From: Blepharisma stoltei ATCC 30299
Lineage: Eukaryota > Protista > Ciliophora
Direction of reading: 5' to 3'
Assembly (NCBI GenBank): GCA_965603825.1
Contig: CBFDEM010000043.1
Location: forward strand, 124,001-188,000
Length of the DNA: 64,000 bases
Part shown: positions 1 through 64,000 of the stretch, piece after piece
Numbering within the stretch: the first letter of the stretch is position 1
Layout of the letters: each line of letters opens with the position of its first letter
Notes under the pieces: model-generated
What the model was told of the DNA's origin: nothing
Database searches by the model: none
The model's input: the letters and a program-made list of their open reading frames with translations, nothing else
Made by a program: the position numbers and the translations under genes

Positions 1-1
1 A

Positions 2-976
2 AATATCCCTGTAAAATCAAAATGCATTCATCCTATGTGTAAAGAATGTGAATGATGCCAAATTTGTAAAGACTATGTTATTGAAGACAAAAATGTTATT
101 GATAAAAATCTAAGCAAAAAGTTGGAATTTATGGAAACATACTGTTTAGAGCATAAAGAGCCAGCAATAAAGTTTAAAAAAGAATTTTGGGAAGTCCAAT
201 TACTTAACATTGAAATAAGAACATTTCCTAAAGTTTGCTGCAAAAATTGTAAAGGAGGCTCATTTAATTTGAGAAATAAAGATTATTTCAAGATGTTTGA
301 CACATTAGTTCAAGATGCTTTCTATTGTTTAGTTGAAAATCTATCCAGATTAGATATAAGGTATCAAGAAATTGCTGAGGAATGTAAGGGCGATTTTACA
401 ATTTCTAATTATAATCAACGCCTTGAAAAAATCCAAGAAATCGCACAGATATTAGAAGGTTTAAGTCAGCCTAATCAAATGATAAAAGAAGAAAAAATAT
501 TAAACAGATTTGAAGGGATTTATCCTTATGATGGCAGACCAACAAAAGGTTGAAGAGTTTCTAAAGATCAAGTTGAATCAATCTCTTTAACATGCAGTAG
601 AAATATAGCACTTCTGGGTCTGATATTGGGTGGAGATGTTTCAGGAGCTACGATTCATGCAGATATATATATAGCTTGCTCAGAAAATATTATAGTCGAT
701 GATCAGAGCCATATAAAAAATTTTGAAATAAAAAGTAAAGAAGAGCAGATTCGATTTGCAAATATGATTGAATTGACAGCAGAAACGAAGTACACTATTT
801 CTGTGATTTATGACAACATTGGTGGAATATTATTTAATGGAATCCCAGCAAAAAGAAAAATAAAGTTAGAATGCTCAATATATGAAATAGAAGTGGAAAG
901 CCCTAAGAACAATGGCCAATACCGCCTATATAGAAATGATATCGGAGGGCCAATATTAGGTTTTATTATTTCATAA
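2..976 (+). CDS. 5'-partial Zn-finger (RING/B-box-like) protein with C-terminal PHR domain
   Basis: Frame 2 is open from the window edge to TAA 974-976 if TGA (53, 551) = Trp; joins ORFs 122..553 and 626..976. The N-terminus has CIHPMCKECEWCQIC. The C-terminus has 'RFEGIYP..GWRV..QVESISL..SRNIALLGL' and ends 'GGPILGFI', resembling PHR domains. Confidence 0.6.
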
Positions 977-1176
977 GTAATAGTCATATTTCTGAAATTT
1001 TCTATAATTTAAATATATTATGGTAATGTTAATTAATAGTCCAGATAATTGATTTAGATTCAGCATGCTTGAATGCATTGCTTAAACTACTTATTATAGA
1101 TAAAGAATTTGGTAATTCATATTAATGATCAATTTTATTATTTTAAAACAAACATTATTTTAACTTCAATAAAATT

Positions 1177-2695
1177 ATGTATAATTCTCGTTATGGTAGC
1201 CAAAAACTCATGCAAAATCAAAGAAATGCAGAAACTCTTCTAGAATTTCTACTAGATAAACTCCAAGAAGAAACTAAATCAGAATGTGAGCATCTTGGAT
1301 TTGCAATTGAAGAGCTTTTTCCATTGTAAATTTCAATATAGGAACGCAAAAGAGTTTAACGATAAAGAAACTTCTTCCAAACTTTCTTTACCCCGCTATA
1401 ATCACTATGAACAGAAAAGATTTGTCAAACTTTTAAAAGTTTCCACAGAAATCTGTCAAAAATTAGAAGGAAAAAACCCTTTAGCTTTCGCTAAACTACA
1501 AAATCTTATAAATGGGATAAATCTAAGTGAGTCTTTATCCCCTGTGAAGCCAAAAGGCAGCCTAAATTCAGTATCACATAGCGTTACTTTTCAGTCCCCG
1601 CATGATGTTATTGATTATTGTTATACCAGAGAAAGAAAAAAATATAATCAAAGCTTAAGAGTCCTCAACAATATTTCTACTATAAAAAAAGAAGAATTTG
1701 AAAAAATCCAAGAGAAAATTTCACAATTTGACTTAAAAGAAAAAAAAATTAAAGCAGAATTACAAAAAAAAGAAGAAAAGCACGAAAAACATACAGAAAT
1801 TCAGAATATAAAAAGACATCAACATTTAGAGAAAAAATCAGAAATTGAAGAAATTTTCAAAAAACAATGCGGAAGGCATTTTTTAGAGTTGGAAGGAAAA
1901 ATGAAAAAATTGTCTGAGGCAAACAAAATAAAAATCCGAGAAAAATTAAAAGACAAACACGAGGAGATAAAGAAAAAGATTGAGCAGGATTTTGAAAAAA
2001 TTGTAATGAGTGAGGAAAGATTTATAAGCGAAAGCGAAGAGGTGGAAAAACTTATGAAAGAATTAGAAGAAAAAATAGATAGAAGGATAGAAAAATATGG
2101 GAAAATTGTAAAAATGAGAATTCAATCAGCAAGAGAGCATGCTGAAAAGGTTGGGTATATCATGAATTTATCCCAAATGGAAGAAATAAAGCGGCAAGAA
2201 GAAAATTTAAAAAAAGCCATTGCAAAGTCATTGACACTTTCTGATAAAAAAGAGAAAAAAGAAAATTATGCTAGAGAAACTGTTGGAAAAACCAAGAAAA
2301 TGATTGAAAGAAGTATTAATAGAAGAACTAAAAGTCTTAATGAAAAATACGAAGAAGAGAACGAAAGAATCAAAAATATTGAGCAGAGAGACTCAAGAAA
2401 GACAAAATCTCAGCTAAAAATTCAGAGGGATGCTAAAATATTGAGAAAAGAAAAAATTAAAAAAAACATAGAAAAGAAAAGCGAGCAAATAGAAAAATAT
2501 ATGAAGGAAATGCATGAATTTGATAAATTTAGGGACAAAATTCTTGAAAAGCATTTTAAGATGGCTCAAATTGCGGATGATATAAAAAATCATAGAAATC
2601 AGCTGTCAACAATAACCAGAAAAAGCAATCTTGAGCTAAATATGGTCAGAAGTGAATATACTTCACCTGCTAAATTAAATAAAAACGTGGCCTAG
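1177..2695 (+). CDS. Coiled-coil hypothetical protein (one 16-nt intron)
   Basis: The ATG 1177 frame joins ORF 1286..2695 after removing the intron 1326..1341; E/K-rich heptads. Confidence 0.75.
1326..1341 (+). other. 16-nt spliceosomal intron
   Basis: gtaaatttcaatatag; removal links the upstream ATG frame to the long ORF. Confidence 0.75.
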
Positions 2696-2825
2696 CTTTT
2701 TGCTTTATATAATTTCCAACAATAATCTTTCTTATAATCTATAAATATCTGCCAATAATAATATAATTAATGGATCTCAAAAGCATTTATTATAAGCACT
2801 ATTTATTTTTACCAATAACTCTTAA

Positions 2826-4146
2826 TTAATCTTTTCTTCTTACCAAGATCACGTCATTATCTTTTAAATTGAGTGCACTCAGATTTTGGTTATCAAACCT
2901 CAACAAGTCAAATCCAAGATGTTCCATCACTTCATGATCTCCATAGAACAGTTTTTGTTCTGATTTTGGTATCCCATAAATTCTTTCACATAAAGTCTTC
3001 AAGTCTCTGACTTTCCAACTGAGACTTACAACATGATCTTGAGATTCGCCTTCCTCAAGCCTTATATGCACCAATGCTTCTGTGGGCGGTGCTAAATTTA
3101 CTTCAGCAAATTTCAGCACATTACCATGTTTGCTATGAACTTTATCAAATACTTGAATATTCGTTGGGATTTCTTCAGGAATAAGCCACTCAAATAAAGT
3201 TTCTTTGGTTGGCTGCATTACATGTCTACTTATATCAGCAGGATCACTGAAATCTCTTAAAAATTGCCTTTCTGCTGTCGTTCTTTCTTTTACTGAAACT
3301 TTGCTTCCATTGATTTCTTCTATATTCTGTAGATAATTAATCAAGATTTTCCTAGCATGTTCTTTAAATCTCTCACTAAATGTGCTGTCATTAATCCTTA
3401 GTTCAGTTAAAACTGGGAAACTATTCAAATTGTAAATTGATTGCAAATCTCTTATTTGAGTGAAACTCAAATTCAATCTTTTCAGTTTTTTAAACCCATC
3501 TAAATGTGACACATTGATGATTTCTGCAATTGGGTTATTATATAGCTTCAGCTCTTGCAGATTTTCCATTACAGATAAAGCTTCAATTTGGGAAAACTCC
3601 CTGATATCACATTTCCCCAAATTTAGCCTTGTAACATTCTGAAAACAGTCCCTAAAAACTTCAATAAAATCTATTCTTGATGCCCTAAGGACCAAGGTTT
3701 CTATATTCGGGAAAGTTTTGCTCATAATTCTCATCTCTTGGTACCCCAAATTTACACGATTCATAACTAGCCATTTTAGTTTTTCAAATACACTATCACT
3801 ATCAGCAAAAGATTGAGGATCAAGTCTTAAACGGCCTATATCAATAAACTCAAGGGCCTGAGGTAAAGTTTACGTTTAACTGTTTGCAGATGTTTATAAG
3901 CTCTTGCCAATTTGTGATACAAGTTTCAGAGATATCGAGTTCTTTTATATTTGGGCATGTCATTGAGATTTCGCCTTCTGGGCCTGAAGATGATAAGTTT
4001 GAGTTTTTTAGGGAAACAACGGTGAGTTCTTCAAGGGTTGGAATGCGGTTTACCTGACTGGAGGATACCTTTATTTGGACGCCACTTATGTTAGGCTTGT
4101 TATAAGAATTCACATACCGATCCCGTACTAATGCCACAAAAGACAT
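2826..4146 (-). CDS. TBCEL: Tubulin-specific chaperone cofactor E-like protein (LRR + C-terminal ubiquitin-like, no CAP-Gly)
   Basis: MSFVALVRDRY start, 'CPNIKELDIS..ITNW' LRRs, LRRcap 'INGSKVSVKERTTAER', C-terminal UBL. The two ORFs are joined by the intron 3858..3873. Confidence 0.85.
3858..3873 (-). other. 16-nt spliceosomal intron
   Basis: gtaaactttacctcag on the minus strand; removal restores the LRR frame (QLN|ALEFIDIG). Confidence 0.85.
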
Positions 4147-4233
4147 ATTTTATCTTTAAAATATACATAAAAGATTTTAATATATATCCCAGCCCCAAAC
4201 TATCTAATTTATCTTAAGAAGAATTTTCAATTA

Positions 4234-6213
4234 TTATTCATCTTTGGCGCTCATAAAAATATTTAAAGTTCCTAATGACTCTAGTCTTTCTAATAATTTC
4301 GCGCCATCATATTTCTCATGGAAAATCAGCTCAAATTTATTTTCTGGCAAATGATCCTGTAGAGTTCCCACTTGGGCTTTTTTGCTTATATGATGAGGCT
4401 CAGGGAACAAAGGGTCTAAAGCAATTTTAAAAGCATTTTCAAGCATTGCTGGTATAATCCTCGCTAAAATAGGAGACGAAAGCTCAAGACAAGGATTAGT
4501 ATTGACTTCTAAAAGCCAAGGCTTCAAATTAGAATCCAATAGAAAATCATACCCATATATTTCAAAAGTATGAGCCCTATTATTTTTGCTTATTTTCATA
4601 TAAACAGCTTGTATTGTATCTTTAACTATATCTTTCATAGCAGGGAGTACATCGTCAAAAAAGTTAATATTTACTTTTGGCCTTCTGTTTTCTATATACC
4701 TCTGAAACTCCATATACGAAATTTTATTTCCATTCTCAAATTTCCCATAGTCCTCTGACTTTTTCTGCACAGCGTCATTTGTTAAATGGATAAATTTATT
4801 ATCAAGATTTTTGGGTGAGTATTCTTTACACGCAGTTCTTAAATATCCTTCTTGGTAAAAATAAGCTTGAATAATTCCATTAGTAGCTGTAACAAGCGTA
4901 TACAAGCGAATATCAAATTTTCGCTTATTGATTAAATAAGGCCTATCTAAATATTTTTGAATAATAAAAGTATGCTCACCTGTCTTAGGAAATGGGTTAT
5001 TTCTGACCTCTTGGGTAATTTTTTCTAAAGTATCGCACACACATATTCCATTTCCTCTATTTGTATTTTCTCCTGGCTTTAAAATCCACAGATTTTGCTG
5101 TTTTGAGGATTTTAACTCTTGGAAATAGTTTAAAAACTCGATAAATTCTGGGTCTTCTTCTCCAAATTTTATATGAAAAGTAAGCGGCAAATAATTAAAA
5201 ACATTTTTTCTTAAGGCGCTATAATACTTTTTCATGTTCATATATAAAAATTTTTTATCTGATAAATTTGAGTTGAATTCTAGCCTGTTGTGGCATTTTA
5301 TCTGATGAGGAATGTATTGGAGTTTTTCACTTAAAACGACATATGAGCTACTTTTAGTAATAATATCATACCCTAATGGGGAAATATCTACACTTTTTTC
5401 TTCAAGGACTTCAGACTCGTAAAAAATTTTACAATCTATTGACCTTTTTTCAATATTCTCTATATTTTCTGGCCTGTCTCTTATAATTGGGATAGAATTA
5501 ATAAATTCTTGACTTTTCAACTGTGTCCAAGACATATTTACCCCTGGACTTTGCTCTTCTTCAGCTTGTGACCACCATCATCTGCTATTAAAACATTGCT
5601 TTACAAGCGGATGATTGTTTCCTTTTCCTAAAAAATATTTATACAGCCCTCCATTGCTTTCGTTATGAGTAATAATAATTCCATTACTTGCGTTTATAAA
5701 GGATGACAACTCAGATTGTATGAATTCTTTGGCCTTGCCGAGCCACGATTTATCTCTCATAGCTTCTTTTAAAGAGACCATCCCATTTTTCTGGATCCTA
5801 AAAGCAGACAAATCAATTTCAAAATGTTTAGGAATCACTGTGGTCCTATAAGTAAAATTTTCGTCGTTTGCTCCCGTTTTTCTATTGATAAGGATAGGGG
5901 AGTCGATGTTTTCTGTAATAATTCGTCTACCTTTGAAAATACTGATTTTACTATAAATTCTTGGATTCCTATGGGTTTGCTTCTCTGCGACTTTTGGGGA
6001 GTAAATACTTTTAACTGCATTTATAATTTCTTTATCATCTAAATTGGTGTGGCCTTCTGGAGATTGGCTTAATTTAGGTTTCGTGTTTGGTAAGCTTCCT
6101 TTCGTTATTTCAGTTTTATTGTTAAGTTTGCTTAATTGTTTCCTTTGAGGAACAGATGGAATTTTTGGCCGATCTTTTACATGCTGACTTTGAACAGACT
6201 TACGAATTGACAT
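4234..6213 (-). CDS. Tubulin-tyrosine-ligase-like (TTLL) enzyme, probably glycylase-type
   Basis: Motifs WILKPG..NRGNGI, IIQKY..PYLI..RKFDIR, HLTNDAVQK, FEIYGYDF, WLLEVNTNP. TGA 5578-5580 read as W gives GNN..LVK...RWWW...WTQ. Start 6213 (or 6243) is uncertain. Confidence 0.9.
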
Positions 6214-6486
6214 GAAATCACTAATTATAAAACGAAAAGACATTGAGAACCATTTTAGTCGGTTTTTTAATTGCGGCAAGAAGAAGTTAGTTAAGAGTTT
6301 ATGTAAGAAAATAAGATTAAGTTATTTTATAACTGCTTAAGAGAAAAAATAAATTCACTAATAGCATTATAATTTAAAAAAATTTATCTAAATATATATT
6401 AAAAATTAAAAAAATTGATAAAGTATCTAAATATTATAATTAAATTAAGAAATTTAAAACAAATTTTAATATAATTTATTCATATT

Positions 6487-9400
6487 TTATCGATATGTTA
6501 GTTCATCTAATGCTCTCCTAAGCCTGTCATTATCTCTTTGCAGAAGCTCATACTGCATAAAGAGCGATCTATATTTTTTGTCTGCTTCATCCATAAGATG
6601 GATTTCTTTTTCCATATCTTTTCGAAGTGTTTCATTAGCCTCATTAACCCTTTTCAGTTTTTGTTCTAAATCTCTATTAATATCTTCTCTCAGCCTCAAT
6701 TCTTTGACTTCTTCTTCTAAGTTTGTGACTTTCATTGTCAAGACTTTTTCATTCTTAGCTCTTTCTTCTTCTTTTGGAGTGGCCATCATAGTTCTTTTCA
6801 GCAGGTCATTTTCTGCTCTTAGCTTGTCAATCACATTTCTTAAAGAATCTATTACTTGTTCAAGCTCTTTTGTTGACCTTGTCGGTCCTTCCATAAATGT
6901 TGATCTCACTTCTGCTTCTCCAACATCTGCAAACTTTACCGTCTGTGGCTCTTCATCTTTTACCTTCAGCCCTTCTTTAATAACTGCATTCTTGAACTGC
7001 TCCAATTCTTTTATCCTTCTCTGCAGTCTTGCCAACTGCAAACTAAGCGTCTCTTTTTCGAATTTCATGTCCAAATTTTCCGCCTCAACTTCCAGCAGCT
7101 TTTCAGCTTCTTCAAGCTCTTTTTTCGAAATTTCCTCCAAGACCTCTTCAAGTCTTTTTACCTTCATATTAAGCTCATAGACCTCATCTTCCCTGAGCCC
7201 TTCTACACTTTTTATTTTCCCTGCTCTTAATTTCTCCAATTGTGACTGTAAACTCATATTTTCTACTTTAAAATGTTTATTTTCTTCATGCAAAATATGG
7301 TTATCATGCTGCAGCTTTTTGCATTCACTTTGAATGGTTACTTGGATTCGCTTTTGTAGAGCCATATTTTGCTGCTGGAGCTCAAAAAGTTCTTTTCGCA
7401 TTGCTTCCATTTCAGAAATTTGGCTAAAAGTGACTGGTTCTTGGATTTTTTCTGCTGGAATTTCGATGCGTTTAGAAATTTCTTGTTTTTCTTGTTCGAG
7501 CTTGCGGGTGAGGCCTTCAAAATGAGCGATTTGTTTTTCTTTGGTTTCGAGCTCAGCTTTTAGCATGCTGATTTGCTTGTTCAGCATTTCGAATTTTCGT
7601 TCATCGCGTTGGGATTCTAAAGAAGCCTGGGGTCTTGTGTCGTTTGCTTTTTTACTTTCTATTTCGGATGGTCTTACAGATTTGATAGGGCTTGCAATTA
7701 CATTTTTTATAGCTTTGTCAAGCTTTTTAATTGCAATTCCTGGTTCTTCACCTCCTTCTCTTGTTTTCATAGCAGCTGCTGCAAACTGCTGTGAAAACTG
7801 TATCAATAAATTTGTCTCTTCTTCACTCAGCCCTACTCTTTTGTCATTTAAATTCCTTCTGAACACCCCTACCGCTATCTTTTTCAGTCCATCAGCTAGC
7901 ATTTCTAAAGTCATTCTCTTATTATTGAGCATATTCCCAAACCTCCTTATAAAATTCTCCATTGCTGGCTCAATCTCGATCGGTTTTGCTTTGGTATTTA
8001 ATTTTTCTAGCTGATTCGCCATTTTATTTTTTTCTTTTTCCAAATTTGCTATAGTCTCTCTTAGCTGTTTTATATCTGCTGTCTGATTGGCCGTATACCT
8101 ACTGGGGGCCTCTTGCACCCTTACTGGCTGTTCTTTATGTTCCTCTATTCTTTTTTTCAGCTCATTATTTTCTTTCATAAGCTTATTCAGCATTTCTTGT
8201 TTTTTCATCTGGTTGTCCACAATTCTCTTGTTTTCTTCTTTTGCTTTGGTTTCTCGCTCTGCGACTTCTATTTTTTCTGTTTTCAGACGGTTTATTTCTT
8301 CTCTGGCTTCTTTCATTTGTTTGGTCAAAGTTTCGATCCTTTGTTGGGCTTTCGCCATGTTTTGGGCTATGACTGAGTTGTCAGAGTTTTCTCTGAGGGC
8401 TTTTTCGCGTAGGTCTTTTTCTTTGACTTCGTTGGTTTCTGCAGCTTTTAAGAGGTCGTCTTTGAGCTCAGCTAAACTTTTTTTGAGTCCTTGAAGTTCT
8501 TTGTCTTTAATTTGCAGCTGCTTTTTGGCGAGCTCAAGCTCTTTTTTGTAGCCTTCTCCAGTGTTTTTAGCTTTTTCTATATTTAGTTCATATTTGGTGT
8601 CTTCTAGTTCTTTTCTAAGCTGGTTTAGAAGCCTTTCATTTTGCTCTTTTATTTTTTCTGCCCCTTTAAGCTGCCCAATCAGATAGTTCAAGCGGGAATC
8701 CCTGTCTTGAAGCAATACATCAAGATCTGGCCTATAGCTGCTTGACGGTCTTGACCTTATATTAGACGCATTAATGGCTCCTTGTAAGTTTGCCATAGCC
8801 CCTGTTGTCCTAGTCTGCAGCTCTTCAGCCAGTCTATGGGCTTCTCTTACTGACTCTTGTTGAGCCCTTACAAGGTCTTGTTGCAATTTTTGTATTTGTG
8901 CTTCTTTTCTCTCCAACTGTGCATTTTTATTATCAATCATTTCATTCAGTGTCTTTATAGTCGCATTTGCCGCTTGTGCTAGTTGGTCAGCTTCATTTTC
9001 CCCTGTAATTTTTATTAATTCTTCTCTTGAAAATATTGTCCTGCTCTCCTGAGTCAGCCCAGTTCCTGCTCTTTCTGCTTCATTTCTTACAGCAGTTAAA
9101 TGGTTTATTTGTTCATTTCTGATTTTTATCGTATTTTCTGCGATCCTCAGCTGTTCTTTTAGTGTAGCAATATCGTCATCTTTTTTCTTTACCTCCCCAG
9201 GTGTGATTTTTGGCTGAAAACCATCAGAAGTGTGGATCTGGAACTTGGGGTTCAGCAGCATTTTTTGTCGTTCGTCGTCTTTTTTGCGTCACGCTTCTTC
9301 TTTTTTGGCTAAAACTGACTCCCATCTTGCTACTTCTTGTTCCAAAGTCCTTATATTGTCCATATCTTGAACGTGGATTCTTGCATAGTATTCTTCTTTT

Positions 9401-12400
9401 TCTTTACTATGGCCCATTTCACGCTTAGCTTTAAGCTCATTGAGCCTCAATTGGCTCATTCTTTCAGCCATCTCTACAAGTCGGTCAGAAATATCGTCAG
9501 AGCTGCCTGTTTTTATAAGCTGGTATATTTCTTCAGCTGCGTTTTTCATGATTTTGGCTTCTTCTGACTTGCTTTCTAGGTCTAAAAGTTCGCCTCGGAG
9601 CCTTCGGGTTTCGTCTTCTAGCTCACTTTTCTTTTCCCCGAGGTCTCTGATTTGAGAAATAAACTCATTTGCCTTATCGAGGCTTATGTTGTGCTCAGAT
9701 TTTAGCTTGAGTTCGCGGATTTGGGACTCATAATTGGCAATTTTTTCAGTCAGGACTTGTTGGAGGTCGTAAATTCCTTTTTCTTTTTCCATGGTTTCGT
9801 TTTCAAGACGGAAAGCTTCAGCTCGAAGGTTCCTGGCTTCGTTTAGAAGACTGTCGTATTTTCTATTTGCGGAGGCTTCTGACCAGCGGGAGACCATCAC
9901 TTGGTGATAAAGTTTTCCGACTGTGGCGGCTTCAGCGTTATCAGCTTGCATCTCTCTTATAGCTCTTTGGAAAGTGTCGATTTCGTCTTTTCGCTTTTCA
10001 ATGCTCAGCTGTAAAGCTCGGACGTGGTCTGCAGATACTTGTACTAATGATTTATAAGTGTTCATAGCTGCTCTTGCTTCTGCTAGTTCTTTTTGCAAAA
10101 TTTCATTATTTTGTTTTAATTGTTCAGCTTCAGCTTTGCTGACAGTATTAGCTAGCCTATGCTTATTAGTGGCGTCTTCTTCTCTCATGATGTGGTATTT
10201 CTTAGTCAGGTCTATATTTTTGGCTTCTAATATTTCTATATGCTTTTCTGCTTCACTTAAAGAAGTTTCTAGGTTTTTCATCCTTACTTGGTATCTTTCT
10301 ACTTTATTCTGTGCAGCTTGTTCTCTAGCTTCATATAGGGCAACTAGTCTTCTATCTCCTCTTCCACCTCCATATGAATATTCTGGGTCATTTCTGACCG
10401 CTTCTTCAGCTTCTCTAATTAGTATTTGAGAATCCCTTTCCTTTGTGCTGCTCTTAAACTGTGTAATAAATTCTGCTACACTGATATAGCCATCTCTATC
10501 ACTATTCATAGAGTTCCACAGCTCATCCAGCTGTTCTCTTGTTAGCCCTGCATTCATCCTCGCAAAGGTCTGGTTGAATTCTCCTCTATTGATTCTCCCA
10601 TCATGATTTGTATCAAATGCAGAAAAAGCTTGATATAAGTCCATTCCTACCTTTCTTAATGTGTCATTAATTCTGGCTATAAGCTCATCTTTCCAGTCTG
10701 CTGACATTGCTTTTTTCTCTTGAGGCTTAAGCTCTAATTCTCTTTCAAAAACTTTGGAAAACTCGGAAAATTCGATTAGACCGTCTTTGTTTGTGTCAAT
10801 TAATTTCATTACTTTTTCGATTTGGTTGACTGTTAAGCCTAAATCGAAATTAGTAAAAGAATCCAAAAGCTCTTTTCTAGTAATTTGCCCATCTCCATCT
10901 CTATCAAAAATACAGAATACATCATAAAGTGTATAGTTCAGCTTCTTCACAGCTTGATATATCACTTGGATTATTTGCTGCTCCTCAGTCATCGACTGCA
11001 CCCCATATATTTTCATTTTTCTAATAAATTCAGTATATTTTACAGTGTTATCTAAATCCACATCAATAGACCTCAGCACAGCCGTTACCTCAGCTGGCAT
11101 CAGTTTTATTCCAATATTTTCCAAGGCAGACCTAAACTCGTCCTTTGTGATTTTTCCATCTTTATTTTTATCAAAAAGGTTAAAAGCAGTTTCTGGGCTT
11201 ATGAATTTTGATTTAAGATGGCTGACCACACGTCGAAGTACAGCCTGCTCAAGGCGAAAAGAAGGATCATAAGACTCAAGGCGGCGGGAAACCATATCAA
11301 GCTCAGCGTCCATATCGATTTTTAAGTCATCATAATTTCTGATTTTTTCATGAAGCTGGATATTTTCACGTTCCATATTTTCATACTTAGAAAGCCGCTT
11401 ATAAAGGTCTGCTTCTTTTACAATAGAATCTGCTAATTTTTCTTGAGCTATATCAAGCTGATGTTCTATAGCTTCATATCTGTCTATTTGTACAGATTGC
11501 CTAAGCTGTTTAAACAAAAACTGCAGCTGATAAGTAGCAGAAACCCTCCACTCTTTAAGTCTTCCTATTTTCTTCTGTACCAGTACATCTTTTTCAGCAT
11601 GTTCTGACTCAAATGAATGATAAGCCATCCTCAAATCTTTTTCTTCACTTTGTAAACAGTCATATTTTCTTGCCAATCTCAAATTATTTACTTCTAGCAG
11701 TGCAATTCTGGTCGCATATTCTGCAACTTTTGCCCTCTCAGAGCCAACACTGTTATCTTGTATAGTTTTTGCCATATCTTCATAAACCCCTACCTGTGCT
11801 CTGGCTTCTCTGAGTTCTTGTAAAGCTGTTTCATACTGATTTTGTAGATGGTTTCTGTCTTCTTTCCACCTTAAGTTTTCTATAGAATATTGTTTATAGA
11901 GCTCTTCTTGGACTAGTAAAATTTCTCTTAATTTATTTCTGAATTCTTCTAACTCGATTGCAGTGAGTTTGTCGTCTTCGTCTCTTCTTGAAATCATTTC
12001 TAACAGCTCTACAATTTGAAGCTGTAAAGCTGATAGGTCTCTTTTAGGCTCGCCAGTCCAGATTTCAGCGACTGGGAGTTTTCCGCCGAATCTGTAGGAG
12101 TAGCCTTCATGGAATTCTCCCATAGGGTCTGGAATTGGGACAGGTGGTAGCTGCAATATATGTCGAGAAATGGTGGCTCTTTCTTCAGTAGTAGGGGTCA
12201 TCCCTGAAAAAAGTTTCATTAAAAGGTCTTTAAGCTCTTTGTTTTCAAGGCGAATTTGTTCTAAAATCTGCTCAGAAAGGCCGTTATCAGTAGATTTGGT
12301 CCCAAACGAATGAGATTCCAGTATCTGCAACTGTGCTTTTAGCCTCTCAATTTCATTTAAAAGCTCTTTAGATCTATCATTTAGCGGCAGTTCTACCCTC

Positions 12401-13182
12401 CCTTCCCTTAAATTATTCGCAAATTCATCGACCATCCTCATTTGTTCAGCAGTCAATTGGTGGAACCTTAAGCCTTTTTCTCCATAAAGTGTCGATAAAT
12501 TCCTCAATTTATACCTCAAATCCACCCTTTCTTTTTCTAATTCTTCGACTTCTTCTTCAAGCCTCCTTATCCTTCCTTTATATTCTTCAATTTTTTGCTT
12601 TTCTGCAAGCTTGATTTCTTGTAAATTAAACCCATAATTTTCAGGCACCCCCGTCATTTCTCTAAGCACTCGATTTTCTGACATGATGTCTTGCATTTGG
12701 TTACTTAAAAGTGTTCAATCCTTAGTCAGTTTTTCTACTTCTCGCTTCAAGGCTAAATTGTCCTTTTTTTCGCCGCGGATGTCTTTGAAAGCGTCAGTGT
12801 TGCCTTGGCTTTCGGCGACTTCTTTAAGTTTGCTGGTTAAGAATTCAATTTCGTTTTCTTTGTCTTTAAGCAGTTTTTGGTCTATTTGCAGACGGTCGTT
12901 TTCACGCCGGAGTTCTTCATTTTTAGCTGTGACTTCGTCAATTAGTTTGCGGAATTTTTCTTTTTCGAGGACAGCAGCTTTTTGAGCACGGTCGTCAACT
13001 ATTTTGTCGAAGTTTACGAGAGTTGTGTGGGCTTGGCGGTTCTCGTCTTCGAATTTTCTGTTGGAGTGCTCGAGCTCGATGATGCGCTCGTCGCGGATTT
13101 TGAGTTCTTGCTCGAGCTTGACGATTTGGCGACGGCGGAACTCGAGCTCTTTCTTTAGGTCCATGATCTCTTTTTGGGACAT
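6487..13182 (-). CDS. CEP290: CEP290 homologue (~2231 aa) with an internal six-EF-hand insertion
   Basis: Three ORFs fuse in frame across TGA 12715 and 9289. CEP290-like blocks: ENRVLREMTGV, EVEELEKERVDLR, RIALLEVNNLRLARKY, VGKLYHQVMVSRWSEA, AANATIKTLNEMI. TGA 9289 sits at the W of the human 'AWDQRE' equivalent. Confidence 0.85.
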
Positions 13183-13486
13183 TTTGAATTGTAAGAAATG
13201 AAAATTAATTGAATTTAGGCCATAAGTGGATGATGAATTGTGGGATTTCGGAAGGCAGGAATGATTATTATTTTTGATTATTTTTAGATGTGCAATAATG
13301 CTTAAGTAGAGAGACTTACTGAACTTCATATTTAAATTTGTGAATTTACTACAAAAAGATTAAATTATTTATCAGAATAATTAATTATTTAATCTAAATA
13401 TATAGAACTGTTTTGCGTTAATTGCTAAAATTTTTAGAGATTTGTGATTATTTTAAGAGGATTTAGGTTCATTTGCAGTTCTAAAA

Positions 13487-13918
13487 ATGGTGAAGCACAA
13501 CAACGTGGTTCCCAATGCTCACTTTCACAAGGACTGGCAATCTTATGTAAAGACCTGGTTCAATCAACCAGCTCGCAAACAACGCCGACGCAAAGCAAGA
13601 AGCTTAAAGCTGGCAAGATCAGCACCAACTCCTCTCAAAACTTTAAGGCCAATAGTTCATGGTCAAACATTGAGATATTCAGCCAAAGAAAAGCAAGGAA
13701 GAGGATTTTCTCTTGAAGAACTCAAGAAAGCTGGCCTTACCGCACAATTTGCCAGAACGATTGGAATAAAGGTTGACCACAGACGAAGAAACAAGAGTGC
13801 AGAAACCTTACAAAAGAATGTACAAAGACTTGAACTTTTTAAGTCAAAGCTCACTCTTTACCCACTCAAGGCAGGAAAACCAAAGAAAGGCTTAGTTAAT
13901 GACGCAGTCAGTGCATAA
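13487..13918 (+). CDS. RPL13: 60S ribosomal protein eL13, C-terminally short (143 aa)
   Basis: [42 protein letters not shown] motifs. Confidence 0.95.
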
Positions 13919-14173
13919 GTTAATAGCTTTTTCAACGAAATTTTTCTTATAATTTGTCAATTTTATTATCATAAGCTATTAAGAAATCTAGTCTTTTAGT
14001 TATTATTTTTATCTATTTTCTGAGGTAAAACATACATTTCTTATAGTAAATAAATACCTAAAAAAACAATAAAAATTTAGCTCGACAAAAAATGATCTTT
14101 AATTGGATAAATTAATAAATTATATGGTAAAAATCCTTTAAAATGCCCAAAAAATTATTTTTTAACTCGTTAG

Positions 14174-15235
14174 TTACTCTTCGAAGCCTAGCTCAAAATC
14201 AATTAGCACTTCTGGCCCTAAGCTGCAGCCAGTTAGCTCTACCGGTTTTTCAGTTGAAAAATTCCCTGGCCAAACTCTCGAAGGGTGTACTTTTTCTTCA
14301 ATTAACTTCAGTTTTTTATAAGCTGAAGCTACAAGTTCAGAACAAAAATACCCTTCTTCTGACCCTGGATCCAATCCTTTGCTTTTCTTAAAAATCGCTT
14401 TAGCAAGCCTATATTTCTTCCCAGACACTTCTTGAATAAACTCCGCCGTTTTTTCTAAAAACTGATCAGTTCTTTCAATATTCAGTTTTCTATATACAAG
14501 TCTGGTATACAGCAAATGCCACTGATACCTCATAAAGTCTGCCCATAACAAGACTTGGACTCCAGTTTGGCTTGTAGACTCAAGTAGTGCTACTTGATCA
14601 TCTTGCAGTTTCAATAGCAGAGCGACATGGTCATATTTACTTCCAGTAACAGCCCTTTGCATTTTTGCTGGTATTGCTTTGCTTCTAAATAGTAAAATAT
14701 CGCCTGTTTGTACAATTTCTTCAAATCTGTCGTTACTTATCCTTGGGTACCTTCAGAACTCTTTTTTGATGGTCACCATGTATTTTTGTTCTTTAAACCC
14801 TTCTGATGTTTTTATGTGTTTTTTTAAGGCTTCGACCCATTCTTTTATTTCTCCTGCTGTGTTTCCTTTGAGCCTAAAAACTCTTGGGGAGCCTAAAGGC
14901 TTTATGATGAGCTCTTCAGGGGATTCTGGGTTAATTACGTTTATATCGACTGTTATCTGGTTGAAATTTATAGTAGCTCTTGGCTGCTGGTCACTGTCGT
15001 TGTTATAGTAAAAAAGGACGTGGTCTTTTAATACAAAATATCTTCACTGCCAACGCTTGATAAGGTGTGTGGATTTCTTGCGTAGCCATCCTGCTTTAAC
15101 CATTAACTCTTCTTCTGTGGAAGAAGTACTAGAAAATGAGATAGACCTTAAGTCATTTAGATCTGATTGGGTATCCGAGTCAGTTTTCGATGCATTTTCA
15201 TTTTTGTGATGATTTTCTTGAGGACCACTATCCAT
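14174..15235 (-). CDS. PH domain + permuted papain-like NlpC/P60 (YiiX/YaeF, C92-like) enzyme
   Basis: Continuous frame via TGA 15044 and 14753. PH motifs KAGWLRKK..WQWRYFVL and EWVEAL; then GDILLF, YDHVALL and YFCSELVA (His before Cys, the permuted order). Confidence 0.85.
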
Positions 15236-15420
15236 ATATTTGAATTATTTTTGATAAAATCTTGTTTAAATATATGTATAAAAAATGATAATTTATAGGA
15301 GATTTATATCTAATTTTATTATGATATAGATAATGCACTTTTATTAATTGGCATTGGGTATCCTGTGAAGGTGATCCAAATATTTAAATGTTAAATATAC
15401 TTGAATAGAAAGATATTAAA

Positions 15421-15530
15421 AATAGGTCTCATGAAGTAAAGTTTAGTGAAGCAATGCAGGCCTTAGTGCCATGAAACTCCTCTGATACAGTCTACAACTG
15501 ACCGTCAAGAATTAGCGGCAATGGATCAAT
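15421..15530. ncRNA. Candidate small structured RNA (C/D-snoRNA-like?)
   Basis: GC-richer island in an AT-rich divergent spacer. Stems aggtct/aggcct, tgcc/ggca and cagt/actg; ATGAAGT...ACTGA could form a K-turn ~70 nt apart. No family recognised. Confidence 0.25.
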
Positions 15531-15593
15531 AATAATTTTTTGCATTAATTTAATTAATTTTTATGTAAAATTCCTAAAAAAGTAATATTTATT

Positions 15594-17648
15594 ATGAGCT
15601 ATTACCTTCAAATCTGTGGGATTCCAAGCAACCATATGAGCTCATCAGCGCTTCTTTGCTTTGACAATAAGCGTTATTTATTTAACACAGGTGAAGGATT
15701 ACAAAGATTCAACACAGAATTCAAGGCAAAAATCAATAAAATCACTGATATTTTTATCACAGCTATTGATCCAGACACACTAGGAGCATTGCCAGGAGTT
15801 ATGCTTTCCATGATGGAAGCTGGCGTCCCTAATTTCCACAGAAAAATCCATGGGCCTCCAGGCATAGCTGCTTATATACAGTCAACTTTGACTTTTGTAT
15901 GGAATGAAATTTTTGACATTATCGAGTACGGAAATGAAAATTTTGAAGCCCCACATGTGAAAATTACAACAGAAAGAGTTTTTCGTGACGAAAATATAAC
16001 AGTTCATGTGATTTCAGCATTTAGAGAAGAAAACAGTTTTTATGAATTTCCTGAGGGGAGAAGAATGACTCCGTCAAGCTCTGGGATTATTTATATAATT
16101 GAAGGAAAATTACAGCCGCCAAAATTTAGGGTAGATAAAGCAAAAGCCTTGGGGGTTCCTCCAGGGAAACTGTATGGAAGACTTAGCGCTGGGGAGACTA
16201 TAGAAATAGGGGATAAAATAATTACTCCAGATCAAGTGTTAGATCCAGCACCACCAGCACCAGCCTTTGCAATACTTCATTTTCCAACAGAAGATCTACT
16301 CACCCAAAATATTCAGTCTTCTTTACATTCTATTTTATCCAGCTTATCTAGCGACTTTTCTGCAATTTTAAGCTTTTCCCCTAGCCAAGTCTTACTAAAC
16401 CCTATTTACCATTCCTTAATATCGCAATTCCCTGCAGACTGCAAACACCTTTTATTTTCCTCTTCTCTTATTTCATCATATTACCTATCCCTTCCTCCAA
16501 CCTCAATTTATAAGAGCTCAGATACTTTATTAGCCCAGTTAAACGCCATTTGTCCAGAACTTTTCAATTTTTCGCCAAATGATTGAAAAGAAATTAACTC
16601 TGACGAAGCAGAAAGTTTGAAAAAAATATACCCAAATGCAGTAATTCCACAGCTACTAATGAAAATTAAGCTAAGCCCTGCACAAAATAGAGGAATTGAT
16701 ATTGCTGAGGCAATAAAGCCTTTTAATTATGAAGAAGCCATAAAAGCAGTCCAAGGGCTGAATTTTGAAAGTGAGGCACAGTGTCATGGGTTGCCATATG
16801 AAAATGTGATTGATATAAAAAAGCTAGGGGCTGACCCAGAAATTTTACTATTAGGAACAGCTTCGATGAAGCCTGGGAAGTACAGAAATGTAAGCTCAAC
16901 TTGACTAGGCGGATGGGGTGGAAGCCTTTTACTTGACTGTGGAGAAGGCACTTATTCACAACTAATAAGACGCTTCGGAAGCTCAATAAACCAAGTTTTG
17001 CTTGATCTTAGCGGAATTTTGATATCCCATTTGCACGCAGACCATCAAATAGGAATTATTAAGCTTCTCCACGAGAGGGCGAAACTTACAAATTCCCCAA
17101 TCATTGTAGTAGCTCCTTCTAATTTTGAGGTCTACTTAAATGTCTGCAACTTATTAATGGGGCCTTTGCATTATACATTTCAGCCCGTTGCAGAAACCCA
17201 GACAATCCCAGGGCTAAAATTAATCCAAACTGTCGCTGTTATCCATAGAATTGAAGCTTATGGGTTTATTATTGACCATGAGTCAGGATGAAGAATAGTC
17301 TATAGTGGAGATACAAGACCATCAGAAAATCTTGCTACAGCCGGAAATGGCGCCACTTTGCTTATCCATGAAGCTACATTTGAAGATGAACTTCAAACTG
17401 ACGCTGTCGAAAAAATGCATTCTACCTTAAGTGAAGCTTTAAATATTGCCCAGTCTATGAATGCTTGAAAAGTCGTTTTGACGCATTTTTCGCAGAGATA
17501 TTCAAAAATCCCAAAAACTACACAGGTAGACGCAATTTTGGGGCTGGATTTAATGAAGTTTAAGCTGTCAGATGCACATATTGCTATTGAAAATATGAGT
17601 AAGTTATTGAAAATTTTAGATGCATTAGAGGAGAAAAAAGATAGCTAA
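15594..17648 (+). CDS. ELAC2: Long-form tRNase Z (RNase ZL, ELAC2/Trz1)
   Basis: RYLFNTGEGLQR, GVPPG exosite, LLGTAS..P.KYRNVS, LDCGEG, HLHADH, GW.IVYSGDT, HEATF, THFSQRY. In-frame TGA at 16584, 16902, 17289, 17466; TAA 17646-17648. Confidence 0.95.
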
Positions 17649-17661
17649 TTTTTTAATTAAA

Positions 17662-18711
17662 TTAAGGTCGTTGAGTAATAGAGATAGGAATGGATAAGGA
17701 GGATGCTTTGCTGTGGAACTTTAAGCCAGGGGTGGAATTTGTAGAAAAATCTGAAGAATTTTTTTTTGAGAATTTTTTGCTGAGATCAAGTTTGCCTGGA
17801 GATAAAGAATACCGGGGCTTGTAAACTGGCTTTAGGTTTGTGAATTTTTCGTTGAGACGTTCGTGGATTTCAAAGTGAAGCAAGGGTTTTAAACGTTTTT
17901 CTAAGTGGATCACTTCTAAACATTTTTCTTCGAATTTGGATTTAAAGTAATTAATGAGAGATTGGTGGCTTGTTTGGTAATTTCTTGAGTCAAATTCCAA
18001 GTATTTTGGGTCTGCAGTGCTTTTTTCAAATAGATCATTTAGCTCTTCTTCTTTTTCTTTTAATCTTAATTTTAACTGATTTTTCTTATTTTTCAACTTG
18101 TCTATTTTTTTCCTTAAATTCTCGATTAATTTTGTGTCGTTTTTCAAAAGATTTTTCAAATTGTTTATTTCTAAAATAAGTTTGGGATTTTCATTGAGCT
18201 TAATTTTATGCTTTTTTTCTTTGTTTAAAGAAGCTGCGCTCTCACTTGCAATAATTTTTTTTAAGTCTAAGCATTCTAGATTGCGGATTTGGATTAGGTC
18301 GTTTAAGGTTTGGTTATCAGATTTTAGATTTTCTATTATTTCAATCGTATCATTTTCATGTCTAAACCTATTATTTTCAACAGTTTTTAATTTCGCTTCT
18401 GTATACTCAATTCCTTTCTTTAGTTGATTTTCTAAGTCTACATGAAATCTTATATCTTTTTTAAGCTCAGAAATGGTTTTTTCATAATGATCGATTATAT
18501 CAAGATTACCTGAGTCCATAGATTTCAATTTGGCATAAATTGACAAATGTTTAGATATTTCTTCTAATATTTTCAATGGTGACAAAGTATGAAATTCCGT
18601 TAGTTTTTCTTGGTAGCTTTCATAGTCTTGTGATTTATAATAGTCCTTGAGAAATGAAGTGTATACAGAAGATATCTCAAGCTCTAATTGAGGAATATTA
18701 GGATTTTCCAT
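17662..18711 (-). CDS. Coiled-coil hypothetical protein
   Basis: 349-aa ATG..TAA ORF, heptad-rich. Confidence 0.75.
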   Translation of the reverse strand: MENPNIPQLELEISSVYTSFLKDYYKSQDYESYQEKLTEFHTLSPLKILEEISKHLSIYAKLKSMDSGNLDIIDHYEKTISELKKDIRFHVDLENQLKKGIEYTEAKLKTVENNRFRHENDTIEIIENLKSDNQTLNDLIQIRNLECLDLKKIIASESAASLNKEKKHKIKLNENPKLILEINNLKNLLKNDTKLIENLRKKIDKLKNKKNQLKLRLKEKEEELNDLFEKSTADPKYLEFDSRNYQTSHQSLINYFKSKFEEKCLEVIHLEKRLKPLLHFEIHERLNEKFTNLKPVYKPRYSLSPGKLDLSKKFSKKNSSDFSTNSTPGLKFHSKASSLSIPISITQRP

Positions 18712-18875
18712 TGTGAATAAATAATCAAATGGCTTTAAATTAATTTCTTTATTAATAAATTATTATTGAGCTTATTTTATCTAGCAATTTCATATAAAAT
18801 CCCAAGAAAATATTTATTTTCAAAATCATATTAAAGTATTGCTGATTAATTCATATTTATCCCACAAGAATACTG

Positions 18876-19352
18876 ATGTATTATAATCATAAAAAAATGT
18901 GCTCGACTCTATTAAAAAATTTCGCAATGTTGAGAACAATAAAGTCATGTGAAGACGTTTCAGACGGAGATTTATACAAAACAGAAACAGTAGCAAGCCT
19001 TTCTCATTCCAGCACCAATGACGACATTTGTCCTTCTCTCTACACTCTAGATAACAAAGAGGATTTTGAATCTTTATGCATAATTAATCTAAAAAATTGC
19101 CAAACTCCAGATTGCTATCGCACAAATCCATTAACCCCAAGTGAAAATTTACATTTATTTACACGATTAGAAGTAAATAAAGAAATAAAAATTCGGGATT
19201 TAAATTGAAAAATAAGGAAGCTTTTACATTATTTAGATGAAGAAATCGAAGCTATTTCTATCAGAGATGAGTGTAGCATAGCGCCTAAGCCTTTAGAACT
19301 TGATTCTCCTTCATCAAATTTTATTAAGCAGCGGAGAAAAGCTAAAAAATAG
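18876..19352 (+). CDS. Hypothetical protein
   Basis: ORF 18876..19208 extends through TGA 19206 to TAG 19350-19352. The start could be 18897. Confidence 0.6.
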
Positions 19353-19471
19353 CTTTTCTTGTATAATAAATAGAATAAACATTTTTGTTTACATAATTAA
19401 CCCCCAAAATTATTAATTTTTCCCTAAATTAAAACTTCATATATTTTCTTTCAAATTGTCGTAATATTAAA

Positions 19472-22400
19472 ATGTCTTTTCCTCAAATGTAAAATTCATA
19501 TAGGAAACCTGACCCAAAATCTCCTGCATCCCACTATGATGAAGAAATCAGCAAAGAAAGCGACGAACATCTATTTGAGAAAAAAGTCTACAGGCAGTCT
19601 AGCAACCGCCCACATAGTGCAAAAGCAGCTGATTTCCAAATTTCTAAAACATCAAATCGTAAAACCGGCCGCCCTATTTCAGCTCATAAGCAGGCTCAAG
19701 TTAGCAGGTTAAGAGGGAAAACCAAGCGAGACTCGGACGTGACCTTTTTGGCAAGGCTAAGACCAAGGGGGATTCCTATGGACAAAGAAAGATTGTATGA
19801 AGATAACATGGCGTTGAAACTTAAAATGAATATGATCAATGAAGAAATGGTCAAATTAAGGACAAAGCTGAACCAATATGAGAGGGAAATCATCAAAAGA
19901 GACGATTTAATTGAAGAATTAAGAAACCCAGCAGAAAAAATCCCAGGGCAAAACATAAAACAGACCCATCTCGTCGCGAATTTGAAACAGAGCATAAAAG
20001 AGCTGAGAATGGATTTACAAGCTAAAGATGAAGAAATAAACAAATTGAAAAAAAATATAAAATCGACAAGATCAAGCGAAATGGAGATAGAAATCCAAGC
20101 TTACATCGATGAATGTACAAGACTAAGGCATCATCTTGAAGAAGTTATGAGACAACGTGATAGCCCAAGAAGCTCTCAAGGTTTTGCTAACGCAGAAGAT
20201 AGAAATTATCAGCAAGAAGTGCAAATGAATAATCTCCACAATGAAAATCAGCAGCTTACCAAAGTATTGGCAGAGGTACAAGAAGAAGCTTCAAGATGGA
20301 AAGAAAAAGCGCTTGAAAATGAAAAAAATAAGAAAAATGCAGCTCCGAAAAAAGGGGAAGCGAATAACTTGAAAAATGAAATACAAAAACTTAAGGCACA
20401 ACTGGATGCTGGGCAGAAAAATTTAGCTGTAAAAGAAGCGGATTTAAAAATGATTTCAGAAAAATCGAAAAAAGAAGCCCAGGATCTTGTTAGTAAACTT
20501 GAAATGTCAGAAGAAAAAATAAGGGAGCAAAATTTGTTGATAGAGCAGCTGAGAAATCAGTTGTCTGGGCAAGGAAAAGCAGAGAATTCGAAACAAAATA
20601 AGATGGAAGAGTCAAAAGTTCAGCCTAAAAAGAGTAAATTGAAAAATCCAAATAAATTTTTGAAAAAAATCCATTCAATTTTAGCTAAAAAGAAAATTGA
20701 TATCGAAACATTTTCACGGCTAATTGACAAAAAAATGACCGGAACTATTGATATTGATGACTTTGTTTCAGAAACAAAAAAAATTGGTAAAAAAATAAAG
20801 AAAAAACATGTGGAGCAAGCTTTAAAAGAAATTTCTGACAAAGGAAAAATCCATTTAGGTAAGTTAATCCAGTACTATGAAAATTACGAATTTGAGGACA
20901 AAAATTCAAGCTCTTCGTCAAGTGATGAAGAAGTAGAAAAACAAAACAACAAAGAAAACCAAAAACAAGCTAATCAGCCATTCCCTGATAAAATTGATAT
21001 TGAAGTCCCAGCCGCATCCCAAGCAGCTCCCCCCAAACAAAAACAAGAAGTAAAACCTCAGCCTAAAGACTCCAAACCTGTAGAACCAAAAATAAAAACA
21101 GTAAAACCAAACCAATTATCTGACACTTTTAAACACATATCTCTCCGTATGCAACTTCATAGACTTCCCAAGCAAAGCTTGATGCTTGCCCTCTTTGAGT
21201 CTCTCCCTAACAAAGAAAAACCAATCACAAAACCTGAATTATCAGTCCTTTTTGAAAGACCTCCTTTTAGTCTCACCGATAAAGCCGAAATAGACTTAAT
21301 ATCTAGGTTCTTATTAGAACCCGACGACCCAGAAATTTCACAAAGCCAAGCTAATATCTTAAAAAGCACTCCCAAAGAAATAGTCGCAAAATTAGGGAAA
21401 AACCTAGAAGACTGGGACATTTTTACTACAGAGGACGAAGAAGATTACGATAAACAGCTGGCTCTTGCCATAAACAAAAATAAAGTTACATTAAAAGAAG
21501 CTTGCAAACTATATGACGATAAAGAAACCGGCGTGATTAAGCTGAGTCAGTTTAAAGACGCCCTAAAGCAAGCTGACATACTGTTTCCTTCAAAATTATT
21601 TGCTTATATGAGCTTATTGTTTTATTCTCACAATTATGAGCTTGACTCAGTTCCTTATCGGCATTTTTTGAAAGCATATGGGTCACCAATGGACGGAGAA
21701 GAAGAGTATGAAGAAGACGAAGACATTTCTGATGAAGAAAGGGCAAAGGTGGTAAGGCATTATCTGGGAGTAATGGCACAAATTATGATAAAACTGAAGA
21801 AAACAGTAAAAGAAGTATTTAAATTTGATAAAAATGGGCTGATATCCCCAGATAACTTTATTGAAGGTCTTCAAACCTTAGGAATGAATAATATTGAACA
21901 AGACCATGTAGTATTGATATTAGAAGCTTTACAATATGAAGAATCAGAAAACGACGTCTGCATTAGTGCAGATGAACTCGAAGAAATTTTAGTTCACTAC
22001 GGAGTCCCTGCGCTCAGAGATTCAGAAAGAGATCAGTCCAGCAGCAGGCGGTCAAAAACCTCTTCAGAGTCCTCCACAGGGCATATTAAAAAAGTATCCC
22101 TCTTAGAGTCCCCAGAAAACTATGAATACAGTGAAGACTCCCCAGAAAAAGCCAACAAAAACTCAGTCGGAATCAGTGAAAGCTCCCCATTTGCCAGCTT
22201 ATCTGGTGCAGAAATAAACAAAAACCCTTCTGGCAAAAGTCTCCCTAAAAATAAAAAAAGTGAAGAAAATTCCCCAAATTTCAAGCCAAGTGACAAACCA
22301 GGTAATAAAATTGGAAAAATTTCGAATTTAGCACAAAATTTAGAAAAGGAAGAGGAAGAAGAATATGAGAGCGACTATGCAGAAGATTATGAAGAGCAAG

Positions 22401-22531
22401 GATCGCAGGACTCAAGTATTGTATATAAGAGTTCTGAAGAAGAAATGGGAGCAAAATCAGCTGGGGAGGTAAATGAAAGTTATGGGAGTGAATATGAAGA
22501 AGAGCAGTCAGGATCGTCTGTAGATGTATAA
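19472..22531 (+). CDS. IQCE-like coiled-coil protein with degenerate C-terminal EF-hands and an acidic tail (one 15-nt intron)
   Basis: ATG 19472 plus the intron 19489..19503 extends ORF 19739..22531. 'KERLYEDN..LK..LRTKL..EREIIKRDDLIEEL...LVANLKQSI...KNIKST...EME.E..AY.DE..RL' resembles the IQCE N-terminal coiled coil. EF-like loops DKKMTGTIDIDD, DDKETGVIKLSQ, DKNGLISPDN. Confidence 0.7.
19489..19503 (+). other. 15-nt spliceosomal intron
   Basis: gtaaaattcatatag; creates an in-frame TAA if retained. Confidence 0.8.
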
Positions 22532-22533
22532 AA

Positions 22534-23133
22534 TTAATAAAATCTCTGAAAATTTAAATCTTCATGAGGATAGGTTCCGTCAAACGTCTTAAATTGATAG
22601 GCGTGGTCATCTATAACCGCTGGCTTTGGCTCCAGACTTTTTTTGCGTGCTATTATTTTATATCTTCTTTCTCTTGATTTTAGTATACTTTCCCTGTATT
22701 TTAAGTGTTTTTGGTAGTCTTTTTCATAGCTTTTAAAATCCACTGAATTTGTCGCATTTTTTAATCGATGAGATATATGCAAATTTTCTTGTAAAATTTT
22801 TACCTGATTTCATAGACGATATTGGAAATTTGATGAATTATATTTTTTAGGGGGTTGAGTTCTAGCTGTCGAGCTAGAAATACTTGTAAGATTTCTCAGA
22901 ATTCTGATGTTATCTTCATAAATTCTTTCGTTTTCTAAATAAAAATAACCTCTTGAGGTGAGCACTCTAGCTGAGTTTATATGATTTAGGTGAGGGAAAT
23001 ATTTAGGGGAAGAACAGTCTATTGACGATTTAAGCTCTTTGATTTCTTTTAATTTTTTGTGATGATGGACCATTGTGTGCTTCCATTCTTTTAAATCGGG
23101 CTGAAAAGTCATTGCCATGCTTTTAGGTTTCAT
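22534..23133 (-). CDS. CFAP97/Hemingway (KIAA1430)-domain ciliary protein
   Basis: 'H.KKL.E.K.SID.S.P..F.HL', 'RIYEDN..ILRNL..I', 'I.QEN..I..RL' and 'YEKDYQKH..Y' pattern. Read through TGA 22810; probable 15-nt intron 22935..22949. Confidence 0.7.
22935..22949 (-). other. Probable 15-nt intron (in-frame, no stop)
   Basis: gttatttttatttag with A10; retention would insert about five odd residues (GYFYL). Confidence 0.55.
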
Positions 23134-23332
23134 TTTATTATTTTAAGTTTATTTCATTGAGAAATAAATTTAAGTAAAATCTTATCAAATTATGTTAAAT
23201 AATTTAAATCGGTAAATATTCTATATTTATATACTATAATAGACTGTTTTAATTATATAATGTCTTAATTTGTGAGTCAAATAAAAATAGTGAATTTGAC
23301 AATCTTTTTGTCTTGTTTTAGTCCCTATAAAA

Positions 23333-24673
23333 ATGTCATACTACTGTGGAATTTGCAATAATCTCAATGAAGCGTCTCTAATATGCACAGTTGACAATGA
23401 AAAATTCTGCGAAAAATGCCTTGAATTCCACATGAAAAATGATCAATTTGACGAGCATAAAATTCAGCCAATTGAGTTTTATGAAGAAGAAAAACAAAAA
23501 GAAGAACAAAGGAGCATTGAAAACTCACAAAAAGTTTCTGAAGCTTTAAGAGACAGAATTCTTAAAGAGCATGGACTTCTTGATAGCTACGTAGAAGAAA
23601 TAAAGAGTTTATTAGTGAAAAAGCGAGATTATTTGCATCAAATAATTGATAACATCATCCAAAAACAAATTGAAGAGTGCTATGAAGTAAGGGATTCTGC
23701 TAGAGTTGAAATGGAATTATTGCTAAAAGAACTATCAGTAGATTATTCACATAATATTGAAGCCTCAGATTTAGTTGAAAGGTTTCAGACTATTGAAGAG
23801 ACGCATAATCTAAAATTTTTAGAAATCAGAAATGCAACTCATAATGAAAGCCTTGGGAAAGTTCTGAAACAGGAATTGAATTATGCTTTACAGTATTATC
23901 CGTATGGAAAACCTATATCTTTGTATTATTTTAAGCCTGTTTCTGACCAATTATCTCTTTATAATGGTGCAAGTAACTCTCTTAACAGTATAGAGATCCC
24001 TTCACAGGTATTTAAAGATTACCCAGCTTATTGTAAATTGCCTGATGATACTGTTCTTTATTCTGGAGGATGGCAAAACAACTCTTCATGCTCAGAAGTA
24101 TTTTTAATTGACCCTAGGTTCAGAGAAATCGAAATAAAACCATCATTAAAAACTGCTAGACATCAACACTCCATGATCTACTATAATGGAGCCATATATG
24201 TTTTTGGTGGCGCCACAGCTACCGGCATCACAAATTCTTCAGAAAAATGAATAATCGGTGATAGTGAGTGAAAACCAAATGGATTTATGAACAAATCCAA
24301 AGCCCAAATGGGCATCTGTGAGCTGAAAGGGATCATATATATATCAGGAGAAAAAGAAATCGAAAGCTTTAACCCTGCTACAAATGAATTCAAAGAGCTT
24401 CCAATTGTGATGGAAGGACGGTTTTTATCTGTACTTGTACCAAGACAAAATTCTATATTAATGTTCCGAGGAGGAGATTTAAGAGAAATTGAAATTGAGC
24501 CAAGATTAATCGACTTTATTGTGTCACCGATTAGAAAAACTGAATGATGGTGCCCTACACAGCCAGTTTGGGTAGGAAGCCAAATATTTCTGTTTACGGA
24601 TTATAGTAAAACTGTGTATTGCTATGATATGAGGGACAAAAAACTTTACCTTGCAAATAACTTAAGGCAATAA
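23333..24673 (+). CDS. B-box-like Zn finger + coiled coil + Kelch-repeat protein
   Basis: CxxC...C..D...FCEKC...H N-terminus; Kelch motifs YSGG, LKTARHQHS, IYVFGG. TGA 24248, 24269 (Kelch W) and 24545; TAA 24671-24673. Confidence 0.85.
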
Positions 24674-24685
24674 TATATTTAATAT

Positions 24686-25879
24686 TTATAATGAATTGTT
24701 ACGCTTTCTCTGGCCATTTCTTCTCTGATGGCGGTTTCTTGCTACTTGTGCTTTTGAAGGAATTTGATTATTTGGCCTATCTGGCATAGCACTTCTCCCT
24801 CTTTCAGACTTATCAAGTGTGGAAACTTCTGATAACTCTTTTTCTGTGCTTGAAGGTAGCCTGGTAACTTTTTCATCTTGAGCCCTTGAGGTTACACTGG
24901 TAATTTCTTGTTCAGGCTGGCTGACATTCTGTAAAGCAAGTTTTGGCGGTGTTTTCTTATGGTGGCAGTTTTTAGCTTTTCCATTAGAATCTTCTAGGTA
25001 TCTATATCGGTTTTCCTTTAATGAGTCATCTTCAGCTAGCACTTGTTGTATGGTTCCTCCCGAAATTTGAATTTGGTCTTTTAAGGACCAATATTGTATA
25101 TCTGGGACTTGCTCAGAGCTTTCTATATATTTAAGCTCTTGCTTGATTAATCTTACTTGATTAGAAAACTGCTCATAACTCTGGGTATTAAAATGCTCTC
25201 TTAATGACCCTATTTCTTGTTTAACTCGGCTAGAACTATCTACAACCTTCATTACTTTTGCTTTTGTTTTCTCTAGCAATTTTCCTTGCTCTTCCATGCA
25301 TTTCAAAAGAGCTGCAATTTGATCTTTTTTCCTTTGCTGCAAAACTTTGATTGCAGAATCATATTCATTGCTTATTTTTGCCATTTCTTTATCATAGAAA
25401 TCTTTAAAACTTTTCTCAGTTTTTTCCAAATTTTTAGCTATTTCATCGATTTCTTCATATCTGAACTCAAACGCTTCTTCAATTTCATTCATTTCCTGTC
25501 TGATCATATTTACGCTTATCGAAAAGGCTACAACGTTATGCCCGGATCCTGTGTGCTCTATAATACATTCTGAGCATAAATATTTTTCATGTGTTTTGCA
25601 TTGAAATTTGATTTTTCGCTTTGGATGTCTAGAACAGCAAACTTCTTTTGGCTTATGTGTAGGCAGATTTGCTAAAATAGCAAAGCAGCAAGGCAACTGA
25701 TAAGGGTTAACATCGTGCCTTGTTTTATCAATAGGGCATACTATATGATCTATCCGTGATTGTTTTATTGTGCACTCTTGGCAAAACACATGACCACACG
25801 GAAGAGAAACTGGCTTATGTGCGCCTTCATTATAAGGCTGAAGACAAAGCCCACATTCAAATACAGAAGCATCTACCAT
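24686..25879 (-). CDS. RING-B-box-coiled-coil (TRIM-like) E3 ligase
   Basis: CGLC...LPCGHVFCQEC...CPID RING; CSRH...CKTH..LCSEC..H..H B-box; coiled coil; disordered tail. Confidence 0.9.
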   Translation of the reverse strand: MVDASVFECGLCLQPYNEGAHKPVSLPCGHVFCQECTIKQSRIDHIVCPIDKTRHDVNPYQLPCCFAILANLPTHKPKEVCCSRHPKRKIKFQCKTHEKYLCSECIIEHTGSGHNVVAFSISVNMIRQEMNEIEEAFEFRYEEIDEIAKNLEKTEKSFKDFYDKEMAKISNEYDSAIKVLQQRKKDQIAALLKCMEEQGKLLEKTKAKVMKVVDSSSRVKQEIGSLREHFNTQSYEQFSNQVRLIKQELKYIESSEQVPDIQYWSLKDQIQISGGTIQQVLAEDDSLKENRYRYLEDSNGKAKNCHHKKTPPKLALQNVSQPEQEITSVTSRAQDEKVTRLPSSTEKELSEVSTLDKSERGRSAMPDRPNNQIPSKAQVARNRHQRRNGQRKRNNSL

Positions 25880-25965
25880 TTTAACGATTACTAAAATGGA
25901 ATTATAACAGCATAGGCAAGCTTTTAAATCTTATTCATATTTATTAGAAAATGTGATAAAAATTT

Positions 25966-26484
25966 ATGAATTTTACGGAAAAGTACCATCCGTCATTATT
26001 GGTAAGCAGAAGACTAAAGAGGAGAAATCATGATATGAAACTGTATGAAATTTTTGATGAGCATAAGAAGTTTGTCTTGAATAAAGAAAAACTATTATTA
26101 TTTAGTCCAAAAAGAACAAAGCATAGAAATGCAAGAGAGACTGAACAAGCATCTGCTGATCTTTCACAAGAGTATCCCTACAAGAAATCAAGCCCAGAAG
26201 TTTGCAAACCATTAAAAATTCCAGTGCATGATCTTATTCGAGAAAGCGGAATGAAAAGGAATTGTGGGCTGAATGAAAATTCTATATACAAAATTACAAC
26301 TGCAAAGATTTGGAAGAAAAATCCTCTACAAATTATGACTGATTATAAATTAATCACCAGACTCAAGAAATTCAAAAGAACTTTTACTCCTAGCCATAGC
26401 AAAAATCCTACAATTAGGTCACTATCTCCATTTCAAGCAACAGTCCCAAAAACTCCTGAAGGCTGGAAATTTACTCCGCTTTAA
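25966..26484 (+). CDS. Hypothetical basic protein
   Basis: 172-aa ATG..TAA ORF. Confidence 0.65.
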   Translation: MNFTEKYHPSLLVSRRLKRRNHDMKLYEIFDEHKKFVLNKEKLLLFSPKRTKHRNARETEQASADLSQEYPYKKSSPEVCKPLKIPVHDLIRESGMKRNCGLNENSIYKITTAKIWKKNPLQIMTDYKLITRLKKFKRTFTPSHSKNPTIRSLSPFQATVPKTPEGWKFTPL

Positions 26485-26491
26485 TAATTAA

Positions 26492-27181
26492 CTATAAAAC
26501 TCTATTAATTGCTATAGCTGAGTTGTAAAGATTGATATGGGTTGTCCATTTGACATCAACTTTGATTTTTTTAGCTGCTTCCCCCTCTTCTTCTTCCTCT
26601 TCTTCAGGGGCAGCGTCCTCATCTTCTTTCACTGTCTGTTTATATTCTCCTGCTACCACGTTTTCATTAGTGAAAACCCACTGTCCTTCTCCATTTGGTT
26701 TATTGTTTTCAAAAATGCCTTTATACAAGACTCCGCTTGGCAGTTCCCAAACTCCTTCAGTCAAACTGCCAGCCCGCCATATGCCTTTAACCTTCATTCC
26801 AGTGTCTTTAAATATATACGTGCCTTTGCCTTCTTTAAGCCCATCTTTCCACCATCCACTATAAGTATCGCCGTTCGGGTACATAAAAACGCCTTCTCCA
26901 TGTCTTTTTCCGCTTTCGAAATACCCATTATAATGGCCTTTTTTGCCATAAGCCATCCTGCCTACTCCATGCTTTAAATTTTCTCTGAAGTCGCCTTCAT
27001 AGACTTGCCCAGTGCTGTACTTATAGGTGCCATAACCGTCACGGATCCCATCTCTGAAATAGCCTTCATATGTGTCGCCGTTAGGATAAATAGCGGTGGC
27101 TCTGCCTGAAAAATCCCTTGAGGATTTTTTCTCTGTGCCGTCTTCCCATATGAACTTGTATTCGATGTCTCCTTCTCCCAT
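26492..27181 (-). CDS. RSPH1: MORN-repeat protein, radial spoke head 1-like
   Basis: Tandem MORN repeats (YEGxF..G.R.G.G.Y) followed by an acidic stretch. Confidence 0.75.
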   Translation of the reverse strand: MGEGDIEYKFIWEDGTEKKSSRDFSGRATAIYPNGDTYEGYFRDGIRDGYGTYKYSTGQVYEGDFRENLKHGVGRMAYGKKGHYNGYFESGKRHGEGVFMYPNGDTYSGWWKDGLKEGKGTYIFKDTGMKVKGIWRAGSLTEGVWELPSGVLYKGIFENNKPNGEGQWVFTNENVVAGEYKQTVKEDEDAAPEEEEEEEGEAAKKIKVDVKWTTHINLYNSAIAINRVL

Positions 27182-27203
27182 ATTAAATTATTAAAATTTC
27201 TAG

Positions 27204-28292
27204 TTAAATAAAGTCATGTGGGTAATTACTATTATTTTCTTCAGGTTTTTGCATTTTACAGAGACTGCAGAGTTTGAGTGAGAGACAGATTAGTCCGAAA
27301 ATAGGCCCGAGGGCGAGCATTAATAGAAAAAGAGGATATAAAATACATACACCAATAATTGCTATTAGAGTTGCTGATATCCCAATTAAAGTCCGTACAA
27401 TCTGCTTAGGAGAAAAATGCCTCCACTTGTCGTCTATTAATAGAAAAATAATAATCGCCATCACTACAATTTCAACCGGAATTGATAAAAATAAGAGCAT
27501 CAAATATAGCCAAATTCTATATTTGTAAAGCTTCCCAGTTCTATTTGCATCACTTGAGGAAAAAAATAAAACAAGGATAATCAATGCACTTATAGGCGCG
27601 AGAATTGGTGATAAAAGCATCCCAAGAATGACAATTCATCGCATCTCTGCTAGAGAATTCCCAAAATAGCACTTCACTCCATGATACCTCGTAAACGGGT
27701 TTCTCCCACATCTCCAGCATCAGATAAATCCACAAATGCAAGTCATATGTGAGCACCCGCCTTGCTTTTCTACCCTTTTTCCACATTTTGGGCAAAATTT
27801 CACATTTTTCTCTCTGACGTATTTTTCGAATTCCACATTGGTTTTATTTTTGCATCTTTCTTTGCCATGTCAAGGCTCATTGCATGTAAAGCAAAAATTT
27901 TTCTTACAAATGCTGCATGTAAGCTTATTTTTTTTGTGTCCTCCAACATCATACCCTTCACAATCCGGCTCTGGGCAAAACTTCAATAAAGGATTTTGTG
28001 ATAATTCTTCACGTTTTTTGAATTTATCATATTTTTCAAGAATTTCTGGAGGCACTATGGTCTCTAAAAACGACCTTTTTAAGACAGTCCCACACTTATC
28101 ATTTGGGCATGTGATTTGTGTTACTTTTGCACAGGAAATTTTATCAGCAAGAAACGCTTTTAAGCATTCAGTACAAAAGGTGTGTCGACAGCCTTCAATT
28201 TCTGAATTTTCCATGGTTTCTTGGTAGCATATAGGACAGGTAAAAAGTTCATCTACATTCTGGTCAGGTATGGATTCATACTCATTACTCAT
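27204..28292 (-). CDS. RBR (RING-IBR-RING) E3 ligase with C-terminal transmembrane helices
   Basis: CPIC...CRHTFCTEC, FCPEPDC...CSIC..FCFTCNEPWH, CPKC...EKQGGCSHMTC.C. TGA 27870, 27720 and 27636 = W; hydrophobic C-terminus. Confidence 0.92.
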
Positions 28293-28314
28293 ATTATTGC
28301 TACCTATTAACTTA

Positions 28315-29427
28315 TTATTTTTTCTTACCAGCAGGCTTCTCAGTGGCTGATGAAGTTTGTGCATCACTGACTTCCATGGCTTTTTGGTATTTCTCATACT
28401 CTTTGCGCTGCTTAGCGATCCTTTCTTCGACCACTTTTTTATCCTTTTCTCTGTTTTGTCGTCCTACAATGATGTCTCTTTTAACTTCATCAAAGCTTTT
28501 TCCTAAAAGCTGAGCGACTTTTCTGATCCTTTCTTCTTCTGATTTAGGCAAGTATTGTTTTTCTGGAGGAAGCGGGTCAACAGCTTTTTCTGTCTTAGGA
28601 GCACGGATTGGTAGACCAAAAGCTGTCCTGTCAATATCTACAGCTCTGGTTACGTCAAATTCGTTATGAAGCCAAGAATCGTACATGATGGTTCTATAGC
28701 CTAAAGCAAACTTGTAAATGATTTGTTTTCTTTTGTCTTTGTACACAGGAGCTATCTCAATTCCATCAGGTAAGCATTTTTCTAAATCAGCGACTGTATA
28801 CTTATCCATTGGGGTGGTCTCTGAAAGATCGGCAAGGAGAACTCGTGGGTATTCAGGAATATAAACGTCAACCCATACAAAATCATCCTTAACGATTAAG
28901 CGGCCTCCACGAATTTTAGGTTCAGAGTTTTCCCAATCGTTGATAGCAACTTTCATAAGCATCCTGTTAGGTCTGCCAGGAATAAAGCGCTGAAAGGTGC
29001 ACCACATTGGCCAGTTCTGATAGATTAAGTGAGTGTCTACATCTTTGCAGAAGACTCGGACTTGATCTTCGTCATCATCAATATTGATATCATAAGGGTC
29101 GACAAATCCATAATCATTTTTGTCACGCATGAGCCTATAGGCATCTTCTAGTGGGTGAACGAGATTTATTTCTGGAAATTCGTCCTTTGCCAAAATGACC
29201 CCAGCTACTTTTCTATGCCTTCATAAATCCCTGATTGTGTTCTCATTTTTTCGAGTTGTCGCGAAAAGCTCTGGTACGTTATCGAAATCAATAGATATAC
29301 GGTCTGACCTTATTTTTTGGAATCTCCTATGTAGCAGCTCTTGGTCTCTATCGAAAAAATCCCCATATTCATCTAAATAGCGATTAGGAGGAAATTTATG
29401 GATTCGCCGAAGTATGGTCTTTATCAT
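28315..29427 (-). CDS. Probable mitochondrial ribosomal protein bL25m (long CTC/bL25 type)
   Basis: Basic presequence-like N-terminus. RKVAGVI, VRVFCKDVDTH, 'KIRGGRL', 'PRVLLADLS...D..TVADL...LPDGI' follow the two-domain bL25/CTC pattern. TGA 29221 = W. Confidence 0.65.
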
Positions 29428-29487
29428 TATATTTAAATGAAAATTAGAAAAATTGACAAAAACTTCGGATAAATTATTAAAATTGCA

Positions 29488-30177
29488 TTAAGTTTCTTTT
29501 TCTGAGGCTCTTCTGGCTGAAATTTGAGGCGATAGTCCTCTCATTGGCGGTCTGTAAACGTCAAAAGAAGTATTTGACCTAAAAGCACTAGGTAAATCAT
29601 AGCTTCCAGGTCCTGGCTTTTCTTCAACTTTGGGCAAAATATTTCACCCTTTTTCACCTTTTCCAAAACTTATATCAGAAAAACTGGAATTTTCGACAAG
29701 CCTATATACAGGATTATAAGTGTCTGGAGGTGGAGAAGATGCTCGGTATTTTATTTCAATTCTTGGGCTAAACGAAAATTTCGGAGCTTTTTTTCCGATA
29801 GGACTATATGGGTTATAAGCTCCTGGCCCAGGCAAATTTTGTGGGACGCCACTTAGGCTTCGTTTGCCAAATGAAGGTGCTCTCTTAGCTAGTTCAAAAC
29901 AAGTAGGAGGATTATAAGCTCCAGGAGCTGGGGAATCTTTGCCTTGGGCACTTTTAAGCTCGTAGCGCCGGCCATATCCAAATGAGCATGATCTTTTGTT
30001 AAAAGTAGTAGGTAAGTTATACATTTCAGAGTTCTCAATCTTGAAGTTTCTGAATCGTGGAGCTTTGCAAAACGATCAATGTGATGTGTCTTTTCCTATA
30101 GAAGTTGGAATAGAAATAGCATTTTCTTTATTTAAATCGCAAGATACAACCCTATTGTGTCTTCTCTTGGAAAACAT
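29488..30177 (-). CDS. SHIPPO/ODF3-like PGP-repeat ciliary protein
   Basis: Repeated PAPGAY/PGPGAY/PPPDTY/PGPGSY with SFG motifs; TGA 30076 and 29644; TAA 29488-29490. Confidence 0.85.
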
Positions 30178-30602
30178 ATTTTTAACTGCTCTAAATTTTA
30201 TTGTTAAAGGAGTCTGAGAAAAAGGGTAACTTGGAAGTGATTAATTGATAATTTTTGTGAATAATGCATATTAGATATTAAATTAAGTTTTATGTTTGCG
30301 ATGTAAGAATTATTAGTATAAAATTATGATAAGGTAATTCTTTCAAATTTTATCTAAATAATAAAATCAAGTAGGAATATCTGATAAAATTAGTTACAAG
30401 ACGCTTCTTAAAAATTAATTATTGAATATTTACTCAATTGAGAATAAAGCCTGCCATATAGATAACTGCAATATTAATCCAAATTGTTTATATTCTTAAA
30501 TATGCTCCATCTCTAGTTTAAATCCATGATATCCTCCTAAAACACCATCTTACGTCACTATTTTTAAAACTAATTTAACTTCAATTTTCTGTTTAATGTG
30601 AA

Positions 30603-31169
30603 TTAGTTAGAAGTTTGAGTCATATTCTTAATCACTATATTGGTTCCTTGCTTAATAGCTTCTTCCTTTGCTATTGTCGCTACTTTTTCCCCAATATCCA
30701 TAGCTTGGCCAATGCTTGCATCAATATCTTCCATATGTTTTTTAAGAACAGGCCTTATTGCTGTTTCATATATTGTTAAAGCTCCACGTGTTTGTGGCGC
30801 AAACAAGAAGATCAAGAACGCAAGCTTAATAGGATAATAAAAGGGAAGCCAGGAAAAGAGAATCTCAGACCAGTCGTCAATAACTTTGAAGATGGCAAAC
30901 ACAACCCAATATGTAAGCCACTGCTTGTCGTCATCGGTTTCGGCTGATTCTATTGCTTTGAAAGACATATAGGCGGGATACAGAATTGCGATAATATCTG
31001 TGATCAGGGAGGCACCTAAGCCAAAAAGCATGCAGATAAGCAAGAGAACACCAGAGCCAGCTACAATATGACCGGTTTCCAATCCAGTCTTTGCTGAAAT
31101 GTCTTTAAGAACTGGCATATTTTTGGTGCGATGGGTCAAGTCTTGCAATATTTTGTTTACTTGTTCCAT
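30603..31169 (-). CDS. REEP/DP1/Yop1 (TB2/HVA22) ER-shaping protein
   Basis: YPAYMSFKAIES..DDKQWLTYWVV, WLPFYY, PQTRGA. Confidence 0.95.
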   Translation of the reverse strand: MEQVNKILQDLTHRTKNMPVLKDISAKTGLETGHIVAGSGVLLLICMLFGLGASLITDIIAILYPAYMSFKAIESAETDDDKQWLTYWVVFAIFKVIDDWSEILFSWLPFYYPIKLAFLIFLFAPQTRGALTIYETAIRPVLKKHMEDIDASIGQAMDIGEKVATIAKEEAIKQGTNIVIKNMTQTSN

Positions 31170-31359
31170 ATTATTATAAGTGAAATTTAAATTGATTTTT
31201 AAGACTCATTTATAGTAAATTGTCATTTGAAGAAATTGGATTAATAATATATGTATCAATTACAATGAATTGACTGGTGAATCGATATTCTATTCTCATT
31301 ATGAAAATGGGATAAAGGCAGATTAGTGGAATTTTATATATTGGTAATATGATAATATA

Positions 31360-31656
31360 TTATAGGTATCGTTGACGAAGAACATCATGGTTTACTCTTG
31401 AGCTAGAAGTTGTGTGTAGTCGGGTCTTTGAAGATGACTTTGCTTTCAAATCGCTTGAACCTCGCTTTTCATAAATTATCGGAAGTGGAGGAAGCTTGCT
31501 ATCGTTTTCTTTTTCTCTTGATTTTGACCTGAAGCTTGGCTTTTGTGATTCTTCTTTTAGAATTTCGTTATAATAGTCATTTGCAATGTTTATCAGTGAT
31601 TTTCGCTTTTCTCTGCTGTTTCTTAAATATTCTTTCAGTTGGCCTATAGGTTCCAT
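31360..31656 (-). CDS. Small hypothetical protein
   Basis: ATG 31656..TAA, 98 aa, coding-like composition within AT-rich flanks. Confidence 0.6.
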   Translation of the reverse strand: MEPIGQLKEYLRNSREKRKSLINIANDYYNEILKEESQKPSFRSKSREKENDSKLPPLPIIYEKRGSSDLKAKSSSKTRLHTTSSSRVNHDVLRQRYL

Positions 31657-32416
31657 TTTAACAGTCTCTAACAAATTATAATAAATTCTAATAGTTAATA
31701 AGTAGATGGCAATAAAAGCAGTTACGAATTGAAAAAAATTATTTTTATACTAAAATATTTAGCATTTTCAGATAAAATTTCGAATTTTATCAGGACTTGA
31801 TTTCCTTTCTGAATTCCTTGTGTTGATTTTTGATTAGAAGTTCTTTATAAGCATCTTTACTTATTTTTTTCCTAATTAATGCATAATTACTGTAACAGTA
31901 GTTTCTTTTTTTATTAAATTAGTCACTTATTTTCCTGCATTTTTTTTAAATGACTACCTACAAAGCTTTAAATATATTTTAAAACATGAAAGGATTCTTT
32001 GGGTAATAGCTTAATAGCAGTTTCTCGGAATTTATTATTCATACCTTTCCAATTAAAATTTTTACCTTATTCCTTTCATCTTGAATCTCTACAAGTAACT
32101 GAAATTATAATAAAAGTATAAACTATCTCAGATTTATACAATTTTTGTAATATTTTGATGACAAACTCTACCATATTAATTTTTTTTATACATATATGAC
32201 CAGAATTAATTTCTATTAAACAGCAATAATTTTTAAACTCCCCACAACCCCTTCCAAATATCCATACAATTAATTTATTTTTGCTAATAATTTTCACCAA
32301 TTTCCCTCAGCATCCTTCTTCCTATCTCATTTTCTCATTAAAATCTCTCTTTTATCTGTTTATAACTATTCTCATTTCAAAATAATTAATTTCATAAAAT
32401 TTATTTTAATTAAGAA

Positions 32417-32776
32417 ATGGGATGCCAGTGCTCTACATTTGATCGCAATAATGAGACCAGGATTGATTTCTCAGAACCCTTCATGGATATTGTAAAAAGC
32501 CAGTCAAGTGAGAATGAGCTTTTGATTTATTCTCGGACAAATTGTGAACAGTCTAAGGCAGCAAAAGCATTATTAAGAAGAAATAAGATCAACTTTGAAT
32601 ATTTTGAGCTCGATAACATGAATGACGAAGGACAAGTTTTTAACGCACTGCAAACGTTGACTGGAAGACAGTCTACACCTTTTGTGTTTGTAAAGGGAAT
32701 ATTCTTTGGGAGTTTAAAAGAGTTGCAGAAATCTCTTGAAAGTGGACAATTAGTGAAAGCGCTTAAACAGGAGTAA
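32417..32776 (+). CDS. Glutaredoxin-like protein (CxxS) with N-terminal MGC acylation motif
   Basis: IYSRTNCEQS, TGRQSTPFVFVKG, G.L.KAL (Grx fold); MGCQCS start. Confidence 0.85.
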   Translation: MGCQCSTFDRNNETRIDFSEPFMDIVKSQSSENELLIYSRTNCEQSKAAKALLRRNKINFEYFELDNMNDEGQVFNALQTLTGRQSTPFVFVKGIFFGSLKELQKSLESGQLVKALKQE

Positions 32777-33088
32777 AAGACGATGTTTATAATACAAATA
32801 ATCAAAATTAGTTTATAAATTTATGAATACCTGCTTGACCTTAAAATATGATATTTTTTGATTTATTTATTTTTAAATTTTTCTTATAAGCAATCTATTT
32901 TCAATAGATTTTCTTAGATTGTGATTGTTCTCTCTAAAATACAAATTCTAATTTTTTTTAAAAAATTTGCTGCCTCTTTTATAAGCCAAAATTGTCTCTT
33001 GTTGAGATTATTGATATTTCTGTCTCAGAATCCATTTGTCAGCAACGGATATAATTGTTTAGTTTAATTAAAGCTAATTTTAATAAAT

Positions 33089-36000
33089 ATGAATTCAGCT
33101 ATAGCAAAAGTTCTGAATAAAGTATTAGGAGATTTTGTTGAAGGATTAAGCTCAGATCAGCTGAATATATCAATGTTCAGCGGTGAAGTTTCACTAAAAA
33201 ACCTCAGACTAAAAAAAGAAGCCCTTCAGAAACTAGGTCTACCATTTAATCTCACATCTGGATTCGTCGGTCGTCTATTTATGAAAATCCCATGAAAATC
33301 TCTTGGCTCAAGCCCTTTGCAAGTTGAAGTAGAAAATGTATTTGCTTTGGTAAATCCTAAACCCCCAACAGAATGAAGTGAATCTAAAGAAAGGGAATCA
33401 GCTATAATTAGTAAAGCACTCGCATTAGAAAGTTTTGAAGCTTTAAATTCAAGCTTAGAACTAAATTCTGCTGAGCCTGGGTATATTGAAAAATTGATAT
33501 CAAAAATAATTGACAATTTAATCGTGAACGTAAAAAATATTTACTTGAGATATGATGATTCTGTTAGTTCAATTGAACATTTTTCAGTCGGGGTTATTCT
33601 CAGAGAAATGAAAGCTGAAACTTGTAACTCAAAATGGGTCCCTGAATATGTCCCAGAAAGTAACGTCTGCTTTAAACTGACAACAGTGAAAGGCTTTGCA
33701 TTATTTTTTGATTATGGAAAAGATATGATAAAAATTGAAGAAGACTCAGGAAAAAATTTAGCTGTTGCTTTAGAAGAGCTTGCAAATTTAGAACTTTTGA
33801 CTAATGCAGAGCACAAATATTTGCTTTCTCCAATTGATATCAGAATTGAATTGATTTTATATAAAGATTCAAAAAAGTATGATACACCTCAAGGGTTATT
33901 GACAATACACCAATCTGATGTAGTTTTCAGTGTTTTTCCAGGGCAGCTGACCCATGTTTTGAAGCTTGTTGAATTTATTGATTTATTTAAATCTTTCCAA
34001 AAAGGAGTTGAAAGATCAGCTCAAGAGCGAAAATTCACAAAGAATGAAGCTAAAAATTATAGGGAAACTTATAAGAAATGGCGCTCACTAACCATTAATA
34101 AGCCAAAAGAAGCAGAAAAACTTAAAAAAGTGTTAGACGAGCAGGAACAAGGTGTAGATATTGAAGAACTAACGAAGGAAAGAAATAGAGCTTTAAAAGA
34201 AACAGAAATAATTAGAAGAGAGGAAGAAAAAAGAAAAGAAATTGAAGAAATTAAAAATAAACCTATTGAAGGAGGTCTATCAAAATTCAAAGGCTGGTTT
34301 GGAGGAGGAAAATCAGAAGAAGAAAAAAAGAAAGAGCAAGAAGAAAAAAATATGAAAATTAAAAAAGCTGAAGAAGAATTAAAATTAATTTTACAGGAAA
34401 AAGAGCAGGTTAGTGATTATGTAGAAATGAGTGGAGCTATGCCTGTATCACTAAATGGACCTTTGGATTGGGTTCAGTGAAGAGTTCTTTTTGATGTGAA
34501 AAGCTCTAAGCTTATAATTTTTGACGAAAATACAGAAATGCTGTCAGGAGAGCTTAGAGATTTTTCTGTTGATTTTGGTTTACGGCCTAACACTTTATAT
34601 GTTTTTCTGAAGTTTGGGACTTTAGTAGTAAATGATAATGTCACAAAAAGTCAAATTTTTCCTGACATCTTCAAAGGTAGTCATTTAGATATACAGTTTG
34701 ATCAATACCCCGTAAATACGCTCAAAGCTTCAGGCGGAGAATCTCTTATCTGTCTTCATCCACAATCCTTATTTTCCATCACAAACGTTTATTTAGGCGC
34801 TCTCACAAAAAATGTAGACGTAAACAAATACCTTTCAGAAGCCTCAGAAAAAACAGGACAAATTATAGAAAAAGGTGACAAATACCTCAAAGATATGATA
34901 AAAACTGGGACTCAACAAAGCATTATACTAGACGTCACTCTAAAATCCCCTATAATTATCATCCCAACAGACAGTAATTCTTTAGAAAAACCATTTTTAG
35001 TCATCGATAACGGTACATTTACAGCTTCAACTTCCATAGAAACATTAGATGGGCTTGATTTTGACCGCTATAACTTTTTAATTAAAAAAGTAAAAGTCTG
35101 CTCAGTCTTGCCATGCGAGTCTGTTGAAAAATGGCATAAAGGTGACATTGAGAATATTTTAGATCCTTTTGACATAGAAATGGTGCTCTTTAATTGTAAA
35201 ATCGCCCAAACAATGGTTCCCAGCATCAGGGTAAAATCAATTATTGACAAAATTATTTTAAAACTGACAGATTCCCAGCTATTGATTTTTATAGAAATTT
35301 TGAATTTATTTAGCAATCAGGAAAAAGTAGAAATAGAAAGGAAAAATGAAGAGATAAAAGAAGACGAAGAATTAATAGAAGGAAAAGGCTTTAAAGATAA
35401 CTTAAAAGAAATTGGAGAAATTCTTAGCATAGCAGCCAATATCAGACTTAATGAAATCCAGCTGAACATTATTGAGAAAAACCTACCTTTAACAAAAATT
35501 GCGATAAATGATATTGATCTCAACGTAAAATCAGATAAATATGGAAACATAGATTTGGATTTTATATTAGAAAAGCTGGCTATTGAAGATTTACGGCCTG
35601 ATATAGAATTTCCTAATGTCGTTTCGAACCCATTAGAATACCAGCGAGAATGAGACACAGATGAAAATACTTCATATGAGAATATGACTCAAGTAAAAAT
35701 TTTTATTCATTTAAAACCCAGAAATGACCAATTAGATGTAGGAGTTCGGCTTAATGACATTCGGTTTGTGGCATGTGCCAGCTATGCTGAATCTCTATTA
35801 AAATTTGCTAGTCACCAATTAAATCAAATACAGCAAGCCAAAAGTGTCCAAGTAAAGGCAAAACCAGTGTCCACCGCCACTACGACTTATCATAGCCGCT
35901 TTTCTGTGCTTTTTTCGAATTTTGAGCTATGGGTTCCTCTAGATCCTTCTAACCCTAAATCAAAAATAGCAAGTTTTTCTCTATCATTATCAACTATTTA

Positions 36001-39000
36001 TACAGCCAGTGCTGAAATTAAGTATACTTATGATGTACTATGAAGGGTCATTTCAAGTGAAAATATATGGGCAGAAGAAGATGCCAGCGTTGACATAAGG
36101 CAACTTAATGCTATGCTTGGGTATTCAAAAAATAATTTAATGAGGACAGACAAAATCACTAGAGATTTAATTACCCCGTCCAGAATTTCAGCTAGCTATA
36201 AGTCAATAACAAATGAAGCTTCCACCAAAATGGAAGCAAATTTGAGCATTGAGAGTTTATGTGTGGTATATGGATTTAGGGACATTTTATTTTTCCAAGA
36301 AGTCGCAAAACCATGGCTTGCTATTGATTTTTCTCAATTTTCCGAAAAAAAGAAATCACATAGCCAGGTGGAAAATAAAGATACAATACATTTTAGCTTT
36401 GATTGTGACTCTTTGCAGCTGACTATGCTGGAGGATACTACAAAAAATCCTTATAGTTTACTTCATATGCAATTTTCTAATATGATGGCTACAGGGGAAC
36501 AAAAAGAGTCCCAAAAATTTGAATTTTCCACAATAATGAATATAAATTATTATAATTCTTATAATTCAACGTGGGAGCCTTTATTGGAAGATTGGAATTT
36601 TAGCTTGCTTATGAAGCAATTAAACCCAAAAGCGCCTATTGAATTAGCTTTAGTAAGCTTAGAGACTTTGAATATAAATTTATCATATAGCATGGCAGAA
36701 ACTGTAAGTTTAATTATCAAAAGATTTAGCCAGAATTTAAGTGATTGGGGAAATGAAAAATTCTATGAACAAGGTGAAGAAATGGATGGGCTTAACAAAA
36801 AAACATATAAAATTTACAATAAATTAGGGAAAGATTTAGAAGTCTGAATAGATTCCCCAAATGCCGCTCATTGGAAACTGAAAAATGAAAAAAGTGTTAA
36901 ATTCGGCCAAGACCAAATAAATAGCTTGTTTATGGTAAATTTAGCGCATTCAAAAACTACGTCTATGCTTCAGACAGCACAGACACCAAGTGCTATCGCT
37001 TTAACGCTTGAAAGCTTTTATTCAGTCCATGGGATTATCATAGAAAATGCTGGGATGCAGTTAGTCATGATTTCTAATGGGGATACCCAATACCCGATTT
37101 TAATCAATGTAAAAAGCTATGAAAATAAACAAGAAATCCATATACAAAGTGGTATAGTGATTATGAATAACACAGATTTCCCTATCACTTTGATATTAAA
37201 TACTGATGAAATGACTATAAAAGAAAACAGCTCATCTTCTCTACCTTTTTCTTGGCTTGATTCTGCTTCAAAAATAGCGATTAAAACCAGTACAGGAACA
37301 CTCGAAATAACGTCAACCGCAATGCTCCGTATCGATGAAAACTTGTATGTGCTCATTGAAAATTTCAGTTATATTTTTGATGGTGTCAGAACTTTAAGAG
37401 TTATGGAAATTAACCCTCCGATTTTATTTGAAAATTTATTGCCTTGTCCTATGACTGTTTATTATGATGAAAATTCGTCATCAGATTTGATATTATCAGG
37501 AACTCATGCAGCTATATACAAGTTTAACCCAGAGCAGAAATTTAAATTTGAAATCCATATAGATGAAAATACCAAGGTAAGCACAGGCTGGATTAATTCT
37601 TTTGAAAAAGCAAGAATTTCGCTGCTTGAGAAGCCAAAAAGCAGTCTTCATTTAGAAAAATCAGTAAAAGACTTTAGATCTTGTAGTAATTTAGACTTAC
37701 TAGATCTAGAAAAAACAAGCCAAGATGCCCAAGAATCACTTAAAAATATTTTAATTACAATTTCAGCTGAACACATAATCATCAATAAAACGGGGCATGA
37801 TTTGCAGGTTGAAAGCCTTTTAGTAGAAAAAAACCAAATTGGCTTTTTTTCAAGCAAAAAGAATAAAATAAAAATTAAATTCCCTGAAGAAGACCAATGG
37901 AGTGGTGGATTTAATAAAAATACAATAGGGATTTCTGGCCTTGTAAAAGTCCCTAAAACTCTTCAAGAAAGGAATATAAAAACTTTGATGTTTGGCGTGA
38001 ATATTGCCAATGCCCCACTTCCTCTAGTAAAAACAAAAGTTATTACCTTATGTCCAAGATATATAATTGCTAATTATTTAGGATACCCAGTCTATATAAA
38101 GCAATACGATAAAAGAAAAAACCAGCAATTCACAAAATTCAGACTAGAGGATAATGAAAAAATCCAATACCAGCCTGATGACTTATCAATCCAAGTAGGA
38201 GTCCAAGTTTCAGCTGATGGAAATAGATGGTCTGGGCCATTTAATATTGATGATCTTGAAGATTTCCAAATACGTTTTCCAGGAGAAGAACAAGTCATTG
38301 TTGAAGATAACACTTTATTTAAGCTTGAAGACAATACATGACATATCCCAAGACAAACTAATGGTAATATGCATTATGCCCGCATTGTTGTTTCATCTGA
38401 AGATGAAGCCACAATTTTTATAAATTTTGTTGTCCCAAAAAATCCTGAATATAAAATTTCAAATCATACTGAAGAAATAATCACGATAAAACAAAGCGGA
38501 TTTGATGATTTTTCAATGACTATAAAGCCAGGGAGTGTCGTTCCATGGGCTTTTGATGATAATTTGGTAAATAATAAAAAAATTATTGTGGAAAGTGAAA
38601 ATGCGAAAAATAAATACTCGTTGGAAAAAATCCAAAAACAGAAAAATTTTGGAAACCATAAAGTAGAAGTCGTAGTCGAAGGGGTAACTAGGCAGCTTAA
38701 TATAAGTGAGCCTGATCTTCCTAAAGGGACTAGTATTGTCCAAGCTCTATATGAAATGTTTGCTGTGAAATCATCATTTAAAGTTTTATTAGAAATGAAA
38801 GGGATAGGTCTTTCGATAATTGATGAAAAGCCGACAGAAAAAATTTATATCAGTATGATGGGCTTGTTTGCCAAGCTTAAAAAGACTGATATTCTTTTTG
38901 GGAAAAGATTAGACACAGCCTTAAAAGCTGATATAAAATTGGGGAATTTCCAAATAGATAATATGGATAATATGAATAGCATGTTTCCTGTAATCTATTC

Positions 39001-40564
39001 CCCTGTCGCTATTAACAAAGAAGAATCAGGAGAAATCGTTCCATTTATCCAATTTAAGCTTCAAAGAGAGATCAGAACGTGCATAAATCAGCAGTCAAAT
39101 ACAATAGATAAAATTAGCTGGCTCGAGCTTCTCATACAAAGTATGCAGGCAAAAATCAATGAGGATACTTTGTGGACATTATTAAAATTACAAGGAAATA
39201 TCCTTGATAAACTCAATGCTTCACTTGAAAATTTGTCGACTGAAAATAAAGGGAAATATATGAAAGATTTATATCCTCAGCTTGCGGCTACACAGCCAGT
39301 TTTACCATTTGATCCTACCCTCATGAATAAAAAAACTTATTTTTTATTTATAAGATTATGCGCTATCAAATTAAATCTGACGTTCAGAAAAAAAATGACA
39401 CAAATCAGACTTGATCCTAAAAAAGGTTTTGGGGCAGCAGGTTTATTAGAAACCCTTAGTGGAGCGTTTGCGAATATTTCTGACTCACCTTTGTTTTTCA
39501 GAGAATTAATGATGACTCAATGCTTCCAAACCCTAGACAATCTAACCTGGATTATCATGAAAAATTATATTAGACAAGGGATTATTCAAGTATACAAAAT
39601 ATTAGGATCTTCTGATATGATCGGTAATCCTATAGGACTTGTTGATAAACTAGGGACAGGCGTTTTTGAATTTTTCAATGAACCCGCAAAAGGACTTCTT
39701 AAAGGTCCGAAATCATTTGCCCAAGGAGTAGGAAAAGGCTTCAAATCTTTAGTAGGAAATGTTATAGCTGGCGGCTTTGGATCAGTCTCAAAAATAACTG
39801 GGTCTCTTTATAAAGTTGTAAAACAAGTAGGAGGAAATGATGAAGACGTTCATAAAATCAATGAATCTGACAATATTGGAAAAAACATGTATGAAGGGTT
39901 TAAAGGCGGAGTTATGGATGTAGCTGACGGAATTAAAGGAGTTTTCACAAAACCATGGAAAGGTGCTAAAGAAGGAGGAGCCAAAGGATTCTTCAAAGGG
40001 CTTGGCTCCGGAGTCGCAGGTCTCGTTGTCTCACCTGTCGCCGCTGTTTTGAAATTTGGGTCCACAATTACTGGAGGAGTATCATCAGCTGCCATTCTAT
40101 TAGCTAGAGGAAAAGTCCAAACTTTGGGAAGAGTTCGATTTCCTAGGCAGTTTGGCGCTAGAAGAATTTTGGAAGCTTATAATAGTGAATTAGCAGAGGC
40201 CCAGGAGCTTTTAAAGAATCTTCAAGGTCATAAAGGAGAACAAATGATTTATTATATTCATATAGTTGAAGAAGAAGACCTCATATTAATTTTGACGACA
40301 AAATATATTTTATTTTTAGTTGATGCTGAGCTCATAAAGCAGCTAAAAGTGGAAGAAATTGATAAGCTAGAAGTTCATAGGTTTGATAAACAATTTTATA
40401 TGTGTGTAGCAACGCCCAAAGATGAATTTGTTTTAAAGAGCTGGTCTTATGGGCCGATTGCCAAAATGTACACTGCTGTTATCTCGCTTCCAAATTCATT
40501 GAAAAATAGGAAATCAATTGCAAAAGTTAAAGTTCCTGCACATTATAAAAGAGAATGCTGCTAA
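33089..40564 (+). CDS. VPS13: VPS13 bridge-like lipid transfer protein (~2491 aa)
   Basis: Chorein-N start (LNKVLGDFVEGL..QLNI..FSGEV.LKNL), 'IPW' with W = TGA 33293, WEPLLEDW, VAB 'TKVITLCPRYII.N', ATG2_C-like GNPIGL...GV/KPWKGAKEGG, C-terminal PH. Seven in-frame TGAs (33293, 33374, 34478, 35651, 36041, 36845, 38339) join all fragments in one frame. Confidence 0.95.
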
Positions 40565-41173
40565 GTTAAAACTTAAAATTAAATTAAATTCCTCATTTTA
40601 AATGGAAATTCATTTAATATTCAAAATAATTCAAAAAAGGCTTCTTAATTAAAATAATTTTCAGAATTGAATAGCAAAGTCAAAATTGAGAGATTGAAGA
40701 GTTTTTGATAAAGGCTTTATTAGGAGAGAGAAAAGAACTTAAGGTCACATATATTATTGTAGCAAAAGAAATTGCTTATTATATTTTAAATTTTTTGAAA
40801 GGAATCTTCGGCTTCGAAAATTAAAGAATAGGCCTTAGTATGAAAATTTAAGACATTCTTATTCAGTTTGGAGAATATGCCAGCGATTTAGTTAGATGAA
40901 ATTATTTTTAAGTCAAGTCTTTTTATTCTTACTTTTTTTATACTCATATCTAAGCTAATCTGTCGAAAAAATAAATATTCCAATTATCCAGTATGAAACC
41001 CATAAATCCCCAAAAAAACCTCTCCAATTTAAAGTTTTTAAAATTTGAATATAATATAAGAATAACAATAACCTACGACTATGCTTTCAGTTAATTCAAT
41101 AAATTTAAATTTAAATATTAACAAAGATTTCATGTTATAACCTTTTTAGTTAAAGATAAGCAATTCAAGCCAT

Positions 41174-42298
41174 CTAGCCCATAACTAATATATTCCCATT
41201 CTTAAACCCAACGTAAATTTCCAGGGTGTCCCTATTAACGCCAAAGCCTTTAATTTGATCCTCAAATATGGGCAAATTAAAAGTATTTACAATTTGCCGG
41301 GTTTCAATTGAGATTATAATGACGAGTGATCTCAATTGATCGAGGACAAAAACATAGCCATTGGCGTCACTGATAGTGAGTCTAGAGGATTTTACTATAA
41401 TATATTCATCAAGGTGCGAGAGGAAGGCAGCTCGACCTTCGTCGAAAAATACTAATGCGTCATTTGAAGATTTAGGCCTGAAGAAAGTTCTTGGATGGTA
41501 TTTCGTGTATGTCCTGCTCTCTAAAGTAACGTAATTTGTCTTAATTAACTTGTTTTCATCATATCCAATAACTAGGTAGCTACCTATTATCTCTCAGTAA
41601 AATAAGGTTCCATGTGTCCTTAGGTTGATGCGGTAGGTGTTGCCGGTGCTCAGCTCGCGAATCTCAAACTTGAGACCATTTTTTCTGAAGCCGCATATTA
41701 TTAAACATGCTCCTGAGTACTTTGCTTTGTAACCCTCGCGTAGGACGCAGCTATACGCACATGATCCTAATTCACCATCAAGAAGCCAAAAGGTGTCACC
41801 TGCGCATATGACCATGTAATTGTCTACGAAGTTTGCAAGCTGGGTGATCGTGTCGCTGATGTCTATAAAGGTGAAGACCTTGACGCGCCTTATGAGGTTA
41901 TTGTTAAGGTCTGATATGCTAAACATATAAAACCTGACCTTGTCACTGGTAACTTTTGATACAATCAATAATAGAGAGTCACCGAATTTTTCAATACCAA
42001 TAGCGTTCTCATTTGCATTTGATAGCTTTAAAGACATTGAAAGGTTTGGTGAATGGTGGTAAACAAGGCTACCTTCCTCATTGATTGAGCAAAAAAAGTC
42101 CTCATAGCCATTGAAGAAAACTACTCCCTTGAAACGAGCCATTGCAAGTGAATCAGCTTCATGAGTGAGCCATTTCTAAATAAAGCTTACTTGACTATTT
42201 CAGTTGTAACTCCGAATAGATGCATCAGAGAGACTCAGAGTCGCTCCTACTCCAAGTTCTCGCGATAAAATAAGATCTCGAATTCGAAAAGTTTCCAT
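41174..42298 (-). CDS. Beta-propeller-like protein with an N-terminal H-box-like motif (one 15-nt intron)
   Basis: ATG 42298, TGA 42200, intron 42176..42190, ORF 41594..42142, TGA 41594, TAG 41174-41176. Beta-strand-rich; ends EIYVGFKNGNILV. Confidence 0.7.
42176..42190 (-). other. 15-nt spliceosomal intron
   Basis: gtaagctttatttag; its terminal TAG is in frame. Confidence 0.85.
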
Positions 42299-42739
42299 GT
42301 ATATTATAATGTAGGAATTATTGATGGCGTCGATAAGATTTGTATTTTAGTGCGTTTAACCTTAATAAGCAGACTAATATATATATAAACTTCAATTAAA
42401 AACTCTTTCAATTTTATTGAAAATTTTTCGATTTTATTGAAATTTCTTTTCCTTTCATTTTTTCTCAACGTCTTCTTGATTTTGATGCTAATGTTTTTTA
42501 GACGCCATTACGGGAGAATATAAGGTTATTATTGTTGTGTTGGGTTGGATCTGTATTAAGACTGATTTTAAGAATGATCTAATGTATAACAAAAAATTTA
42601 AGCCTAAAACACAAGTTTTTCTCAACTTACAGTTCAAGATGAAACACTACTAATTAATGATAGACCTATCGAGCCAGCCCTTAATAAAAAAGTCAAGCTT
42701 TCAAATGGTAAGCCTATCTTAAGAGAAGCCAGGCCAACA

Positions 42740-43957
42740 ATGTCAGTTGGATTTAAAACAATCCGAAAAATTCTTCAGAAAATAATAAAAGACCCTGCGT
42801 CCGCAAGTTTTCGAAAGCCAGTTAACCTAAATGAGTACCCTGACTACTATTCAAAAGTTAAAGAACCTATTGATTTATCTACAATCAAAACGAAATTATA
42901 TGAAAATAAATACGAAATAGGCTATCAATTTGCTAGTGATATGCGATTGCTATGAAGTAATTCATTTTTGTATAATAAAAGAGGATCAGAGCTTTACCAA
43001 ATTACTTTAGTACTAAGCTCTGTTTTTGAAAAGCTTATGAGAGGAAATGAAAGCTTGGTATTGAGCCATGATTATGATTATTCAAAAAAGCATAAAAAAA
43101 TAGACGAAAAACCAATAGAAAAATCAATAGAAAAGGTGATAGAAAAGCCAGAGGCAAAATCTGAAGAAAAAGCTGATGAAAAGACAACTGAAAATTTAGA
43201 TAATGATATTCAGGAGCCTATTGAAGCCAAAAAAACACCAAGAAAAAAGAGGAAAACTGCAAACAAAAAGCCAATCACTTTGATAGAAGATGAAAAAGAA
43301 CCAGAAAATAATTCAGAAAATCTACCTAATAATTCTCAAGAGCTTTCAGAAAATATAAAAACACCAAAACTAAAACGAAGAGCTGCTAATGAAAAGCCAA
43401 TGACCATTATAGAGAAAAAAAAACTTTGTTTAGACATAAAAAAGCTGAACCAAAGATTTTTAAATGGGGTCCTCGAAATAGTGAAAAAATGTATGGACAT
43501 TAATGGAAAACAGTTTGAGTTTGACATAGACAAACTGCCAGCTGGAATTTGTAGGGAACTAGAAAAATACGTAAAGTTCTGCATGAAAAGTTGTTCTGGC
43601 AAGCAAAGAAAAAGAAATCCAGCGAACAGCAAAGATAAGCAAAATTTAAATGATCAACAGCCAGGAAGCAGTGAAATGAAAATAGAAGAACTAAGGATGC
43701 CTCAACAAGTACAGAGCTTAATGCAGAAAAATTATGAAGAAGAACTAATTGGAAATATAAATTCAAGTGAAAGCGAGAATGAGAATGAGAGCGATATGGA
43801 GCTAATGCATGATGTGGGCCTTATTCCTCCAAATAAAGAAGATAGTGAAAGCCTGCCGAGGGCTTCTAATATTTGGAATGAAGCTAGCGATAAATGCTTT
43901 ATGCCTTCGAAGTTTAATAAACAAAACTCGGCTGCCGAAATAATAGAAATAAATTAA
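42740..43957 (+). CDS. Bromodomain + ET domain (BET/GTE-like) protein; 5' end uncertain
   Basis: FRKPV...YPDYY..VKEPIDLSTIK, DMRLL-W(TGA 42953)-SNSFLYN; ET domain MT..EKKKL..DIKKL...EFDIDKL...RELEKYV. Confidence 0.9.
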
Positions 43958-44271
43958 ATTTAAAGCCAAAGCAATTTTCTGAAGCTAATTTAAATATAAA
44001 GATATTTTACATTTCAATTTGGGAAGACTAAAATAAATAATTATATAGAGAAATTTTAAAATCAATAAATTTGGTAATAAAAATTTGATAAATTGCAATT
44101 TAAAAAATTTGCTTCTAAATGCCTTTTATAAATTATAATTATAATAATGCTGAATTTTAACTTATTTTCCTAAATTTCTATTTTATTTATGTTCTTAATT
44201 ATTGTTAATTTTATTGAAAATTTTAAAATTTGGAAAGAAATAGGTCAAATTATTTCATTTTAAGTGAAAAT

Positions 44272-45126
44272 ATGGCGATCCTTCAAAAAAGCATTCTTCT
44301 TCGTTCTGGTATAGAAATCCCTCAAATTGGTTTTGGAACCTATCAAATGAAAGGGCCACCCTGCGAATCTGCTGTTGAATACGCTTTATCAGTAGGCTAC
44401 AGACACATAGATACAGCTATTTTTTACCAAAACGAAAGGATAATTGGCCGAGTCATAAAGCCATATGAAAGGCAAAAATTATTTATCACATCAAAAATCC
44501 CACCAAACCTTCAAGGCTATGACACCGCTTACAATGCAGTCCTTTCTTCCATTGAAAATTTGGATACAGATTATCTTGACCTAGTCCTTATTCACTGACC
44601 CGGAGTCTCAGGAAATAGCCCAAACGACCCCAAAAATGCACAAACAAGATTAAATACATGAAGGGCACTAGAGCAGCTGAAAAAAGAAAATAAAATCAGG
44701 TCAATTGGAGTCAGCAATTTCCTTGTCAGCCATCTAAGAAAGCTAATGGACCATGCAGAAATTATTCCTGACATTAATCAAGTAGAATATCACCCTTTGT
44801 GCCAAAATCAAAATTTATTAGAATTTTGTAAGGAAAACCATATTCAAATTGAAGCTTATTCGCCATTGGCAAGAGGAAATGAACAATTGTGGAGTAATCG
44901 AGATGTTGTTAGGATTGCTAGGGAAAGAAGTGCAACAATTGCTCAGGTACTTTTGAAGTGGGGAATTAATAAAGGCTTTGTGGTGCTTCCGAAGAGTGTG
45001 ACGAGAGAAAGAATACTTGAAAATATTCAGTTAGACCATTTCGAGTTGAGTGAACATGATATGGAAACTTTGGAGAATCTTAATCAAGATTTGCACACGT
45101 GTTGGAATCCGGTGAATATCCTATAA
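44272..45126 (+). CDS. Aldo-keto reductase
   Basis: IPQIGFGT, GYRHIDTA..Y.NE, LFITSK, YLDLVLIH-W(TGA 44596)-P, T-W(TGA 44659)-RALE, IGVSNF, NQVEYHP, AYSPL, LPKS. Confidence 0.95.
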
Positions 45127-45466
45127 GATCCAGATATAATTTCTATATAATTATTGTTATCATTAACTTGATTTATAATTTTTTATTGTAAACTTTTTTC
45201 TAGTAAGTAGCATACAGAATGCTAAATCAAGCTAACTCATTCTTTCTTTTAAACTTTGAGATAGCTGATCAGCTAAGTTTAGAAGCTAAAAAATATAATC
45301 TCAATAAAATATGCGTAAATAGCGAACAAATTTTCTTAATTAGTTATAGTGATTTTAACAATTTTAAAAAATAAAATTAACACACTCAGCACTAATATTG
45401 CAAAATTTTTATCACAATAATTTATGAAATATTGATAAAATACCATAATTTGCTTAAAGTATTAAT

Positions 45467-46168
45467 TTATTTCCTATAATCAGGTACGAAATTCGCTCTT
45501 TGGTTGAGAATTTCTTTTTGCTCCTGCTTCAGCTCACTTAATCCATCATGTGCTGAGGCCCTCGATTGTGCATATGTAAGCCCAAAAATATTATCCGCAG
45601 CCACTCTTCTGGAAACTCCTGTATATCCTGGTATCGGTTCTCCATGCTTTATAGGCTCTTCTTGCTGCTCTCTCCCAAAGAAAATTTCAGCTGTGGTCTG
45701 CAAGTCATCTCCTTTATTATTATCCTGAAAATTCACTTTACTGTCCCCAAAAAACGCATTGGTCGCTGCCTTAAATTCCCTATCCTCATCCTCAATAGCC
45801 CAAAACTTATACTGAGTTTCAATAGGAATAACAATTGGATCTTTCCCTTTTTTAGGCTGAACGCCTAATATTTCAGTTGCTGTCTTTTCTTTTACAGTGC
45901 TTAAGTTAATGAATTGTTCTCTATAAGCCGATTTATACTTATCTTTTGGGTCCGTGTCCAAGCCTTTTGGGAATTCCCCTGCTAATGATTTGTGAGTGAT
46001 TTTTCCATAAGTTTCTCCAAAGAGATTTTCAGACTTGGTGCTAGGAATGTAGCCTTGGTAGCCTGGAATGTGGCTTTGATTAGCGTTTCTGCCTATTCCT
46101 TCTTCTTCGTCTAAGCCAGATGGGATGTGGCCTGTATAGCCTGGAAGGTGTTTGAAATTTGTTGTCAT
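45467..46168 (-). CDS. FAM166/CIMIP-like microtubule inner protein (PGY.G repeats)
   Basis: LPGYTGHIP, IPGYQGYIP...ENLFGETYG, IPGYTG....ADNIFGLTY. Confidence 0.75.
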   Translation of the reverse strand: MTTNFKHLPGYTGHIPSGLDEEEGIGRNANQSHIPGYQGYIPSTKSENLFGETYGKITHKSLAGEFPKGLDTDPKDKYKSAYREQFINLSTVKEKTATEILGVQPKKGKDPIVIPIETQYKFWAIEDEDREFKAATNAFFGDSKVNFQDNNKGDDLQTTAEIFFGREQQEEPIKHGEPIPGYTGVSRRVAADNIFGLTYAQSRASAHDGLSELKQEQKEILNQRANFVPDYRK

Positions 46169-46201
46169 TTATTTATAACTGTCATAAGTTTATGATAATT
46201 T

Positions 46202-46462
46202 ATGGATAAAGAAATAGAAAAGAAAATCAAGGAAGAATTGGAAGGAAAATATACCTGCAGAAAATGCTCGGAAAAATTAAAATTATTGATTTTACCATTT
46301 TTAGGAGCGATGGTGATACTAAGGGAAGCGAGCTTAAAAAGTGATGTGCTGAAGTATAGGATACAGAGACTTACGGAAGGGTTTACGATCAAAAAAGGGA
46401 TGCTTTATGGAGTACCGATTGTGGCATTTTCAGGGTATTTTTGATGGAATGAGCTGAAGTAA
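46202..46462 (+). CDS. Small two-TM protein with CxxC (DMAC1-like?)
   Basis: Extends through TGA 46442 to TAA 46460-46462; CRKC followed by two hydrophobic segments. Confidence 0.6.
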
Positions 46463-46893
46463 GGAATTTTATGATTTTTAAGAGAAGATTTTAATAAGCG
46501 CATAAATATAATATTAAGTATGATTAGAAAATGCTTTATGGAGTGAAAAACTTTTATTTATTAAATAAAATGTTTTATCACTAACGAAATTTATATTGCT
46601 TAGAGTTCAGTAAAATTGATTTATAACTCATCAGAAATCCTATGATAATTTTAAGATTTTACCAATCATTACTTAATTAGCTAATCATTTCAAAGCAAAA
46701 ATTGAATAAAACCATGAGTCAGTAAATTTTTCATCAGGCTGCACTTTCAATATTATAGCTAAAATACTACTAATTTTAAGTAATCAATGCTCTTCTTTCA
46801 TGTATTTTCAAAATTAATATTGTTAGGCTCTTGTAATATTATTAAAATTCTGACATTCATTTTAATTCTATTGTCAGTAACATTTATAATAAT

Positions 46894-47463
46894 ATGGTAG
46901 TCAATCAAGACATAGATAATGCAGAGAAGGCTGTGAGGTATGGGGTGCCATTTAAGCTTCGTCACGTAGCATCTGGATCAGTTTTACACTCTCACTATAG
47001 TAACTACTCATCTGGGTCTTACCAGCAAGAAGTCGGGTGCTACGAAAGTAATGACATCAATGACTGGTGGATTGTAAAAGGACCATCAGGCACTGATTTA
47101 TGGAATTGCTCTATAGGTGAGCCAGTATTGAACAACTCAATAATTCGGCTTTATCATGTTGGGACTCGCAAATATCTGAGATCAGATCATTGGCATTTTT
47201 CACCAACAAGTTATCAGCAAGAAGTAATGTGCGATGGAGAGTGCGACAATAGAGACGACAATGACGATTGAAAGCTTGAAATTGAAGGAGCTAACCCTGC
47301 TGACCCTTGGCTTGGGGAGCAAAAAGTTTTTCTGATCCATGTAAACACTGGATTGGCCTTGCGCTCAAATTTCGGAAAGTATATTAACTCGCTACAGCAA
47401 GAAGTTTCCTGCCATTTTGGAAAAGATATAAATGGATTCTGGCGAGTTGAAAGTATGGCTTAA
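46894..47463 (+). CDS. MIR-domain (SDF2-like) beta-trefoil protein
   Basis: Three MIR repeats: KLRHVASGSVLHSH..QQEV..W, RLYHVGT..L...QQEV..W (TGA 47269), LIHVNTG..L...QQEV..W; TAA 47461-47463. Confidence 0.9.
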
Positions 47464-48134
47464 AATAAATGATATTGCTTTAAAATTCCTTAAATTAAAA
47501 TTTCCATTAATAGTTAGAATGGGATTTATAGGTACGTATATCTCGATTCTATTGAATTTTGATCTTATTGGAAATATAAATATCTGCAACGAATATATAA
47601 ATACATTATTGAGGAATAATTAGATTTAGCAAAGCTTTAAATGTCATACTCCAAGTTGAGTCTATTATAGATCGTTTACACCTCATTTAATAGAGAACAG
47701 CACCTATGGGCTTATTATTAAGTGATTTTAAAGCTAATGATTAGAAGATTTTCTTTTCTAAAATATTTTTGTGATAATTTTATGTGCTCTCATTTTTTAA
47801 TTGATTTTAATAGTGAGAAATACTTACTAGAATTTACAATATGCATTTTATAAGAAATCCAGCAAAAATAAGCAATCATAAGGATAGCTTTTACTTTTAG
47901 ATGTAAAATATTTTAATGGAGCTGAAAGGTAGAGTAATTTAAAAATTTCAACCAATTGCTTACTTTTTACTTTAAATGGTTTGCTATCTACTTTTAAATC
48001 ATAGTCACATTATTGATTATTTTTGAAGTAGAGTCTATTTTATCCTAATTTTTTGTAATTTTACTTAATATCAAAAAACATTGCTATATTTTAAAAATTC
48101 CAAATTATAATGTTTATAAAATACTGAATTATAT

Positions 48135-48500
48135 ATGGAAGACGAGGAAGAGCCAAAAAAATGTGAGCCAGAGATATTAATCCCTCCAAACTTAGAAATA
48201 AAATCTCTTAAAAGTGAAGGAGAAAATTTAAATGAACTTAATAAAGAAAATTGCCATAAATTCAAAAATTGCCCAATGTGAATTATATTAGTAACAATAT
48301 TTTTTACAATTACAGCAATTGTAATAGTAATCGTTGGATTTATACTTGCTTCAGATAAATTATCTGAAGCTTTACCGTGCTGAATAATTGCATCATTAAT
48401 GATGATCCCACTAGGATACTGCTATACCTTGCTAATTAAAGCATATTACGCCAAGCCAGAAGAAAGAAAAGGCATTTTATTTGAAATCCCTGACATATAG
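48135..48500 (+). CDS. TMEM230/TMEM134-like two-TM protein (absent from the ORF track)
   Basis: 121 aa with TGA 48279 and 48381 = W; two hydrophobic helices, 'LMMIP.GY', C-terminal 'FEIPD'. Confidence 0.75.
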
Positions 48501-48556
48501 TCCCAAATTTTAATTTAAAGTAAATTAATTTCTATCAAAATAATCTCCATTAAAGT

Positions 48557-49792
48557 CTAAAGTTTTGGATTTAACAATTTTACTGTGTGCTTGCAAATTT
48601 TCACTATATCTTTATGTGGGACATCTTTATGAATTGGAAGATATAGCAAATTTTTAAACATTTCATAAGCTTTATCTGGCTTGGGACATTTTGATCCTTC
48701 AGGAACTGGGACAGCATATAGTTGTGATATCCCTTGATAAGCATCAATACCAGCATTATTTAAAGCATCATAAGCTTTAGCAGCATCTTTAGTAACAATT
48801 GGATAAAGCCAAAAAGTTCTGTCTTTTGGGTTTGACCCAGGCACTGTAACTCCACCTTTTATCAAAATATCAGTCCCTTCTTGGATGCTTTTCATGCCTT
48901 TGTAGAACTTTTTGTCGTCAAAATGGCTTATTCTTCTATATAAAAAAGAAATCATCGCAGTGCATGGTCTAAATCTATACACTTCTAAACCTTGTCCAGG
49001 AGCAAACCCTCTTAATAAGGAGACAACTCTTTTTTTATAATCAAAACCTATATTGAGTAAAATAGGTCTTAGTATATAATTCAGCCACCTTAAATTTAGC
49101 AGCACAATCCCTCCTGAGTATTTTATGACTTTTTTGAGATAAATTTTTCCTGACTGAACTGGGTAAGAATCATGTATTTTTCTTGCTTTCTGCAAGATCT
49201 CAGGATTATTTCTAATAATCATCACAGCGCCTTGAAAAGCTGTAGCATGTTTTATCGGCCCAAAACTGAATACAGTAACATCAGCATTTGGGTCTCCTTT
49301 ATAGCTTGGCCCAACATAGCCTTCAGCGCAGTCCTCGAAAATTGGTATGTTATACTTTTTCCCAACCTTCGCAATTCCAGCCAAATCATATCTAACTCCA
49401 TAAGTGAACGTAGCGAGGATAAGTTTTGTTTTATCAGTTATTGCTGACTCTAATCTTTCTGGTGTGACAGCCAACGTGTTGACATCGACATCTACAGGAA
49501 CTGGGACAAACCCATGGAGTTTTATTACCCTTACCATTTCAGGGATATTAATCGCAGTCATCAATATCTCTGACCCTTTCGGAATATTCAACGCTTGCAA
49601 ATACACATCAAAAGCTGTGCGCACACTAATAGAGACTATTACATTATCTTCATTTGAAAACGCCTTGGTGAGATTTTGCAGTAAAACAGCTCTCTTTTCA
49701 CCTGTATAGATAGCTCGTCTTAGAGCTCTGAGCCATTCAAATCACCCACAGTCAATGTTTAAGCATGCATAAGGGTAGACTCACCAAACCAT
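48557..49792 (-). CDS. DegT/DnrJ/EryC1/StrS-family PLP-dependent aminotransferase
   Basis: SVRTAFD..LQAL, VPVPVDVD, IFEDCAE, FSFGPIKH (PLP Lys), LYLPIH. The N-terminus extends to ATG 49792 through TGA 49781 and 49742. Confidence 0.88.
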
Positions 49793-49820
49793 ATTTATTT
49801 ATTCTACTATTAAACACGAA

Positions 49821-51935
49821 TTATTCATCAAATTCTTCAATGTCGCATTTTCCAGTGGGCTCTTCGACGTCTTCTTCTTCCTCGTCACTTTCTATGTCGC
49901 CGTGTGTTCTTTTTTCGCCGATTTCGTCTTGAAAAAGGTCTTCTGGGATTTCTGAGTCTATAAAAGCGTCAAAATCACCCATGCCGAGCCTATTTTCAGG
50001 GTTTATTAAGCTGTCTAAAGCCGTGTTTTTATTGTTGTCGAGAGCTCCAGATATGACTGAAAGCTTGTGCTGGATTTTAGGCCAGATGTACTCGTCAAGC
50101 GTTCCTGGGCCGAATAAATAGTGAATGTTGACTGATTTTTCTTGGCCAATTCTGTGCGCTCTGTCTTCAGCTTGGATCATGACTCCAGGAGTCCACGACA
50201 TTTCAGCCATCACCACAGTAGAAGCTGCCGTTAGCGTGATACCTTGTCCAGCAGCCAAAATCCCTAAAATAGCTACCCTACAATCTGTCATTGTTTGAAA
50301 CGCTTCTACACCTTTATACCTATGCTCCTGTGAGGTGCTGCCATCTATCCTTATATATTTAACTTTTTCCCTTATGGTTTGTTCTTCAATCATATCAAGC
50401 ATATCAATATGATGTCCAAATATAATGAACTTGCAGTCACTTTGGATTAAATAACTTACATACTCGCATACCCCTTTCATTTTAGCTTTAGCAGTCAAAC
50501 TGTAAGCTCTTGACATAAACATGTCGCTTTCCATTTTCTTGGCAGCTGCTTCAGCTTCTAGTCCACATACATCTTGGTTGACCTCTCTGAAATAATTTTT
50601 CTTTCTTTTGACTTCATAATAAAGTTTTCTAATGCTTCTGCAGTGTTCGTTAACGACCGGGATTTCGACTTTTTGACGTAGCTTGGCAGGGAGTTGACGC
50701 AAAACATCAGATTTAAGCCGACGGATCATGACGGTGTTTGATAATAAAGTATGGAGTTCTTTTATATTAGAAGCCCCTGAATAGTCTGTATGAGTAAATA
50801 ATATTTTGGGGTCACAATACCTTTCAGCGAAAACTCGGAAACTGTAAAATATATCTGGCCTAATGCAAGAAAGCTGTGTAAACAATTCAGCAGGCCTTGA
50901 CATAACAGGAGTCCCACTAAGCAAAATCACTCTTTTAGCTTTCTGCAGGAAAGGAAGCAAGCATTTCGTCCTTTTTGCGTTGTAGTTTTTTAAATAATGA
51001 GACTCATCAGCAATCACCACATTAAAATACTTCGAATTCAGAAAAGTTTCTAAATGAGTGGCCATCGTATATGACGCAATCCAGACAATCGCAGAGTTTT
51101 TCATGGTCCTTTTGCTTTGCAAAAGGTAAAAATCTTTTCTTTCTAGGTCAGGGATCCATTTCATAAACTCATCTCTCCAATTTAGCTTAATAGAAGCAGG
51201 GCATACTACAAGGACAGGCCACTCATCCCTATAAGCAGCTGCTATAGCTACCCCTTGTATAGTTTTTCCGACACCCATTTCATCGCCTATAAGAACTCTT
51301 CCATAGTGTTGTAAAGCAAATTGTACGCCTTCTTGTTGAAATGGATATAATTTTTCTAGTAAAGATTCTGGAAGATCTCCTGTTCTTTTTATGGTCTCAC
51401 AGCTATAATCGTGCTGGCATCGTTTTGTACTTAATGGGCGAGAGTCTGCTAAGCCTTTCACGACGAACTCAGGGAGTTCTTGAATTGTGAGACCTTTGAG
51501 GTTTCTGATGTTTTTTCGGAATTCTTGGTACATTTTTAGAGGGATTACTCAGCCGTTACTTTCTTTGCAGTAAATTCCTGCTGATTTTTGAATGGCGTCT
51601 CGTAAAGTTCCAGAGGCAAACATGCTGGTTTTGATTAGTAAATCGTCACGGGTAAAAAGCTCAAGGGCAATTGTGTTGTGGCACTCTTCTTGACGCTCGA
51701 GTTTTGGCATTTCTGGGGCAAAAAGAGGAGCGTTATCGTCGTCTTCGTATTTTGGCTCGAGTTTTGGAGGCTCTAATTTGATTGGGACGGGTTTTGTTTC
51801 GAGCTTTATTTTAATTTCTTGGCGATTTTTTTCGAGGATTTTTTCAACTTGGGCTGCTGTCAAAACACTGGTTTGGGTGCCTTTTCGTTTGAATTCGAAA
51901 AATTTTTGAAGTGCTGAGTTCTGGAGTGGGAACAT
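49821..51935 (-). CDS. SMARCAL1: SMARCAL1-like SNF2 annealing helicase
   Basis: LYPFQQEGV..AL...GRVLIGDEMGVGKT, DESH, LLSGTP, MIRRLK, RIDGST, QAEDRAHRIGQ. TGA 51549 at the HARP-like W joins the N-terminal ORF. Confidence 0.88.
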
Positions 51936-52404
51936 TAGTTAATTAATGGATCTAGCTAAAATGGGGGATATAGGATTAAAAATAGATGAGAATTTTTTTT
52001 TGTTTTGCTTTGCAGGGTTTATTGAGCTTTTTTTAAAATATAGGAGAGCTTAATGTTTTGATTAAAAAATTCTCATTGAGTTTTTGATAATTCTCATACA
52101 TAATTTTAAAAAAATGAAGTAAAATAATTATATATATTCAATAATTGCATATAAACAAATTATTTTATATATTAATTTTCCAATTAACGGAGAGGAGTTA
52201 GAAATCTTTTCTTTTTGAGTCCCAAAATTTAGCATTTTGTATATTATAAATTTCTTAATATTCATAAATGTTTCAATATAAAACTATTTCTACTATTATA
52301 TTTTAATTTTTACAGATTTATCAAGAGGGCAGCCTTCTTGTCCTGCTTAAAATTATAATAGAATTTTTTCTCTTAATTTGACAATTTAGTTAAAAAGTTA
52401 AAAG

Positions 52405-53283
52405 ATGTTATGGCCTAACCCAAATAGAGCATTCGAATTCAAGCTAAACAAGGCCAAGCAAGCCGAAGAAATAAGAACCGCAAAAGAGCAGCTTAAGAGA
52501 TACAAAAAAGAAAAAGAAGAGCAAGAAAAAGAGCAATCCCAACTCGCCATTGCTCATTATTTAAATGTTGAAGAAAAATACATTGAAGAATTGCGAAAGC
52601 GCTCAAAAACCAAACTAAATCGACTAAAAAATCACGTATCTTGGGCTGGAGACAACAAAAAGTCCAAAGACCTGATTTCTTCATCATTAGATGACTCTCA
52701 AAAGCAAACTGACACATTTAGAAAGCTAACACAACGACATAAAGACGTTTCCATACAATACGACACTCCCCTCAATCTCTACAAAAATAAAGCTACTGAG
52801 ATGTACTTCCCATCAGAGAAGTCCAATTTAAACTCTTATTTAAATAACGAAGCTTCCACAAATGAAACAGAAAACACAATTCGCCTACGCAGAGAAGGCA
52901 CTGAGCGCTTACATAGAAAAAGAAAAAATCTTACCCCTCCTGTGATTTTGAAGCAAATTTCTAATGATATGATGTTTGTGCATGTGATTAATGATAGGAG
53001 TCTTTCAATTGAGGATAAAAATTATCACGAAAATTCACAGCTTCATGTATTCCGAGATTTAGAGTTTGATAAGTAAAATATATTTAGAGGACTTAAAAAA
53101 AGCAGTGAAAGGCTGCAAAAAGAAAGAGAGTATTACAGTATGGTAAGACAAAGCTTTCCTCCGGTGCCGAATATTAAAAGTAAGATGGAAGTTTTGCTGA
53201 GATCTCAAAAACCGATTTCGCCGAAAAGAATAAAAGATATCAAGAAGATAAAAATTTCAGTCCTTTCTAGCATTTGTAATTAG
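52405..53283 (+). CDS. Hypothetical protein (one 15-nt intron)
   Basis: The ORF continues after the intron 53073..53087 to TAG 53281-53283. Confidence 0.7.
53073..53087 (+). other. 15-nt spliceosomal intron
   Basis: gtaaaatatatttag; contains an in-frame TAA; coding-like sequence resumes after it. Confidence 0.75.
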
Positions 53284-53639
53284 CAGTGATTTTTTCTATA
53301 AATAATTATTATAGATCTCAGTCTTGAGTCAAAAATTTTCAATTGATAGGAAACTAAAATTTTATTTGAGATTTTTGCTTATGCTAATGAATAATAAATT
53401 TAGTGGCTAAAAGGAAATGTTCGTTAAGTTTTTAGGCAGCCAAAAATTTCTAGAAATTTAGCCAGTAGTATCAAAAACCTATAAATTATCCATATAGTAG
53501 CCAATACCCGTCAGCATGGTAGATGCTAGTTCTAAATTATTAGTTTTTAGCCCTAATTATTATTACATTTAAAAAAATATAAAAAATAAATAGGCATAAA
53601 TAAGTTTGACACAACCTAAGAAATAAGAATTTAAATAAA

Positions 53640-54392
53640 ATGGTAGACAAGAGACCAACCCAGTATCGTCCCAAATCTGACGTATTTCTTATATAGCCTA
53701 TCCAAAAAAAAGTCCCAAAGAACCCTAAATACGAAGGAGTTACATCTGTCATCAATACAGGCAAAACAATGCGCCAGGTCGAAATTCTAAGCAACCAAAC
53801 AGTTGCCAAGCGACGAGGTGAGCTCTTCAGAAGAATTCGCTGTGGAACCCTTGCCAAACTAATCGAAGAATCCAGCACAAAAGAAAGCATCTACGACTTA
53901 GCCAGAGACGGAGAAGAAGTAAAAGAAATCGAAGACACTGCAAGTATTTATAGCATGGCCGTAAGTGAAGCACCATCTGCTTATTCTGTAGTAACAGTAA
54001 ACACCGAAGCCTTAGGCGTGAACCAAGAAACTGAATTTGTCGTATTAGATTTGCGTGACGAGGACGAGTATAATCGATTCCATATAAAAGACTCGATCAG
54101 CTTCCCTTCCCCCAATGTGACGAGAGACCGGATTTTGCCACAAGTTTTCAGACTGAAAAATCAACAAGGGAAGTTCATTATTGTTTACGCATGGGACGAA
54201 AGACCAGGTGTAGAAGCTGCACAAAAGTTCTCTGAAAGGGGCTATGAGAATGTCTATCTCCTTTCTGGAGGAGTCGAAGAATTTTGCAGATCCCACCCAC
54301 AGCTAATAGAAGGCGAAATCCCTGACCTTCCGCCTCTAGACAAGACAAGAAGGTCTTCTTCTTACAGCTCAACTGGCTTTTCAAGAAAATAA
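53640..54392 (+). CDS. CEP41: Centrosomal protein 41 (rhodanese-like domain), one 15-nt intron
   Basis: KKVPKNPKY..V.S.INTG N-terminal motif, ELFRRI, LDLRDEDEY..FHI..SISFP, ERGYENVYLLSGG. Confidence 0.9.
53682..53696 (+). other. 15-nt spliceosomal intron
   Basis: gtatttcttatatag; terminal TAG in frame. Confidence 0.85.
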
Positions 54393-54418
54393 CAGATTAA
54401 TATACCTAAAATATTAGC

Positions 54419-54772
54419 TTAATCTTTTTCTTTACTATGTTCCTTAGACTTCCAAATACTTCTTTTCTTTGTTTCATATCCTAATTGCTTACTTATATAT
54501 AAATTCAAATAAGTTTCCTCATCAATTTCTTTTCCAACTGAATCCAAAAAATATTTAGGCTCTAATTTATAGCAAAGTGTCGCAAATCTTTTCATCTGTG
54601 GACACGCATTTTTTAAGGATTTTATGTTCCGTGCATTGAGATTGTCTACACAATCGAAATATCTTTCTACCAAAACTGAACAGTTGATCATCTTGTCAGG
54701 ATTTCAAGGGTCTGGGTTCATCTTGTTAGGGAATTGTCTTTGCAGATATGTGAGCTCTAAATTTTTTGACAT
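54419..54772 (-). CDS. Twin-CX9C (CHCH) protein, probable mitochondrial intermembrane space
   Basis: ATG 54772, TGA 54704 = W; C-SVLVERYFD-C and C-PQMKRFATL-C. Confidence 0.75.
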
Positions 54773-54787
54773 AATTATTAATAGTTC

Positions 54788-56665
54788 ATGGAAGAAGATC
54801 ATAAAGAAGAGCATTTTACCGTTGCCGTAAGGGTCCGACCATTTGTGGCAAGAGAACTGGAAGGTGCAGCTCAAAGTGGCTGGGAAATCCCAGGCCCCAC
54901 TTCTATAAAAGAAGCGTCTGGAGAAAGAATGTTCATATATGACAATGTTTTTGACCAAAATACAAGCACACAGATTTTATATGAAGAAATATGTGAAAAA
55001 GTCATATGGAAAGCTTTACAAGGCTACAATGGGTGCATCTTCTGTTACGGACAAACTGGAAGCGGCAAAACTTTCACCATGCAAGGGTCTCGAAAAGACA
55101 ACCCAGGGATCGTCCCATTAGCAATTGATACAATATTCACTTATATCCAGCAGACTCCTGATAAGAGTTTCTTACTTAGATGTTCCTATTTAGAAGTCTA
55201 CAATGAGTGTGTAAACGATCTATTGAACCCTAATCTTTTAAATCTTCAAATACAAGAAGATAAGCAGGTATCTTTTAACTAGAGTGGTGTAAAAGTAGCA
55301 GGGGCAACAGAAACAGTCTGCACGTCTGTCAACCAGGTAAATTCTTTGCTTTATATGGGAGAAACACATAAGCAAATAGCTAGCACAAATTTTAATATGA
55401 GGAGCTCAAGGTCACATACGATTTTTAGGATGATTATTGAGTCCAAAAATAGAGAATATGGGAATGCTGATTTAAATGTGGCGACGCTAAATTTGATAGA
55501 TCTAGCAGGCAGTGAAGGGGCTAATGTGCATGGGACTGCAGCTTCAATACATAGGACTAGAGAAATGAGCTTTATTAACAAGGTAAAAAATATATAGAGT
55601 CTGCTTACCCTTTCAACTGTAATTATGAGGCTAAGTGACAAAACAAATAATGCTCCTATACCGTATAGAGATAGTAAACTAACAAGGCTGCTTCAGCCAT
55701 CACTTGATGGAGAATCCAAAGTCGTGATTATTTGTAATATTTCTCCAAGCCTAGATGCCTATGAAGAATCTTTATCTACCCTTAAATTCGCCCAGAGAGC
55801 TAAAAAAATCAAACAAGTGATCGTGAAAAATGAAGTGATTGACAGCAAAGCGCTTATAACAAAATATGAAGCTGAAATAAAAACCCTACAAGAAAAACTG
55901 AGAGAAATGGAAATTAAGCTAGCTGAGGAAGCAGGTAACCAAGGATATAAAGAAGCAATGATCAAAATGGAAATGAAACTTCATACAATCCAAGAAGAAA
56001 AAGACCAACTGGACTCAAAAATGGAAAATCTAGTCCAGGAGAAGCTTGAGCTACAAAGTGAGCTGGAAAGGCTGAGGTCGATGATTTTAGTTTCAGAAAA
56101 TGTCAGATTAAATACAGAAAGTGAAATTTTCACAGAAAATAACTCAAAGCTAAATGATAGAAGAAGAGTCCGTTTAAGTGTAATGAGAGATAGCACCCCA
56201 GGAAGCCGACAATCAATAGCCAGAATTTCTTATAAGCCTTCAGAAATCTTATTTAAATCAAATAATGATGGCTTAAGAAAGTTCCCAACTGTTGATGAAA
56301 GCAAAGTTCCTGACATTTCAGATTCAGGTGAGTTTAGAGAAACAATGCTGCTTGATAAGCTTGATAATTTAAAAGAACTGTTAGAAAGTGAAGAACCTTT
56401 AGAAAGAATGTCAATGATGCTGACTCCACAAGAAATCGAAGAAGCAAGGGATTCTATAAGACAGTCAGATGCCCAGGAAAATAAAGAAGCCCCGAAAATT
56501 GATTTTATGGCAATTATTCAAGAACAAGATGGGCTGATACAGAATTTTCAAAATATAATTGAAGAAAAAGATGAACAAATTGCACTGCTTAAGGATGAGC
56601 TAGAGCTATGTAGAGGTAATCTTGCAAGAATTCAAAAACAGCTTAAACAAATGAAAACTAAATAA
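54788..56665 (+). CDS. Kinesin-7 (CENP-E-like) motor, two 15-nt introns
   Basis: VAVRVRP, GQTGSGKT, SYLEVYNE, N..SSRSH, DLAGSE, INK|SLLTL, PYRDSKLTRLL. Confidence 0.93.
55268..55282 (+). other. 15-nt spliceosomal intron
   Basis: gtatcttttaactag; removal gives EDKQ|SGVKVAG. Confidence 0.9.
55583..55597 (+). other. 15-nt spliceosomal intron
   Basis: gtaaaaaatatatag; removal restores the kinesin INKSLLTL motif. Confidence 0.95.
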
Positions 56666-56682
56666 TTAATTATAATCCTTAT

Positions 56683-57489
56683 ATGGAGAAATTAACAAAC
56701 TATGATGATAGCTTGCGCTATCCATTGAGAAATGGCTTTGCAGGTAGAAGTTTGCTTGTGGAAAGGCCAAAAACTCAGATGGAGCAAAGAAAGACCACGC
56801 CTCTGCCAATTAGCTTTGATAACTTCCAAGCACAACAAACTTTTGACTATAACACTTATCAGTATAATGGAGGAGTTTTTGAAATAAAAGACCAAGAATT
56901 TAATTTTGCAGAAAAGGCGAACCAGAATAGGTGGATAATTAGGCTTTCTCCAATAGAAAAAAGAGTATCTATGGGTAAGCAACATTTAAAACCAAGCAAC
57001 AATGAAAACCACCTAAACATCAAAAATATTATTGAAAAATCACTAAAAAAAGCAAGAAAAGCTAAAAAACTAAAAGCAGCAGCTCTTTACACAGTTAAAA
57101 GAGAAAAAATGGACCCTAATAAAACTTTTGATTCAAATAGATCTCGGCACAAAAAGAAAAAATCTCTATCCTCCAAAAATGATAAAAATAATCTCACAAA
57201 TCCTTATAGAGGCTTCTTAAATAGAATCCCAACTCTTAACAACCCCTACAAGCGGGCCAGCAAATCTCGCTCAGGCTCCCTTTGCAGTGAAAATTTAAAT
57301 CCTAAATCCAAATCCTACAGAGAATCTCTCCACAAAGAAAGTGAGAAATATTTTAACGGCGTCCAAGAAATTATTAATTATCTCCCATACCCTTATAAAA
57401 GAGCTATTAGACATAGAGATTCTAAAGAAAGTGTCTTCACTGACTCTTCTGAAGAAGATCATCTATTAAATAGCAAGCTAAATCCTTAA
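56683..57489 (+). CDS. Hypothetical basic low-complexity protein
   Basis: 268-aa ATG..TAA ORF. Confidence 0.7.
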   Translation: MEKLTNYDDSLRYPLRNGFAGRSLLVERPKTQMEQRKTTPLPISFDNFQAQQTFDYNTYQYNGGVFEIKDQEFNFAEKANQNRWIIRLSPIEKRVSMGKQHLKPSNNENHLNIKNIIEKSLKKARKAKKLKAAALYTVKREKMDPNKTFDSNRSRHKKKKSLSSKNDKNNLTNPYRGFLNRIPTLNNPYKRASKSRSGSLCSENLNPKSKSYRESLHKESEKYFNGVQEIINYLPYPYKRAIRHRDSKESVFTDSSEEDHLLNSKLNP

Positions 57490-57520
57490 TTTAAAAATGT
57501 TAAAATTATATTAATAAGTT

Positions 57521-58480
57521 ATGCTTGAAGATCTTTATAAAATCCCTGAAGTCAGCGCATTCCTAGCTTGGTTTCCTAGAGATCAATGGAGAAGCTGCAT
57601 TGAAGTTAGCATTATCCTTGGCATCAAATGGGTATTCAAACGATTTCCTAATGGCTGCACTTTTAATCAGCTTAAGCTAGAAGCAAATTTTTCTAAAAAT
57701 AAAGCAAATATTTCTCAAACCCGGAAAAGCTCAACTGAAGTAAAATACAAGCCAAGCAGGAATTCTTTCAGTAATGAAAAGATTTCTGACAATTTAATTG
57801 ATTACTCTCCAAAGGAGCTAATGAAACACGCAAAAACAATGAACCAGCAAAAGGTTCCAAGCCATCTTCGATATGTAAGTTCAAAAATTAAAAACGAAGT
57901 CCATAAAGATATAGCTCTATACAAAATTAAAATGAATTCGTCAAGAAATTCTCTTGTAGAAAAAAGCACTGAAATTGAAAAAATGAGCAGCGGAGTACAG
58001 ACAGAAAGAACTTCTGAGTTGCCTATAAATGCGATTGTTGATTTTGTTCCACAAGGAAATAATGAAGATGTATATTTCAGCCCAACTGGGCCTTTAAAAG
58101 AGAAAAATAGGCAGAAGAGCCATAAACACCATCATAAACATCAGAAGAAAATGATAATGACTGAAGGGATAAAAGAGCCGAATACGATTTCTATTGAGGA
58201 CGCACAAAATATCTTTATTCATTTACCGTCTGGAAAAAATAGCCCTTTGCAGCCAAATAGTGGCGTTGTGAGATCGCTTGATTTGAGTGGCAGTGATAAA
58301 AGTGTTATGGAAATTGCTGACAAATTTTTGAGTAATCCGATGGCTTCTTATTTAGCAAAAGATAAAGGGACGAGTTCTGGTTTTAATTCTCCGAAGTTCT
58401 TAGAGCGGCTTTTCATTCCGAATAGTAATCCTATTTCGAGAACTGGAACAGCAAGTCCTTCATATTTAGCGGAATTATAA
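57521..58480 (+). CDS. Hypothetical protein
   Basis: 319-aa ATG..TAA ORF. Confidence 0.7.
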   Translation: MLEDLYKIPEVSAFLAWFPRDQWRSCIEVSIILGIKWVFKRFPNGCTFNQLKLEANFSKNKANISQTRKSSTEVKYKPSRNSFSNEKISDNLIDYSPKELMKHAKTMNQQKVPSHLRYVSSKIKNEVHKDIALYKIKMNSSRNSLVEKSTEIEKMSSGVQTERTSELPINAIVDFVPQGNNEDVYFSPTGPLKEKNRQKSHKHHHKHQKKMIMTEGIKEPNTISIEDAQNIFIHLPSGKNSPLQPNSGVVRSLDLSGSDKSVMEIADKFLSNPMASYLAKDKGTSSGFNSPKFLERLFIPNSNPISRTGTASPSYLAEL

Positions 58481-58710
58481 TAATTTAATAAAAATTTAAA
58501 GAGGATATTTCTGCCAAACCCATTTTACATTGATTTTTGAAAAAAAATTAAAATATGCATTTTTAATTAATGGCACTTTAATTTGGCCTTGATTTTTAGC
58601 ATATTTTAATTTAAAATACATTTAGAATTATAATAGTTAAAAAGATCTAATATCATTATAGTGTGGTAATAAAATCTTATCTCTGAATGCACTAATTAAA
58701 AATATTACAA

Positions 58711-60051
58711 TTAATCTTCAATTTCCTGATCAATATAAATCATTTCACTTCTTTTAAGGCAGCACCAAATCAATCCTATTGATAAAATCAGCACTATAAT
58801 AAGCAAGAGAAATATGATAGATACATAAATCAGTCTTTCTTCGTTAGAAACTGATGATAATTCCCCATTTGCAGTTGGAGAATCATTGTCAATCGGGGTC
58901 TCTTGAGTTTCTTCGTTCTCTATCTTTCCTTTATTTAATGATTTAGCCAAGCCAATTGATTTTTCTTCTATGTCAAACACGATATAATAGTTTTTCAAGA
59001 AAGGATGGCCCAAGCTTCAGAATAAATTTTGCGATTTTTTTATTAATACTAAGAGGACGTTACCCATTTGATCATCAACTATCTCTCTCAAATAAGTTGA
59101 AGGGTCAATAGAATACTCCTGAGATTCAATGTACACATATAAAATTGGATAAGGTTCCTTATTATTAGGCATTATAGGACATCTAATGCTATCTATCGCT
59201 TCCCAGCAATAATATGTGTACAATAAATATTTATAAAGCTCTTCAATTTGTTTTTCTGGGCCTAAAATTGTATCAATTCCTGTATGAATCAAAGCAAGCT
59301 GATTTTCACAAATTTTAACATGCCCAAACATTATCAAGCTTACCTTAATTTTTCAGTCGTCATTTTCAGCTATCTCTACATCAGCAAAACTGTCCTCAAC
59401 TGCATATTTCTTCAGGTCATACCCTCCAAAAATAATATTAGACGCCATTTTGGACTCATCTTTGCTTAAGAAAATTGAAAATGCTGAGCTTTCAGCAGAT
59501 TGATATATTTTCAAATTTTCTGGAAATGTCCTATAAGACCAGTTTTTTAACCCAAGTCCTAAATATCCATCCACATTGGACTCTGGGAGGATTATCTCTG
59601 TATCCCCAAACCCTAATAAGAAAATTTGATTGACTTGATCTTTGGAGTTATCAAGGCTCATAAGGTCAGAACTTAATTTTGACGTCGTCGAAAAATTTTC
59701 AAAGGAAAAATCGTTTAACTTGCTTTGAAACCTATAAGAGGAAGAAGCAGTTCGATTGAATAAATGCTCAGGTTTTTTACAGCCAGGACACCGCTGTTCT
59801 GATATAAATGTCCAAGATGAGGCCGTATTGATGAGGAGCTTAAAAAATTGAGGAGGAGTTCCAATCTTCACAGATATGCTGTATTCTGATATTCAATTTT
59901 TTGAGAAATTCTCCATAGAAGTGGGTGAATTAGATATTGTTTGAATATTTTTTGAGCTTGATGTAGATGATTGAGCTTTGGTTTCGTGAACCTCTAATGG
60001 GATATAAGTATAGCATGCTGCTTGAAAAAATAAGGAGATTAAAAGCAACAT
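58711..60051 (-). CDS. Pepsin-family (A1) aspartic protease homologue, catalytically degenerate, signal peptide + C-terminal TM
   Basis: Y..SVKIGTPPQ.F.L.INTASS, F...ASSSY, DGYLGLG, FSIFL, IIFGG, ALIHTG, W.LGHPFLKNYYIVFD....IGLA. TGA 59893, 59353 and 59017 = W. Confidence 0.9.
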
Positions 60052-60234
60052 TTATAGATATAAATATTCTTATTAAAGAAATAAATTTTCATTTTAGCAA
60101 GTTTTATTAGCTTTTAAAGATCTACTTAAAAACTTAGCTTAATTCATTATTTATTTTAAATGGTCTCTACTAATCAATTATATAAAAATCATTATTGAAT
60201 TATTTTTCCCAATGACCTCTGATTTTTAATTAAA

Positions 60235-60675
60235 TTAATTCGACCCAGTTGAACCAAATCCTCCATCTCCTCTTACAGTCTCATTCAGATCAGCAACTTC
60301 TACAACATCTGGAACTTCGATTTTTTCAATAATCAATTGTGCAATTCTCATCCCAGGATTCACAGCGAAATCTTGATCTCCAAAATTAAAGAGAACAACC
60401 CCTACTTCACCTCTGTAATCACTATCAATTACGCCAGCGCCCACATCAATCCCAAAATTCACAGCAAGCCCGCTTCTAGGAGCTACTCTTCCATAATGGC
60501 CTCGAGGAACCGCAATTGCAATTCCTGTCTTTGCAAGGCCTCTTCCTTTACTTGGGATTATAAGAGGCTCTGAAGCATACAAGTCAAGACCTGCTGCTTC
60601 AGAAGAGCCACGGGTTGGGAGCATGGCGCGCTCATGCAGTCTTTTTACAGGAAGTCTGTCTATCATTTTAAGCAT
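60235..60675 (-). CDS. DUT: Trimeric dUTPase
   Basis: [41 protein letters not shown]. Confidence 0.97.
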
Positions 60676-60761
60676 CCCGCTAAATTATTAGTAACAACAT
60701 ATATATTTTATGAATATTTTAATAGAAATAATTAATTGCAGTGTTTTAAAAATTTTATAAT

Positions 60762-62615
60762 ATGAAATTCGTGGCCTTACTAAGTGGAGGAAAAGATTCT
60801 CTCTATGCACTTGCCAAAGCTTTAGAAATGGGCCATGAATTAGTATGTGTTGCTAACTTATACAGTGCTTCAGAAGAAGACAGCTATATGTTCCAAACAG
60901 TTGGCACAACTTTAGTTCCAGCAATCGCAAAATCATTAGGAACCAACATAGTTACCAGGAGACTTATTGGTAAAAGCATAAATAAAGAATCTGCATATAT
61001 CCCAACTGAAAATGACGAAATAGAAGATCTTTTCAAGCTAATTCAAGAAGCAAAATATAGATATCCTCAAATAGACTCTGTTGTAAGCGGAGCAGTTCTT
61101 AGTGACTACCAAAGAGCCAGGGTTGAGAATATCTGCTCAAGATTAGGACTATCCAGCATTGCTCCACTGTGGAGAATGGACCAAAGAGAGCTCCTCATAA
61201 AAATGGTAGAAGAAGGCTTCGATAGCATTTTAATCAAAATTTCTTCAATGGGACTTGGCAAAGAACATCTCGGTCAAAGAATTGCAGACCTTATCAGCTA
61301 TTTTGATGGCTTAAAAAAGAAATACGGATTCAATATGTGTGGGGAAGGCGGAGAATACGAAAGCTTGATTTTGGATGCCCCAATTATGAAATATAAAATT
61401 GTGATTGAAAGCTCAGAAGTTGTTACAGATAAATCTCCAGACTATTCTCCATATGGGCATTTACAAATTACTGGGCTTTCTCTTTTGAATAAAGAGACTG
61501 GAGAAAAGGAGCCTTATTGTGTAGAAGCAATTTCTTATCCTAAATTATTCCGAAATATTGAAGAATTTTATACCCCAGAGCTAGACGTTGCAGCTTTTGG
61601 AATGCCACATGGGAGCATAGAGCATGAAGCCTTTTTGATACTAAAAGGCCTTGAAGAAATACTAGAAATTCATGGATTTTCTATGAAAGAGATTTATTAT
61701 GTAGTTGTTTTCATAAAAGACATGAGAAACTTTGCTGCTTTTAATGCTGTTTACTCTAAGTTTTTCAATTTTCCTAACCCACCTAGCAGAGTGCTATGTG
61801 AATATGCAAACCAAAGTTGCCAAGTCAAGCTAATGGTGAAAGGGACTAAAGATGCAAAAAAATGCACATGGGTCCAAAGCATTTCGCCATGGGCTGTAGC
61901 AAATATCGGACCTTATAGTCAATCCTATAAGGTTAACAGCTGTTTGCATATGGCAGGAGTTATCCCTCTTGTCCCATCCACAATGCAAATAGCTACTGAT
62001 CAGGTATCTCAGACTTTTAAAAACTGTGAAGCAGTAGCAGAAATTAACGGATTTAAGCTAGAAGAATCTGAAATGTGTGTTGTCTATTATGCAGGAGAAA
62101 AGCCTGATATTGATGAACGCTATAATCCCTTCTGGGTTAAGCCTACAGGAATTCCGAGAAATTGTGCTTTAGAACTAGAATTTCATTTGCAAAAAGATAT
62201 GCCTGCTTTTACTGCTCAAGAAACTGAATTAGAAGGATATGAGTTTAAAGCTACCATAAAAAGAAGAGAAATTAAAGAATTTACTTACTTTTATTGGTAT
62301 TTGACCATAGAAAATGATGAAAATACAGAAGGGCTTATTGAAGCTTTGAAGGAGGAGCTAGATAGCTATTTTTCAGAGGTGAGAAGCAAATCGCCATCAG
62401 TAGCAGAACAATTGTTAGGTGCTGAGCCTATTTCGGTAAAGATAGAGGACTATATAGCAGATTTAAGAATATTTTCAACACATCCAAATGATTATAAAAG
62501 TGGGTGGCTGCTAAACGTGCCTTGTGCTTTTATTGATTCAGAAACTAATGGGATCTTGATATATGGGAGCGATCCTTTGCAGTTAGCCACTTATCATTTC
62601 ATTAATAACTCTTAA
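60762..62615 (+). CDS. DPH6: Diphthine-ammonia ligase with C-terminal YjgF/RidA-like domains
   Basis: ALLSGGKDS, DSYMFQTVG, SGAVLSDYQRARVE, CGEGGEYE, VQSIS.WA.ANIGPYSQ. Confidence 0.95.
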   Translation: MKFVALLSGGKDSLYALAKALEMGHELVCVANLYSASEEDSYMFQTVGTTLVPAIAKSLGTNIVTRRLIGKSINKESAYIPTENDEIEDLFKLIQEAKYRYPQIDSVVSGAVLSDYQRARVENICSRLGLSSIAPLWRMDQRELLIKMVEEGFDSILIKISSMGLGKEHLGQRIADLISYFDGLKKKYGFNMCGEGGEYESLILDAPIMKYKIVIESSEVVTDKSPDYSPYGHLQITGLSLLNKETGEKEPYCVEAISYPKLFRNIEEFYTPELDVAAFGMPHGSIEHEAFLILKGLEEILEIHGFSMKEIYYVVVFIKDMRNFAAFNAVYSKFFNFPNPPSRVLCEYANQSCQVKLMVKGTKDAKKCTWVQSISPWAVANIGPYSQSYKVNSCLHMAGVIPLVPSTMQIATDQVSQTFKNCEAVAEINGFKLEESEMCVVYYAGEKPDIDERYNPFWVKPTGIPRNCALELEFHLQKDMPAFTAQETELEGYEFKATIKRREIKEFTYFYWYLTIENDENTEGLIEALKEELDSYFSEVRSKSPSVAEQLLGAEPISVKIEDYIADLRIFSTHPNDYKSGWLLNVPCAFIDSETNGILIYGSDPLQLATYHFINNS

Positions 62616-62693
62616 TGCAGAAATCACCAAATAAGTCAAAATAAAAATTCATTAATTTTCCTATTTGCCCCATTAATCACATTAGTAATCTTA

Positions 62694-64000
62694 ATGAAAC
62701 ACAAAATAAGCGGGCTTGGAGCTTGGGAAGACTTAAAAATTCCTGCCATCAGCGGTCTCTGCAGCACAACTCAAAGCTTTGGCCTTGTCTGGCACCACTC
62801 TGACGTAGTGTAATAAAAACTCAGCATCCTCGACTTCAAGCATATGCGAAGCATGCGTGCCCTCAGCACAGGAAATAATGGCGTTGACTTTGCCCACATC
62901 TCAGGCTTTGCCTGCTTTCTAGTCTGCCAGGACAAGTTTCCTTCATCAATTACCATTTTTGACATAGCCTCCACCCAAACCAAAAAAGTTATTCTCCCTG
63001 GAAAGCTGAGATGCACCTATGTAGAACACATTGAGGTAAATTTTATATAGGATTTTGACTTTATAGTAGGGACTGACCAAGGGACAATCCTTATTTATTT
63101 AGATGGGAGTTTTGCGCAATGCAAAGAATTGACTGAGACTGAAAAAACAAGCGTCACTTGTATTGTAAATGATAATTAGAAATATGATATCAATAGTTTA
63201 GGAAGACTTGCAGCTGTAGGACTGGGGACTGGAGATATTGTTGTGGTTGAGCTTGATGAACTATCTGAGTTCCGACTGCCTGATTTTACACAAAAAGGTG
63301 GCAAAGTGACTGGAATTGACTTTATTGCGAGCGCCACAGGAGTCCTCCTAGCAGTTTTCAGAGAAGAGCCTTCTTCTTTTACAGTCACACAGATTGCAGA
63401 AGAAAATAAAATCACTGAAATTGCAAGAATTGACTACCCAAGATTTACCAGCCTCCTACAAATGAGCGTTTTTGAAAATTCTATGCTTTTTCTTGCAGCT
63501 TTATCAGGGACTGAGCTTGAAGTTTCTATTTACCATCCTGTAGTAAACCAAACTGAATTAATTATTTTAGACCAAAAAGAGTTTACTCTAGATGAACTGA
63601 ATTCTGTAGTAAATATAACAATCCCCGAAACTTCTATTTTTAAGAATAAAATTGAATTCGGGTGTGATCTCTGGATTTTAGGACGGGGAGGCTCAGAACT
63701 TCAAGTATTTCCTATTACATCGTCAGAGTCTGAAAAAATAACACAGAATTTGGTGACTTCTTGTATGGACCATACCATATGGCAAAAACCTGAGACGCTT
63801 GAAAGGATACTTGTGGAGTATGAAAAGGCAGGGATAAAAAGCCCGGCTTATTATCAAGATATGATGAACCCAGCAATTATATCAGTTTTAGTTAAAGAAA
63901 AAAAAAGTAATGTGGTCAGTGAATTTATGCTGAGAAAATTCCAAGACAGCTATTTACTCCCTGAAGAATATATATCAATAATAGAGTCCTGGCTGAAAAA
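62694..64000 (+). CDS. 3'-partial WD40/beta-propeller protein (possibly ELYS-like), three 15-nt introns
   Basis: ATG 62694; the frame stays open to the window end after removing introns 62810..62824, 63036..63050 and 63165..63179. Propeller motifs FIVGTDQGTIL, AAVGLGTGDIVVVEL, VTGIDF. Confidence 0.7.
62810..62824 (+). other. 15-nt spliceosomal intron
   Basis: gtaataaaaactcag; contains an in-frame TAA. Confidence 0.8.
63036..63050 (+). other. 15-nt spliceosomal intron
   Basis: gtaaattttatatag; terminal TAG in frame. Confidence 0.85.
63165..63179 (+). other. 15-nt spliceosomal intron
   Basis: gtaaatgataattag; terminal TAG in frame. Confidence 0.85.

What the first reader, a model, noticed from the sequence alone, without database searches (positions are those of the whole stretch)
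10455..11205. CEP290 carries an inserted array of six EF-hands: candidate Ca2+-sensing transition-zone scaffold
Seen: three EF-hand pairs lie in frame between CEP290-like coiled-coil blocks, with loops DKNKDGKITKDE, DVDLDNTVKYTE, DRDGDGQITRKE, DTNKDGLIEFSE, DTNHDGRINRGE and NSDRDGYISVAE. Most keep D/N at positions 1/3/5, G at 6 and E at 12. No stop or intergenic-like DNA flanks them. Established: animal CEP290 is an almost pure coiled-coil transition-zone protein, and ciliary reversal and deciliation in ciliates are Ca2+-controlled. Inference: the ciliary gate scaffold could sense Ca2+ directly. I do not know of a description of this architecture but cannot exclude one.
Basis: partly seen in the sequence, partly recalled or inferred. 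Interest (0 to 1): 0.8.

Follow-up and report, generated by a model that had tools for sequence, protein, structure and literature searches.

The report
Alveolate CEP290 with built-in EF-hand insert
The main scaffold protein of the gate at the base of cilia (CEP290) carries, in ciliates and their alveolate relatives but in no other eukaryote sampled, an ancient inserted block of six calcium-binding motifs, so the gate may respond to calcium directly; this has not been tested.

Summary
Observation confirmed. Window 13182..6487 (minus strand) is one intronless gene (TGA read as Trp, heterotrich-type ciliate) for a 2231-aa protein, single-copy in the genome. Both flanks match animal CEP290 colinearly (hhalign 99.8% and 99.6%), an animal CEP290 profile hits only this locus, and one RNA-like contig spans both junctions. 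The insert is about 275 aa: three units of a lead helix plus an EF-hand pair. It is not peculiar to this species. All 40 ciliate-clade orthologues retrieved carry it at the same site, as do Chromera and Hematodinium (degenerate); 26 non-alveolate orthologues lack it. Ca2+ ligands are kept in heterotrichs, Protocruzia, Ichthyophthirius and one further clade, and largely lost in two others. I found no paper describing it, but EF-hands on other transition-zone proteins (NPHP1, NPHP4, RPGRIP1L) are published. In Paramecium the RPGRIP1L EF-hands are dispensable for deciliation, and CEP290-depleted cells still deciliate when Ca2+ is forced in. So Ca2+ binding is likely, a modulating role plausible, and an essential trigger role unlikely. 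Paramecium and Tetrahymena sequences were not retrieved. The scan earlier noted an EF-hand/NPHP1 giant elsewhere in this genome, not this gene.

The parts
6487..13182 (-). CEP290 orthologue, intronless CDS, 2231 aa plus TAA (P0028)
   Evidence: single copy in genome; start at 13182 matches orthologue N-termini and RNA-like coverage ends near 13160
11221..13182 (-). N-terminal CEP290 flank (aa 1-654); lacks roughly 240-340 residues present at the N-terminus of myzozoan and animal CEP290
   Evidence: hhalign to animal profile 99.8%, E 2.6e-29; reciprocal hit at 12196-12804; offsets
10984..11265 (-). Insert unit 1: lead helix + EF1 (11172-11137) + EF2 (11064-11029; N at position 6)
10705..10986 (-). 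Insert unit 2: lead helix + EF3 (10905-10870) + EF4 (10797-10762)
10438..10701 (-). Insert unit 3: lead helix + EF5 (10614-10579) + EF6 (10506-10471)
   Evidence: best Pfam full-domain match EF-hand_11, E 4e-13
6490..10437 (-). C-terminal CEP290 coiled-coil flank (aa 916-2231)
   Evidence: hhalign of its first ~400 aa to animal profile 99.6%, E 1.4e-23; BLAST
9316..9648 (-). Pfam CEP209_CC5 (PF16574) match
   Evidence: 25.1 bits against a cut-off of 25, E 2.1e-5; coordinates
12715..12717 (-). In-frame TGA read as Trp
   Evidence: W at this column in orthologue consensus; inside an RNA-like contig
9289..9291 (-). In-frame TGA read as Trp
   Evidence: W in orthologue consensus

Best explanation
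This is the genome's one CEP290. In the alveolate ancestor a tandem of three 'lead helix + EF-hand pair' units was inserted at a short linker between two coiled-coil segments (shown by sequence). By orthology it is a transition-zone scaffold lying along the doublet microtubules (inferred from Paramecium). In heterotrichs and several other free-living ciliates the loops bind Ca2+ (inferred from kept ligands). The most likely role is modulating: ciliary Ca2+ rises load the insert and change its stiffness or its grip on microtubules or partner proteins, tuning the gate or its strength, redundantly with the EF arrays of RPGRIP1L and NPHP1, without being the essential trigger for severing (inference).
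For: Colinear profile matches and reciprocal hit. Gap between flank anchors 285-365 aa in most ciliates, 212 and 465 in the two myzozoans, -5 to 33 aa in 25 of 26 non-alveolates. Flank-only tree groups insert carriers (local support 0.992). Full ligand sets in 32/36 heterotrich, 6/6 Protocruzia, 4/6 Ichthyophthirius and 31/48 C4A3-clade loops against 8/42 and 14/54 in two other clades: the fold survives without ligands, so keeping them points to selection for metal binding. Best structural neighbour is the spectraplakin ACF7 EF1-EF2-GAR (Z 13.6). Paramecium CEP290 lies at the transition zone near the microtubules and NPHP5/IQCB1, the calmodulin-binding partner, is reported absent.
Against: No binding or localisation data for this protein. 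Ligands are lost in whole ciliated lineages, so Ca2+ binding is not needed for a working cilium. Many top structural matches are microtubule inner proteins, which suggests a static role. The one tested parallel (RPGRIP1L EF-hands) gave no deciliation phenotype. The lead helix could fill the pocket that sensors open; not tested.
Confidence: 0.45

Rival explanations
1. The insert is a structural module: a microtubule-binding or spacing element like the EF repeats of EFCAB6, CFAP115 and Rib72/EFHC, permanently loaded with Ca2+ or Mg2+ or metal-free, with no switching role.
For: Best PDB sequence matches are EFCAB6 (E 3e-32) and CFAP115; top Foldseek hits are doublet and central-pair proteins; VIA-align ranks 2, 3, 5-9 are doublet proteins. 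Fold and length are kept where ligands are lost. RPGRIP1L without EF-hands rescues deciliation.
Against: Complete ligand sets kept across deeply separated ciliate lineages, in a lineage-specific pattern of loops. Structural resemblance among EF pairs is generic.
Confidence: 0.4
2. The insert is the essential Ca2+ sensor that triggers deciliation or ciliary reversal in ciliates (the strong form of the first reader's idea).
For: CEP290 depletion blocks Ca2+/ethanol deciliation in Paramecium (PMC7093003); six canonical loops here; it would explain why removing the RPGRIP1L EF-hands had no effect.
Against: The same depleted cells deciliate with dibucaine or after permeabilisation, which the authors read as a Ca2+-influx defect (knock-down was partial). 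Clades with mostly dead loops remain ciliated; non-alveolates shed cilia without the insert (own knowledge).
Confidence: 0.1
3. Artefact or non-orthologue: misassembly, two adjacent genes, or an unrelated coiled-coil EF-hand protein.
For: Coiled coils match promiscuously; the Pfam CEP290 score only just reaches the cut-off.
Against: One 3873-nt contig from an RNA-like run covers 9271-13143 with no joints; same architecture in 41 other orthologues; colinear profile matches and unique reciprocal hit; GC3 alike in insert and flanks.
Confidence: 0.02

Closest known systems
CEP290/NPHP6 (animals, other eukaryotes; Paramecium PTET.51.1.G0130345)
   Same: Colinear coiled-coil regions on both sides of the insert, PF16574 region, similar length, single copy; the Paramecium primer in PMC7093003 encodes a start in register with the ciliate N-termini seen here.
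   Different: About 275-aa EF-hand insert near animal residues 1020-1095; ciliate proteins lack about 330 N-terminal residues; listed as coiled coil only in PMC3495828.
Paramecium RPGRIP1L with C-terminal EF-hands; protist NPHP1 and NPHP4 with EF-hands (PMC7093003, PMC3495828)
   Same: Lineage-limited EF-hand gain by a transition-zone scaffold, already proposed to respond to Ca2+; this genome's RPGRIP1L carries the same kind of ~95-aa unit.
   Different: Those are terminal additions; here the block splits the CEP290 rod and is shared from ciliates to myzozoans.
EFCAB6/DJBP, CFAP115, Rib72/EFHC EF domains (microtubule inner proteins)
   Same: Lead helix + EF-pair repeat; best sequence and fold matches.
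   Different: Not orthologous; no other domains shared; loops here are canonical.
Spectraplakin (ACF7/MACF1) EF1-EF2-GAR; ninein-like proteins
   Same: EF pair packed on a preceding helix at the end of a rod (Z 13.6, rmsd 2.5, 85 aligned); centrosomal coiled coil with EF-hands (weak Atlas leads).
   Different: No GAR domain or spectrin repeats; three units in mid-rod. An analogy for mechanism only.

Membership tests
CEP290 | Colinear homology to CEP290 beyond generic coiled coil, on both sides of the insert | tested here: met
   hhalign 99.8% and 99.6% in the right order; named CEP290 proteins fill the hit list
CEP290 | Reciprocal best match in the genome | tested here: met
   Animal-type profile without EF-hands hits only this locus, E 1.2e-14; single copy
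CEP290 | Pfam PF16574 region at the curated cut-off | tested here: met
   25.1 bits against 25, marginal; also recorded for P0006, P0007, P0298
CEP290 | Placement among CEP290 orthologues on a flank-only tree | tested here: met
   Ciliates 0.999, alveolates 0.992 local support (FastTree); no paralogue outgroup was included
CEP290 | N-terminal ~330-430 residues of animal CEP290 (typical, not universal) | tested here: not met
   Ciliate proteins start ~100 aa before an anchor at residue ~340-450 elsewhere; no separate gene found. The localised Paramecium CEP290 appears to start the same way, so this is a ciliate trait, not grounds for exclusion
CEP290 | Transition-zone localisation and gate function | not testable with these tools
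   Shown for Paramecium CEP290 in PMC7093003, not for this protein
Canonical Ca2+-binding EF-hand pair | Ligands at loop positions 1, 3, 5, 12, hydrophobic 8, Gly 6, in paired helix-loop-helix | tested here: met
   6/6 loops have the ligands, 5/6 have Gly 6; three pairs in both AlphaFold models
Ca2+ sensor (calmodulin-like) | Ca2+ binding in the signalling range with a conformational change that alters a partner contact | not testable with these tools
   Needs ITC, NMR or binding assays
EFCAB6 / Rib72-EFHC microtubule inner proteins | Orthology over the whole protein or the accompanying domains | tested here: not met
   Only the EF repeat is shared; not filed as a member

The most novel reading that the evidence does not exclude
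Alveolate CEP290 is itself a Ca2+ switch in the ciliary gate: an in-chain calmodulin-like hinge that stands in for the missing NPHP5-calmodulin link and, with the EF arrays of RPGRIP1L and NPHP1, lets the transition zone change permeability or breaking strength within a Ca2+ spike.
Probability: 0.2. Interest if true: 0.8.

Novelty: new variant of a known kind. Interest (0 to 1): 0.55.

Why it matters
CEP290 is a major ciliopathy protein treated as a pure coiled coil. An ancient insert shows that the rod tolerates ~275 residues at one linker and can do without its animal N-terminus. It gives a defined, testable candidate for how Ca2+ acts at the site of ciliary shedding, where the sensor is unknown, and a possible reason why deleting the RPGRIP1L EF-hands had no effect (redundancy). 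It is also a shared derived character of alveolates, and it explains why these orthologues sit in databases as anonymous 'EF-hand domain-containing protein' (Ichthyophthirius IMG5_119470, Chromera Cvel_3555).

Tried and rejected
Misassembly or gene fusion: rejected. Species-specific novelty: rejected. Separate gene for the missing N-terminus: only weak coiled-coil hits, E >= 0.03. A dinoflagellate CEP290 without the insert (P0038, labelled Durusdinium): intronless on a 9.2-kb, 61% GC contig and nested among non-alveolate sequences, so probably a contaminant and not counted as alveolate. Paramecium, Tetrahymena and TAA/TAG-recoding spirotrich orthologues: not retrieved by three word searches, the representative search (top 150 of 675), an Atlas look-up or two metagenome scans; this is a limit of the searches, not absence. 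A direct profile comparison of the animal alignment with the insert-centred alignment was uninformative (15%). One locus search failed for lack of conserved columns. NPHP5 presence in this genome was not tested (no sequence with a reference). The costly representative search was run once because the distribution claim rests on absence.

Full report
The gene. The six loops lie in one minus-strand frame of an ORF from 13182 to 6487. With the standard code it breaks at two TGA codons (12717, 9291); with TGA as Trp it is continuous, as are neighbouring genes. The product is 2231 aa and is in the protein collection as P0028. TGA = Trp, a 41.5-Mb assembly in 64 contigs and close relatives with the same layout point to a Blepharisma-type heterotrich ciliate (inference from my own knowledge; the source is not named). 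It is single-copy. Neighbours are ordinary: a TTL-family gene downstream, eL13, a C92 peptidase and tRNase Z upstream.

The observation. The strict EF-loop pattern occurs six times in the insert, never elsewhere in the protein, and at most twice in 2000 shuffles. Pfam finds three pairs. All loops have the ligands at 1, 3, 5 and 12; loop 2 lacks Gly 6. Two AlphaFold models (mean pLDDT 77.6 with alignment, 66.0 without) show three units of about 93 residues, each a lead helix followed by an EF pair, between long helices; pTM is low, so the arrangement of the units is unknown.

One transcript. Three runs that the tool only guesses to be RNA behave as RNA: no depth in the intergenic bin 13174-13372 and about 100-fold more on eL13. 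In one, a single 3873-nt contig covers 9271-13143, both junctions included, with no joints or indels. These are short-read contigs, not long reads.

The flanks are CEP290. An alignment of 12 insert-free, animal-type CEP290 sequences hits only this locus in the genome (E 1.2e-14). Profile comparison gives 99.8% for the N-flank and 99.6% for the C-flank, in order, leaving Nematostella residues ~1021-1095 between them. PF16574 scores just over its cut-off. Ciliate proteins begin about 100 residues before an anchor that lies at ~340-350 in myzozoans and ~440 in animals, so about 330 residues of the animal N-terminus are missing; no separate gene for them was found.

Distribution. All 40 ciliate-clade orthologues long enough to judge carry the insert at the same site. 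Named ones are Protocruzia adherens and Ichthyophthirius multifiliis IMG5_119470. The rest are metagenomic; I label them heterotrich-like, armophorean-like (C4A4 telomeres, standard code), litostome-like and a C4A3-telomere clade (probably phyllopharyngean) from the tree and from telomere repeats, the link between repeat and lineage being from memory. Chromera velia Cvel_3555 has an expanded insert that aligns in register (97.2%, E 3.7e-11), and Hematodinium (TSA GEMP01, identified from PMC6642578) has units 1 and 2 without unit 3. The gap between flank anchors is -5 to 33 aa in 25 of 26 non-alveolate orthologues and an overlap in the last. A tree from the flanks alone separates ciliates (0.999) and alveolates (0.992) from the rest (FastTree local supports). 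A single gain on the alveolate stem is the simplest reading, though only two myzozoans were sampled. Paramecium and Tetrahymena were not retrieved.

Ligand conservation. Complete loops: heterotrichs 32/36, Protocruzia 6/6, Ichthyophthirius 4/6, C4A3 clade 31/48 (several misses are only Asp for Glu at 12, or Thr at 3), armophorean-like 8/42, litostome-like 14/54, myzozoans 1/12. The fold persists without ligands, so their retention elsewhere argues for selection on metal binding; their loss shows that binding is not needed for a ciliate cilium. Related sequences are not independent, so these counts are descriptive.

Mechanism. The unit resembles the EF repeats of microtubule inner proteins (EFCAB6, CFAP115, and unnamed doublet chains) and the spectraplakin EF1-EF2-GAR module (Z 13.6). 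Paramecium CEP290 sits near the transition-zone microtubules, and NPHP5/IQCB1 is reported absent there (PMC8535419, PMC7093003). I favour a Ca2+-modulated scaffold (0.45) narrowly over a static structural module (0.40). An essential trigger is unlikely (0.10): CEP290-depleted Paramecium deciliate when Ca2+ is forced in, and RPGRIP1L without its EF-hands rescues deciliation. Shown here: gene, orthology, insert, distribution, ligand pattern. Inferred: localisation, Ca2+ binding, any switching.

What is known. PMC3495828 reports EF-hands on NPHP1 and NPHP4 in some eukaryotes, suggests a Ca2+ response, and lists CEP290 as coiled coil only. PMC7093003 reports them on Paramecium RPGRIP1L. This genome's RPGRIP1L has at least nine loops in similar units, and an earlier unchecked scan note describes an NPHP1 with about 40. 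Five searches found no paper on EF-hands in CEP290; the library lacks most subscription papers, and databases already record the EF-hands without the CEP290 name.

Verdict. Real, ancient and apparently undescribed for CEP290, but a further case of a published theme, with the one tested parallel negative. New variant of a known kind; interest 0.55.

Noticed in passing
L019:1327-7518 (G000:C56): RPGRIP1L-type gene (PF11618) with at least nine EF loops in ~95-aa units after the C2 region; two other PF11618 genes (C14, C33) show no EF loops in the ORFs scanned.
   Followed up: partly
P0139:1780-2203 and P0156:2617-3052: Protocruzia and Hematodinium CEP290 have a second, C-terminal EF-hand array; faint traces at similar places in P0012, P0033, P0034, P0145, P0149, P0154, none in this window's protein. 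The ancestor may have had two arrays.
   Followed up: partly
L009 (GCA_963969995.1, CAXAMM010000928.1): The CEP290 labelled Durusdinium trenchii is intronless on a 9.2-kb, 61% GC contig and groups with non-alveolate sequences; probably a contaminant.
   Followed up: partly
P0149 (MCQ2815713.1): A ciliate-clade CEP290 with the insert is deposited as an archaeal MAG protein; likely mis-binned.
   Followed up: no
window 13490-13918 (+): eL13 ORF is 142 aa and covers only positions 1-130 of the 180-position Pfam model; RNA-like contigs end near 13904, consistent with a short, highly expressed form.
   Followed up: partly
window 4237-6321 (-): A tubulin-tyrosine-ligase-family gene lies directly downstream on the same strand; adjacency not examined in relatives.
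   Followed up: no
window 19493-22528 (+): 1012-aa ORF with weak EF-hand matches, otherwise unassigned.
   Followed up: no
window 8644-8710 and 9211-9270: Clusters of minor-allele differences in RNA-like contigs but not in the DNA run laid; probably strain or allele differences.
   Followed up: no
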